64,000 nucleotides of DNA, taken from Mobula hypostoma. Its lineage: Eukaryota. This document shows, piece after piece, positions 1 to 64,000 of the stretch. The position numbers and the translations under genes are program-made. Where the stretch lies: positions 52,392,001 through 52,456,000 of the forward strand of contig NC_086108.1 of assembly GCF_963921235.1 (NCBI RefSeq). The letters run 5' to 3'. Below the pieces are notes generated by a model. The model did no database searches, was not told where the DNA came from, and was given only the letters and a program-made list of their open reading frames with translations. The first letter of the stretch is position 1. Each line of letters starts with the position of its first letter.

Positions 1-419
1 TGACTGATTGAAGGTGGGGGAAGATCAAATTTGAAAATGAGAAATACAAATGGAAACAAAACAAAACCTGCAGGTAATTGTTTTCATAACTTTCTGATCA
101 GTCAGCTTCTGTGGAAGGAGAAAGAGTGTTGAAAGTTTAAGGTTGGAGACCTGGGAATTAATTGTTACTTCATTGGTAGCAAATGTACTGTGAATTAGTG
201 AACATATAGAGACTTGGTATGATACAACCACAGAACTTTGAGTTTGAGTTTACAGGTGGTAGATCCAAGGAGGCCAGGCAGGAGTGCATTGGATTAGTTA
301 ACTCCTGAGATAACATAATGCAACTTTGCCATTTAATGAGAGCAATTCATCCTTCCTCCTAAGTAGGGAAAGGAAAGTCTGATTCACAATATAACCATCA
401 AGTATTCCTTGTTGAAAGT

Positions 420-1953
420 ACTAAAAACCTATGCTGATCAACCGGCTGAACTGTTCACTGAGATATTTAACCTCTTGCTTTGGCAATCTGAGGTACCCAA
501 TTGATTCAAGCAGGCTTCAATTATAGTGGTGCTTAAGAAGGAAGTAATAACTTGCCTCAATGACTGTCGTCCAGGGGCACTTACATCCACAGTGATGCAG
601 TGTTTTGAGAGGTTGGTGATGAAGCATATCAACTCCTGCCTGAGAAGCGATTTGGATCAGTTCCAGTATGCCGACCAGAGCAATAGGTCCACAGCAGATG
701 CCATCTCATTGGCTCTTCACTCAACCCTAGAACGTCTGAACAGCAAAGGTGCATACATCAGGATACTCTTTATTGACAACAGCTTAACATTTAGTACTAT
801 CATCACCTCAAAACTAAACAATAAACTCCAAGACCTTGGCCTCAATACCTCCTTATGCTATTGGATCTGAAGACCCCAGTCAATTCAGATTGGCAACATC
901 TCCATGATCTCCGTCAGCACAGGTGCGCCGCAAGGCTATGTGCTTAGCCCTCTGCTCTACTTGCTTTCCACTTGTGACTGTATGGCTAAGCACAGCTCAG
1001 ATACCATATTCAGGTTTGCTGAACTTGACTTCACTGTCATAGGCCGCATCAAAAGTGGTGATGAGTCAACATATGGAAGGGAGATTGAAAATCTGGCTGA
1101 GTGGTTCCATAACAATAATCTTTGACTCAATATCAGCAAGACCAAGGAGGAAACCAGAGGTCCGTGAGCCAGTCTTTATTGGAGGATCAGAGGTGGAGAC
1201 GGTCAGCAACTTTAAATTCCTCAGTGTTATTATTTCAGTAGACCTGTCCTGGGCCCAGCATGTGTGCAATTACGAAGAAAGCACGGCAGTACTTCTGCTT
1301 TCTTCAGAATTTACGAAGTTTCGGCATGACGTTTAAAACTTTGACTAACTTATATAGGTGTGTAGTGGAGAATATATTGACTGGCCCTCCATCACAACCA
1401 ATGGCCTCAAACAGAAAATCCATCCTGGCCCACTCCATCATGGATAAAGCCTACCATTGAGCACATTTGCCTGGAGCATTGTTGCAGAAAAGCAGCATCC
1501 AGCGTCGGGAACCTCCACCATCCAGGACATGCTTTCTTCTTGCTGTTGCCATCAGAAAGAAGGTACAAGAGCCTCAGGACTCACACCACCAGGTTCAGGA
1601 ACAGTTACTACCTCTCAACCATCAGGCTTTTAAACTAGAGGGGAAAACTTCACTCAGCTCCACTTTCCCCATCACTGAAATGTTCTCACAACCTATGGAT
1701 TCACATACAAGGACTCTTCATCTCATGTTCTCATTATTTATTTATTTGTTTGTTTGTTTGTTCTTTTTGTATTTGCACAGTTTTTTGTCTTTTACACACT
1801 GGTTGAACGTCCAAGTTAGTGTGGTCTTTATTTGATTCTATTATGGTTATTGTTGAATTATGGATTTATTGAGTATGCCTGCAAGAAAATGAATCTCAGG
1901 GTTGAATATGGTAATGTGTATATACTTTGATAATAAATTTACTTTGAACTTTG
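420..1953 (+). mobile_element. Rex1/Babar-type LINE, 5'-truncated, decayed
   Basis: Frameshifted RT pieces CLNDCRPGALTSTVMQCFERLV and GAPQGYVLSPLLY; 3' tail GATAATAAATTTACTTTGAACTTTGA. Confidence 0.85.
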
Positions 1954-3076
1954 AATTGTACACCACTTCTGTACCAAAAGGGTGGAGTCCTGTTTACCAG
2001 CACTATTCCTGCAGTAGAAATCTATGTTTGTGAAATTATTTTGTTCCTTTCCTGAAGTAAATGTTATATCGTTTATCAAAAGATTTTGTTTGATCTGAAA
2101 GGTTAGCTCAGTTAGGTAAAGAATCGTGGCTGTGAAGATTTGCCTTCTGTATCTTACTGCCAATTTCACAAAAATATAATTCTTTGTATTGAAGCTTTAT
2201 AATCTACTTTTACTTTATAATCTAGCTTTACATTTCCCAGTACAATGAAAAAAACTGTAAAGTTATTGAGAAAACTTAACCTAGTAATTTATCAAGCCAT
2301 TGCTTATTTCCTTGCATTGCATTGAACTTGGCAATTAATAGGAAATAGGTTTTGAAAATAGTATTGATGCTACCCTACATGGTGTTGCCTTTAGATTTTG
2401 ACTTCTCTGATAGGAAGCTCCATGTTGCATCTTTATGTACCTTTAAAAGTTTGGAAAGCAATTAATTACTTTGTGTTTCAGCTATGGATATTTTGATAAA
2501 TTGAGCAGCTAATCCGTATATTTCTTTAAGCATTCATGGTGTGTGTATTTAAATTTGAATAATTTGCTAACATACTTTGGGTGAATTTCTTACATTTGAA
2601 ATATGGAGAATGCTGAATATATTTCATTTTTAAACTATCCCATTTGAATAGCTAGCGGATACCTATTTTTAAATATAAAGTATTGCAAATAAAAAATAGT
2701 GATTGTTTAAGCTGTGTTTATCAATTGGGAATTTTTTTGATGTTTTGGATCAATTCTATTGAAGGATATTGCACTTCTTCACAGCTTACTCTCCCACCTA
2801 TCTTTTGAGCCTCAGCACAGTATCCATACTTTTGTTCAGTATCTCAGAAGATGTAATCCGGGCCCAAGACACTGATGCAGTCACAAAGCAGGCATGCCAA
2901 GGGCTCTGTTAGATGTACAGTGCAGAGCATTCTGGCTGGTTGCATCACAGCCTGGTATGGAGGCTACAATGCAAAAGATCGCAAGGAGCTACAGAGGGTT
3001 ATAGAGTTGGTTATGGATACTATCCTTTACTGCTGAGAATATCTTCAAGAAGTGGTGCCTCAGGGAAGTGCCATTC

Positions 3077-4965
3077 AGAAGAATCATGTTTATTATCACT
3101 GGCACATGACATGAACTTTGTTAACAGCAGCAGCAGTTCAATGCAATACATAATATAGCAGAGAAAAAAATAACAAATATAATTAAAAAATAAATAAACA
3201 AGTAAATCAATTACGTATATTGAATAGATTTTAAAAAAGGGCACAAACAGAATACTGTATTTTTTTAAAAAGTAGGGTAGCATCCAAAGATTCAATGTCC
3301 ATTTAGGAATTGGATGGCAGAGGGGAAAAAAACTGTACCTGAATCGCTGAGTGTGTGCCTTCAGGCTTCTGTACCACCTACCTGATGGTAACAGTGAGAA
3401 AAGGGCATGTCCTGGGTGCTGGAGGTCCTTAATAATGGACACTGCCATTCTGAGACACTGCTCCCTAAAGATGTCCTGGGTACTTTGTAGGCTAGTACCC
3501 AAGATGGAGCTGACTAGATTTGCAACCTTCTGCAGCTTCTTTCGGTCCTGTACCCCTCCATACCAGACAGTGATGCAGCTTGTCAGGATGCTCTCCATGG
3601 TACAACTGTAGAAGTTTTTGAGTGTATTTGTTGACATGCCAAATCTCTTCAAACTCCTAATAAAGTATAGCCGCTGTCTTGCCTTCTTTATAACTACATC
3701 GATATGTTGGGACCAGGTCAGATCCTCAGAGATCTTGACACCCAGGAACTTGAAGCTGCTCACTCTCTCCACTTCTGATCCTTCTGTGAGGATTGGTATG
3801 TATTCCTTCGTCTTACCCTTCCTGAAGGCCACAGTCAGCTCTTTCATCTTACTGATGTTGAGTGCCAGGTTGTTGCTGCGGCACCAGTTGGCATAGCTCA
3901 CTCCTGTACACCCTCTCTTCACAAGCTGAGATTCTACCAACAATGGTTGTATCATCAGCAAATTTATAGATGGTATTTGAGCTATGCCTAGCCACACAGT
4001 CATGGGTATAGAGAGAGTAGAGCAGTGGGCTAAGCACACACCCCTGAGGTGTGCCAGTGTTGATCGTCAGCGAGGAGGAGATGTTATCACCAATCCACAC
4101 TAATGTGGATTCCAGTTAGGAAGTCGAAGATCCAATTGCAGAGGGAGGTACAGAGGCCCAGGTTCTGCAATTTCTCAATCAGGATTGTGGGAATGATGGT
4201 ATTAAATGCTGAGCTATAATTGATGAACAGCATCCTGACATTCGTTTATGTTGTCGAGGTGGTCTAAAGCCATGTGGAGAGCCATTGAGATTGTGTCTGC
4301 CTTTGACCTATTGTGGCGATAGGCAAATTGCAATGAGTCCAGGTCCTTGCTGAGGCAGGAGTTCAGTCTAGTCATGACCAACCTCTCAAAGCATTTCATC
4401 ACTGTCGATGTGAGTGCGACCAGGCGACAGTCATTAAGGCAGCCCACATTATTCTTCTTAGGCACTGGTATAACTGTTACATTTTTGAAGCAAGTGGGAA
4501 CTTCCGCCTGTAGCAGTAAGAGGTTGAAAATGTCCTTGAATACTCCCATTAGTTGGTTGGCACAGGTTTTCAGATCCTTACTAGATACTCTATCAGGACC
4601 TTCTGCCTTGCGAGGGTTCACTCTCGTTAAGTACAGTCTAACATCTGAGACGTAGATCACAGGATCATCAGGTGCAGCAGGAATCTTCACAGCTGTAGTG
4701 TTCTTCCTTTCAAAGCGTGCATAGAAGGCGTTGAGTTCATCTGGTAATGAAGCATCGTTGCCATTCATGCTATTGGGTTTCGCTTTGTAGGAATTATTGT
4801 CTTGCAGACCCTGCCAGAGTTGCCGTGCATCCGATGTCGCCTGCAACCTCGTTCGAAATTGTCTCTTCGCCGTTGAAATAGCCCTCCGCAAATCATACCT
4901 GCTACCAAAATGACCCCAGAGAACTCCCGTAGTAGGTAAGAAGGACGGCACTTTACTGCTAGATA
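3077..4965 (-). mobile_element. Rex1/Babar-type LINE, 5'-truncated
   Basis: ORFs 4214..4951, 3849..4100 (GTPQGCVLSPLLYSLYTHDC, FADD) and 3020..4039 form a frameshifted RT. Confidence 0.9.
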
Positions 4966-5100
4966 TTCCACGTCTGCCAGATATTCATCAGTCTGTTTTA
5001 CTGCTAGGTGTTCATCAGTCAGGACTCTTCTGGGACATACCCTCTTATCATTACTACCATTGGGGAGGAGGTACAGGAGCCTGAAGACCCACTCTTAAAT

Positions 5101-5740
5101 GGTGGGAGGAGAAGATGGCGGCGTGACGCAGCGCGCGCAGCTCTCCGGTGAAATGATATTATATTTGTAAGTAGGATGCCGTGTACAATTCTGATTTGAT
5201 GGAGACAGACGTGAGAAGCGCCAAGGAACGTCTGGAGAAAACTTCTGAAATGCCCGGTTCACTGCCACTGTTACTGTGCGATCGAGAATCTCCAGAGGGA
5301 AGGCCCCAAAATCCCTGGCTTTGCCTGCTGCTGGTGAAGGAGGCTGGGGTCGAAGCGTTCGGCAGAGATGGTGCTCGGTACTCAGTGTCAGAGGGCTGAT
5401 CGGAGGCTCGAAGTTTTCGGACGACTCAGAATTGGACTGTGGTCGGGCATGGCAGGGAGAGTTTTTCTTCGTTCTCCCGTCTGCATGAGATGTGGGACTT
5501 TTGAGAGACTTTGAACTTTTTTACTGTGACCATGGCCTGTTCTTCATCAAGTTATGGTATTGTTGCACTGTTATAATTATATGTTATAATTATGTGGTTT
5601 TGTTAGTTGTTCAGTCTTGGTCTGTCCTGTGTTTCTGTGATAGCACACCGGAGGAATATTGTATCATTTCTTAATGCATGCATTACTAAATGACAATAAA
5701 AGAGGACTGTGTGTCCTCATAATCTAATAATCTAATCTAA
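5101..5740 (+). mobile_element. Non-autonomous retroposon (SINE-like)
   Basis: CpG-rich head with AAGATGGCGGC, AATAAA at 5695, (AATCT)n tail; interrupts the older Rex1 fragment. Confidence 0.6.
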
Positions 5741-6479
5741 TGATTCAGGAACAGTTTAGTCCGCTCCATGAATACACACAGCCTCAGTTTTTTTTTGCAC
5801 TATTTATTTATTTTTGTTATGTAATTTTATGTCTTCACAATGTACTTCTGCCACAAAACAACAGTAATAATAAATATGATTATGTTTACATCCCAGTCAT
5901 TCATATTCATTGAATGAATCTTCATTCACTGATCGTTTGGCTCACTACTCTTTGCATCTTGTTTTCTGGACAACAGGCCAGAAGTAATTCTTGAAGATAA
6001 AATGCTTTTGAGGTATCATAGGCTAATAGAAAGCGATGTTCGAAAGATAGGTACACCATCTTGACATCTTGATTTGTTTTAAAGGTCTGGCTTGCAAAAG
6101 CGCCATTAGGAATGACGTTGCAATCAACATGCTGTGCTTGGGGTGCGTGCTATATTGGCCCATATGGGGCTTCCCTTGAGTTGAGCAATTTAAAGTAGTC
6201 AATCACTGATAAGAAAGCTTTGATTTGTAGTAGTAATTTTATAATGCTCAACACAGCTGGTTGGAGAGATGTTTTCCTGCAATTCTTCTAATACTAACAG
6301 GGAAGTATATTTCTTTTGTTTACTAGCTCCTGATTTATTTTTCATCATGGTTGTTTCAGTTTCAAAAGTGGAAACTGTCTATGCTATATTGATTAAAACA
6401 TCACAATAATACTCTTTCAAACTCATTGGTTTTCTTACTTTTTGCAAACATTCTTCTCTTTTCCAATTTGTGAATTCTC

Positions 6480-8165
6480 CTTGCGGCCACCAGCAAAGTT
6501 TTAGCCAAGTTACTTCACCTACGTGTGGAGCTGCAGGGCTTGGTCAAAGTCCTCAATGAACATATCTTCTGTTTTACCATGGAGAAAGATGTGAAAGGTT
6601 TGAATCTTCGGAAAATTTATTGGGATGTCTTGGGGATAGGTTACAATACATTTGAGGAGGAGCAGAATATCTGAAAAGATATTTAGATCTCCAGGGTATC
6701 ATCTAAGATCATTGTGAGAAGCTAGAGAATAAACTGCTTGAGACCTTGCTGAGGTATTTACATCACCATTATCCTTGGGTGAACTGTCAGAAGACTGGAG
6801 GATGGTGAATGTTGTGCCTTTATTTAAGAAGGGGAGCAAAGGAATAGCCCAAAAAGTATAGACCAATAAGTCTGACATCTGTGGTACATAAATTACTGGA
6901 GAAGATTCTGAGGAATTACATATATATGCATCTGGAAAGACAGGTATGTTAAAGGTAGCTTAGAGCATGCAAAATCATATCTTATTATTGAGTTTGTTTG
7001 GTGAGGTAACCAAGAGGGTTGATGAGGGCAAAGCAGTAGATGTGGTCTATATGGACTTCAGTTAAAGCCTTTGATAAGGTTCCACATGATGGGCTGCTCT
7101 GGAAGGTTAGATTGCATGGAATCCAGAGGGTGCTGGCTCAGTTGGATTGATGGTGGAAGGTTGTTTGTTGGACTGGAAGCCTGTGATTAGTGGTGGGCCT
7201 TGGGTTATTGCTATTTTTATTTGTTTTCTATGTCAGTGATTTGGATGAGAATGTATAAGGTGTGGTCAGAAGGTTGCAAATGACACTAAAATAGGATGTA
7301 TCAATGACAGTGAAGAAGGTCAGCAAAAATTACACTTGAAATGCTGGGTAAGTAAGCTGAGGAACGGCAAATGGAGTATAATTTGGATGCATATGAGTGT
7401 TGCATTTTGGAAAGTCAAATCAAGGCAGGATTTTCTCAGTATACAGGAGGGTGTTGCATAACAAAGACCTTTGGTTCCATTACACATTTCCCTAAAAATT
7501 GCATTACTTTTAGACCAGATCGTTAAAAGGGCTTTTGGCAAGTTGGCCTTCATCAGTCAGGACACTGACTATAGAAGTTGAGAGGTTACGCTGCAGTTGC
7601 ACAAGATGTTGATGAAGCAGCACATGAAGTATTGTGTTAGTTTTGGTCATCCTGCTGTTAGGAAATGTATTATTAGACTGGAGACCGTGCAGAAAAGGTT
7701 TATGAGGATGTTGCTAGAACTTGAGGGACTAACTTATAGGGAGAGTTTGAGCAGGCTAGGACATTTTGTCTTTGAAGAATAGGAAACTGAGAGGTAATCT
7801 TATAGAACTGTATGAGCAAAATCATCATGACTGGCATATATAGGGTGGACACACTAGTTCTTTTTTGCAGGGTTGGGGAATCAAGAACTAGAGGACATGA
7901 ATTTAAGGTGAGAGGGAAAAGCTTTAATGGGAACTTGAGGGGCAACTTTTTTTTAGGAGTATGATATGTCTACGGAATGAGCTACTGCAGTAAGTTATTG
8001 CAGTAGGTGCAATAACAATTTTTAAAGAATGATGTGCAGGTACATGGATTGAGAAGGTTTAGGAGTGTGCAGGCCAAACATTGGTAAATGGGATTGGCTT
8101 ACATGGGCACCTTGGTTGGCATGGATCCGTTGGGTTGAATTGCCTGTTACCGTACTCTGTGAATC
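6480..8165 (+). mobile_element. CR1-type LINE, heavily decayed
   Basis: Remnants of [39 protein letters not shown] and a CR1 3' UTR. Confidence 0.8.
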
Positions 8166-8624
8166 AGCTGACTATTGATCAATTTTGACTATTAAGATGT
8201 ATCTTAAATATAAAATGCTTCGGGATGAATCTTCCTGATCTTTGGACATATCAAGCCTTCGTCTGATATTTAATTGAAAAGGGCTCAGTAAATGTGAATT
8301 CCAGCTTTGTCATTGCATGGGTAGATGTGTTGGAAATCCAGCATTGTACTAACGTAATTCCCATTTTCATGGTTTTATTTGTATTGGAAGGTTCTCTTGC
8401 TGTATACATATGAATTCATCATAGCTGTTCCAACATGACTAATTTTCTCCAAAGTTCAGCTTTCTTAATGTTTGTATTTCCAATGCATTTAGCCATTTTA
8501 CTGACATGAGGGCCCTACAAGTTTCTACTGTTTTTACTTGATACAAACTGCAAATTGCAAGCCAGAATAAAATTTAAATAGTCAGTTACAGGTGATATTG
8601 AATGATTTTGTGGTTTTCTTGATT

Positions 8625-9145
8625 TTAGGAGTTGGGATATTATATTGTAAGTTGTATAAGTTGAGGCCTAATTTAGAGTACTATGTGTATTGCGAGTCAC
8701 CTGCCTACAGAAAATATCAATAAGATTGAAAGGGCACAGAGAAAATGTACAAGGATGTTGCCAGGACTTGAGTCATGGGGAAAGGTTGAATAGGTTTGGA
8801 CTTGCTTGCCGAAGCACAGAAGAATTGAGGGGGAAATTTGATAGAGGTATACAAAATTATGAGGATATAGTTCTGGGAAATGCAAGCAGGCTTTTTCCAC
8901 TGAGTTTAGGTGACCTGAGGGGTGACTTCTTCACTCAAACGGTAGTGTGAGATGAGCTACCTGAGGAAGTGCTAGATGCAGGTCTGATTTCAACATTTAA
9001 GGGAAATTTGGATAAGCGCATGGATGGGAGGGGCATGGAGAGCTATGGTCTAGGTGCAAGTTGATGGGACTAGACAGGGTAACAGTTTGGCATGGATTAG
9101 ATGGGCTGAAGGGTCTGTATCTATACTGTAGTGTTCTATGACGCT
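8625..9145 (+). mobile_element. CR1-type LINE 3' fragment
   Basis: RPNLEYYV-like remnant, FFTQ motif, CR1 3' end. Confidence 0.75.
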
Positions 9146-9431
9146 TTTTAATCTTTGCAAGGAGCTACTTGTCCCAGTTCTTTTATTAGGTCTGAAAGTA
9201 ATAGGTATGCAGAACAAATTACCTCCTTGTGATTAGAGAATAAATTCTAAGCTGACTTGATTTCACTTAACATATTTCCTGTTCCTGAACTAATAACTGT
9301 CTGTTTGTTCTGATTTTGCATATGGTCCTGGAAGTTGTCTGCTTTTTTTTTAAAAAAAGCATTTTTAATCTAGAAAACTGAAGTAACGGTTCTTGAGATA
9401 GTAATGATCCTTTCTTCATATATTGTTTTAG

Positions 9432-9617
9432 CATCTGAAAACCTTGCGTCACCCATGCTTGCTGAGGTTCTTATCGAGCACAGTTGAAGCTGATGGCATT
9501 CACTTGGTTACTGAGCGAGTGCAGCCCCTGCATATGGTGCTGGAAGATGTCTCTGCAGATGAGATCTGTGCTGGAATTTATGACATCCTTCAAGCACTTA
9601 TCTTCCTCCATGACAGG
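9432..9617 (+). CDS. SCYL3: SCYL3 coding exon (first in window)
   Basis: ttttag|CATCTG...GACAGG|gtaaga; 186 nt; [33 protein letters not shown]...LIFLHDR. Confidence 0.95.
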
Positions 9618-12600
9618 GTAAGAATGAGAATGGCTGGTTGTAAGTCGTTGTTGCTTTTGGTAAGGGTGATGCATTAATATTTGTATGAAAACTTCATTAA
9701 TTATAATGTAGAATGGTGTTGACTAATCATGTAGGTCAGAATGTAGAATCAATTTGTGTGAAGCCAAGTAAAAGCAACTGACAAAAACAACTAGAAGTAG
9801 TTTATAGGCTCCCTAATAGCAGTTGTAACATTGGAAAGCATGATCAAGCAACTTCTACAAAAATAGAACATAGAACAGTACAGCACAGGAATGTGCCTTT
9901 TGTCCCACAATGTTGTGCTGAACCAATTAAATTAGTAAACACATAGCCAACTAAACTAATCTCTTCTGTCTACACAATGTCCATATCCTTCCATTTCCCT
10001 CATATTTATCTAAATGTCTCTTAAAACATCACTTTACACCCATGACTGTGTGGCTAAGTACAACTCCAAACACGATATACAAGTTTGCTGATGACACCGC
10101 TGTTGTGGGCCGTATCAGAGGTGGTGATGAGTCAGCGTACAGGTGGGAGACTAAGTTTGGCTGAGTGGCTGAGAAGCACGGAAGAACTGAGGGGGAAATT
10201 TGATAGAGGTATACAAAATTATGAGGATTTAGTTCGGGTAAATGCAAGCAAGGTCTCACTCAATGTCAATAAGACCAAGGAACTGATTGTAGACTTAAGG
10301 AAGGGAAACCAGAGGTCAGTGAGCTAGTACTCATTGGAGTATTGGGGTGGAGAGAGTCAGTAATTTTAAATTCATGGGTGTCACTATCCCAGAGGACCTA
10401 TCCTGGACTCATCACGTAAATATAATTGTAAAGAAAGCACAACAGCACCTCTACTTCCTCAGGAGTCTGCGGAGATTCAGCATGTCATCAAAAACCTTGA
10501 ACGAAGTGGGTAACTACACTCATTCTATTTCTGGTGTTCCCACAACTGACGGTCTCACTTTAAGGACTTTTTATTTTGCTATTTCATGCTGTCATTATGT
10601 ATTGCTATTTATTTATATTTGCATTTGCACAGCTTGTTGTTCATTGATCCTGTTTACAGTTACTGTTCTAGCTAGGTTTAACCACAGGAAGGAGAATCTC
10701 AGGGTTGTAGGTACTCTGATAATGAATTTTACTTTGAACTTTAGAAGTCCCTAATGTATCTGCCTTTATCAATACCCTGGGCAGTGCATTCTAGACATGC
10801 ACCATTCTCTGTGTTAAAAATGCTTGCCCCCCACTACTTCTTTGAACTTGCCCCATCTCACCTTAAATGCATGCCCTCAGGTATTAGACATTGCAACCCT
10901 GGGAAAAAGATACTGTTCCTCTTCTCTATCTCTTGCTCTCATAACCTTATAAACCTCCAGCAGATCTCCCTTCAGCCTCTGTCACTCCGGTGAAGACAAC
11001 CCAAGATTGTCCAACCTCTTTATAGCACATGTCCTCTAATCCAGGCAGCATCGTGGTAAACCTCTTCTTTACCCACTCCAAAGTTATCAATGATCATGGT
11101 GGAGTTTGCTTGTAATCATAACAGTCAACTGGACATATTGTCTCCACTTGAATTCCAGTGGTTCACCACCTAAGTAACTCTGAAGGCCTTGGCTTGCGTT
11201 GTACACTCAGTGGCCACTTTATCAGGTACTCATGCTCATTCATGCAACTGTCTAATCAGCCGATCATGTGGCAGCAACTCAGTGCATAGGAGCATGCAGA
11301 CATGGTCAAGAGGTTCAGTTGTTGCTCAGACCAAACATCAGAATGGGGAAGAAAAGTGATCAAAGTGATTTTCAGATGGCCTTTGACAAGGTGCCACACA
11401 TAAGGCTGCTTAGCAAGCTATGAGCCCATGGTATTACAGTTAAGATTCTAGCATGAATACAACAGTGGCTAATTGACAGGAGAGAAAGAGTGGAAATAAC
11501 CTTTTCTGGTTGGCTGCCGGTGACTAGTGGTGTTCCACAGCGGTCTGCGTTTATGTTATATGTTAATGATTTGGATGATGGAATTGATGGCTTTGTAACA
11601 AAGTTTGCAGGTGATATGAAGATAGTTGCAGGAGCAGATAGTGTTCAGGAAATAGAGAGGCTACAGAAGGACCTAGTCAGATGAGGAGAATGGGCAAAGA
11701 AATGGTAGATGGAATACAGTGTTGGGAAGTGTACAGTCATGCACTTTGAAGAAATGAAAGGGTTGACTATTTTTTAACTGGCGAGAAAATGCAAAATTCT
11801 GAAGTACAAAGAGATTTGGGGAGTCCATGTCCATGATTCCCTAAAGGTTAGTTTTCAGGTTGAGTCTGTGATGAGGAAGGCAAATGCAATGTTAGCATTC
11901 ATTTCAAAAAGACTAGAATATTAAAGTGTTAGACTTTATAAGGCATTGGTGAAGCCTCACTTGAAGTATTATGAGCAGTTTTGGGCCCCTTATCTTAGAA
12001 AGGATGTGCTGAAACTGGAGAGGGTTCAAAGAAGGTTCACAAAAATGATTCCAGGATTAAATGGCTTGTCATATGAAGACCATTTGATGGCTCTGGGCCT
12101 GTATTCACTGGAATTCCGAAGAATGAGGGGTGACCTCATTGAAACCTACCAAATGGTGAAAGGCACTGATGTGGAGAGGATGTTTCTGATGTTGGGAGCG
12201 TCTAAGACCAGAGGACACAGCCACAGAATAGAAGGGCGTCTTTTCAGAACAGAGGTGAGGAGGAATTTGTTTATCCAGAGGGTAGTGAATCTGTTAAATT
12301 TGTTGCCACAGGCAGCTGTGGAGGCCAAGTCTTTATGTATATTTAAGGCAGAAATTGATAGATTCTTGATTGGTCATGGCATGAAGGGATATGGGGGGAA
12401 GGCAGGAGATTGGAGCTGAGAGGGAAAATTGGATCAGCCATGATGAAATGACCGAGCAGACTCAATGGAACAAATGGTCTAATTCTGCTCTTATATCTTA
12501 TTGTCTTACAGGAGGTAACTAATAAAGTGGCCACTGGGTGTATATGATGTAATTTTCATTCTTCCTAGTGACAGACATATTGACAGTAATTTGTTTATTA

Positions 12601-15600
12601 CAGCAAACTTACTGCTGCAGTTTGTGCTTCTAGATTGGTTATTCTCGTCATCCCACTGGCTAGTACGTAGATACTGGTCAATATTCTACTTTCTAAGATT
12701 TTTTTCTGTGTACGCTACCCCATGATTTTTCTATGCTCTTTACTCTTTGTTAAATGAGTGCTACTTTCATGGCTTTTTTTTTTTAGCTAACTGCAGCCCT
12801 GTACAATTTGCCCTTTCTTGTCAATTGAAGCACCAGGGATCCAGAAATACTTATAAAATGTGAACCTAGTGCTCCACATTTTTGTTTTGCTTATTTTGAT
12901 GTTTAGTTGCTGCTTCTAAGATTTTTGATTTTGAGAGCTTTATTAATGCCTGATGTGTAAATTTCTTCATTGCCACATTACCCATCCTGCTTCATTTTGA
13001 ATTTGCTCAAAAACAGCAATTTGTGAATTGGAGGGGTGTATAGAAGTATGAATGTCAGACTGATAAATGCAACTTTTGTCATTTATTGTATGCACAGTAA
13101 CTAAAAGCTTCTGCAGCGATCTTTGCAACAAACATTTCTGTCAATAGTTAAAATGTCATGCAAACGCTTTGTTATTTCGTATCACAGGGGAAACTGAGCC
13201 ACAATAATATATGTATTTCATCTGTGTTTGTGAGTGAGGATGGTCACTGGAAGCTGGGAGGAATGGAGACAATGTGTCATTTCTCTCAAGCATCTCCTGA
13301 GGTGAGTTTTTCTTGGTCCTAATTTCTGCTTTGTAAAATTTCCATTTGTCTTATGCAAAATCTTTGTCTAGTGGAATGAATTCTAATTTGCACAGTTCTT
13401 CTAAGTTCTTATTGATTTTGAGATTAAAAGAACATCTGTTTTCTTTTGTAATTCCTGATTTTTGTGATTAAAAGAAAATTGTTTTCTCTTGTAGTTCCTG
13501 TCCAGTATCAAGTCATTGAGAGATTTGAGTGGAATAGCTCCAGAGGAACAGGTGTGTCCACAGTATGGAATAAAATTATGATGGGTTTAAAAACAGAAAA
13601 TGCTGGGAACACTCCGCAGGATAGACATCATCAGTAAAAAGGGAAACATCTTGTGTTTCAGATTGAAGAGTGCTTCCTGCATTTCTTGTTTGGGATTTGT
13701 TTTCACAGATATTACAATACTTTTCTTTAAAGTTCCAGTTTCAGTTTAAATTCGGGAGCTGTTCTACTTAGATTCAAGGTATAATTACGATCAGTAGCTA
13801 GGATGCTGGATACTTGTTTAGTAACTTAATCAATATTTTGCTGGATTCAGTAAGTTAAAAACAAAACACCAGCAGAAAATTTTGAATGTTGGGAAGTTGG
13901 GCAGCTTTGATATAGGAAACACTAATTAACTTTTCAGCTTGGGACCTAGTTTGTCATCGTTCAAATTGGTTTTCTGCAACACAGTGTTGCAAATGTTTGT
14001 TATCTAAGATTCCTCAGGATTAGTTCCTTGGGGTTTCACAAAAGGCAAGTGGTGTATTTATTCCGTATTGCTATATGAAGTACTTAAATGATGTTGGTCT
14101 GACTTCTTGTCATTTCTGGCAATAGAGACAATATATGAAGAAGCCCTAGAATAAGGCCTGTTGCAAGCTGACCTTATCGAATTTAGTCCTCAGGTTTTCA
14201 GATTCTTCCTGAATCGCATGGACATGCCCGAGATGCTTACTCATTTGGGATGATGGTTGCAAAACTCCTACCTTTGCTTAATGATATGGGTAAGGTTAAT
14301 ATTTCAGTGACCAATGTTTGTGGTTACTGTCAACTACCTGTCAGGGAAGCACATGTTAACTGATCAGTACAAGCATTTGATTTATTTTTTGTATATCATT
14401 TGTTTTTTTTTCTAAATGTCTGTGTACTAGCGTACTAGAGCTAAAGTTCAGTAGACTGTACAGAATATTCAGGACAGTGGCTGTGATTTAACAAAAAGTC
14501 TCTAATACCAGTGTAGTGCCATTCAGGAGATGGTTTCAGATCAACTTACTAGAAACCATAGGTCAGGAAGTTAAATATTAAATGTGGTTAACTTGCAGTG
14601 AAATCAAAAGGCTTCCTTGATAAAGAAATGGTAAACTGATTTAGAGAAGGCATCCCAAAGGACATTAACTTGTCACCCAGATTTTAAAAAACCTTCAGCT
14701 AGGATTGGGATGTCTGGCTGAAGAAAATCATTTCTACACAGGGGTTTCTTGCTTAGCATTCAGGATGCATTGCTAGGAGCCATGCATAACCGCGCACAGC
14801 CAAAGTGAATATCTTATTTTATGCTGTGATATTTACCTGTAAATGTTATGACTCCAGCAGCAGTAGTGTTATAAAAAAAATGTGTTCTGCAGAGTATTGT
14901 TAAATGGGGATCCAGTGTATCAGGTGAATTATGACTTGTGAAAGATTAAAGAATTTGAGAATTTGTCTCCCTATTGGTTGAAAAGGAAAGGAATGTTTTA
15001 CTCTAAAGAGAGTGATGTGAACATGGCAAGACATTAGCTTTTTCAAGGGGATGATACTGAAATAATAAACTGGCACTTGTACTGGAACATTAATGATTTA
15101 TAATTTAACAGAAAATTCTTGATCAATTGTGCAAGGAACATTAAAGATTTGGATGAAGAATTGCTTCATTATTTTCTCTGGAAAATTTCACAGTTTCTGT
15201 ATGTCTGAACCAAAATGAAGTACTTTTGAAATGTATTTAGTATTGCAAAGTTAGATGTGTTACCACTAATGTAAGTTCAAGAAAGGGATGATATGAGTAT
15301 GTTTAGTCTAATGTTATAGAATAAATATTAAGTAACATTAATAGCATTGCGTGCTGACGTTACAGAATTGGATGGCGCGTGATTATAAATAGGTCATGTA
15401 GTATTGAAATGGTTTTTCCACCAAAAATCCAAAGATGTTAGTGCTATTTTAAATCAAGTTATTGAGTAGCATATACTTGACCTGAAAATGTAAAAACTGA
15501 GTTGCGAATTGGGTACTGTTGTTCTTTAGTACAAAACATCCCTTTATGATAACTCACTAATATCTCTGCAGTACAGGACATTACTGATTACTGAATTCTG

Positions 15601-18600
15601 ATGGTTCAGGGTTAATTTGTTTATTCTCAAGTTGCAGAACATTTGCTAGCAAAATTCCAGGAAACTTTAAATGCCACTCTTCTTAACCCAGACCCAATGC
15701 AACGGCTGTGTTTGCGTAGTTTATTGTCTCATGCATTTTTCAGGTAAGTATTTTTGCACAGCACTCCTTTTAATTTATTTGTTAATTAAAGCAGAAAATA
15801 ATTAGAAAATAAGTTAACTTCATGTACTATTTAAAATCGAAGTGGAAAGTTGATTCATAAATATATGAGTTGTCTACTGTGCTTGTCCAGTAGATTAGTC
15901 AGGATTACTGCCATACATTTTGCAACGGCGGCGGGGGGGGGGGGGAAGATAGCAGAATATATGCAAATAGTGCAAACTTTAATACAATCACAGAAATTTA
16001 TTGGTTGTACAAAGGCAAAATACGATTGTGTTCATTATAATCCAGATGGTGTATTTTAACTGCATTATCTCGAAAAGAACAAAGTAAACCATGTCAAAAT
16101 AATTCATAAAGCTTACAATGATTACACTGGATAGCAAATTTTTTCAGAAGTTTTGCTTCCTCAGAAATATTTTGTGGTTATGATACACTACTTGAAGCTG
16201 AACACAAATTTAATTTCAGACTACATGTAGGAATTTAGAGAAACAAGAAATTAACTTTTATTGAATATCTCTCTTCATGTGCCTTGCGCATTACACGCTT
16301 GGGCGATCATGGCTTTCCACATCGAACGATCCCACGCAGCACCAATGATATCTCGCACACTTAGATCTTTTAGTTCTTTCACAGTGTCCACATATTTTGT
16401 TCTTTGCCTTCCTCTTCTGCGTTTCCCAGGCATACGGCCTTGTAATGTAAGGCATTCTATTTCTCCCTTTCTGATGACATGGCCCAGGAATTTAAGTTTC
16501 CTCTCATTTAATGTTCTCATTAAAGATCTTTTTGTATGGGCAGGTTGGAGTACTGTCTCATTAGTTACCCTATCTCTATATATTTTCAGCATTCTTCTAA
16601 GAAACCATATTTCTGTTGCTTCTAAGTTTCTTTGGAGTTCTGGTGTTACAGTCCATGTTTCGGAAGCATACAGCAAAATTGACCAGATGTAACGTTTTAG
16701 TAGCCTAAGCCTTGTCATAGAAGTGTGTCTGCTGGTAAAAATGGGTTTCATTTTTTGAAAGTTAGTTTTGGCAATGGCAATTCTTTTTTTTTAATTTCTA
16801 CTTTACTTCTAGCATCTTGTGATATAAAGCTACCAAGGTAATTAAGCTGATCTTTTGTTCAGTCTCTTGGTTACCAATGTACAATTGGCAGTTGGGAGTA
16901 TCCTGCTGTTTTGATCTTACCATGCATTTGGTTTTCTTGCAGTTGATGGTTAGACCAAAATCTGTACTTGTTTGTATTACTTTGTCTAGGAGGATTTCTA
17001 GGTCTTCTGCAGCACTTGCTATTAAGGTGGTATCGTCTGCATATTTATCCCATTTAGGTCTTCTATTTCTCTGAGAATCATTTCACTATAGATATTAAAT
17101 AATTCCGGTGAGGCAACGCATTCCTGTCTAACTCCTCTTTGAATTTTAGCCCAACTGCTTATATTATCATCAATTTTTACCACTGCCGTTTGGTTCCAAT
17201 ATAAATTTTGAAGCAGTTGTTTGTCCTTTCCATCAATGTTTAGTTTAGTGAGAATTTGAAATAATTTTTCATGTTGCATTTTGTCGAATGCTTTAGTGAA
17301 ATCAATAAAACATAAAAAGACATCATTTTGATATTCAGTTGGCCTTTCTGAAAATATTCGTAGTGTGAAAATTGCGTTCCTAGTTCCTCTATCCTCAATA
17401 AACCCATATTGCAGTTTAGAAGTTTCTGGCCTTAACTTGTTTTTAATTCGACTCAGAACAACTTTCAACAAAATCTTTATTATGTGACTCATAAGACTGA
17501 TTGTTCTATAGTTTTCACAGTCAATAGTTACAGGAATCATAAGCGGGCCGAGACTCCTGAAGACTGGTGGCAGATCAACTGATGATCCCACTGGTGATAG
17601 CACAGGACAGTTAACATCTTAGTCCAAATGTATTTTCAATTCTTTAGCTCTGGACACCAGTGACTAACAGGAATAGTCTAGTTGGCAACTGGAAATAGTC
17701 CAGTGACAGCGTGGAGAGACAGCGGACAGCCAGGAAAGACTGGCACTGAGGGTGTCAGGATTGGCAATCCGGGCACCAGCTCAGAAGAGCACCAACCCCT
17801 TGAAGCTTCTAGTTTACATGGAGAAACATACCCTCAGGGTCCTCCAAGAGGGAGGGAGAATGATGGACCCAATCGGACAGATACAGTTAATTACAGGGAA
17901 CGACTACGAACAAGAGCTAGGGTAAGAGGCTCTGAGTGTCCAATGTGTTGGTGTGGGAGAGCGTTTTCCAGCATTAAAGGTTTACGAGTCCACCAAGCAA
18001 AATTGAAGTGCTATTCCACCCCAGTGGATGAAGATGAAATTACTTCACCAAGCACAGATGATGTGATCTTTTCAACCACTGAATCACAAACCACAGCGAT
18101 TCGCTCTGGAGAGAGTCATCGTACTCCAGCTCAGACGAGAGATAACCCAGGTCAGGTTTCAGACCACAGTACCCAGGTAGATTCTTCGCATGATGGCGGT
18201 GGTGAGGAGGTAGAGAAGAAGAGGAAGGTCAAGTGGCCAACAATGCAACAATGACTGATGAGAAGGCTTGGCGTGTGTTTGATGAGGATATCAGTATGAT
18301 GTTGGAGAACACTCTCGTGGGAACATCAAAGAGAAAGTTGGAAGGGATGGGTGATATGATTTACGATGTTGGAAAGTACCAGTTTGGTTTGGTTGAGTTG
18401 AAGAAAGCATAGCCTACACAGACACCAAGCAGGCGCCAGAAGGAGATTAGTAGGTTGAGGAGAGAGCTTAGATCATTGAGACAGAGGTGGAAGGTAGCAA
18501 GTGAGGGTGACAAACCAGGGCTTGCCGATCTCCGAGAGCATTTTCTGCATCACTCTGTCGTGCAGAGTCACAACGTAAAAAGAGAAAGAAGGCAAGAAAG

Positions 18601-21600
18601 TCGTTCTTTGAGAACCCTCAACAGTTCACAAAGAAATTGTTTGAACAAAGTAAGAGCGGGCAGCTTAACATCTCTCAACAAGAACTTGAGGATCACCTGG
18701 CAAGCACTTACTCTAACGAACAGCAGGAGGCTCCTTTGCTTGACATTTCAGGGCTTGTGAAGCCTACCAAGCCAGGAGTGAAGCTCGATCTGTTAGAACC
18801 CAAACTGGCAGAAGTCGAACGGTTCATCAGAAAGGCAAGGTCAGGTTCAGTGCCAGGACTTAATGGAGTGCCATATAAGGTGTTCAAGAAGTGTGAGCAG
18901 CTGAGGAAATACTTGTGGAGATTGTTAAAGGTGGTGTGGAGACAAGGTGTTGTTCCTTTGTCATGGAGTGAGGCTGAAGGAGTATACATCCCAAAGGAAG
19001 AGAATTCTACTACATTGAATCAATTCTGACCAATTTCACTCCTGAATGTAGGGGGGGAGATTATGTTTGGCATTCTAGCAGAAAGAATATCTTCATTTGT
19101 GATAGAAAATGATTTGGTAAATAGATCTGTGCAGAAGGCAGGAATACCAGGCTTCCCAGGATGCCTTGAACATACTAGTATGATAGGGCATACCATCCAG
19201 CAGTCGAAAAGGTTGAGAAGAAATCTGGCTGTAGTTTGGTTTGATCTTGCAAATGCATGTGGTCCTGTTCCCCATGCCCTGATTGAGTTTGCGATGGAAT
19301 TCCTATGGATTCCTGCTAATGTGAGGAACTTTGTTATGCAGTACTACAATGATTTCCGGATGAGGTTTTCCACTGAGCAGTTTACAACTAGGTGGCAGAG
19401 CTTGGATATTGGCATCCCAAGGGGATGTGCGATTTCACTCATCCTTTTTGTGTTAGCCATGGAGGTCGTTGTGAGGGCTGCAGAATCAGTGGGACCAGGT
19501 GTCGGAGGGGAGTTACCACCAATACGAGTATTCATGGACGATCTCACCCTTTTGGGTCCTAGCAAGAAGGTAGTAGAAAGTGTACTATCTAGACTCGAGG
19601 AGGTAATGGACTGGGGAAGAATGAAGTTCAAGACCAAGAAGTCAAGGAGCCTTATTCTTAGGAGAGGAAAGTGGTTGACTTTCATTTCACCTTTTGTGGA
19701 GAGGAGATTCCATCCATTCAGGACCAACCAGTTAAGAGCCTCGGGCGATGGTACACAGAGGAGCTGAGAGACACCAAGAGGGTTCAAGAGACAGGAGAAC
19801 AGTTCAGCAGAGGTCTGATGTCTGTTGACAAGTGTGGCTTGCCTAGCAAGTTGAAGTTGTGGTGCTTGCAGTACGGACTGATGCCACAGATAATGTGGCC
19901 ACTAACTGTCTATGAAGTGGCAATGTCCCATGTTGAGGCAATGGAACGGAAGATCAACAAGTATGTGAAGAAGTGGCTTGGAGTACTGAGCAGTCTCACC
20001 AATGTTGCAATCCACAGTAGCCAGACAAAGCTTACCATCCCAGTGCAATCCCTTGTTGAAGAGGTCAAGGTAGCCAAGGTAAGATCATTCTTGATGCTTC
20101 GAGACTCAAAAGACCCTGTCATCAAGAACACCCAGCCAGATGTGAGATCAGGCGGTAAGTGGTCAGCCCATGTAGCAGTTGATGAGGCAGAGTCTAGACT
20201 GAAGCACAAGGAGACGGTTGGGGCTACCCAGCTAGGCCGCCAGGGACTTGGATGGACAACCCACAAGTGGTGGTCATCAGTTGAGCAGAAAGTACTGCAG
20301 CACAACTTATCTCATGCCCCATGCTGCACAGAACATCACATATCATTTGTGAAAGAAGGCTCCAAGTCAAGGGTGTACAGCGCAAGCCCACGATCAAGCA
20401 TACTTTCTTCAGCCAATGATTGGTGTGTCAAGGCTGACCTGGGTAGCAAAGGCAGTTTCCCGGAGCAAATAGCTTTCACCACATTGTGCCCAGATATAAT
20501 CGTATGGTCTGACACCAGTAGAGAAGTGGTTATTGGTGAACTCACAGTCCCTGGGAAGACAACATCGATGAAGCCCATGAGCGCAAGTTAACCAAGTATG
20601 CAGAATTAAGATCAGAGTGCAGAGACAGAGGGTGGAAGGTCTCATGCTATCCATTCAAAGTAGGTTGCCACGGATTTATTGCGTTCACTTTCCAGAAGTG
20701 GCTGCGTGACCTTGACTTCACTAGAAGAGAGATCAAGTCAACAAGCAGGGCTGTAGCTGAGGCAGCAGAGACAGGATCATCATGGGTGTGGACCAAGTAT
20801 GTCCAGAGGGGCAGATAGTCAGACAGTGTATCCATCTTTTGCGAACCCTTCAGTAGTTGCATACACACCTGAAGAGTAGACTATCTGTTGGATGGAAGTG
20901 ACCAATAACTCTGATAAAGGCAGATGCCAAGTTTTTAAGCTCACCAGTGGGAGGTGGTGCTTTAGCACTGCTGGCCCACCACCTCGAGGGAGTCTTGATC
21001 ATAAGCGGGCCGAAACTCCTGAAGACAGGTGGCAGATCAACTGATGATACCACTGGTGATAGCACAGGACAGTTAACAACTTAGTCCAAGTGTATTTTCA
21101 ATTCTGCTGTTGACCTCCAGAGTACATTATCAGAGAACTATACTTAGTGAATTTGCCACTGTCGGTCCATCTAATTTCTGACAGGCCTAAGATATCAACT
21201 TCCAACCTTTTCATTTCATTTAATGTGTTGTCCAACTTTCCTTTCTGGTAAAGTGTACGTATGTTCTATGTTGCTACCCTTAGCCTTTCATTATTGCTTA
21301 CAGTCTCTGGATGATGGTCTGATGTCACCTGCAGCACATGACTACTCCTGAGCGAGGTGTTGTTCTGTTGATTAGAATCAACCCCATTCATGCTGTTGTC
21401 TGGCTTCCTTCTTTTGTTTCTTTCCATGACTGACTAGGCGTGCTCATCTAACTAGAGCATTTGACCTCTACTGGTGTTGCCAATTGGGAATCATAACCTA
21501 GATGTCGCCCAGCCTTTGCTGTTGCTGTACAAAGACAATCCTCCACCAAAGCCTGGAATCCATCTCCCTGCTGCTGGAGACTTCAGTGATTTTAGGTGAC

Positions 21601-24600
21601 ATCACCACCATTGGTCTGGTTATTTTTCTGGCACCAAACACTTGCCATAGGCAGAGCCCCTTCAGCGAGACAGCGTGCACCCAGACCTAAGAACTACGTG
21701 AAGGTGGAGTTGTCTTGGGTGGTAGAAGCTATATAATCGTTATTGGCATTTCCTGATATTTAGTCAGGATCCAACCACCCCATACACCCTTTATTGAATA
21801 TAATGTGTTTAATTGCATAATGATGCTGACACTTTGCAATATTTCAACCAAGCTAAAAATGTTTTGTTGATAATTTTCATTTGTACTCAGTGTCTGAGAG
21901 GACTTGCTTAAGTGACCAACAATAATCAGCCAGCATTGATGGATTCCATTTGCCCTGAGACTGATTCTCCTTGGCTGCAGTGTCCTGCTGAAACCTTTCA
22001 CCATGCTCGTCACTGATAGCGCCAAGATTTGCAGGGAAGAAGTCTAAATGAGAAAGCAGAAATTAATTTTTAGTGACATGTTGCCACTTCATGGTTTTGT
22101 ATGCTTGAAGCATGTTGTCAACCAGCTGCACGTAGTTTGGTGCTCTATAGTTGCCAAGAAAATTTTCGGCAATATCCTTGAAAGCCTTCCATGCGAATTT
22201 CTCCAATCCCACTGGAAGTTCTCCGAGTTGACTGCCATTGATGACCAGTTTGATTTGTGGACCAGCAAGAATGTCTTCTTTAATTTTGGCATCAGTTATT
22301 CTGGGAAACAACTGTCTCAAATATTGATATTCTTCACAGAAATTATGTGCCTGGTGACAGCTGATTCCATCCTTGCACTCTTGAACCCAGTAATTCTGCT
22401 TTTGCCTTTGACAAACCCAAGTCTCTGACCAGGTCATTTAACTCAGATTCAGTTATCAGATGAGGCTCACTCGACATAAAGGGTTCAAAATCTGTATCAG
22501 TATCAGTGTTGTTTTCCATTCCTGGTTCGTGCATCATGGCACCGTCATCTGCCTCCTCTAGACTCCATATCTCTGATGGCTTTTGTACTGGAAGACTGTT
22601 GTCATGTGGCACAGATCTCATGACTGAAGCGAGATTGGGGGTTGTCAATGGATTTGTTGTATTTAGCAGAGAAGCCGGACACACTGGTCGGACAGAAGTA
22701 TGCTGTTGCATGATCCTTCTGCTCTCTCCATGTCATCAGGACAACAATCAGCATCGAACAGAGATCCGAGTTCCTCTGTGCCAAGCTCTAAGATTGACCA
22801 TACATGTTGCACAACAAGTATGAGGAGCCCAAGCTTTGTCTTGGTTGCCACTTTTACACCCAAAGTTAAGCTCATAGGCTTAGTAAGAGGAGTCATGCTC
22901 CGTCTTAGAGATTTAAATGCATACATGACACAAATATAACAGAAGGCATTGCAGCTGTTGAAACATTGGCGAGACATTTTGCTATTGCAAGTACTCCTGA
23001 AAATACTTATAAGTATACACAGTGTGCTGTGCGCGTAGAGCAAGTGCATCAACGTGATTGCAAGCCGATATATATGTAAAGGCAATGCATAGAATGGTGT
23101 GTGTGTTATACTTTTATAGCCTTTCTAAAACCTGTCCTGCCACACAGCATCCACTCTGCCTAAGTCTGTCCAGGCATGCCTGGACAAGATAGAAAACTTT
23201 TCAGCTTACATTGTGGGCAACGGTTTAATTGACATGAATTATAAATTAAAATAACAAATATAGGTGATTTCAAATAAATAATGCATGATAGTGAAATTTC
23301 AAAATCCATAAGATAGATCCAAAACTATTCAGGAAGCAAAATCTTTGTTGTCCAGTGTTATTGAAGTCCATACATAGTAGCTTCATGGAAATACAATTTT
23401 CATTTGTTCAGCATCACAAATATATTATTGATCTACTGTCAATATTCAGATATGTCACTGGAGGAAACTTAATGTGTAATGGGAATATGCATGCTGCTCA
23501 TGACTAAATGAATGACATTTTGATTTCTATCACTTTGAAGTAATACTGTACTTGATTGTTGCTCCCAGTAGATTGGAAAATTTCCTATTCATATTAAGAC
23601 AAATCTTTGTAATGATTATGATCTGAGGTGTGACTGAATATATCCAAAATACACTTTCGAATCAGTCCACCAACATGGACCAATTAATAAAATTAGATTA
23701 TTATTGCAAATGAATCCACCACTAATTTGACTTTGTAAAATGAGGAGAAAGTTTGTTTTCAGTACCATTATATTTGATAAGATGTATTTAATGTGATGCC
23801 ATCTTTTAAAATTGGACTCAGTTAATTGCACTTAATATAGCTTAAAGTGACAATGCAGATGGAAAAAAAAGTTTCTTCTTTCTTCTATGCTACCAATTAA
23901 AAATTTGGATATTTAATACTTAGTATTTGTGATTCTATTATTTGGCTAATGTTGTCCCTCATATATTCAGCAGGAATGAATTCTTGGAAATTGTAAATTT
24001 CTTACAAAGTTTGACACTAAAAACTGAAGAAGAAAAGAATGAGTTTTTCAAGTAGGTATTCCATTAATGTCATGAATACTGTTAGAAAATGGAATTGAAC
24101 TTAAAAATAATAACTACAGTGGATTCCGGTTAATTGGGCCATTGGTTAATTGAGACTGCTGCTTATTTGGGGCAACTTGTAAAGAGCAAAAACTAATTGA
24201 GAAAATAGCTGGGGTTCCCTTCATTTATTTGGAATATTGTGGAAGAAGATGGCACCTGCGAGCAACACAACCAAGGGCAACATCCTTCAGATGGTTCACG
24301 AAAATAATTTCACTTCTTTTACATCTTTTTCTTTCAAATGTTTTTCTGCGACTGTTGGAGCCTGGAGCCCACATTTTGGTGGTGTTTTCTCAGGCCAATT
24401 GAGTGATCTGGCACTTTGCTGTCTCCGAGGGGATTCGGTGAGGTTTCAGGCAAACCGTGCAGCTTCGAGTTCAAGAAGTCTGGAGACTGGGTGCGAGCTG
24501 ATGATCGATTACATTTCTTACTGATTTCGCTGATTAAAGCATTGAGGAAGATTGAAATCTTCGAGGTGAGCTGGTGTTCAGCGCCATCTGTCAGCCTCTT

Positions 24601-27600
24601 GCTCACTACTGCCAGAAGACGATGCTGTAGTCTTGGGCGAGGTTTACTCAATGCAGTTTGTGGATTGGATTCTGTAGTTCACATTATGATGTGTTTCTGT
24701 TTGCTGCTATTTTGTTGCCATTTTGTGCGATTTTGATAGGGCAGCCTGCAGATAGCGAACGACACAGATTGAACTGAATGTGCCTTGGACTTTCTAGGTT
24801 GGTGTTTTATATTGTGTGTTTTTCGCTCATTTTTTATTTCTTGCCTATTGTGCGATTTGGGGTTTTTTGCGCTTGGGGAGATGGTTTGTTGACTGTCTTT
24901 GAATGGATTCCATGGTTTTCTTTGTTTTTGGCTGTCTGTGGGAAGACGAATTTCAGGGCTGTATACTGCATTCATACTTTGATAATAAATGTACTTTGAA
25001 TCTTCAATTTTTGACACTAATCCAGTTAATTAGGACAGTAGACTGTTGCCAAACAGTTTCTAACTTGTGTCATGAAAAGATTTAACAATAGCTGAAAAAA
25101 TTACCGTAGGTGCTTGCATCGATTTTGTTCATTTACAGTCAATCAAAAGAACATAGTGTACATTGAATGAATTTCACTGTTGATAACTATGATGAACACA
25201 TTTTTATAGTACTGTAGTAGTATTGGTGTTGTAATTTCTGAATTTCATTTAAGCAATGAATTGGGCCAAAATGTACTGGTCCCGCTGTGTCCTAGTTAAC
25301 CAGAATCCACTGTATTTCTCATTTCTGTTCTTGCTTAGCAGTTCTGTTAGACAACAGGCAGGAGTGGGAATCTTGATTTAACGAAAAAGTCTGAAATTAA
25401 TTGCACTATTCAAACAGTGGCTCTAACCCTTCACTGACCAAAGTGCAAACCAAAGCATTCATGATCTGAACACAACTGCCAGAGCATTTAGAACATAGAA
25501 CATAGAATAGTACAGCACAGTACAGGCCCTTCGTCCCACAATGTTGTGCCGACCCTTAAACCCTGCCTCCCATATAACCCCCTATCATAAATTCCTCCAT
25601 ATACCTGTCTAGTAGTCTCTTAAATTTCATTAATGTATCTGCCTCCTCCACTGACTCAGGCAGTGCATTCCATGCACCAATCACTCTCTTGAGTAAAAAA
25701 CCTTCCTCTAATATCTCCCTTGAACTTTCCAACCCTTACCTTAAAGCCATGTCCTCTTGTATTGAGCAGTGGTGCCCTGGGGAAGAGGCGCTGGCTGTCC
25801 ACTCTATCTATTCCTCGTAATATCTTGTATACCTCTATCATGTCTCCTCTCATCCTCCTCCTCTCCAAAGAGTAAAGCCCTAGCTCCCTTTATCTCTGAT
25901 CATAATGCATACTCTCTAAACCAGGTGGCATCCTGGTAAATCTCCTCTGTACCCTTTCCAATGCTTCCACATCCTTCCTATAGTGAGGCGACCAGAACTG
26001 GGCAGAGTGCTCCAAGTGTGGCCTAACCAGAGTTTTATAGAGCTCTTAAACTCTATCCCTCGACTTATGAAAGCTAACACCTTATAAGCATTTGTAAACT
26101 TACCAACCCACCCTTCTACCCCCACATCCAGGTCGTTAATAAAAATCACGAAAAGTAGAGGTCCCAGAATCGATCCTTGTGGGACACCACTAGTCACAAC
26201 CCTCCAATCTGAATGTACTCCCTCCACCATGACCCTCTGCTTTCTGCAGGCAAGCCAATCCTGAATCCACCTGGCCAAACTTCCCTGGATCCCATGCCTT
26301 CTGACTTTCTGAATAAGCCTACTGTGTGGAACCTTGTCAAATGCCTTACTAAAATCCATGTAGGTCACATCCACTGCACTACCCTCATCTATATGCCTGG
26401 TCACCTCCTCAAAGAATTCTATCAGGCTTGTTAGACATGATCTGCCCTTTACAAAGCCATGCTGACTGTCCCTGATCAGACCATGATTCTCTAAATGTCC
26501 ATAGATCCTATCTCTAAGAATCTTTTCCAATAGCTTTCCCACCACAGATGTAAGGCTCACTGGTCTGTAATTACCCGGACTATCCCTACTACCTTTTTTG
26601 AACAAGGGGACAACATTCGCCTCCCTCCAATCCTCTGGTACCATTCCCGTGGACAACGAGGACATCAAGATCCTAGCCAGAGGCTCAGCAATCTCTTCCC
26701 TTGCCTCGTGGAGCAGCCTGGGGCATATTCCGTCAGGCCCCAGGGAGTTATCCTTCCTAATGTATTTTAACAACTCCAACACCTCCTCTCCCTTAATATC
26801 AACATGCTCCAGAACATCAACCTCACTCATATTGTCCTCACCGTCATCAAGTTCCCTCTCATTGGTGAATACCAAAGAGGAGTATTCGTTGAGGACCTCG
26901 ATCACTTCCACAGCCTCCAGGCAGATCTTCCCACCTTTATCTCTAATTGGTCCTACCTTCACTCCTGTCATTCTTTTGTTCTTCACATAATTGAAGAATG
27001 CCTTGGGGTTTTCCTTTACCCTACTTGACAAGGCCTTCTCATGCCCCCTTTTTGCTCTCCTCAGCCCCTTCTTAGGCTCCTTTCTTGCTTCCCTATATTC
27101 TTCAATAGACCCATTTGATCCTTGCTTCCTAAACCTAAACCTCATGTATGCTACTGCCTTCCACCTGACTAGATTTTCCACTTCACTTGTCACCCATGGT
27201 TCCTTCACCCTACCATTCTTTATCTTCCTCACCGGGACAAATTTATCCCTAACATCCTGCGAGAGATCTCTAAACATCAACCACATGTCCATAGTACATT
27301 TCCCTGCCGAAACATCATCCCAATTCACACCCACAAGTTCTAGCCTTATAGCCTCATAATTTGCCCTTCTCCAATTAAAAATGTTCCTGTCCTCTCTGAT
27401 TCTATCCTTTTCCATAATAATGCTAAAGGCCAGGGAATGGTGGTCACTGTCCCCCAGATGCTCACCCACTGAGAGATCTGTGACCTGACCTGGTTCGTTA
27501 CGGAGGCATTAGCGGAGGCGTTGTGGAGGCATTAGCGATGATCTTTCAAAAGTTGATAGATTCTGGCATGGTTCCGGAAGACTGGAAGATTGCAAATGTC

Positions 27601-30600
27601 ACTCCACTATTTAAGAAGGAGACAAGGAAGCAAAAAGGAAATTATATACCTGTTAGCTTGACATCGGTGGTTGGGAAGTTGTTTGAGTCGATTGTCAAGG
27701 ATGAGGTTACAGAGTACCTGGAAGCATATGACAAGATAGGCAGAACTCAGCATGGATTCCTTCAAGGAAAATCCTGCCTGACAAACCTATTACAATTTTT
27801 TGATGAAATTACCAGTAGGCTAGACAAGGGAGATGCAGCGGGTGTTGTATATTTGGATTTTCAGAAGGCCTTTGACAAGGTGCCACACATGAGGCTGCTT
27901 AACAAGATAAGAGCCCATGGAATTACGGGAAAGTTACATACGTGGATAGAGCGTTGGCTGATTGGCAGGAAACAGAGAGTGGGAATAAAGGGATCCTATT
28001 CTGGTTGGCTGCCGGTTACCAGTGGTGTTCCACAGGGATCAGTGTTGGGGCCGCTTCTTTTTACATTGTACATCAACGATTTGGATTATGGAATAGATGG
28101 CTTTGTGGCTAAGTTTGCTGACGATACGAAGATAGGTGGAGGGGCCGGTAGTGCTGAGGAAACGGAGAGTCTGCAGAGAGACTTGGATAGATTGGAAGAA
28201 TGGGCAGAGAAGTGGCAAATGAAGTACAATGTTGGAAAGTGTATGGTTATGCACAGCAGAAAAAATAAACAGGCAGACTATTATTTAAATGGGGAAAGAA
28301 TTCAAAGTTCTGAGATGCAACGGGACTTGGGAGTCCTGGTACAGGATACCCTTAAAGTTAACCTCCAGGTTGAGTCAGTAGTGAAGAAGGCGAATGCAAT
28401 GTTGGCATTCATTTCAAGAGGAATAGAGTATAGGAGCAGGGATGTGATGTTGAGGGTCTATAAGGCGCTGGTGAGACCTCACTTGGAGTACTGTGGGCAG
28501 TTTTGGTCTCCTTATTTAAGAAAGGATGTGCTGACGTTGGAGAGGGTACAGAGAAGATTCACTAGAATGATTCCGGGAATGAGAGGGTTAACATATAAGG
28601 AACGTTTGTCCGCTGTTGGACTGTATTCCTTGGAGTTTAGAAGAATGAGGGGAGACCTCATAGAAACATTTCGAATGTTAAAAGGCATGGACAGAGTGGA
28701 TGTGGCAAAGTTGTTTCCCATGATGGGGGAGTCTAGTACGAGAGGGCGTGACTTAAGGATTGAAGGGCGCCCTTTCAGAACAGAAATGCGAAGAAATTTT
28801 TTTAGTCAGAGGGTGGTGAATCTATGGAATTTGTTGCCACGGGCAGCAGTGGAGGCCAAGTCATTGGATGTATTTAAGGCAGAGATTGATAGGTATCTGA
28901 GTAGCCAGGGCATCAAAGGTTATGGTGAGAAGGTGGGGGAGTGGGACTAAATGGGAGAATGGATCAGCTCATGATAAAATGGCGGAGCAGACTCGATGGG
29001 CCGAATGGCCTACTTCTGCTCCTTTGTCTTATGGTTACTTAATACTAGATCTAGTATGGCATTCCCCCTTGTCGGCCTGTCAACATACTGTGACAGGAAT
29101 CCGTCCTGGACCCACTTAACAAACTCTGCCCCATCTAAACCATTGGAACTAATCAGGTGCCAATCAATATTAGGGAAGTTAAAGTCACCCATGATAACAA
29201 CCCTTTTATTTTTGCACCTTTCCAAAATCTGCCTCCCAATCTACTCCTCGGTATCTCTGCTGCTACCAGGGGGCCTATAGAATGTCCCAATAGAGTAACT
29301 GCTCCCTTCCTGTTCCTGACTTCCACCCATACTGACTCAAAAGAGGATCCTGCTACATTACCCACCCTTTCTGTAGCTGTAATAGTATCCCTGACCAGTA
29401 ATGCCACCCCTCCTCCCCTTCCCCCCCCCATCCCTTTTAAAGCACTGCAATCCAGGAATATTGAGAATCCATTCCTGCCCTGGTGCCAGCCAAGTCTCCG
29501 TAATGGCCACTACATCATAATTCCATGTATGTATCCAAGCTCTCAGTTCATCACCTTTGTTCCTGATGCTTCTTGCATTGAAGTACACGCACTTTAGCCC
29601 TTCTACCTTACTACCTTTACACCCTTTATTCTGCTTCTCTTTCCTCAAAGCCTCTTTATATGTTAGATCTGGCTTTACTCTATGCACTTCTAACACTGCT
29701 CTATCGCTCTGGGTCCCATCCCCCTTGTAAATTAGTTTAAACCCTCCCGAACCATGCTAGCAAACCTACCTGCAAGGATATTGCTCCCCCTCGAGTTCAG
29801 GTGTAACCCATCCAATCTGTACAGGTCCCACCTTCCCCAGAAGAGATCCCAATGATCCAAAAATCTAAAACTGCCCCCCTGCAACAAGTCCTCAGCCACG
29901 CATTCAACTGCCATCTCCTCCAATTCTTACCATCACTATCACGTAGCATTGGCAGCAATCCTGAGAACGCCACCCTTGAGGTCTTGTTCTTCAGCTTTCT
30001 GCCTAGTTCCCGAAACTCACACTTCAGGACCTCTTCCCTCTTCCTGCCTATGTCGTTGGTACCAACATGTATCACGATATCTGGTTGCTTTCCCTCTCGT
30101 ACCAGGATGTTGTGCACCCGGTCAGAGACATCCCGGACTGGCACCCAGGAGGCAACAAACTATGCGGGTGTCCTTCAGGCTCCAGGACGGTATACTTATT
30201 ATTCACGGGAATGGCTACAGGAGTGCTCTGCACTACCTGTCTACTCACCTTTGCCTTCCCCCCCCCCCCCCACCAACTGTCACCCAACAACCTGCTTCCA
30301 GCATCCTAGGCATGACTACCTCCCTGTAGCTTTCATCTATGACTGCCTCGTTCTCCCTTATGAGTCAAAGGTCAACCAGCTGCTGCTCCAGATTCCTTAC
30401 ACGGTCTTCCATATCGCCCAGCCGTATGCACTTCTGGCGGATGTGACTCTGCAGGAGAGGGGAGTTCCCCCAAGACTGCCACATCTCACATGAGAGGCAC
30501 ATCACCGTCTCAGGAAGCATTGTAAAACCTAACTGGGAGCAAGCTTGTCCTCCACCTCTTCTCGTCAAAGCCTTTCGAATCAAAGCCGCAAAGCTCCACT

Positions 30601-33600
30601 CGTTCACTGGCCGCTCCACTTGAGCTACCCCTCTATTTATTTGTTTGAGCTTTTCAAACTGCTGTGATGCACTCAATCCTCAAGGAAGTTTTTAAAAATC
30701 AATTATAGCCTGTTGCTATTTCATTTGTGAGAATATTGATATCTTGTGATGAATATCAAAATTGTTTCACTGATGAAATATTTTTTTCTTATCTGAAATT
30801 GGGGGCAGGATGTGTGGTGTTAGTTTGGTGGAGTTCATTTGATTTTTAAAGCTGGGCATCTGAGCAAGCCTTGAATTTAGAAAGGATTTTTTTTCCACGA
30901 AGTCATCCTGTGGTCAGGTACAGGTTGTGTGGAGTCTATTAACTTAGAAAAAAATCATGAGTGCTCCAAGTGTTTCTTTATTGCATATGATTATCATGCA
31001 GAATTAACCATGACATTAGAAAATCCTTACTCCATGATTGACAGAAATTTTGATAACACAAATTGAACATAGATTGTATTTTTGCTTTTTACCTTCTTTC
31101 TAACTGCCTGCGTTTGGATTTTTCATATAAAATTTTTCTGAGAGTGTTGACAAACATTTGGTTTAATAAAATGATTATGAAAGGGACACCTAAAATTAAA
31201 ATGATTCTTTGTTGTTCATAACAGATTTCTGTTGGATCGAGTCCAGGCCTTGCCTGAAAGTCTTATGGCTTCTCGTCTGGTGCCACAATTGCTAACTCCA
31301 CTGGTCTTTGCAGAACCAGTGGCAATCAAAAGCTTTCTTCCTCACCTACTCAGGCCAAAGACAGGTACGTTCAGTGCTTATCTTCTGGGGTGAAGCTGCA
31401 TAATCACACGGCCCATATTAGATGTTGCATTTATTTAGGTATCCTTAAGTATTGTGAATAAATGAATTGTTACATTTGGAAAATAAACACTAATGCTAAT
31501 CTTATTAATTTTATCTGCATTTGTGTGGAAATTTAACAGTACTGTGTTTTAAAGGACCAATATTATAGTCACATTATGATGGAATAACATGGAGAAGAGA
31601 TCCTTTTTTAATACTTGACTATAGAACTTTGTGTTCAATTTTATTTTCAGTTGCTAATTTGACTGTGTATTTTCCAAGTTTGCATATTTTCTTCCTGCTT
31701 TGTTTTTTTTAAACATATTAATAATGTCCCAGTGTAGTCAAATTGTATGTTCTCAGAAAGCATGAAATTAATTGCTTTAAGAAATAAGTGTACTTTTAGA
31801 AGTCAGTAAGAGGTTGGTACATAGAAACAGAAAACCTACAGCACAATACAGGCCCTTCGGCCCACATGTACGTTAGATGAGAATTGGAGTATGTGCAGTA
31901 ATAAATTTAAGTTGGAAAGTCTGGTTGCTGATATTGGATCGCCAAGGTGAAAAAAAATTATCATATATCATGTATCCAAGCACCATTTTGTTTTGTTGTA
32001 TGTATTGGTTTTGGTAATGATGACCTAAGTAATGTTAATCTGTTTGATGTGATCTACAGATGTGATGGAAAATGAGTGGTAAATGTCTGAATGATGTTAG
32101 AATATTTGTACCTCTAACCGAACATAGATTTGAATCAAAACTAATCGTATTGTTGGGGAGGCAAAGTGTATTTTGTCAAGTGTAAAATGTAGACTGGTTT
32201 AAAAGTGCAGCTGTGCAACAAATAAATTACTTGAATTACATTACTGTAGATGCATCTGGTGATGAATTCAGTTGCCTCCTGTCACCCAATGCCTTTCGAG
32301 AGCATGTGATCCCTGTTCTGTTGAAACTCTTTAGCGTGCGGGAGGAGCATGTACGAATGGTGCTCTTGGCTCACCTAGACACTTATGCAGATCTTTTCTC
32401 ACTTGAAGACCTACAAGAAATTATTCTTCCACAGGTAAGTAAAAGTGGAAGTATTCATTTGTACTGGAAAGAAATAAGTAGTTGATATTTGATTAGTGAC
32501 ATTTTTTGGTTAATCAGTTAGGCATTTTCTCATTATAGATTTCCTTCTGCATCTTAATGACACTTTTAATACAGTAGAACATGAATGAAAACTCTTTTGT
32601 AAAGAATATTTAGATAATTGCAAAGACATTTCTTGTCCTTATGAATCTTCAGGCATAATGCCTGTATATTTATGTGAATGAGGTTTTTTTGTTTTCCTTG
32701 AGAGCCAATTGCACCACATCCACTGGTTTCTCCTCATCTACTGTATCACATGTCTTCTGCCAAATATGATTTTTCCTCTCATCTATGCATGTTGACTCTT
32801 AATCACATTGTTTTCTCAGTGTCTTAATATTACAATATTTAATACAGATTCTGGTCTTTTCCCATCTGCCAAAAAATGACCGAAAATTCCCTGTGTGTTT
32901 TTTTAAACATTCCTTCCTGTCTTAAGTAATGATGTCACATTTGTTACCATCCATTCTTAAGAATCTTTGGAATTTTGTTGTGAATCTATGAAATTGTATC
33001 TTGAGCATCCATCACCCCTAGCTTCAAGATTCTTAGTCATCAGTCCCCCAACATCCCACACAGTACAGGATGTCACACAGTTGAGATATCCTGCTATGCC
33101 TTTACTAATGTAGTACAAATTTGTTAGAAAGTACTCACCAATTTCTTGCTATATGACAATCTGCCTTCCCCTGATGTAACAATCTCAAGCCACTTTGCAT
33201 TGAGTCACTCCAGCTACTTACGTGTTCACCCTTGCAGTCTGCTCACTAAAGTCCAGAATGCTGTGCTCAAATCATCACCTGTAACCTACTCTGCACTTTC
33301 CTTATCCAACAACTGTACAAGGTGTTCCAAATTCCCCCAGCTCTTATTTTCCTTGTCCTAAACTTATCCCTCCCAGTTCACTCATTCTGGAAACGTGGAT
33401 GAGTTGTTGCCGATTCAGGGCCATAATTCTGTGCATGGTCATGTGGTCAGTTTGAAGTGAGGAATGTGCAGTGTGCCAGCAGGAGTCTGCATCTTCAGTC
33501 TGATTTGAGTAATACACAATTGCTTGCTCTGGCACTACTTTGTCCCACTGAGAGTATTTTTTCCCCATGTGCAAATACAGTTAGTGATCAACTGGTGCTA

Positions 33601-36600
33601 TTCATTGCTTGCAGAAAAACGTGGCCCAATATCTAATTGATTCTGCCATTTTCAAAATAGCCAAAAACAGATGGGTCCTGTATTTAATGCATCATCGGAA
33701 AGTGACAACACTAATGTTATATTATCTCAGTACTGCATGGGAGAATCGGTGCAGAATTTGTGCTCCAATCTCTGGTGTGGGACTTGAATCTGTAATTCCT
33801 AGTTCAAAGATGAGTCTGACCTTAGACAAATGATAATGGAGACTTCAATAGGCCAGTTTTAGTAATTATCAGTTACAATGAAGTAATATAAGCTGGAATT
33901 TTTGTTATGCACTACCTTATTTCACCAAGAACTGAAATTTGACTTGCTATAGTAAAGTACCGAATCCATTTTTTTTTTAAGATATTGCTAGGACTGAGAG
34001 ATACTAGCAACACGCTGGTATCAGGAACACTTTCCAGCCTTGCAGTATTGGTGCCACTTCTTGGAGCTGAGGTGGTAGTTGGAGGTGAAAGAGCAAAGAT
34101 CTTCAAACGTGCCACACCCAACTTCAAATCAACTGAAATAACCCCTGAAGGTGAGGTAGAAAAAAATTGCTGTCTGCTACCTTGAAACTCTTAATTTGTA
34201 AGAAAATAATTTTCAAGTTTTGAGGTTACACATGCCTTACATGTTAGAGTTTCAATATATAACCTGAAGACTTCGAAATTATTTCCCTGATATAGCAATA
34301 AATACAGGAAAAGGCTGGAAACAGTCAGCAGACCAGGCAGTATTTATGGAGGGTGTAGTAGCTAGTATCAGGTCTTGGATAGGAAAAGAAGCTTATATCT
34401 CAAACATTAGCTGTTTCTTTCTGAAGATGCTGTTTAACCTGCTGTATCCAGTATTATCTGTTTTTACTTTAGATTTCCAGCATTTTTTGATTTTCATTTT
34501 CTGCTAAATTATATTAAGATTGCAGTGATAAGAATGTTTTTATTGGGATATATTTTAAATGGTTTAAATAGTTAATTTGCTTATGCTGTTATTGTGATAA
34601 TTGAGATGCAATTATTCTTGCTTGGAGAGAAATTTGTAATCTTGTTTTTTTTTCTGTTTAAGGTTCCCCTACACATGTCATCAACAGTAATGAGCATCTT
34701 AGTCTACTGGCTTTAAGCAATTCTGTTAAACCATCTTCAAAGAAGTCTGAATTGGAGAAGAAGTGTACAAGGGGGAGGGAGAAAGTCCGAGCAAACTCCA
34801 CTGAAAATTTCCAGCCTGTAAAGTTTCAGCTATTGACAACACAAGGTAACCTTTTGGATGGTTTTGCAAAAATGAGTTTATTGGACACAAAACAAATTAC
34901 TTAATTTATTTGTTCACACATTGCCAGTGTTTATTGCCCATCATTAATTGCCTGTAAATGAAGGATGCAATTGAAAATCAACTTAGGGTAGGTCTGGAAC
35001 CTCTTGGAGGCCAAATTTGAGTTAGGACTGTTGAAGGGTATTTGTAAACCAGGTGGCTTGTTACAAAAATGCATCACTGAGATGAGTTTTTTTAGATTGC
35101 ATTTAATTACTTGTATTTAAATTCCCCCCGCAGCTGCTATTTTGATATTTTAACAAGTCTTGCTTTGCCTATGACCTATTCCCCCTTAAAAACCTATCAT
35201 CTGGTTCTTTTGCACACACATAATTTGAATTATTTGGGTGAGGGTGGGAAAGTGAAGGAGAGTCCATGTGGTCACAAGGAGATGGTGCAAATTGTGTACC
35301 TACAATTGGGATTAGGCTGTGTAGTAACAGTTCCATGTGCCATACTATTGTGCCACCCCTGGGTCATTCCATCTTGTCCTGGCTGGTAGTCTCATAACTT
35401 GATTCCATAACTATCATATTTTAAATGGATGTGATCGTCACCTGGTTGAGAGCATCATTTTTCTGTTTTAACATTTTTATTCAATATTTGTTAAATTGGG
35501 GATTTATTGGTTAACACATAATTGAGACATTAGGAGTAACTTAAAATGAAAATATGTGCTTGTTAATGAAAAGTTACAAGAATGGTTTTTGTTCTAAATT
35601 ATAAACTTTGAAAAATACTTTAAGATTTTCATTTACTGTAAATGTATTTTCTAAATCCTAGCTAAGTGGCATAAAGGAAATGTGGGAATGCTATTTTCAT
35701 AAAGATATGCATTAATTATAAATAAATAATTCCCCAAGTAGCATGTTGATATTAAAGTTTCTTCCCAGTTTACCGTCCAAACATTCTGATGGTATGAACA
35801 TTCATGTTATATTATGCATTTGACCTTGTACCTGCCTATAAAGCAAATATTTGATAGTAACTTTAATTTTTACTTTCTTTATGAACCTTGTAGCCCAGTA
35901 TAAAGAACAAACAGCCATAACGTCCATTATTGGTATTCGTGGGAATGAAATTTTGGGTGTTGATAGTGCACAAAGCTCAATGCACACCCACAACTGTGCA
36001 GAAGATTGGCCAGACTGGAGCAAGCCGAACAATGAAATACTGCTTAAGCCTAAAAAAGATTGCATTCTGGCAGGAAACAGTTTTGGGAATATTACAGTTG
36101 ATGACGAACCATGGGATGACTTTGAAACTGAAGATGGTCAATCTAATGCAATAACAGAGGAACAGGCAGTTAATCCACATATATCTAATTTATCTCCTTT
36201 TGAGAATAAATCTCAGTCCAAGGCCATGAAACTTTCTTCAGCACTGAAAATCCATTCAGAAATGCCTGGTGAGAGTTGGAAGAATAACTGTAAAGAGCAG
36301 AAAGTTTTGGTAGAGGAAAAGAGAAAAACAAATTCTATTGCACAGATACCCTCCAGGCAGAGGACCACAATGAAGAAAACATCTTTGAATGATGAGCTGG
36401 GAGAGGAATTCACCATTAGTGTCAAGAAAAGGCCAGAGAGAGACCCTGAACTAGATCTCTTTGCTGATATGATACCAGATATTAAACTGTCTTCCACTGG
36501 CTTGTTAGTGCCAACACAGGGATCAGAGTTGGCTGGTTCTGCCAAAGAAACTGAAGTAGCTTCAAGAGGTACAGAGATGTTGACAGAAAGAGACAATTCA

Positions 36601-39600
36601 CAAACTTTAGCACTTGCATCAAAGTTTGCTGCAACAGACACAGTTGAGGTGAGTTGCCAATTATCAAATCCACTGGTATGCTAGCAAGAGCTAGTATTTT
36701 TTATGATGATACAATATTTTGTAGTACTTGAGACGAAGTGTAGGTTTGTTCTCATACATATTATGGTGTGATTGAACATCTGTGGAATATTCAGATTGGA
36801 GTGTGGGATCTTGAGTTGCTTTGCCACAGAAGCCAAAAGCAACTGTATGTTTACAGAACGCCACAATGAGACACTTGCCTTTTCTGGCTAAAGCATAATA
36901 TGTAAAAGCAAGGATTTCATGTTAAAGTTATAAATGCTAATCTGGCTGTACAGTACTGCCTATAGTCTGGTCACCACATGACAGGAAGAATGTGATAACA
37001 CTATGTAGAAAGTAATTGGAAGCCAGAATAAAGATGTTTTTTTTCCACCCAAAGAATCAGAATCAGGTTTAACATTACCGGCATATGTCATGAAATTTGT
37101 TAACTTAGTGGCAGCAGTACAATGCAATACATGTTAATATAGAAAAAAAGTAAATCAATTACAGTATGTATGTTAAACAGTTAAATTAAAAATGGTGCAA
37201 AACAAATAATATAAAAAAGTGACATAGTGTTCATGGGTTCAATGTCCATTTAGAATGATACTCAGCCTTAGAGTAGTGAAGACAAAAAATGTTCAACACA
37301 GAGCTTTTGGATTAATATTTGAGCTGCTGCAGCCTACAGCCTGAGGCTTGGGAAACAGAATTGGCCCAAATAGTACTTTAGCCATGGGCACAATGAGTTG
37401 AGCCTACACTGTGAATTTCTTAATAGCTCACGATTTTATTTGTCATAGTATTTTAGCTCTTGCCTTCCATATTCGGAAGATATGGAAAATTGATTCCATT
37501 TTTTGAGATTACTTAAAATTGTTTTGCTTAATAATTTGTTTACAATTGTTTAATCTTTAATTCATAATTAAAGGTTCCACACAGTAGGCTTCTTCAGAAA
37601 GTCAGAAGGCATGGGATCCAGGGAAGTTTGGCCAGGTGGATTCAGAATTGGCTTGCCTGCAGAAGGCAGAGGGTCGTGGTGGAGGGAGTAGATTGGGATT
37701 GTTGGGTTGTGACTAGTGGTGTCCCACAAGGATCTGTTCTGGGATCTCTACTTTTCGTGATTTTTATTAACGACCTGGATGTGGGGGTAGAAGGGCGGGT
37801 TGGCAAGTTTGCAGATGACACAAAAGTTGGTGGTGTTGTAGATAGTGTAGAGGATTGTCAAAGTTTGCAGAGAGACATTGATAGGATGCAGAAGTGGGCT
37901 GAGAAGTGGCAGATGATGTTCAACCTGGAGAAGTGTGAGGTGGTACACTTTGGAAGGATAAACTCCAAGACAGAGTACAAAGTAAATGGCAGGATATGGC
38001 AGTGTGGAGGAGCAGAGGGATCTGGGGGTACATGTCCACAGATCCCTGAAAGTTGCCTCACAGGTGGATAGGGTAGTTAAGAAAGCTTAGGGGGTGTTAG
38101 CTTTCATAAGTCGAGGGATAGAGTTTAAGAGTCGCGATATAATGATGCAGCTCTATAAAACTCTGGTTAGGCCACACTTGGAGTACTGTGTCCAGTTCTG
38201 GTCGCCTCACTATAGGAAGGATGTAGAAGTATTGGAAAGGGTACAGAGGAGATTTACCAGGATGCTGCCTGGTTTAGAGAGTATGCATTATGATCAGAGA
38301 TTAAGGGAGCTAGGGCTTTACTCTTTGGAGAGAAGGAGGATGAGAGGAGACATGATCGAGGTGTACAAGATAATAAGAGGAATAGATAAGAGTGGATAGC
38401 CAGCACCTCTTCCCCAGGGCACCACTGCTCAATACAAGAGGACATGGCTTTAAGGTAAGGAGTGAGAAGTTCAAGGGGGATATTAGAGGAAGGTTTTTTT
38501 ACTCAGAGAGTGGTTGGTGCGTGGAATGCACTGCCTGAGTCAGTGGTGGAGGCAGATACACTAGTGAAGTGTAAGAGACTACTAGACAGGTATATGGAGG
38601 AATTTAAGGTGGGGGCTTATATGGGAGGCAGGGTTTGAGGGTCGGCACAACATTGTGGGCCGAAGGGCCTGTACTTTTCTATGTTCTATAATTCAAGGTT
38701 AGATGAGTACTGCATATCTGGGTTTAAAGATAGATTGAGGGGAAAAATATGCAAGTAAGCTTGGCGGGTATATAAAAACTGACTAAGCACTTGTGGAAAT
38801 ATGTGGAGAGGAGAACCTAGGTAAGAACAAATGTTGGCCCCTGAGTGTTAATAAAGGATGAAATTATAATTGTTCTCCCATTTTTGTTTCTAATTGAGCA
38901 CTTTATTTTGTTCTACAATGAAAGGCACAAGAAACCTTCCAGATAGGTTAGGGAACCATGGGAGGAACTGAAGGAAATAATTATTAATAATAAACAGTTC
39001 TGGTAAAATTATTGGGGCTAAGGGCTGATAAATCCCCAGGGTCTGGTAATCTACACCTCTGTGTACTGAAATTGACTTGATCAGGGAATGTAGTTGCAGT
39101 AGTGGTAATATTGCAAAGTTCTTCAGATGCTGAAGTTCCTGCACCTTCAGAGGTGGTAAATATTTTTTAAAATGGAATTGCAGTTTAGTAAGCCCAAACT
39201 AAGTAGTGTAGAAAATGCTAGCATCTAATATAAAAATACCTGGAAGGAATTAACAGTGTTGGACAAAGTTAGCATGTTTTTCTGAAATGCAATCATGTTA
39301 ACCAACCTACTGGAGATTTTTTTTTGAGAATGTAACTGGAATAGATGAGAGTATCAGCAGATATGGGTTTATTTGGACATTCAGAAAAACTTTTGATAAG
39401 GTCAAAATGAATGTTTTCCTTCATTAACAGTTGTCAGACCTGCCCATGGAATGGGAGGTTTCAGAATCTGGACAGGAAGTAGAGCAATTCAGAGTAAGAG
39501 ATGCACAAACTTTATTTCTCATGGCAGTTGATTATAACATCACGAGCTAGCAGAAACTGCAGCCTGCCAGAAAGAGCTATAGAACCCTCAGTAAACCAAC

Positions 39601-39895
39601 AAGACCTTTTTTGATATTCCATTATTAATAAATTGTTTCTTATATTTAATGAGCTTTGTACCAACTGTATAAAATATATAATTAATTTTGTAACACCACA
39701 CATTATCTAGTGGTGTTTAATTGTTCCTCCATTTTTGTTCCCCACTTGTAAATTTCTCAATTTTTGTCGCCTTTTTCCTGTAAAGCAGATTCTCCTGAAC
39801 AATGCAAGAGATTATAGTAACTATTGTGCATTCTTTTACAGATGGAAACCGAAGGCTGGGATGATGATCTGAATTGGGAGGATAATACTTGGTAG
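9432..39895 (+). CDS. SCYL3: SCY1-like pseudokinase 3 (PACE-1), spliced, 5'-partial: join(9432..9617,13188..13301,13495..13551,14187..14289,15632..15743,23974..24051,31225..31364,32250..32434,33982..34150,34663..34845,35894..36648,39842..39895)
   Basis: 12 AG/GT-bounded exons with compatible phases total 2136 nt (711 aa + TAG). Pseudokinase motifs [33 protein letters not shown]-like region; C-terminus [15 protein letters not shown]-terminal exon not found. Confidence 0.95.
9860..11090 (-). mobile_element. CR1 3' fragment (-) interrupted by a Rex1 fragment (+, ~10030..10742)
   Basis: TAGAACATAGAA tail at ~9863; insert encodes LYTHDCVAK...YKFADDT and ends with the Rex1 tail; CR1 resumes at ~10745. 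Confidence 0.75.
11204..12540. mobile_element. Tc1/mariner-type non-autonomous element containing a CR1 insert
   Basis: TA|CACTCAGTGGCCACTTTAT ... ATAAAGTGGCCACTGGGTG|TA terminal inverted repeats with TA duplication. Confidence 0.8.
11370..12510 (+). mobile_element. CR1-type LINE 3' part
   Basis: ORFs 11490..11684 and 11946..12419 ([22 protein letters not shown]). Confidence 0.88.
13188..13301 (+). CDS. SCYL3: SCYL3 coding exon
   Basis: cacag|GGG...GAG|gtgagt; 114 nt; [38 protein letters not shown]. Confidence 0.95.
13495..13551 (+). CDS. SCYL3: SCYL3 coding exon
   Basis: ttgtag|TTC...CAG|gtgtgt; 57 nt; [19 protein letters not shown]. Confidence 0.92.
14187..14289 (+). CDS. SCYL3: SCYL3 coding exon
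   Basis: tttag|TCC...ATGG|gtaagg; 103 nt; [34 protein letters not shown]. Confidence 0.92.
15632..15743 (+). CDS. SCYL3: SCYL3 coding exon
   Basis: ctcaag|TTGCAG...TTCAG|gtaagt; 112 nt; (V)[36 protein letters not shown](R); in-frame alternative acceptor 6 nt downstream. Confidence 0.9.
17536..17643 (+). repeat. 5' terminal direct repeat (108 bp)
   Basis: Matches 20998..21105 with 5 substitutions and no indels. Confidence 0.95.
17820..20818 (+). pseudogene. ZnF-RT-RLE polyprotein, frameshifted (start approximate)
   Basis: [22 protein letters not shown] finger; [59 protein letters not shown]; apparent deletion near 20280 removes the CCHC knuckle. Confidence 0.85.
20979..21053 (+). ncRNA. Putative non-circularly permuted hammerhead ribozyme
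   Basis: GUC site 20992..20994, GAAA 21012..21015, CUGAUGA 21041..21047. Stem III GGGAGU/ACUCCU, stem I UUGAUC/GAUCAA, extra helix CCACCU/AGGUGG. Stem II imperfect. Confidence 0.6.
20998..21105 (+). repeat. 3' terminal direct repeat (108 bp)
   Basis: Matches 17536..17643. Confidence 0.95.
21657..21789 (-). ncRNA. Structured RTE 5' end, possible degenerate HDV-like ribozyme
   Basis: CUCC-ACC-UUCACGU-AGU ... CUGAA-GGGG resembles P2/P3/L3/J4-2; P1 ambiguous. Confidence 0.3.
21900..22980 (-). pseudogene. Chapaev3-like transposase remnant
   Basis: Frameshifted motifs [83 protein letters not shown]; central part missing. Confidence 0.8.
23974..24051 (+). CDS. SCYL3: SCYL3 coding exon
   Basis: cagcag|GAAT...TTCAA|gtaggt; 78 nt; [25 protein letters not shown](K). 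Confidence 0.93.
24117..25312. mobile_element. Tigger/pogo-like MITE
   Basis: TA|CAGTGGATTCCGGTTAATTGGG ... CCTAGTTAACCAGAATCCACTG|TA inverted termini. Confidence 0.8.
24240..25005 (+). mobile_element. Non-autonomous retroposon with Rex1-like 3' tail, nested in the MITE
   Basis: AAGATGGC head; 3' end ACTTTGATAATAAATGTACTTTGAA matches the Rex1 tail at 1924..1948. Confidence 0.6.
25489..30676 (-). mobile_element. Near full-length CR1-type LINE (ORF1 + ORF2), interrupted by another CR1
   Basis: ORF1 ~30520..29732 with Cys finger (CLSCEMW) and SGNH-like motifs ([14 protein letters not shown]). ORF2 endonuclease ([17 protein letters not shown]) and RT (ORF 25916..27469, internally deleted). (TTCTATG)n tail. 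Confidence 0.92.
27502..29033 (+). mobile_element. Young 5'-truncated CR1-type LINE with uninterrupted 475-aa RT ORF (27523..28950)
   Basis: [17 protein letters not shown]; host sequence GTTAC on both sides (27497..27501 / 29034..29038). Confidence 0.92.
31225..31364 (+). CDS. SCYL3: SCYL3 coding exon
   Basis: aacag|ATTT...ACAG|gtacgt; 140 nt; [46 protein letters not shown]. Confidence 0.95.
32250..32434 (+). CDS. SCYL3: SCYL3 coding exon
   Basis: ctgtag|ATGC...CAG|gtaagt; 185 nt; [32 protein letters not shown]...IILPQ. Confidence 0.95.
33982..34150 (+). CDS. SCYL3: SCYL3 coding exon
   Basis: tttaag|ATA...GAAG|gtgagg; 169 nt; [13 protein letters not shown]...[18 protein letters not shown]. 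Confidence 0.95.
34663..34845 (+). CDS. SCYL3: SCYL3 coding exon (symmetric phase 1-1, poorly conserved)
   Basis: tttaag|GTTCC...CAAG|gtaacc; 183 nt, open in the inherited frame: (G)[12 protein letters not shown]...FQLLTTQ. Confidence 0.75.
35894..36648 (+). CDS. SCYL3: SCYL3 large penultimate coding exon
   Basis: ttgtag|CCCAG...GAG|gtgagt; 755 nt; motifs [45 protein letters not shown]. Confidence 0.92.
37053..37255 (-). mobile_element. Rex1/Babar 3' UTR fragment
   Basis: Similar to 3077..3310 (GGTTCAATGTCCATTTAG, AAGTAAATCAATTAC). Confidence 0.7.
37571..38690 (+). mobile_element. CR1-type LINE 3' part, same subfamily as 25489..30676
   Basis: ORFs 37628..38071 and 38094..38399; closely matches the reverse complement of 25500..26335. 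Confidence 0.9.
38720..39410 (+). mobile_element. Highly decayed CR1 fragment
   Basis: Remnants of the SCLTNLLEFF and YLDxQKxFDKV coding regions. Confidence 0.55.
39842..39895 (+). CDS. SCYL3: SCYL3 last coding exon
   Basis: ttacag|[26 protein letters not shown] at 40033. Confidence 0.93.
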   Translation: METEGWDDDLNWEDNTW

Positions 39896-40715
39896 AAAAC
39901 ATTTACCAAGCAAAGATTTATTTAGATACTTAAATTTCCTTCCTCTCTAATATCTTTGACCACACTTTTAAGGCCATTGCCAAGCAGCTAGGCTTTTGTT
40001 CTGTTCAGTAAATATCCAATGTAGCTAGCTGGAATAAAGAATGGAGTCTGAAGTACCCAGAGAGCAATGAGGAACTACCCAGCAGCATCAGCTGTATGCT
40101 TGCTAGTGTTTACTGTAAGTTATTTTAGAGATGTCTGTTAACTCTTGTGAAGATGTTTTATTCAAATATTATATGGAGGGGTGGGGAAAAGAAAGATACA
40201 CTGGTGGTTTCAGTCTGGCCTATATTTCCATCTGTGGAAAGTTCTAAACAATTGATCCAATGCAAAAAAAAAAGTCTAGTTCTGATTTTGGTGTTAAGTA
40301 CTGAGAATTACAACTTACAGTTATGAATTTACATTTCACCTTAAATACAGTTTAAAGCTGGAACTCACCTCACTTGATATGGGAATAATGGTTTCCTGGA
40401 GTTCATCTGATTCAGAAGTCACACTGGTTAGAGTTGGTGTGAAAATGAAGCCACTAATGATAGATACTAAATCTGGAGGTCTATCTTTTCAACAGCCTTA
40501 ACAACGTATTGACCAACTTGGAGCAAAATCTTGCAACTATTTACAGTAACCCTTATTGAAATGTATTTCCTATTTAATGAGTTTTATGTAGCAACATGAG
40601 CACCTAAAGACTCAAGGTACAGAAGGGAAAGTCAAAAGGTGGAAGAAAAAAAGGTAAATTTTCAAGCCCAGTATTGCAGCAAGGTTAAAACTTCCTCCAA
40701 TAAACATCAGTAACA

Positions 40716-41960
40716 TAGTTGTCGTCGTGGCTATCCTTCGAGGTCAAGCATGATGGTCTTCGTTCCATTGATCTATCTATGGGCTGTCAAGTGGCTTATG
40801 AGTCCAATCTTGGCTTTGAAAGTTCTTCCGCATTCAGGACAGGTAGTTCCAGATGGCAGATCAGGCTTTGGTTGTTGCTGCATTTCTTTCCATTTTCTTC
40901 TCTTCTAATTCTGCACATCTGTTGGCTTCGAAAGTTGCTGTTCCTTCTTGGATGATGGCTTGCCAGAGTTTCCTGTCTTTGGCATTGGTTTCCCAATTGT
41001 TGATGTCGATGTTACATTTCTTCATGTTGGCTTTTAAGATGTCTTTGAATCTCTTCTGTTGTCTGCCTCTTTTACGTTTGCCACCTTTAAGCTGGGAGTA
41101 GAAAATTTGTTTCGGCAGACGTTCGTCTTTCATCCGAACAACATGACCACTCCATCTTCGTTGGTTCTTCTATCTTCCCAGCTGATATTTGAGATAAACA
41201 CAAAATATTCTGCAGATGCTGGGGTCAAAGCAACACTCACAACAAGCTCGAGGAACTCGGCAGGTTGGGCAGCATCTGTGGAAACGATCAGTCAACGTTC
41301 CGGCCCGGAACGCTGACTGATTGTTTCCACGGATGCTGCCTGACCTGCTGAGTTCCTCCATCTTGTTGTGAGTGTTGCTGATATTTAAGATGTTTTGAAG
41401 GCAGCGTTGATGGAACTTTCAAGTGCCTTCAGATGTCGTCGGTATGCTGTCCAGGTTTCTGATGCATACAGGAGTGTTGGGATCACCACTGCTTTCTACA
41501 CTAACATTTTGGTGTCTGTTTGAATGTCATGATCATGAAAGACTCTTGTATGGAGACGTCCAAAAGCTGCTCCAGCGCATTTAAGACTATGTTGGATCTC
41601 GTCATTAAGGTCGACATTGGAGGAGAGGGTGACTTCCAAGATACGGAAAGTGGTCCACGTTTTCCAGGTAGTTTTGCCAAGTTGAATTGATGGTTCTATC
41701 CGATTTGTCTCAATTGGTGACGGTTGATAGATGATCTGAGTCTTCTTGGAATTTATGGTAAGTCCAAGTTTAGTCTATGCACGGTTGTAGGTGGTTTTCT
41801 GAGAGAGCTGCAACACTGTTGTCATCTGCGTATTGGAACTCGATGAGGAAACTTCTGCATATCTTGTTTCTGGACTTGAGACGGGCAAGATTGAAAAGTC
41901 TGCCATCTGTTCTGTACACAATTTCGATTCCTGGGGGTAGGTCGTCCTTGATGATGTAAC
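40716..41960 (-). mobile_element. RTE-clade LINE 3' fragment
   Basis: [58 protein letters not shown]. Confidence 0.85.
41196..41376. repeat. Palindromic short element related to Penelope-like termini
   Basis: ~75-bp inverted arms 41229..41379; 15-bp TSD GCTGATATTTRAGAT (41181..41195 / 41377..41391); similar to 57090..57200. Confidence 0.8.
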
Positions 41961-44461
41961 ATAGTACTCAAATCTTGTGGTATTATGATCCGGAATCAAA
42001 ATTATAACTATAAAAATGTGTCATTCTGGCCACTACTTTTCAGGACATTGCCAGATAACCACATATTTTAATATGTTTACTTAAGGCCCCTTTACATACT
42101 TGAATGCCAAATAGAAAACTTAAATCAAGGGCTTGATCTGTTTCACACTCTTCAAAGGTGAGGGACATTAGAGATCTTAATTACATTTTGTTTTATAATT
42201 GTGGTTATTTAGTTTTGTTGATTTACATTGAGAAAATAAATTCTTCTAAACGAAGATTTGGGTGTATTTTCTGAATGTGGATACTGAAGGGAGAAATTGA
42301 TCACTGAAATTAAGGTTAACAATTAGCTTTCTCAAAGAAAAAAAACTGCATACTAGAAAGAGATTCTTTTTTCAGTAGCTATACAAGCCTGCTTTCATGG
42401 AAGTTTGACCCAACCACCTTCACTATCTGGCTGCTGAACTTTGGAATCTTGTACTTGGGCCAAAGAGATGGGCATTGAAGTAATCTGGTAATGGCCCCAT
42501 AACAAAATTTAATGGAACAAGGTAAAACATTAGCCTTGCATTATTATGGTACAACTTTAAATTGTGTTAGATCGAAACTTCTTGATGGGTGGATATCAAA
42601 TAAAGGTGAATGGACTTAACCTGAAAACTGCTCAAATTTCATAAGTAATGCTAATAAGAAACTAAGTGATAATGAGAGAAGTATGGAGGGAAAAGATTTG
42701 CCTCTTCTATGATACTATGAGCTAAAAATTAGAATCATTTTATGCCTTAAATGTTGGGTTGAGATTTCCAGAAAACCAAAGAGTACTTTTACTATTCCTT
42801 AATGGGGAAATACTGAATAAAGACCTTGTTTTGAGTTCAAGGAATTAAAACTGTAATGCAAAATGCTCAAGATAGAGCACTATTTATTTACTTATTTAAA
42901 CAAAACTGTTTATAATTTGAAATTCTACACACAATTTATGAAAATATCATACATGAAACTAATTTCATGCTTATTGGCATTGCTAACCAAAATGGCCATC
43001 AAATACAGAGCTGGGAACTGATTCAGTAGAAAATTGAAAGTGAATATTGATATCCTAATTCTGTTCCTGAAAATACTGGGAAGAGTAACTGTAATTTTGC
43101 TTCCATTTCTTACTTTGCTTATCCTTCTGTTTATTTGATGTTTGAATCAGCAGTTGTGTACTTTGCAATATTACTTCGGCCTGATTGCACTACATTAAGT
43201 ACGTAACCATTTCTATTACATTCTAATGACACAGGCTGTTTATGTTACAGCATGGCTATGTTGCCAACCATTGCCTGAGGATGTAGTGACAAAATACCGT
43301 TTGACTTATTTAAATATATGCGTGTGAGCCAGATTGTTAACACCAAAGGTTAATATACTAAGTACACTGAATGAAACACTTTCATGGAGCAGCGAAGTAG
43401 GAAATATTTTGCTGGGTGATCTGATTCTTTAAATGTAATTCATCCTCAGTATCCTGGCTGTTGATATTAATGTCTAATACTGATCATTTGCAAAACCAGA
43501 ATTTCTCACATCAAATGGTCTTTGAATTTATTTAATGTATTGAGGCACTGGACACAATTAGTAATTAGTTAAAAGCAGAAGTAATTTGCATGTATTTGGA
43601 GAGGTAACGATCCTTCTCTTGTAATATACCAAATTAGACTAATTTCAGTTTAAAGTCAACTGATTCTTTCTCTAATTGTAGAAAGTTGAACCCCAGGCTG
43701 AAATTGCTGTTATAAAAGATGATTTTGTAAAAATTAGTATGTTCAAATGTATATTTTTGTACAATTAAAGATCATTTTATAAAAGATACTTAACAGTCTA
43801 AACACTGATAGTTTTCTACTCATTATAATAGTAAGAATATTCAACACTTCAATTTTACATGTCTTTAATAATGGAATATTTTTACCCAAAGGTGAGAATA
43901 TAAGAAGAAATAGTGCATCCTTTTATCTCCTCACTGATTTACCTCCAAAAGAATACACTGAGAAGCAATGGCTGTGATTCTTAGAGATTAGTGTCAGTGG
44001 CTGATATAACCTTCTGATTAACATGATCAAACAGTCACTTGGGCAATTGAGTGCATCTGTGATTCATGATCCAACTTATCTGTTCCCTTTGTAACTGGGA
44101 GGTTGTCTTGATTACATTACTGGAAAAAGATGAAGCTATTGTCCACTACTTATCAACTTAAAACAAATACGACCATAAAGGAGTAGTTTTGCTCTATGAT
44201 TTATTTTCCTTCAAATTATTGTTGTAGAAAGGCAAATCAAAAATATCTTGTTACAATAAATAAGTTTATTAGTATTGTGGGTATGCTGCAAATTATTCCT
44301 CCACCTAATTTTTATGCAATTAAACCCTATAGGATTTACAGACAGTATTGTGCTCTTTCAAAGTTGTTTCAAAATAAAACACAAGTTATCTTGTATTAAG
44401 AAAACTAGCCTGTAGCATACATTCCTCCTATGGTGAAGGTATGTAACAATTCATTCAAATT

Positions 44462-44656
44462 TTAGACAGGTTCTTGCCTGCTATTCAAAGCAAGGATTGT
44501 TTCTTGCAAGGCTTGTAAACGGACTGTTACCCAGTCTGGTGGCACTTGCTGCTTTACCAAAGTCTGCAATATTTTAAAAGCATTCTCTGCTGTTTGCAAG
44601 GCTGTCTCGTACTGCTCCTCCTTACATGATTCCTGCCGGGCACGCTTGGCAGATGG
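44462..44656 (-). CDS. FIRRM: FIRRM last coding exon
   Basis: tttcag|CCA; 195 nt; PSAKRARQESCKEEQYETALQ...SRQEPV*. Confidence 0.92.
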   Translation of the reverse strand, partial: PSAKRARQESCKEEQYETALQTAENAFKILQTLVKQQVPPDWVTVRLQALQETILALNSRQEPV

Positions 44657-47600
44657 CTGAAAAAGTTATAAAAACAGCTTTAGAGTTGTGGAGTAGTTTA
44701 GTAGGTGACAGTTCTCTCTGCTTCTACAGATTGGGAATGAACACTTGAACCTCTGCACACTGAACAGTCTATGGTTGCTCTCTGATAGCAGTAGAACATG
44801 TTATCTTACAGTTTGAATTTTGTGGTCATCACTGCCTATACACGATTAACTCATCTTTTAATGGATTTTGCCTTGAGCTTGTTTCCACTATTCTCAATCT
44901 ACTTACGTCACAGTCCCAGAAACGAACATTCCCTAGCACTTGTGCTGATTAGTCACTGATAGGGCTACTATTATACATGTATATACAATTACCACTGATA
45001 ATTACAGGTGCTCTTTAGTGCCAAATAGTATTAATTTTATTAAGGACAGCAAAAGCAGTTTTAATTTATAAGCTGAAAGACATCAAGGTCTGTACTCCTG
45101 AAGCCTATCTGTACATCCTCTGGAAATATGCAAGTGAATTTGTTAAGAAAGATTCATCTATGAACATGTTCATTATCAAGGTCTACACTCAACCACTTGA
45201 ACATGGTCTTAACACAAAGCCTTGACCAGAATCAACACCGTCAAAAGGGAGACAAAACTTGGACAGTAAAGCACTTATGATTTGAAACTATACCTGCACT
45301 ATAGTAGGATCACTCATGGTACATTGGCTTAGGATATTGAAATGTGCCTCTAGAACAATATTTTCTTGTTTCAACCTCTCCATTCGTAGTTCCTTGGACT
45401 CAACTGTCGTGATTGCCTGCAGGGGAAGAACACATTATTGCTGCAGTACCCTTTTTAGGACCAGGTACTTTTTTTGGTTTCTCTCAAGAGCTGATAATAG
45501 AATACACCACCCAATCTTGACATTCAGGAAATTACCTCTGGTTTGAATCCTATTACTTTGTGTATGGTCTTGCATTTTGTCCCAATTTTTGTATAAATTA
45601 ATTAAAACAGGATCAATACTTAACAATGCTCTTTGAAACGTATAAGATCCTAAAGGGATTGGACAGGCTAGATGCGGGAAGATTGTTCCCGATGTTGGGG
45701 AGGTCTAGAACGAGGGGTCACAGTTTGAGGATAGAGGGGAAGCCTTTTAGGACCGAGGTTAGGAAAAACTTCTTCACACAGAGAGTGGTGAATCTGTGGA
45801 ATTCTCTGCCACAGCAAACTGTTGAGGCCAGTTCATTAGCTATGTTTAAAAGGAAGTTAGATATGGCCCTTGAGGCTACAGGGGTCAGGGGGTATGGAGG
45901 GAAGGCTGGGTTCTGAGTTGGATGATCAGCCATGATCATAATAAATGGCGGTGCAGGCTCGAAGGGCCGAATGGCCTACTCCTGCACCTATTTTCTATGT
46001 TTCTATGAAACCTAAATACTACCTTACAACCTTGGCTAGAATATTGCCTTAGATTCCAAAAATGTTAGTTTATTTAAAGTATGAACTCATTAGTTGGCTA
46101 TTATACATATTCAAAAGAACCTTGATAACCTAGTAAACAAAAATTAGGAGATCACTGATCTGAACTGAAGCAATATTTGCTTACAGCACAGCCAGTTCTG
46201 TGATCCTAAATTCCTGAACAAAAGCTGTAAAATTATTGCTATTTTTATAATAAAATCAGGAACAGCTTTAGCTATTATTTGGCAGTGAATAGGCTCAGGA
46301 CATTTCTGGCAGTTCAAAATTAGGCACCAGCAACAGAATGGACATATGTTTGACATATTTCTTAAGCTAGCTTTACAACCAAGATAGAGAATCAACTGAG
46401 TGACACCAAACATTAATTAGCTAGATTGTTTTTGTCCTGTTTTTATGCTTGACCTTATCCAAGCAATTTTCCACATTACTGGGCAGCTTCCCTTGTAGTT
46501 GCATTAGAATAGCAATTGCACTGAAGATGCAGTCAGTCTGTTGTCTTGTTCCATGGCTCTCAACTGATTGAGATCAGGAAAGAAACAGGGTCCCCTGCAA
46601 CAATTGACTTGCCTCTTAACACTCTAGGCCCTTCTACCCATGCAATCAGCAGCCTGATGAAATATTCATGCTTCATGAGTGCATGTCCAAAATCTCTGCA
46701 GTATTCAGCCCTGATGCAGGATTTTGACCGGAAATGTTGATAATCAAGTTTCTTCCCTCACAGATGCTGCATGTCCCGCTGAGTTACTCCAGCACCTTGC
46801 TTGTTGCACCAGGTTCCAGTATTTGCAATTTTGTGTCTCAAAAAAACTCTCAATAAGCTAAACTGCATTTAAAAGATTCAATAATTCCATTTAATATCAG
46901 AAATATATAAAATGTTCTTCGTAGACATCCAAAAAATCAGAAGTGCCCCAAAGAATGAGTGACAGTAAAAATGTTAGAACCCCAAAGCTCCCCCTTCCAC
47001 GCACAAGCAAAAGCGAAGCAACACCCCTCCCCCTACCCATTTCAATAAATGGACAGAGAGGTGTCACCCTTTCAAAGCAAGGGGGAGACTTTAAACAGCT
47101 TGTTGATTTACGATGGTAAAGTCTGCCAAGTCGCTAATTGTAGAAAGTTCTCCGACTCGAGAACCAGCAAACTCTCCCTCACCAATGAGTGAGAGTGAGC
47201 ACACGCGATTCACCGAGTACAGAGCCGACAGCCAATCTGCTTCATTTAGAACAAAGAATTCCACTTGACTGGCACCCCTTTGATTAGCCTAACAATTCAT
47301 TCACTTTAGCAATAGCATAACATGGCTACGATGTATATGGAATGTAGTTACTTCCCTAGGCTATTCAAAGAAACCTATGACCTCTTCCACTAAGGAAGAC
47401 AAGGTTCAACTTTATTTGCTATTTACATGTATTAGGAATTTGCTGTGGTGTGTGGCCGTGACATGAAACGACTGTATTAAAATACTAGTCTTCAGGTTTC
47501 CTTTTGGATCACACTTCATCCTGAACTAGAACTGCAGCAGCTGTCCCTTCAACACTGCTGGGTCTAAATCTTGGAACCCTTTCTGCGATAGTATTACACA

Positions 47601-50600
47601 TATATCTTCACCATAAAGACCACAGTAGCTTAAAGATTGCTTACTGTCACTTTCAAATGCAACTCAGATGGGCAATAATTGCTGGCCTTGTAAGTGCTGA
47701 ATCAACTGAAGTACCTAACTTTATCACCGATTTAAATTATTGCTTCTCCCAGTAAAGTACCTTTTAATGAAGCAACCTTAAAATTAAAAAATAAGGCCAT
47801 TTTCTCTACCATCAACTCTAATTTATTGTACCTTGTTCAAGAAGCTTACAACTTTGGTCTTTGTACTGCTCGACTCCAGACTCTGTGGGACTATTTCCTC
47901 ATGGCAGGTCTCCTGAAAAAAAATGCTTGTTACTCATTCTTCACCATTGCTCAAGGTTTAAAAACACGACAAAATATTACAAAATAAACCATACATTTGT
48001 TTATATTTATCTAATTTATAATTAGGCAGTAAGTTCTGAAAGAATTGGTTTTGTGGATTGACAAGAGTTTGACTCTATTTAGCAATAGGGACCTCTTTGG
48101 TCCAAATCTTAGGTTACCTCTAATTTAATTCGTTGTTTATTAGAAATAATTTTAAGATCTTTATTCACTTACATCAAAGATGGACAATGGAATTGGTTCA
48201 AATTTCTAAATTCCTGTTGGTCAGGTACTTCCATTTTACAAATAAAATTAATAAATGATTTATTGACCTTTGTAATTTATAAAATGACTAGGCTCCTAGA
48301 TTATGACAGAATAAATTCGATAATAGGTGAGTTTCCTACCTACTCAACTGAAAATCTGCTCAACTTTTTCAAAGATACAAAAAAAAATCCAAAGATGCAG
48401 GAAAAACAGTGATATACACTAAGATAAGCAATCTGATATTATCCCCGTAATACAAGCTGAAATGTGTATTATATTCTTAATAAGTTTGTAAATTACCTTG
48501 TCAGGCTGCATAACTATATTAAATATTAATTATATTAGTCTCAATTGTTACCTCAGCAAACTGTGTAAATCCTTGAAGTGCTTGCTGAAGAATTAGCCAA
48601 GACTGGTCAGCCAGAAGGAAAGCAAAGAGACAAGGTAGCTTTGGAAAGACCATACCCTGCAATGGAAATAAAACCTGTTCTAAGATCTTTCTTATTTAAT
48701 ATCTGAACATAACAAAAAGCCTTTTCCTGGAGAGAACTGGTTTATTCAATTAGACTTTCACTTCAAATCCAGACTGACACTACAAATCCCATAATGCTCA
48801 ATGATCTTGATTTACTATGGAGAACCAAAGGGCCTACTGAGGTTGCAAAATATGCCAGATACAAGTATTTCGTTCATGCTAAACAGTAGTCCTGAACTCC
48901 TGTAAGAAAGCTACGCAGTAAGTTTATACAAGTTCAATCAAGATCTGCCCAGTTGGTGCTTGTGGACACCTGGGCTTCACAAGACGATGTGAGCAGCAAA
49001 GGGCTGGAGGAATGGTGAAGGCAGTGAACTCAAGAACACTGAGCACAACCTGGCCCAAAGGTATAGCTTTCATCCAGGGTGTCACTTCAGACCAGTTCTG
49101 GTTGCAGTTGCCCTTAGAATACCCGAAGTTTGAACTGGGAAACAAAAGGTTATCTATTTTCTAGTAATTACATTTTTCACCCTGTGGAACCAAAATGGCA
49201 TTAAAATTTACAAAGCAAATTACTTTTAATTACACATACAACATGTTGGAAGAAATCAGCAGGCCAGGCAGCATCAATGGAAAAGAGTAAACAGTCAACG
49301 TTTAAGGTAGGGTACTGACATGAATAGAAAATTGGTTGGCAGACAGGAAACAAAGAGTAGGGACTAATGGGTCCTTGGCTGTTAGTGACTAGTGGGGTAC
49401 CGCAAGGCTCGGTGCTGGGACCACAGCTATTTACAATATACATTAATGATTTAGATGAAGGGATTAAAAGTAACATTAGCAAATTTGCAGACGACACAAA
49501 GCTGGGTGACAGTGTGAAATGTGAGGAGGATCTTATGAGAACGCAGGGTGATTTGGACGGGTTGGGTGAGTGGGCAGATGCAGTTTAATGTGGATAAATG
49601 TAAGGTTATCCACTTTGGTGGCAAGAACAGGAAGGCAGATTACTATCTGAATGGTGTCAAGTTAGGAAAAGGGGAAGTACAACGAGATCTAGGAGTCCTT
49701 ATTCATCAGTCACTGAAAGTAAGCATACAGCTACAGCAGGCAGTGAAGAAAGCTAATGGCATGTTGGCCTTCATAACAAGGGGAGTATAGGAGCAAAGAG
49801 GTCCTTCTGCAGTTGTACAAGGCCCTGGTGAGACCACACATGGAGTATCATGTGCAGTTTTGGTCTCCAAATTTGAGGAAGGACATTCTTGCTATGGAGG
49901 GAGTGCAGCGTAGGTTCACTGGGTTAATTCCAGGGATGGCGGGAATGTCATATGTTGAAAGATTGGAGCAACTGGGCTTGTATACACTGGAATTCAGAAG
50001 GATGAGAGGGGATCTGATTGAAACATATAAGATTATTAAGGGATTGGACACGCTAGAGGCAGGAAACATGTTCCTGATGCTGGGGGAATCCAGAACCAGA
50101 GGCCACAGTTTAAGAATAAGGGATAGACCATTTAAAACGGAGTTGAGGAAAAACTTTTTCACAGAGAGGGTTGTGGATCTGTGGAATGCTCTGCCTCAGA
50201 AGGCAGTGGAGGCCATTTCGCTGGATTCTTTCAAGAAAGAGATAGAGCTCTTAAAGATAGCGGAGTCAAGGCATATGGGGAGAAGGCAGGAACTGGATAC
50301 TGATTGTGGATGATCAGCCATGATCACAGTGAATGGCGGTGCCGGCTCAAAGGGTCAAATAGCCTACTCCTGCACCTATTGTCTATTGACGTTGCGGGCT
50401 GACACCCTTCTTCAAGACCGATGAATGGTATGTTTTATTAAAATAAGTTTTTTTTTCTTTGAAGAGAGAGTAGAAGTGAAAGTACCTGAACATCTGGTGA
50501 TATAGCAATCTTTCCCAGGGATCCCAGAAAGTCCAATGCAGCAAGACGAACATGATCAGGAGGATTTAAAGGTAGAAGAAAACTGAGAAATAATACCACC

Positions 50601-53600
50601 TATTGCATAAATAAGATTAATCATTACATTAAGGAAATCATTCAGCAGTTTCTGCAGAACAGATCAGGAAACCAACAAATCCTATCTGCTTAAGACCAAG
50701 TGTTGCATCCATTTTCAATTATTCGCTACAATCATTTCCTAATTGCATCAGTCTGTATTTTAAAGGAGAGCTTATGGAATGTTGTGGACTTGCAGTGATC
50801 AATGTTTTTATTCAGCTAGCTAAACAGCAAGTTGACAATTTCCAATATTTATCTATCTTGATTCTCTTTATCATTATCGCAAAAGGATCCCCTGCAGTCT
50901 TTGAACCAAATAATCTCCAACACTCAATTTTATCACCATCACCCTTCACCCACAGAAAATAAAACTAGGTCCTTCATTTGGGCAGACCCATTGGGCAACT
51001 AACCCAAATATTGGTTAGGTCACACTTTGGGTTATTGTGCTTAAGTTATGGTTACCACACTATATGAAAGATGTGATTAAGCTACAGAATGTTCATGAGA
51101 ATATTGCTGGGTTTGAAGACCTTGAGTTAAAAGGAGAAATTGGATGAGCTGGGTCTAGATTCCCTGGAGGCTGAGGGGTGGCATGATACCACCAAACAGA
51201 TAAAAAGCCATTGTCTGTTTCCAATGATAGTGGTGTCCAAAACTTCAGGGCATGAGCTTAAGGTGAGAGAGGAGATTTAAGTGGGATCTAAGCAGTAATT
51301 ATTTTTACACAAAGAGTAGTTGGTATCTGGAATGAGCTGCCAGAGAAGATGGAGGCAGAAACAGTAGCTACATTTGCACTGGTACTTGCAAGTGCAAGGC
51401 ATAGAGATATGGCATATTGCAGGCAAGTGGGAGTAGTATAGAGAGTCTGTTTTGAACAGTTTTGGGCCCTTTGAACCCTCAAATGTCAGCAAATCCTTTC
51501 TTAAATAGGCCTTTACTTGCTGGAATTTAGAAGAATGAGGTGGGATCTTATTGAAGCCTATCGAGTGTTGAAAGGCCTAGATAGAGTGGATGTGGAGAAG
51601 ATGTTTCCTATAATGGGAGAATATAGGACCAAAGGGCACAGCCTCAGAACAGAGTGATGCTCATTTAGAACAATGATGAAGAGGAATTTCTTTAGCCAGA
51701 GGGTGGTGAATCTGTGGAATTTGTTGCCACAGGTGACAGCAGAGGCCAGGTCAATGGGTGTACTTAAGGCCAAGGTTTGTAGGTTCTTGAAAAGTCAGAG
51801 CGTGAAAGGTTCCAGGGAGAAGGCAGGAGAATGGAGTTGAGAAGGAAGTGGATCAGCCATGATGAAATGGTGGAGCAAACTCAATGGGCCAAGAGGTCTA
51901 ATTCTGCTCTTATGCCTTATGGAGCAACATGATAATCAGCATAAACAATATGCACCATGTTACTATGCTATATATCCCTACAGCACCGTTGACAACATGT
52001 TCCAAATGACCAACACCCTCTGAAAAAAATTACCCCTTATACCTTCTTTAAACTTTATCCCTTCTCACTTAAATCTGTTCCCTCTAGTTCCAGACACCCC
52101 TTCCCTGGAAAAACACTTATTAGCTATCCTTTATAACCACACAATTGTCTAAACTGCTATAAGACCATTCCTCAGCCTCCCATGTTCCAGTCAGTATAGA
52201 CTCAGCCTTTCCAATCTCTTATAATAACAACGACAGCTGCCATAGTTGTGATTCCAACATGAATTCTTATGTGACTTCACAAGCCACATTCTGCTAGCTT
52301 GACTATTTGCCCTTTTATCCATAGTCTATCTCCTTTTGTTCAGACAATTTCCAATTGGCCCAACAGACTAGTAAATTCAATTAAATTGGTTATGGGGAGG
52401 AGGGACAGAATGGAGTTGAGGGGGGAATGGATCAGCCATAATGAAATAGCAGAGCAGACTCAATGGGCTGAATGGCCTGATTTTGATCCAATGCCTTATG
52501 GCCTTAAATAAAGTCTTGAAAACCATGAACCTGAGGGACTTTATTAAAAACAGTCAAAAATCTATGTAAACTACATCCATATACATTCACTTGTATCTTT
52601 TCAAAATGTTAGGCATAATATATACAAATTCATGTTAGCCGACTCTCACTCTATCCACAATTACAGGCAGTTTCTTCTACCTTCCCAGATCATTAACGTT
52701 TTTAAAACAAGAAAATCTTGTCTCCTCTCCAAACATTATTACAAAAGTATCACTTTCAATGTAATAAAACTTAACCAGTGTGTTCACAAATGAAAGAAGC
52801 AAAGTGAATTTTGTCTTAGAAGAGTACATTTAGAGGAGTCATCAAAAGTTGATCAAATGGTGAATCCTAAAGAGAGTTGTAGGAGAAAGAGATGGCTACC
52901 AAAAAGATAACTGAGACACACACACACACAAGAGACTTGAATCAAAGGAAGTAAAAGTTCCAGGGAGGAAAGTTCTTCAGAGGAATTCACAGAGATAATA
53001 AAGCTTCCAGAATTTCCATCATCCCTATCCTTTGGACAGACCTGTCACCTTCTAAACACTTTATTACATTACTAAATAAAAACATGTTCAACTCTTTCAA
53101 ACCATTATTAAGAATAAATTGAATTCCCACCATTTCAAAGTTCTGAAGCACATGCATTTTTCATAAATTTCTCCAATACAAGCATATTGAGACCAAAACT
53201 TAAAAATTAGTTTCTAAGACACAAATAAAAGTGATATCCTACATGATTGGAACTATGATTTGAAGCTGCCTACTAACTTCCTCAGTCTTTCCACCAACAT
53301 CAACACTGTACACTTCTTCGAAAGAAAGATATTTGGTTCTTGCAAACATCTTGCGTATTCAGGCTTACTGAACATCCTTCATTCACATTTGAATCACTTC
53401 AAAGCTATTTTCTTTCTCTGTATTCACCTAATAACCAATATTCTTATCAATTTATGGCTGGACCTCAAGATCATCCCTACTTATAATTTCATAGAAAGCT
53501 ACATCAATAAAACTACATTAAGGATCCTCGTAGTGACCTCAAAAGTTTATATTTAGTGTCCTGTGTCCCACAAACCAAAGTACCTAGTATCTCTTAAATT

Positions 53601-56600
53601 CATTCTACCTAATTTCCATGTTCTCCTTCATCCTTCAATAGCAGCATGTAGCCAGTAGCACAAACTAAGTTCTAAATTTCTAGCAATGAAGTTAAGTTCA
53701 CCCATAATCAGCATTACCTGAGCAATCAATGTGGCACCTAAAACATGAATCAGGCTTGTGGTGAGAGAAAGGAGCAGGGTAACTGTCTGCTGAACACAGC
53801 ACTGGCTCAACACCTGTATGAGCAACAAAAAAAAAATATTAAAATGAAAACAAACTATTAAGTATATAAACAGAAAATAGTAAACAAATTGAGCTGGCTT
53901 ATAGCTAGCAGTTTCAAAGGGAACTGCTGGCTATCAGCCATTTGTTAAGTTAGGAACTCGGGCTTGAGTATCTGCATGGTCAAAAATGTCTGAGAGGTAT
54001 ATGTATGTGATGGCCTCCTCTTTTTCTGGATTAAAGATAATTTGGTGGAAAAGTTAACCTGACCCTCAGTTCATGCCAGGGAGGACTAGTATAAGAATGG
54101 TAATCTCCATTCATTTGAATTAAATTAATGAAGTGTAGGGAAAAAATGCTTTATCTGTTTAACTTTAATGTTTTTAATTACTGGGGCATGTTTAATGCTT
54201 TTCATTAAATTTAATATATTTTTTAAAGTCCTGCCTTACACATTGAAAAACTATTAGAATAGTTGCTTCTAACAAAATGGTGCACATTCCACCTCGACAG
54301 GTAGTTGTCTTGCAGGGACTCCTGAAATGTTCTGACCAGGGGGATACTACAGAAACTACAGTATATTTGGGAGTGGCCAGTAGGGCAGTGTCAGAAGCAT
54401 TTGTGGATTAAGTAGCAAGTGAGAGAGCAGAAGGTCATCTGGAAGATATGGAGCAGGCATACACTTCACTGTAAAGTTCCAAATGAGATTTGTGAAGTAC
54501 AATTGGGATATCTGTTTAAGTTTTACTTATTCTAGGTGATTAAAAACAAATGCTTGTATTTTGGATTACTTGTAGCATTTTCAAAGGTTTAGTTATGCAA
54601 GTATATTTGCAGCAAACACGATTAAAGCATTAAGACACTCTAGTTAAATCATGGAAAGGATTCATATTGAAGCAAAGGAATAGAATTCTGTGGTTGATGA
54701 CAGTACTTGGCTCTGATTGTTTCTACACTGTCCTGATCACTTAATTGAAGTAATACACTGTTGTTTGTATAATAGCAATGCTTATAGGTTGAGTCTCAGG
54801 ACCATTTTATTTATTTTGCTCACCTGTTCCACAGTGAGGAATGGCCATATCTGGCACAGAGTTTCTGTGACTACCAGCTGTAGCTCTGAAGTCAAGCCTT
54901 CCCCATTGGCATTACACACAGCCAACAAAGCAGCAAGGGCAACATTCTGACAAAAACAAAAATGCCTGTGAGGTATGAATTCTCAAAGGTGAACACTCAA
55001 AGGTGATTTAATTAAAGAATTACTATCAAATGATCATATAACACAGAAACAGACCCCTAAGCCCACGGTAGCCATGCTGACCAGCAAACACCTATCCCAT
55101 ATTTCCATCAGCTCTTTCTTTCTTGCCCCTAATTCTACTGCCATCCTTTACAAGTGAGATGATTTATGTAAGACTTTGGTACATTGGAAAAAAACTGGAG
55201 CACCTGGGGAAAACCCAGGAGTCACATGGAGAACATACAAACTCCATATGGACATGACTGAACCCATGCATCTGGAGTTCTGACGCTGCAATGCTAATGG
55301 CATTATTTAGCATGGTTTTAATGAATTAATTTTTAACACCAAGAATCATATGCCAGTAATGAAAGAAACAAAGAAAATGCAACACAGAAACAAGAGCAGG
55401 AATGTAGGGTGATGATGGATTGTTCATTACCATTGGTCTTAAGTTGGGGGATATTCCAAAATTTGTCTCAAATGATAATTTCAAATAAGATTCCTTTAGC
55501 CCCCCCCCCCACTGTAATCCCTGTGCTTCGTCACTCACCATAGAGAATTAGCAAAAGAACCTTGCCCCAAGACCTCTGGTCCCTTTTGCCTAGTCCACAT
55601 TGTTCTGTTCCACGTGTTCCAAGACACAATCCTCCCAACAGAAAATATAGCATTCTGAAGTAAAGGCCATTTTAACTCAATCAGCTGACTGCACTCAAAG
55701 GATATGACAGCTGGTTGCCTTAACACATCATGAATACTTCTGAGTGTGAAAAAATGTATGAAAATATATATATATACTGTGATTAAAAGTTAAAACAAAG
55801 ATTTAAAATAATCAAAAGCTCTATCTACCTTTCTCACAGCAGTCCGTTTTCCCCAAGGTAAAAATGGGATCTCAGGAATGGAAAGGCTACAGAAAGTGAT
55901 AGATACAACCCAGTCCATCACAGGCAAAGTCCTCTGTACAACTGGGCACACTGACATGAGAAAGTAGCATCCATCATCAAGAATCCCCACCATCCAGGCC
56001 ATACCGTCTTCTCACTACTATCATCAGGCAGGATGTATGGCAGCCTTTAGCCCCACATCACTAAGTTCTGGAACTGTTATTATCCTACAACCATTGCCCC
56101 TGTACTGGTGTGGACAACTTCAATCACCGCAATCCTGATGTTATTGCACTTTCAAAGATTCTACTACTCATGTTCTCAGTATTATTTAATTTTTATTTTC
56201 ATAATTTGTCTTCTTTTGCACATTGGTTGTTTGTCGATCTTTATGTAGTTTTTCATAAATTCTATTATATTTCTTTACTTTCCTGTAAGTGCCTGCAGGA
56301 AAATGGATCACAGGGTGGTAAACAGTAACATAAACATACTTTTTTTCTGGCGTGTGCGTGTGCGATGTTGGCGGGACGATGTCTTTTTCATGCCTTTACA
56401 AGGCGCGGAACGAGAGAGAGAGAGACTGTGTGGCACGCCACTCCTCACACAGACATTTTGGAGTATTTTTCCCTTTTTTAAAATTTTACGAGGTCAAGTT
56501 GCGATCTCGACACTCAACCTGGCATGGATGGAAGGTGTACTCGGGAGCGGCTCCAACTGGGTTCGAACCCGGGAACCTCCATTCCAGAGTCTGGCGCTGA

Positions 56601-59600
56601 TGTCACTGCGCCACCAGCCAGCCCCACATAAACATATTTTCATACTAAATTTACTTTGACTTTAACTTGGAAGGTTAAAGGAGATGGTGTGGCACAAAAT
56701 TGATGCTGTCAAGAGAACATGTGATGGAATGGGTAGACTGCCAAGAGAGTACTCCAATATGTTCTTTCATCTTTCTTTTGTCAAAATAAAATAATCATGA
56801 TGGGGTGTGGCACTGCTGATCAGAGATAGTGTCACGGCTGCAGAAAAGAAGGAAGTCATGAATGGATTGTCTTCTGAGTCTCTGTGGGTGGAAGTTAGGA
56901 ATAGGAAGAGGTCAATAACTCTACTGGGTATTTTTTCTCGACCACCCAATAGTGACAGGGACTTCCAGGAGCAGATAGGGAGACAGATTCTGGAAAGATG
57001 CAATGATAACAGGGTTGTTGTGGTGGGAGATTTTAATTTCCCCAATATTGGTTGGCATCTCCCAGAGCAAGGGGGTTAGATGGGGTGGACACGAGGAATT
57101 CTGCAGAGGCTGGAAATTCAAGCAACACACATCAAAGTTGCTAGTGAACGCAGCAGGCCAGGCAGCATCTCTAGGAACGGGTACAGTCGACGTTTCGGGC
57201 CGAGACCCTTCGTCAGGACTAACTGAAGGAAGAGCTAGTAAGAAATTTGAAAGTGGGAGGGGGAGATCCAAAATGATAGGAGAAGACAGGAGGGGGAGGG
57301 ATGGAGCCAAGAGCTAGACAGGTGATTGGCAAAAAGGATATGAGAGGATCACAGGACAGGAGGCCCAGGGAGAAGGAAAAGGGGGAGGGGGAAAAATCCC
57401 AGAGGATGGGCAAGGGGTATAGTCAGAGGGACAGAGGGAGAAAAAGCAGAGAGAGAGAGAAAGGATGTGTGTATATAAATAAATAACCGATGGGGTACAA
57501 GGGAGAGGTGGGGCATTAGCGGAAGTTAGAGAAGTCAATGTTCATGCCATCAGGTTGGAGGCTACCCAGATGGAATATAAGGTGTTGTTCCTCCAACCTG
57601 AGTGTGGCTTCATCTTTACAGTAGAGGAGGCCGTGGATAGACATATCAGAATGGGAATGGAATGTGGAATTAAAATGTGTGGCCACTGGGGGATCCTGCT
57701 ACTGGGAGATGGGGTGGAGTTTGTTAGGTATGTTCAGGAAGGTTTCCTGACACAATACGTAGATAAGCCTACAAGAGGAGAGGCTGTACTTGATCTGGTA
57801 TTGGGAAATGAACCTGGTCAGGTGTCAGGTCTCCCAGTGGGAGAGCATTTTGGAGATAGTGATCACAACTCTATCTTCTTTACCATAGCATTGGAGAGGG
57901 ACAGGAAGAGACAAGTTAGTGAAGTGTTTCATTGCAGTAAGGGGAAATGTGAAGTTATCAGGCAGGAACTTGGAAGCATAAATTGGGAACAGATGTTCTC
58001 AGGGAAATGTACGGCAGAAATGTGACAAATGTTCAGGGGATACTTGCGTGGTGTTCTGCATAGGTACATCCCAATGAGACAGGGAAAGGATGGTAGGGTA
58101 CAGGAACCATGGTGTACAAAGGCTGTTGAAAATCTAGGCAAGAAGAAAGCTTACGAAAGGTTCAAAAAGCTAGGTAATGATAGCAATCTAGAAAATTATA
58201 AGGCTAGCAGAAGGAGCTCAAGAATGAAACTAGGAGAGCCAGAAGGGGCCATGAGAAAGCTTTGGTGAGCAGGATTAAGGAAAAGCCCAAAGCTACAAGT
58301 ATGTGAAGAGCAAGAGGATAAAACATGAGAGAATAGGACCAATAAGTACAACAGTGGAGAAGTGTGTATGGAACCAGTGGAGATAGCGGAGGTACTTAAT
58401 GAATACTTTGCCTCAGTATTCAGTACGAAAAAGGACCTTGGCGATTGTAGGGAGGACTTACAGCAGACTGAAAAGCTTGCACATCTAAACATTAAGAAAG
58501 CGGATGTGCTGGAGCTTTTGGAAAGCATCAAGTTGTATAAGTCACTGGGACTGGATGAGATATACCCCAGGCTACTGTGGGCGGCAGGGGAGGAGATTGC
58601 TGAGCGTCTGGCAATGATCTTTGCATCATCAATGGGGACAGGAGAGGTTCCGGAGGATTGGAAGGTTTGAAAATGTTGTTCCCTTATTCAAGAAAGGGAG
58701 AAGAGATAGCCCAGGAAATTGTAAACCAGTGAGTCTTACTTCAGTGATTGGTAAGTTGATGGTGAAGATCCCTGAGAGACAGGATTTATGAATATTTGGA
58801 AAGGCATAATATGATTAGGAATAGTCAGCATTGCTTTGTCAAAGGCAGGTTGTGCCTTACAAGCCTGATTGAATTTTTTGAGGATATGACTAAAAACATT
58901 GATGAAGGTAGAGCGGTAGATGTAGTGTATATGGATTTCAGCAAGGCATTTGATAAGGTACCCCATGCAAGGCTTATTGAGAAAGTAAGGAAGCATGGGA
59001 TCCAGGGAGACCTTGCTTTGTGGATCCACAATTGGCTTGCCCACAGAAACATAGAAACAGAGAAAATATGTGCAGGAGTAGGCCATTCGGCCCTTCGAGC
59101 CTGCACCGCCATTCAGTACGATCATGGCTGATCATCCAACTCAGAACCCTGTACCTGTCTTCTCTCCATGCCCACTGATCCCTTTAGCTATAAGGGCCAT
59201 ATCCAACTCCCTCTTAAATATAGCCAATGAACTGGCCTCAACTGTTTCCTGCGGCAGAGAATTCGACAGATTCAGCACTCTCTGTGTGAAGAAGTTTTTC
59301 CTAATCTCGGTCCTAAAAGGCTTCCCCTTTATCCTCAAACTGTGACCCCTAGTTCTGGACTTCCCCAACATCGGGAACAATCTTCCTACATCTAGCCTGT
59401 CCAATCCCTTTAGAACTTTATACGTTTCATTAAGATTTCCCCCCCCCCGTCAATCTTCCAAATTCCAGAGAGTATAAGCCAGCCGATCCAGTCTTTCATC
59501 ATATGAAAGTCCTGCCATCCCAGGAATCAATCTGGTGAACCTTCTTTGTACTCCCTCTATGGCAAGAATGTCTTTCCTCAGATTAGGGGACCATAACTGC

Positions 59601-61601
59601 ACACAATACTCTAGGTGTGGTCTCACTGAGGCCTTGTACAACTGCAGTAGTACCTCCCTGCTCCTGTTCTCGAATCCTCTTGCTATGAGTGCCAGTATAC
59701 CATTCGCCTTTTTCACCATCTGCTGTACCTGCATGGCCACTTTCAATGACTGGTGTACAATGACACTCAGGTCTCGTTGCACCTCCCCTTTTCCTAATCG
59801 GCCACCATTCAGATAATAATCTGTTTTCCTATTTTTGCCACCAAAGTGGATAACTTCACATTTATCCACATTAAATTTCATCTGCCATGAATTTGCCCAC
59901 TCACCCAACCTATCCAAGTCACTCTGCATCCTCTCAGCATCCTCCTCACAGCTAACACTGCCACCCAGCTTCGTGTCATCCGCAAACTTGGAGATGCTGC
60001 ATTTAATTCCCTCATCCAAGTCATTAATATATATTGTAAACAACTGGGGTCCCAGCACTGAGCCTTGCGATACCCCACTTGTCACTGCCTGCCATTCTGA
60101 AAAGGTCCCGTTTATTCCCACTCTTTGCTTCCTGTCTGCCAACCAATTCTCTATCCACATCAATACCACACCCCCAATACTGTGTGCTTTAAGTTTACAC
60201 ACTAATCTCCTGTGTGGGACCTTGTCAAAAGTCTTTTGAAAATCCAAATATACCACATCCACTGGTTCTCCCCTATCCACACTACTAGTTACATCCTCAA
60301 AAAATTCTATGAGATTCGTCAGACATGATCTTCCTTTCACAAATCCATGCTGACTTTGTCTGATGATTTCACTGCTTTCCAAATGTGCTGGAAGGGAAGG
60401 ATTGTAGATGGGTCATATTCTGCATAGAGATTGGTGATCAGTGGTGTGCCTCAGGGATCTGTTCTGGGACCCCTTCTCTTCATGATTTTTATAAATGACC
60501 TGGATGAGGAAGTGGAGGGATGGGTTAGTAAATTTGCTGGTGACACAAAGGTTGGGGGTGTTGTGGATAGTGTGGAGGGCTGTCAGAGACTAGAGCAGGA
60601 CACCGATAGGATGCAAAACTGGGCTGAGAAGTGGCAGATGGAATTCAACCCAGATAAGTGTGAGGTGGTTCATTTTGGTAGGTCAAATATGATGGTAGAA
60701 TATAATATTAATGGTAATGCTCTTGGCAGTGTGGAGGATCGGGGGATCTTGGGGTCCGAGTCCATAGGACACTCAAAGCTGCAGCGCAGGTTGACTCTCT
60801 GGTTGCATTGGCCTTCATCAACCGCGGGATTGAATTCAAGAGCCGAGAGGTAATGTTACAGCTATTTAGGACCCTGGTCAGACCCCACTTGGAGAACTGT
60901 GCTCAGTTCTGGTCACCTCAGTACAGGTGGATACTATAGCAAGGCTGCAGAGGAGATTTACAAGGATGTTGCCTGGATTGGGGAGCATGCCTTATGAGAA
61001 TAGGTTGAGTGAACTTGGCCTTTTCTCCTTGGAGTGACAGAAGATAAGAAGTGACCTGATAGAGGTGTACAAGATGATGAGAGTTGATCACTGATGAGAT
61101 GTTGAGAGTTATGCAGAGAGTGGTGAGTGTGTGGAATAGGCTGCTGGCAATGGTGGTGGAGGCGGATACGATTGGGTCTTTTAAGAGACCCCTGGAGAGG
61201 TACATGGATCTTAGAAAAATAGAGGGCTATGGGTAACCCTAGGTAATTTCCAAAGTAAGTACATGTTTGGCACAGCATTGTGGATCAAAGGGCCTGTATT
61301 GTGCTGTAGGTTTTCTATGTTTCTATGATCTTGAAAAGCTGAAGAATGAATAACTGAATAATGAAATTTGTTCCTTTTTCATAGACTTCTGTAAAAATTG
61401 GATATTTCATCTTACCACTTGATCCAGTTCACCCAAGGAGTGTTTGCTATTTTGCCATCTTTTGCATTGGTCAGTTGCTGTCCTGGTAACATCAGAAGTA
61501 ACAGATTTTTGAAGCTCAAGAGTCAGAGCTTTAATATCAACTTGACGCCATAGCAGTAAATTGCTTGCCTCTTTGGGAGTAAACCTTTTCACAAATATAA
61601 C
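44462..61601 (-). CDS. FIRRM: FIRRM (C1orf112), 3' part, spliced: complement(join(44462..44656,45294..45416,47832..47912,48552..48656,50486..50599,53718..53813,54824..54946,61416..61601))
   Basis: 8 phase-0 AG/GT exons, 1023 nt (340 aa + TAA), resembling the recalled C1orf112 C-terminus (PPDHVRLAALDFL, LLADQSWL...FTQFAE, HEEIVPQ, PSAKRARQE). Convergent with SCYL3 as in human. Upstream exons lie beyond the window. Confidence 0.92.
45294..45416 (-). CDS. FIRRM: FIRRM coding exon
   Basis: ctgcag|GCA...CAG|gtatag; 123 nt; AITTVESKELRMERLKQEN...PTIVQ. Confidence 0.88.
45628..46008 (+). mobile_element. CR1 3' end fragment
   Basis: ORF 45626..45916 ([23 protein letters not shown]); TTCTATGT tail. 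Confidence 0.9.
47832..47912 (-). CDS. FIRRM: FIRRM coding exon
   Basis: tttcag|GAG...AAG|gtacaa; 81 nt; ETCHEEIVPQSLESSSTKTKVVSFLNK. Confidence 0.92.
48552..48656 (-). CDS. FIRRM: FIRRM coding exon
   Basis: ttgcag|GGT...GAG|gtaaca; 105 nt; GMVFPKLPCLFAFLLADQSWLILQQALQGFTQFAE. Confidence 0.92.
49305..50390 (+). mobile_element. CR1 3' part inserted in a Penelope-derived short repeat (flanks ~49230..49304, ~50391..50420)
   Basis: ORFs 49367..49588, 49548..49790, 49813..50313; flanks resemble 57125..57220. Confidence 0.85.
50486..50599 (-). CDS. FIRRM: FIRRM coding exon
   Basis: caatag|GTG...CAG|gtactt; 114 nt; VVLFLSFLLPLNPPDHVRLAALDFLGSLGKIAISPDVQ. Confidence 0.92.
51005..52505. mobile_element. 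Cluster of decayed CR1 3' fragments (+ ~51005..51480, + ~51500..51925, - ~51960..52220, + ~52390..52505)
   Basis: EFRRMR..LIEAY and [14 protein letters not shown] remnants; repeated CR1 3' UTR motif GGATCAGCCAT. Confidence 0.7.
53718..53813 (-). CDS. FIRRM: FIRRM coding exon
   Basis: atacag|GTG...CAG|gtaatg; 96 nt; VLSQCCVQQTVTLLLSLTTSLIHVLGATLIAQ. Confidence 0.9.
54824..54946 (-). CDS. FIRRM: FIRRM coding exon
   Basis: tgtcag|AAT...CAG|gtgagc; 123 nt; NVALAALLAVCNANGEGL...QIWPFLTVEQ. Confidence 0.92.
55865..56670 (+). mobile_element. Rex1/Babar 3' fragment interrupted by a SINE
   Basis: SIIKNPHHPGHTVFSLLSSGR remnant; tail TAAATTTACTTTGA resumes after the SINE. Confidence 0.7.
56339..56625 (-). 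mobile_element. tRNA-derived SINE
   Basis: Head GGGGCTGGCTGGTGGCGCAGTG (A box), GGTTCGAACCC (B box), A-rich tail, 11-bp TSD ACATAAACATA (56328..56338 / 56626..56636). Confidence 0.8.
57090..57706 (-). mobile_element. Penelope-like element 3' fragment
   Basis: GIY-YIG C-terminal segment PVATHFNSTFHSHSDMSIHGL...RLEEQHLIFHLGSLQPDGMNIDFSNF; 12-bp TSD AGATGGGGTGGA (57078..57089 / 57707..57718). Confidence 0.85.
57184..57221 (-). ncRNA. Minimal type I hammerhead ribozyme of Penelope-like element
   Basis: UAGUC-CUGACGA-A-GGGU(CUCG)GCCC-GAAAC-GUC/GACUG; palindromic ACGU stem III. Confidence 0.75.
59045..60390 (-). mobile_element. Young 5'-truncated CR1-type LINE
   Basis: ORF 59450..60382 (310-aa RT, FADD) plus 59141..59404 and 3' tail. 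Confidence 0.92.
61416..61601 (-). CDS. FIRRM: FIRRM coding exon (most 5' in window)
   Basis: ctacag|GTT...GTG|gtaaga; 186 nt; VIFVKRFTPKEASNLLLWRQV...SLGELDQV. Confidence 0.92.
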
Positions 61602-62286
61602 CTGTAGGCAGCGAAATGAAGATAATAATTCAAAATGAAAATGCATTTCCACTACAGCCCAAACGTTTCCTTCTGCAAGCTCTTTGAGATGTTGCAAATG
61701 ATGATAGTCATGGGATATTAAGCCTCCATCACAGAGTCATCATTTCAAATTTAAGAGATGAAAATAACATGAAGAAACATTGCAGATCAAATGTACATTT
61801 TGACAAAAAATATAAAAATTCTTTTTTAATTTCCTCCTCCATGCGTCATACATTATATCTTTACAAATCCATTTGTTCTCCATTATAACTACTACTCACA
61901 GCAGAGTTTCCAGGATGCCAATCAAAAGAACAGTTAATCCTAACAACATCACAATTAAGCAATGTCTGCATATTTACAAGACTATGCAGGGTAAAGACAA
62001 AAAGAGTACAGTACTTCTCTGGTGGAGTCCAGAATAAGATAGAATAATCTTAATATCAGAATTGGGTCACTTATGAGTGAAACCAATTGTCACTTTTTCC
62101 TCTCAACAATTGATGGAAATGTGTGATTAAAAACTCCAAAAAAGTTGTGGATACTAAGCAATTAAAATGTTGAGAGACAAGACCAGTAGTTTTTTTGTCA
62201 AGCAAGCATATCAAAACACATTAAAGAAAGGTCTCTATGCAGAGTTGACTGCAAGCTTGAAGATCTTGACCCTCTTGACCTCAGCA

Positions 62287-62464
62287 CAGGGGTCCCCAAC
62301 CTTTTTGCACCGCAGACCGGCCGACGGGGGGTGGGGAGGGGGTTAGTCAACAGTGGGCGTGACAGGGAATGAGGAAAGGTGCAGCTGACTCATATCGCCA
62401 AATCATATCATTTCCTCGCAGCCCAGTAGCACATGCTTTGCAGCCCGGTGGTTGGAGACCACTG
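62287..62464. mobile_element. hAT/Charlie-like MITE
   Basis: CAGGGGTCCCCAACC ... GGTTGGAGACCACTG termini; 8-bp TSD CCTCAGCA/CCTCAGCG. Confidence 0.85.
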
Positions 62465-62564
62465 CCTCAGCGCTGTTGATGTAAACAGGAGCATTAGCAT
62501 CACCCCGCTTCCTGAAGTCAATGACCAGCTCTTCTGTTTTGATGACATTGAGGAAAAGGAGCAT

Positions 62565-64000
62565 TCAAAGCGACTCCATCTGCACACCTAGGACAATCAG
62601 ACCACACCTCCCTCACACTGACCCCACCTTACAGACCACAGATCTGCAGAGTTAAACCAACTATCAAGGCAGTACATGTGTGGTCTGCGGAAGCCACCTC
62701 AATGCTACAGGACTGTTTTGACAACAGAGATTGGGGCTTGTTTGCAAAGGGAGCAGACCTGGAGGAATATGCTGGTTCAGTCCTAAGATATATTAAGTTT
62801 TGCACAGAAAATGTAATAACACAAAAGACAATTAAGGTGTTTCCCAATCAGAAGCCATGGATTAACAGCAATGTGAGGGCACTACTCAGGGAGCGCGATG
62901 CAGCCTTCAGGTCAGGAGACAAACAAGCCTACAGTGAAGCACGGGGGAATCTCCGCAGGGACATCAGGGATGCGAAGCGCAAATACAAATTGCGCATTGA
63001 AAATCAGTTTGATAACAACAACCCCCGCAGTATGTGGAAAGGCATCAAGGCGCTGACAGACTACAAATCCAATAATCTGCTGCCAGATGATGACGCCACG
63101 ATACTCAGAGGGAGGAGGCTGCTCCACTCATCAACCCACCTGACGATGAGTCCACACTGATCCTTAAGCAACATCAGGTGAGATCCACCCTGAGGAAAGT
63201 GAATGCGAGTAAGGTAGCTGGCCCAGACGGAGTGCCCGGCCGGGTACTGAAAGCATGTGCCGACCTGCTTGCTGAGGTGTTTACAAGTATATTTAACCTA
63301 TCACTGCAACAAGCTGTTGTTCCATCATGCCTTAAAACCTCCACCATCATCCCAGTGCCCAAAATATCAGCTGTGAAGTGCCTGAATGACTATGGCCCTG
63401 TAGCGCTGACACCCATAGCCATGAAGTGCTTTGAGAGACTTGTGCTCTCACACAATAAGGCTATAATCCCACCTGATCTGGACAAACACCAGATTGCCTA
63501 CTGGGCAAACTGCTCCACAGAGGATGCAATCACAACAGCCCTCCATATTGCTCTGACTCACTTAGAGGAACCGAACACTTATGTGAGGATGTTATTTGTG
63601 GACTTCAGTTCCGCACTTAACACAGTCTTCCCCCATAAACTGGTCAGCAAACTGAACACTCTTGGCCTTGGTTCCTCCCTGTGCTCATGGGTCATGGACT
63701 TTCTCACAGACCAACCACAGCAAGTCAGAATTGGTAAGCACACCTCCACCACCCTCATCTTAAAAATAGGCACCCCGCAGGGCTGTGTGCTGAACCCTAT
63801 GCTCTATACACTCTTCACACATGACTGCACCCCCCTCTACACCTCCAACTCCGTAATTAAATTTGCGGAGGATACCACAGTGGTTGGCCTGATCTCGGAC
63901 AAGGATGAAACAGCCTACAGGCTTGAGGTGGATCATCTGACGGAGTGGTGTAAGGACAACGACCTGGTCCTTAACACTTCTAAAACAAAAGAGATGATCA
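62565..64000 (+). mobile_element. Rex1/Babar-type LINE, runs off window end
   Basis: LQDCFD..DW, FPNQKPWIN, CLNDYGPVALTPIAMKCFERLV, GTPQGCVL, FAED. Confidence 0.88.

Follow-up and report, generated by a model that had tools for sequence, protein, structure and literature searches.

R2 retrotransposons are inserted site-specifically and without a terminal repeat, and their ribozyme is an HDV-like fold at the 5' end that frees the RNA from the rRNA co-transcript. Elements of the HERO clade, such as HERO-1_BF and HEROTn, encode an RT and a C-terminal restriction-like endonuclease (RLE) in a single ORF and are described as having no specific target (PMC4640811; PMC3636483). The passages on the clade mention no 3' ribozyme, terminal redundancy or head-to-tail junctions, and our search, which covered the literature with Repbase outside its scope, found no published report of a hammerhead or of redundancy in HERO. 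Penelope-like elements, including PAc (Frangieh et al. 2024, PMC11167929; PMC6765202), combine a telomerase-like RT with a GIY-YIG nuclease; their partial-tandem insertions yield pseudo-LTRs, a hammerhead lies within the repeated part, and internal RT initiation has been proposed. Their hammerheads are mostly of the minimal type I and act as dimers (PMC6765202). In type-SGC hammerheads (Eckert et al. 2023, PMC10085705), described mostly from IMG/M contigs, the blocks follow the order S, G, C with a short linker between stems I and II, an extra helix (named 'I' there) joins the distal ends of these two stems, and CUGAnGA leads directly into stem II in a block that was assumed to be uninterruptible; a term search of the supplement of that paper found no eukaryotic source among the examples.

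We analyzed a 64,000-nt stretch of Mobula hypostoma DNA (the window; contig NC_086108.1, positions 52,392,001 to 52,456,000), in which an element with likeness to each of these systems was found. Sequence comparison makes it very likely that this is a HERO-type RLE retrotransposon in a decayed state. The single ORF (18239..20818, stop codon at 20816-20818; all element features lie on the forward strand), delimited by tblastn with the close relative P0001 and by the ORF list, spans RT, thumb and RLE and is broken: it contains an in-frame stop and several frame changes, has lost an internal segment at 20279/20280, and shows one-base differences from other copies at 19671 and 20548. The same order of RT and PD-(D/E)XK RLE is intact in P0001, P0003 and P0016, whereas residues 700-825 of P0001, including the zinc knuckle, are deleted in the window copy; in this loss and in its decay the copy departs from the HERO clade. 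A sequence-only reading of the window had called the element ZnF-RT-RLE, a description to which the broken state of the ORF is added here as a correction. The RT core (19030..19671) is significant (Pfam RVT_1, E 1.6e-10); the RLE core (20490..20600), split by a frameshift near 20548, was recognized by eye from the motif PD...GELTVP...ERK, which we take to be that of a restriction-like endonuclease, and from homology to the C-terminus of P0001 and intact relatives rather than by a Pfam model; and the N-terminal zinc finger (17937..18011, C-x-C...H...C, a pattern also seen near the N-terminus of P0016) gave a weak zf-C2H2 match (E 0.05).

By eye, the window RT is collinear with the labelled HERO-1_BF and HEROTn rows of a published alignment (PMC7650587 supplement) and shares with them the motifs QKAG.PGFPGC.EH, LPP.RA.MDD, KSRSL, PVKSLG and KLK.WCLQ, while the Utopia, R5 and R4 rows of the same alignment offered no such motif-by-motif match. 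A quick unlabelled tree placed the window RT beside Branchiostoma-type proteins and apart from a distant group of 19 rows. The element pairs an R2-group RT with an RLE, in contrast to the Penelope-like combination, and Pfam gave no GIY-YIG match in it. No relatives were found in the viral and prokaryotic collections, and ARAGORN found no tRNA genes in the 3' UTRs of 44 loci.

The element is bracketed by a 108-nt direct repeat (17536-17643 and 20998-21105; 95.4% identity, 5 mismatches, E 2.5e-44), the sole long repeat pair within 15000-24000, with no poly(A) at the 3' end and no TSD (no word common to both flanks is longer than 5 nt, and the one of that length is 30 nt away from the junctions). 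The repeat, its mismatches and the lack of poly(A) and TSD reproduce the earlier reading. Both repeat copies carry mismatches, as expected if 4.6% of divergence accumulated after one joint insertion. The 5' copy (17536..17643) starts 4-6 nt past the cut predicted below and holds only the G and C blocks and the tail, its GAAA having decayed to GAGA; the 3' copy (20998..21105) terminates at the family 3' terminus, 21104, and T21105 is common to the host. The host is an RTE-type retrotransposon on the reverse strand, whose RT and C-terminal part form the left flank (16275..17537; RVT_1, E 1.4e-19; APE-RT homologues) and whose endonuclease start forms the right flank (21105..21290), identified through homologues of the RTE ORF; this short piece alone has no Pfam match. 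Both flanks derive from one ORF, of which they hold the start of the endonuclease and that of the RT, and comparison with full-length homologues (32 of 33) shows that the host lacks a median of 450 codons (~1.35 kb) between them. Given this target deletion a TSD is not to be expected, so its absence, correctly seen before, says little.

Contigs that exit the window at either junction run on into RTE coding sequence, and the repeat is therefore not RTE sequence; the outermost bases (AT at 17536-17537 and T21105) fit the RTE as well, so that 105-108 nt are element-derived, in line with what had been proposed from the window. A 108-bp TSD of a pre-existing target is ruled out by these uninterrupted RTE contigs and by the recurrence of the junction in other families. 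An LTR retrotransposon was also rejected, because the repeat starts with AT and ends with CT instead of TG..CA and Pfam shows no integrase or RNase H match. With regard to target specificity, run X2 has 39 contigs whose match to the repeat stops at the 21098-equivalent, beyond which their flanks are mixed (agreement 0.47), and the flanks around the copies of relatives are varied.

The 3' UTR contains a predicted permuted hammerhead ribozyme (20941..21059), the only descriptor match in the 128 kb formed by both strands of the window. In the predicted fold, helix X (20941-52/21048-59) encloses hairpin Y (20953-72), stem II (20973-77/21007-11), helix Z (20979-84/21027-32), stem III (20988-92/21016-20), the GUC triplet with the predicted cut after 20994, stem I (20995-21000/21035-40), GAAA (21012-15) and CUGAUGA (21041-47). 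All hammerhead core nucleotides are present in the order S-G-C, non-circularly permuted. As in type SGC, the linker between stems I and II is short and a further helix, here Z, joins their distal ends; unlike in type SGC, block C is interrupted: helices X and Y are inserted between A9 and G10.1 and lead to stem II, whose 5' strand is located upstream. A9 is linked to stem II neither directly nor by 1-2 nt. Canonical type-SGC pairing is ruled out, as in 20 of 21 matches among the relatives described below the bases after CUGANGA do not pair at all with the strand on the GAAA side, and in 13 of 20 the X-Y and Y-II joints have no unpaired base. That CUGAnGA is not joined to stem II would explain why Rfam and descriptor searches miss the fold: no Rfam 15 hammerhead family matched the window stretch (E <= 10) or 8 relatives (E <= 1). 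Whereas most Penelope-like hammerheads are minimal dimers, the fold here is predicted to be a full, multiply pseudoknotted monomer. Compared with its shuffles, the window 3' UTR folds only weakly better (z -1.8), and the model is not its nested minimum-energy fold. The fold would self-cleave after GUH (20994 here). In other hammerheads, small insertions into the core impair activity (PMC3088659), and the two helices inserted here between A9 and G10.1, for which the literature consulted offers no parallel, could make catalysis slow or absent.

Conservation of the fold was examined in 31 relatives having the ORF end and at least 200 nt downstream, a non-independent set in which many members come from one tight clade. 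A strict descriptor, written like its successors after inspection of the tails of the window and the relatives, matched 12 loci and missed the window through the mismatch at A21049; a relaxed one, with one mismatch allowed in X and Y, matched 13 of 31 relatives and none of 1240 shuffles, and was then cut down to the core. The core descriptor matches 21 of the 31 relatives and fails in 10, with no match in 930 dinucleotide shuffles, in the 31 antisense strands or in 122 viral loci preselected for both core words. Across 20 distinct matches the cleavage triplet is GUH throughout, and each position of stems I-III is occupied by several kinds of base pair. Helices outside the core descriptor were compared with swapped partners: helix Z has a mean of 6.05 bp against 4.33 +/- 0.24 and helix X a mean of 9.0 against 5.97 +/- 0.42, neither value being reached in 2000 trials. 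When 18 rows were aligned with plain MAFFT, pairing in stems I-III amounted to 69.8%, compared with 60.4% after shuffling (0/500) and 25-50% when slid. In L016 and L019, U3-A8 replaces C3-G8, a swap known from natural active hammerheads (PMC3088659), and the RTs of families that keep the fold are only ~40-50% identical. These comparisons show that the clade 3' UTR bears a conserved, covarying fold that is hammerhead-like.

Downstream of the 5' repeat copy lies a conserved leader (17644..17750) consisting of a small first hairpin and three hairpins with purine-rich loops of the GAA(A/T)AG, GAAAGA or GAGAGA type. RNAalifold on nine leaders gave 24 pairs, 8 of them with compensatory changes, and the leader profile, of which the window sequence was part, matched the window with E 7.7e-19. 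This leader is a candidate binding site for the protein of the element. Sixteen of 17 distinct 5' leaders have 3'-end sequence upstream, as a whole ribozyme fold in 11 and a partial tail in 5, with none in the remaining one; many of the 11 are collapsed assemblies, whose loops inflate the evidence for the tandem arrays that the sequence-only reading had suggested looking for. L015 and L016, for instance, finish in exact or near-exact overlaps of 55 and 77 nt; such loops can also come from long terminal repeats with no tandem array. The junction occupies a conserved position with the same few spacer bases across separate copies and families, the close relative L018 having the same tail-to-leader junction as the window. 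With 16 of 17 leaders preceded in this way, terminal redundancy is a trait of the whole family. The 3' termini lie ~6-8 nt upstream of the first leader hairpin in the continuous unit (window and L019, the latter having outside DNA on both sides and a 31-nt terminal repeat). The 5' ends vary: in the seven copies flanked by outside DNA on their upstream side, the length of the redundant part extends from <=18 nt to >700 nt, so that the common start for which the earlier reading proposed a test is not supported. Only the window copy starts at the cut; L017+, L019, L069 and L017- fall short of it, and L030 and L061 run past it. A fixed start at the cut site in every copy is ruled out by L030, L061, L019 and L017.

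The anatomy, the tail-to-leader junction in most leaders, the variation of the 5' ends and the constancy of the 3' end, a few bases ahead of the leader, are direct observations. They are probably best explained by a Penelope-like mobilization from head-to-tail or circular RNA, in which the ribozyme would define the unit and reverse transcription would start internally, a mode with precedent in Penelope-like elements, with their tandem pLTRs, hammerheads and internal RT initiation (PMC11167929; PMC6765202). The template would be an RNA whose 3' end continues into its own 5' leader, either a head-to-tail transcript or a one-unit circle. The fold would cleave after GUH (20994), and the four helices that span the cut (X, II, Z and III) could keep the ends of the cut-to-cut unit clamped for ligation or for crossing by the RT. 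The protein may bind the leader hairpins and prime just upstream of them, as the position of the 3' termini suggests, and such internal priming would set a 3' end with no poly(A) tail. The RT would then copy the full unit and read into the tail again, as far as the ribozyme nick in the window copy (cut+4 to +6), less far in L017+, L019, L069 and L017-, and past the nick in L030 and L061, where the site would have been uncut or religated. The window copy would have joined the host RTE via a 2-nt overlap, and ~1.35 kb of the target would have been deleted upon insertion or later. The Penelope analogy drawn earlier would thereby go further than proposed, since the repeat corresponds to the 3' product of the predicted hammerhead. 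Against this mechanism we count that, with one of seven flanked copies at the cut, the window start may be due to chance or to the target deletion, and that PAc insertion in vitro did not require hammerhead cleavage (PMC11167929).

The earlier proposal of a terminally redundant template from a tandem or circular precursor thus stands as the best model, with template jumping as a rival. Here a monomeric transcript would be cut by the ribozyme into a body and a short tail, and the RT would pass from the tail to the body and on to a second tail fragment, copied to its cut 5' end, so that neither tandem nor circular RNA is needed. The R2 RT is able to synthesize across non-continuous templates. 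Template jumping predicts a 5' repeat starting at or after the cut, which holds for five of the seven flanked copies, and it fits a contig of run X2 that joins the 3' end (21104) to internal position 18339; this joint is explained better by jumping or self-insertion than by the Penelope-like mechanism. We nevertheless regard jumping as unlikely, because the conserved junction position and spacer bases suggest one inherited template, and because uncut ribozyme sequence precedes the leader in L030 and L061.

A DNA-level origin, in which HERO inserts by preference at the 3' ends of its own copies or expands by recombination, appears quite unlikely. The window copy would then be a dimer, its upstream unit trimmed by the same deletion that took 1.35 kb of the RTE, and the ribozyme would only release RNA from co-transcripts. 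The host deletion at the insertion site, the large number of 3' ends (in run X1, positions 20920-21042 have a summed contig word depth ~20x that of the body), the two HERO copies only ~450 nt apart in L017 and the self-insertion described for Penelope-like elements (PMC6765202) agree with this origin. However, partial tails precede the leaders in L019, L069 and L017- with no deletion evident there, the repeats differ by so little, with mismatches on both copies, and it would be by coincidence that the deletion stopped 4-6 nt from the cut. That the fold is a protein-binding or packaging structure of hammerhead descent which no longer cleaves, the repeat arising from tandem transcription and 5' truncation, is highly improbable: the unusual A9/G10.1 insertion, the varying 5' ends and the cleavage-independent insertion of PAc are compatible with it, but the catalytic nucleotides, GUH and C3-G8 (with its compensatory swap) are kept across such divergent RTs. 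A one-off rearrangement or assembly artefact at the locus is the least likely reading, as the repeat copies differ at five positions and L018 and other families share the junction.

A broader version of the Penelope-like mechanism is tentative: across animals, an active hammerhead of new topology in HERO might cut and re-close a unit-length circular RNA, on which the RT would prime internally and roll round the circle, in convergence with the Penelope and retrozyme lifestyle. The topology concerned is the non-circularly permuted one with a coaxial two-helix insertion between A9 and G10.1. If true, an autonomous R2-group retrotransposon would carry a hammerhead at its 3' end, where known R2 ribozymes are HDV-like and 5', and non-circularly permuted hammerheads would have a clear biological home in animal genomes. 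The added topology would show that, against what has been assumed, stem II need not follow CUGAnGA directly, and pseudo-LTRs and circular or tandem templates would not be limited to Penelope-like elements. A 120-nt RNA together with an R2-like protein would also allow a direct test of mobilization via ribozyme-made circles; the solved structures nearest to the element protein are those of R2 (E 1e-46) and L1 proteins.

The 3' UTR of the decayed element at 17536..21105 appears to form a hammerhead-like RNA of a topology for which our literature search returned no description. By eye, all hammerhead core elements could be located within 20941-21059, arranged as block S (stem III strand, GUC, stem I strand), block G (stem II strand, GAAA, stem III strand) and block C (stem I strand, CUGAUGA), with the cut predicted after 20994; Rfam gave no relevant match for the element. 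The S-G-C order is a natural non-circular permutation, validated by Eckert et al. 2023 (PMC10085705), and the modeled RNA shares with their type-SGC both the block order and an additional helix, here Z, which bridges stems I and II at their far ends as helix 'I' does there. However, the strand 3' of CUGAUGA pairs not as stem II but as a 12-bp helix X with far-upstream sequence, and this upstream partner is followed directly by a hairpin, Y, after which comes stem II's 5' strand.

We scanned metagenome contigs and obtained 76 loci with relatives (L-numbers below). The full descriptor, like all descriptors written after the window and some tails had been seen, so that the hit rate is not blind and the controls carry the weight, gave 18 matches in 603,174 bases (both strands searched), all sense, the window contributing a single one; it matched 13 of the 31 loci having the ORF end and at least 200 nt downstream, against 0/1240 shuffles. 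The core-only descriptor matched 21/31 against 0/930 shuffles and 0/31 antisense strands, and it matched none of 122 viral loci that had been chosen beforehand for containing both core words. It missed L005, L012, L025, L038, L051, L055, L060, L061, L065 and L073; among these, L012 has the motif 5' of its ORF, and L061 and L065 match the motif profile (L061 being in the profile's training set). Removal of near-duplicates reduced 24 ribozyme matches to 20, in which the cleavage triplet is GUC (10), GUA (6) or GUU (4), stems I-III show as many as six pair types at a position, and block C reads CUGANGA in 18, UUGACAA in one and UUGAAGA in one. The U3-A8 form is a compensatory swap of the core pair C3-G8, one known from natural hammerheads (PMC3088659). 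Helices outside the core descriptor also pair better than with swapped partners (helix Z, 6.05 pairs vs 4.33 +/- 0.24; helix X, 9.0 vs 5.97 +/- 0.42; 0/2000 each), and in 13/20 matches neither the X-Y nor the Y-II joint contains an unpaired base. When 18 rows picked by hand were aligned with MAFFT without fitting, stems I-III were 69.8% paired, against 60.4% when shuffled (0/500) and 25-50% when slid, and the number of double-change pairs is unexceptional (65/500). The canonical SGC pairing directly 3' of CUGANGA was also tried and gave 0 pairs in 20/21 matches. In stem I, every one of the 20 matches has G-C as the third pair while neighboring pairs vary freely, which suggests a tertiary contact particular to this topology.

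The element is very probably a HERO, an assignment made by eye and from an unlabeled tree rather than by a formal test. The labeled HERO-1_BF and HEROTn RT rows in the PMC7650587 supplement agree with the window motif by motif in a by-eye comparison, and the Utopia, R5 and R4 rows there do not. In a quick tree (85 rows, without labeled references) L018 and Branchiostoma-type proteins fall into one group with the window. Among the named homologues are Branchiostoma proteins (69-71% identity) and a Mobula protein (88% over 30% of the query); the nearest solved structures to the family profile are R2 proteins, and Pfam gave a significant RT match and a weak N-terminal zinc finger match. Relative to P0001, a close-relative protein that is 76% identical over two thirds of a 309-residue query piece, the ORF is broken: it has an in-frame stop, changes frame several times and has lost residues 700-825, which include the zinc knuckle. 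In two other organisms the family is present in multiple copies with a strong 3' bias, as judged by contig depth, which is not a copy number.

The 108-nt direct repeat described in the sequence-only reading was recovered (17536-17643 vs 20998-21105, five mismatches, E 2.5e-44), and the 3' end has no poly(A), as that reading had it. Both flanks belong to one minus-strand RTE-type element, the left holding its RT start and the right its endonuclease start. In 32/33 full-length homologues these regions are a median of 450 residues apart, and the target loss at the insertion site is estimated at ~1.35 kb. The reported absence of a TSD holds insofar as the longest word shared by the flanks is 5 nt, and it carries no information because the target is partly deleted. 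The repeat had also been judged foreign to the host RTE; contigs of sequencing runs X1 and X14 that exit at the junctions carry on as RTE without the repeat, the RTE frame running on past 17537 and before 21105, so that the repeat does not come from the host, although the outermost bases (AT at 17536-17537 and T21105) fit element and host alike.

A conserved leader of tandem hairpins sits 3' of the 5' repeat. A profile built from nine leaders and searched against the 76 loci and the window found 17 distinct leaders: 11 have a whole ribozyme 5' of them (L004, L015, L016, L018, L022, L023, L027, L028, L030, L041, L061), five a partial tail (L007, L017 minus strand, L019, L069 and the window, the L069 and L017 minus-strand matches being short), and one, L017 plus strand, at most 18 nt of tail. 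Several of the 11 are collapsed assemblies, L015 and L016 ending in 55- and 77-nt overlaps; such loops prove the tail-leader junction, not tandem arrays, because copies with mere long terminal repeats would loop too. More telling are the seven copies with outside DNA upstream. Five begin at or after the predicted cut, with ~0-18 nt (L017 plus strand), 31 nt (L019, with outside DNA at its 3' end too), ~45 nt (L069), ~70 nt (L017 minus strand) and 108 nt of tail (window, cut+4 to +6); two begin before it, L030 including the whole ribozyme and L061 the ORF end. The expectation that copies share one 5' repeat start therefore fails, the tail at 5' ends ranging from ~0-18 nt to beyond the cut, and terminal redundancy is a family trait of variable length. 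The 3' end is fixed: among the matches listed, 39 contigs of run X2 exit the repeat where the window has 21098 and run on into mixed flanks. In the continuous unit the terminus lies ~6-8 nt 5' of the leader's first hairpin (window and L019). One X2 contig fuses 21104 to 18339, which places a tail on a body that is truncated.

We favor, with some confidence, a template RNA whose tail runs uninterrupted into its leader, cut by the ribozyme and copied from an internal start. The ribozyme would cleave this RNA into cut-to-cut units, whose ends would stay clamped because this topology puts four helices (X, II, Z and III) across the cut, making ligation or crossing possible. The element protein would bind the leader and prime internally just 5' of it; one unit would be copied, then the tail again, copying ending at the nick, short of it or past it. 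The earlier proposal of a tandem or circular precursor is partly supported, and taken further: the tail-leader junction is family-wide, and the repeat has no fixed length. Penelope-like elements offer a parallel in their partial tandems with hammerhead-bearing pseudo-LTRs and internal priming, as described in PMC11167929 and PMC6765202; by analogy the element would operate like one, yet it is not one. Hammerhead cleavage was dispensable for PAc insertion in vitro (PMC11167929). The window's 5' repeat lacks block S, so copies of this type should be incapable of re-cutting their own 5' end, and the sources should be copies that have a complete ribozyme upstream.

Template jumping onto a second cut tail is an unlikely alternative to this model, and DNA-level tandems trimmed by the target deletion are rather less likely again. 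A non-catalytic fold is very improbable; counting against the hammerhead reading are a folding z-score of just -1.8 for the window 3' UTR, a nested fold that departs from the model, and the placement of many relatives in one tight clade of the quick tree. An artefact is scarcely credible.

Hammerhead variants were reportedly described by Weinberg et al. in 2015. A literature search for 'type-SGC' hammerheads yielded Eckert et al. alone (PMC10085705), and eukaryote terms searched in their supplement had no match. Nothing tying HERO to hammerheads or terminal repeats was retrieved from the papers searched; Repbase Reports or other papers on HERO and hammerhead variants could hold an earlier mention of HERO terminal repeats or a similar core insertion. 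The HERO and retroelement-ribozyme passages of PMC4640811, PMC7650587, PMC13580325, PMC3636483, PMC6155905, PMC12222951 and bioRxiv 10.64898/2026.07.22.740005 are silent on a HERO hammerhead or repeat.

Several loci show further arrangements. L017:1-7504 carries two different HERO copies head to head, ~450 nt apart, of which the minus-strand copy starts with block C and tail. In L061:1021-4915, a decayed copy flanked on both sides by outside DNA, the order runs from ORF end through ribozyme and leader into the ORF to ~residue 960; this is nearly one circularly permuted unit, though assembly chimerism may account for it. In a divergent family, the ribozyme lies ~1.6 kb 3' of the ORF end (L011:5042) and ~1.2 kb 5' of the ORF start (L012:586), so the unit is ~6 kb with long UTRs. 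By eye, tRNA-like A-box/B-box words lie 5' of the ribozyme in the 3' UTRs at L028:1880-1950, L037:1620-1690 and L008:3300-3338, possibly serving the downstream unit as a Pol III promoter; no tRNA was detected by ARAGORN or Rfam. Among the matches listed, 9, 19 and 1 contigs (X1, X2 and run X14) join the repeat at window 21016 (or 17554), cut+22, with one common upstream sequence ending in a CT run; candidate explanations are a short HERO tail that multiplied as part of another repeat and a derivative of SINE-like type. Just 3' of the element, minus-strand ORF fragments at 22048-23124 resemble another decayed transposon gene, and LINE fragments at 11925-12419 and 25916-27508 are, as we take them from their motifs, CR1/L2-like.

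Follow-up and report, generated by a model that had tools for sequence, protein, structure and literature searches.

Is the hammerhead-like motif near the 3′ end of a retrotransposon in Mobula hypostoma a ribozyme and, if it is, does its cleavage fix the 5′ ends of new insertions, or does it serve the element in some other way? The locus lies in a window of 64,000 nucleotides (GCF_963921235.1 NC_086108.1:52392001-52456000), the whole stretch of DNA that was analysed, and all positions below are counted from its first letter. The reading that we prefer, with a probability of roughly 0.58, is that a conserved hammerhead fold, the 5′ strand of whose stem II lies upstream of the cut site, would self-cleave to give unit-length RNAs that are circularised and then copied beyond a single round; towards the circle step, taken separately, we lean only slightly.

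The host of the motif is a decayed non-LTR retrotransposon of the type that encodes a restriction-like endonuclease (RLE), with these parts:

17536..21105, + strand: one decayed copy of the RLE-type, HERO-like element, more than one unit long (108 nt of 3′ end, a fixed junction, then a whole unit)
17536..17643, + strand: 5′ partial repeat of the element's 3′ end, with blocks G and C and the tail only, and with GAGA replacing GAAA
17682..18254, + strand: N-terminal piece of the ORF, with a weak C2H2 zinc-finger match (E 0.05, under the Pfam cut-off)
19030..19767, + strand: reverse transcriptase piece (PF00078, E 1.6e-10)
19662..20591, + strand: thumb and restriction-like endonuclease piece (PD...E motif from the translation; longer homologues at most 76% identical)

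The ORF of this copy is interrupted by stops and frameshifts, and some 378 bp carried by other copies are missing at 20278/20279. The element encodes a single ORF with a weak C2H2 finger (E 0.05), a reverse transcriptase and an RLE-type C-terminus, the RLE being recognised by its motif. Longer homologues of the protein reach 76% identity, those with names come from Branchiostoma, Astyanax, Leuciscus, Mobula and Diadema, and the '_BF' in the names of HERO elements presumably stands for Branchiostoma, the genus of some of these homologues. The family is abundant in the M. hypostoma genome (at first look, 1687 candidates matched the 3′ end and 262 the 5′ body, and 40 of each were scored); no consistent target-site duplication was found in 40 copies, whose flanks are unrelated to each other. 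A single ORF with an N-terminal zinc finger (weak in our element), a reverse transcriptase and a C-terminal RLE, with no target-site specificity evident, are traits of the HERO clade, which has been described as having this single-ORF architecture and as mostly lacking target specificity (PMC4640811, PMC7650587). We provisionally regard the element as a putative member of that clade, in view of the Branchiostoma homologues and of the description in PMC4640811. Reverse transcriptase fragments of unrelated LINEs lie elsewhere in the window, at 17022-17618 (−), 25916-27508 (−) and 27484-28950 (+), the element being inserted beside the first of them, and some copies elsewhere (L145, L150, L152, L154, L164 and L165) have large internal deletions with both ends kept.

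The motif itself sits in the 3′ UTR, 3′ of the ORF, and comprises the following parts:

20941..20952, + strand: 5′ strand of P0, a clamp helix pairing with the bases immediately after A9
20953..20972, + strand: P1 hairpin, which abuts P0 and G10.1
20973..20977, + strand: 5′ strand of stem II (G10.1 = 20973), upstream of the cut site
20979..20984, + strand: 5′ strand of P4 (CCACCU), a helix bridging stems I and II
20988..21000, + strand: block S, with a stem III strand, U16.1 (20993), C17 (20994) and a stem I strand (20995-21000)
21001..21006, + strand: linker after block S
21007..21020, + strand: block G, with the 3′ strand of stem II (21007-21011), G12-A13-A14 (21012-21014) and a stem III strand (21015-21020)
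21027..21032, + strand: 3′ strand of P4 (AGGUGG)
21035..21047, + strand: stem I strand (21035-21040) and core C3-A9 (CUGAUGA, 21041-21047)
21048..21059, + strand: 3′ strand of P0, in which a change at 21049 is private to the window copy
21067..21105, + strand: 3′ tail, in which a small hairpin (21067-21087) precedes the unit end

Along the RNA, P0, P1 and the 5′ strand of stem II are followed by P4, by the stem III strand with NUH and a stem I strand, by the 3′ strand of stem II with GAAA and the other stem III strand, by P4′, by the second stem I strand with CUGAnGA, and finally by P0′. This block order, S-G-C, is not a circular permutation of types I, II and III, and A9 continues into P0, not into stem II. 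By analogy with known hammerheads the cut is predicted between 20994 and 20995 (after C20994); reverse transcription would start at the unit end in the 3′ tail (21105), and P4 may be the equivalent of helix 'I' of type SGC. Part of this arrangement had been recognised in an earlier note: its strands A (20988-21000) and B (21007-21020), its linker (21001-21006) and its CUGAUGA (21041-21047) are present in the sequence, stems I and III do have 6 bp each (stem III including one G-U pair), and its additional helix CCACCU/AGGUGG joins 20979-20984 with 21027-21032, while the upstream stem II strand (20973-20977), the helix 20941-20952/21048-21059 and the hairpin 20953-20972 escaped it.

A pattern that includes stems I and III occurs once in the 64-kb window (both strands) and in none of 20 shuffled windows. 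Rfam hammerhead models gave no match at E ≤5 between 12000 and 24000 of the window, and none at the gathering score in 20 related loci. Minimum free energy (MFE) folding never brought the pseudoknotted helices all together, and MFE is not counted as evidence. CUGAnGA-like words at about 20912 and 21019 were tried as block C and rejected: the former has no stem I partner by inspection, and it is only at 21041 that relatives show conservation. An ordinary type II hammerhead, formed by mixed folding of the 5′ copy with the 3′ copy, was ruled out, its adjacent stem II being unpaired.

How well is the fold maintained beyond this one copy? Metagenomic relatives were clustered at 80% into 18 families, which with the window make 19. 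The search required GAAA, [C/U]UGAN[G/A]A, U16.1 and a minimum stem score, so that conservation of the core letters is partly built in by the pattern; H17, N7, the identity of pair 3-8 and the stems were free. Over the 19 families, 93 of 95 cells are paired in stem III (0.72 when strands are combined across families) and 94 of 95 in stem I (0.54 across families). In a MAFFT alignment that is blind to structure, stem III is 97.9% paired and stem I 98.9%, and none of 500 shuffles matches the whole-structure paired percentage or the covariation score, a comparison to be read with the caveat that related sequences can outscore this tool's shuffles. The examination of core and covariation that the earlier note had proposed for the family and its relatives thus bears out a hammerhead-type core in the order that it called A-B-C (S-G-C here), conserved and covarying among the 19 families, with both sides changing in nine of the ten pairs of stems I and III.

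The same comparison does not uphold stem II as the note had drawn it, between the bases after CUGAUGA and those before GAAA: this helix is paired in 29 of 74 cells, which is the cross-family level (0.37), and on the MAFFT alignment its first two pairs form in 23.7% of cells. The bases before GAAA pair with an upstream strand, 19-25 nt 5′ of U16.1, in 92 of 95 cells (0.59 cross-family), with at least three pair types at four of the five positions, and a local shuffle is beaten at p<0.05 in 13 of the 19 families. Nor is the A-B-C order new, since it is that of type SGC (Eckert et al., 2023, PMC10085705). Might the motif then be a plain type SGC hammerhead, with stem II adjoining CUGAUGA and with a cut that fixes the 5′ ends of insertions in the manner of the HDV-like ribozymes of R2? 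The block order is right for this, and the window copy begins 3 nt past the predicted cut, but the intact block C of type SGC is precluded by the first adjacent pair, which is impossible in 17 of 19 families, and only one of 56 copies starts at the cut (see below), so that we consider this explanation very improbable indeed.

In place of an adjoining stem II, the bases after A9 form P0, which has a mean stability of −17.1 kcal/mol with its own strand vs −8.0 cross-family in 18 families, although own P0 is stronger than every foreign strand in only 11 of them; for P4 the means are −13.0 (own) and −7.1 (cross-family). The gaps among P0, P1 and G10.1 are 0/0/0 in 10 of 18 families and no more than 1 nt each in 15 of 18 (the automatic fit of P0 and P1 was unsuccessful in two of the 18, and L097 was omitted as a truncated sequence). 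Because the gaps are zero, we predict, as a structural model, a stacked four-way junction at A9/G10.1, in which P0 would be stacked on P1, and stem II on the G12-A9 and A13-G8 pairs. Known hammerheads tolerate one additional base between 9 and 10.1 (PMC4209133); no known hammerhead with a helix branching at A9/G10.1 was found in the literature searched, and activity here is to that extent extrapolated. An out-of-sample search of prokaryote bins with a sequence-only pattern gave 41 matches, of which two exceeded the stem I threshold and a third fell just below it, and the entire fold is present in all three. Contigs L237, L247 and L255, which carry the whole fold and are 75-84% like the L062/L078 family, are short contigs of bacterial bins near telomere-like repeats, and are possibly host DNA with non-autonomous partners: no ORF was detected beside the fold in any of them, and a search with one protein query found no related ORF in the bins behind L237 and L255. 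Viral contigs yielded neither a relative nor a pattern match.

Does such a fold cleave, or does it merely resemble a hammerhead? At the positions left free by the search, H17 is A in eight families, C in seven, U in four and G in none, all four bases occur at N7 (U in 11, C in three, A in three, G in two), and pair 3-8 is CG in 17 families, UA in one (L067) and UG in one; covariation between C3-G8 and U3-A8 is known in active natural hammerheads (PMC3088659). Pair 10.1-11.1 is G-C in 17 of the 19 families, and pair 15.2-16.2 is GC in 16 and AU in three. The pattern at H17, N7 and 3-8, taken with G10.1-C11.1, points to catalytic constraints and argues against a non-catalytic fold, and we judge from these sequence comparisons that the motif is quite probably a catalytic hammerhead. 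We think it unlikely that the fold is instead a non-catalytic structure by which the element's protein recognises its RNA. The location in the 3′ UTR would suit such a role, since this is where RLE proteins bind RNA (the binding of an RLE protein to the 3′ UTR of its own RNA is established for R2), as would the occupation of the strand after CUGAnGA by another helix. However, stem II is supplied by the upstream strand, with G10.1-C11.1 kept in 17 of 19 families; H17 varies without ever being G, N7 is unconstrained and pair 3-8 covaries; and a better candidate for a priming signal exists in a separate small hairpin nearer the 3′ end, seen by eye with a similar loop in four families, close to the unit end and at a variable distance past the motif (window 21067-21087, L062, L067 and L110), which is itself a candidate protein-binding or priming signal.

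Among metagenome contigs, 80 of 142 relatives were kept in the scan, and 49 of these reach the end of the ORF. The motif is carried by 29 of the 49; eight more end too early, four have a degenerate motif, and eight are without sign of it by inspection, so that the motif is evidently not indispensable. A quick version of the tree, made without the overly short L082 and L134, shows that the motif spans the whole clade, including the deepest branches, and is absent from five members (L061, L108, L075, L076 and L101, which are five of the eight without the motif) and from a distant outgroup. These five may use another processing element; no Rfam matches were found in the four of them tested. Head-to-tail joints occur in seven relatives within the clade, two of which (L064 and L079) assemble as circles, and five (L067, L071, L095, L096 and L112) carry the ORF start downstream of the 3′ UTR. 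Such a structure is not confined to motif carriers, since L137 and L139, which with L136 belong to a distant RLE lineage (28% identity) without the motif, likewise assemble as circles.

Several other features may be recorded here. In four runs presumed to be RNA, contig depth is some 10 times higher over the motif; these data consist of contigs only and show no molecule ends. Purine-rich short repeats just past the head-to-tail junction (about 17650-17770 in the window, and conserved in the distant families of L067, L069, L071, L112 and L113) are candidates for a promoter or translation element. A tRNA-like stretch with an A-box and a B-box lies 5′ of the motif in the 3′ UTR of L069, L085, L087, L112 and L122 (in L105 with the B-box only), and might act as a polymerase III promoter; in 10 loci with tRNA-like stretches, ARAGORN detected no tRNA.

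If the motif cleaves, where should copies in the genome begin? The earlier note had inferred that cleavage defines the 5′ ends of insertions, as in R2, and the window copy is as it described, the 5′ member of the repeat pair 17536-17643/20998-21105 (108 nt, 95% identity) beginning 3 nt past the predicted cut, with GAGA for GAAA. The rest of the family does not follow this rule. Among 64 copies with 5′ body, seven end before the junction, one shares its flank with another copy, and 56 span the junction, overshooting it by 2-1690 nt (10 by 2-46, 16 by 47-111, two by 112-166, 10 by 167-300 and 18 by more). The window copy is the only one of the 56 with its 5′ end within 5 nt of the cut; 30 read through the cut site seamlessly, and in 28 the overshoot (at least 166 nt) covers the whole motif. 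What survives of the claim is a weak remnant: there is no clustering of 5′ ends at the cut, but beyond a change point at 97 nt (range 73-129, with the cut at 111) they occur at a rate about 2.3-fold lower, a drop matched in strength by 35 of 1000 simulations and explained equally well by pausing of the reverse transcriptase in structure. In six of the 56 copies the 5′ end falls on the CUGAUGA core itself (63-66 nt from the unit end), which is possibly a reverse transcriptase stop. The seven copies that end just before the junction (L223, L224, L227, L229, L230, L232 and L233) belong to a set of 14, 11 of which were first found with a query starting 40 nt into the body; they show that 5′ ends are dense on either side of the junction.

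The junction and the repeats that flank the unit say more about the template. Junction spacing is constant among the copies that reach it, from which we infer that the junction is templated and that priming at the unit end takes place inside a continuous RNA; the exact junction pattern had no match in the element's own genome. Of the variants private to a single 3′ repeat, scored over 12,230 non-CpG sites in 41 copies, 17 are found again in the 5′ repeat of the same copy and 115 are not, where about 1.3 recurrences are expected. Shared minor alleles agree in 26 of 55 cases and differ in 29 (8.7 agreements expected), and the junction variant classes of a copy's two repeats agree in 31 of 40 copies and differ in nine, where about 14 agreements would be expected from the margins (four were unclassified). 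This concordance indicates that the duplication has been regenerated repeatedly, either not always from one template or with mutation or conversion blurring the signal. The discordance (29 of 55 alleles, nine of 40 junction classes) exceeds what a single circular template predicts, barring recurrent mutation or template switching, and gene conversion after insertion could be a source of the shared private variants.

The fall in 5′ ends near the cut (16 copies at 47-111 nt vs two at 112-166, with 35 of 1000 simulations as strong) and the discordant repeats of some copies both speak for an alternative in which the ribozyme is active and the template linear. Only the 5′ copy of the motif would be cut, leaving a terminal redundancy of about 110 nt, and the reverse transcriptase would jump, guided by homology, to the 3′ repeat of that RNA or of a different one, in the manner of retroviral strand transfer; transfer between RNAs would yield just such discordance. 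Against this, all core letters are present in 37 of 54 3′ copies in the M. hypostoma genome, and cleavage at a complete 3′ motif would remove the priming tail; moreover, ends do not pile up at the cut (one of 56), and the copies that cross the cut site have no recurrent duplication or scar there. We think this reading rather unlikely, though less so than the other rivals of the preferred one. The seamless crossing of the cut site could also mean a ribozyme that works slowly or is off most of the time. The template would then be uncut transcripts, multimeric or reading through from tandem source loci, and would be primed internally, as was shown in vitro for PAc, a Penelope element (PMC11167929); type SGC ribozymes are indeed slow (0.007-0.19 per min; PMC10085705). 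There is, however, no full dimer among 39 mapped copies, and the longest overshoot among 64 is 1690 nt; linear inheritance alone would, besides, erode the 5′ repeat and let the repeats diverge, yet private and subfamily variants are common to both. To this explanation we give little credence.

How, on the preferred reading of a self-cleaving fold and a circular template, might the cycle run? A copy that overshoots the whole motif would be transcribed into an RNA with two ribozymes, cleavage at both of which would free a cut-to-cut monomer. The ends of the monomer would re-pair via P0, II, P4 and III (about 28 bp), juxtaposing the 5′-OH and the cyclic phosphate, and could be sealed by self-ligation or by RtcB to give a circle; the element's protein would then prime internally at the tail and copy past the junction until it falls off, so rebuilding the two-ribozyme arrangement. 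The split topology suits such a model because the monomer ends re-pair through these four helices, and copying a circle for more than one unit is a likely explanation of why full-length copies exceed one unit. Fifteen copies have intact cores in both repeats. A two-ribozyme circle model was put forward earlier for Penelope elements (PMC4209133), and circles have been demonstrated for retrozymes (PMC7229834), while hammerhead mutants of a Penelope element are unaffected in insertion in vitro (PMC11167929). DNA alone cannot fully separate the circle model from its rivals. In assembled contigs, the joint of such a circle would look identical to genomic sequence. For the whole combination (a block C split by a perfect four-way junction at A9/G10.1, outside the six block permutations and spread through a deep clade of autonomous RLE LINEs, acting as a cut-and-reseal clamp to produce a protein-coding circular RNA template of about 4 kb for more-than-unit target-primed reverse transcription) we would offer even odds.

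If the motif does cleave, the working assumption that CUGAnGA is contiguous with stem II would be broken, which would account for its being missed by Rfam models and by pattern searches built on the same assumption, and would imply further hidden hammerheads in eukaryote genomes; non-circularly permuted hammerheads would also be extended from metatranscriptome RNAs to a high-copy genomic element. A circular template would give a testable mechanism by which a LINE of the RLE type, having no LTRs, could preserve its ends and regenerate head-to-tail copies, and a clamp that grips both cleavage products by four helices would be of interest for RNA circularisation tools.

As regards precedent, the S-G-C order is known, and the splitting of block C appears undescribed in the literature searched. 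No description of a ribozyme or of more-than-unit structure in HERO was found, and full-text literature yielded no hammerhead in HERO or RLE elements and no branch at A9/G10.1 (subscription journals and Repbase Reports being thinly covered, so that a prior description is possible); passages of Forgia 2023 (PMC10162972) and of PMC544870 contain nothing on such a branch, and the supplement of Eckert et al. (PMC10085705) makes no mention of HERO. Hammerhead variants that have extra helices are mentioned in a paper of 2026 (PMC13725137).

The closest known system is type SGC (HRIMA-1 and a variant; Eckert et al., 2023, PMC10085705), which shares with the HERO-like motif the order S, G and then CUGAnGA, the same core letters, a short linker between stems I and II, and a helix linking the far sides of these stems (P4 here). 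In type SGC, however, the stem II strand follows CUGAnGA, interruption of block C being assumed to be at most 1-2 nt, whereas in the HERO-like motif that strand lies 5′ of the cut, with P0 and P1 between A9 and G10.1; and whereas Eckert et al. report no such RNA in known organisms' genomes, with one GCS candidate as the exception, the present motif resides in a high-copy genomic retrotransposon family. Penelope-like elements (Cervera and de la Pena 2014, PMC4209133; Frangieh 2024, PMC11167929) likewise combine a terminal-repeat ribozyme with an autonomous retroelement, head-to-tail partial tandems, internal priming and a tolerated extra base at 9/10.1, but theirs are minimal type I motifs, thought to be dimeric, in elements with a GIY-YIG endonuclease, whereas the fold in our RLE-type LINE has full stems, is pseudoknotted and is predicted to act as a monomer. 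Hammerheads also make the cut-to-cut monomers and circles of metazoan non-LTR retrozymes (Cervera and de la Pena 2020, PMC7229834), with ligation by RtcB in vitro, products that would have their counterparts in the HERO-like element; these retrozymes are non-coding, type I and 150-450 bp long, whereas the HERO-like unit, of about 3.8 kb, encodes its own reverse transcriptase and endonuclease. The HDV-like ribozymes of R2, L1Tc and RTE (PMC6765202), finally, resemble the predicted ribozyme in serving a non-LTR retrotransposon by self-cleavage, but they are of a different class and act in the 5′ UTR to release the element from a co-transcript, whereas the HERO-like motif lies 3′ of the ORF and the 5′ ends of its copies lie away from the cut.
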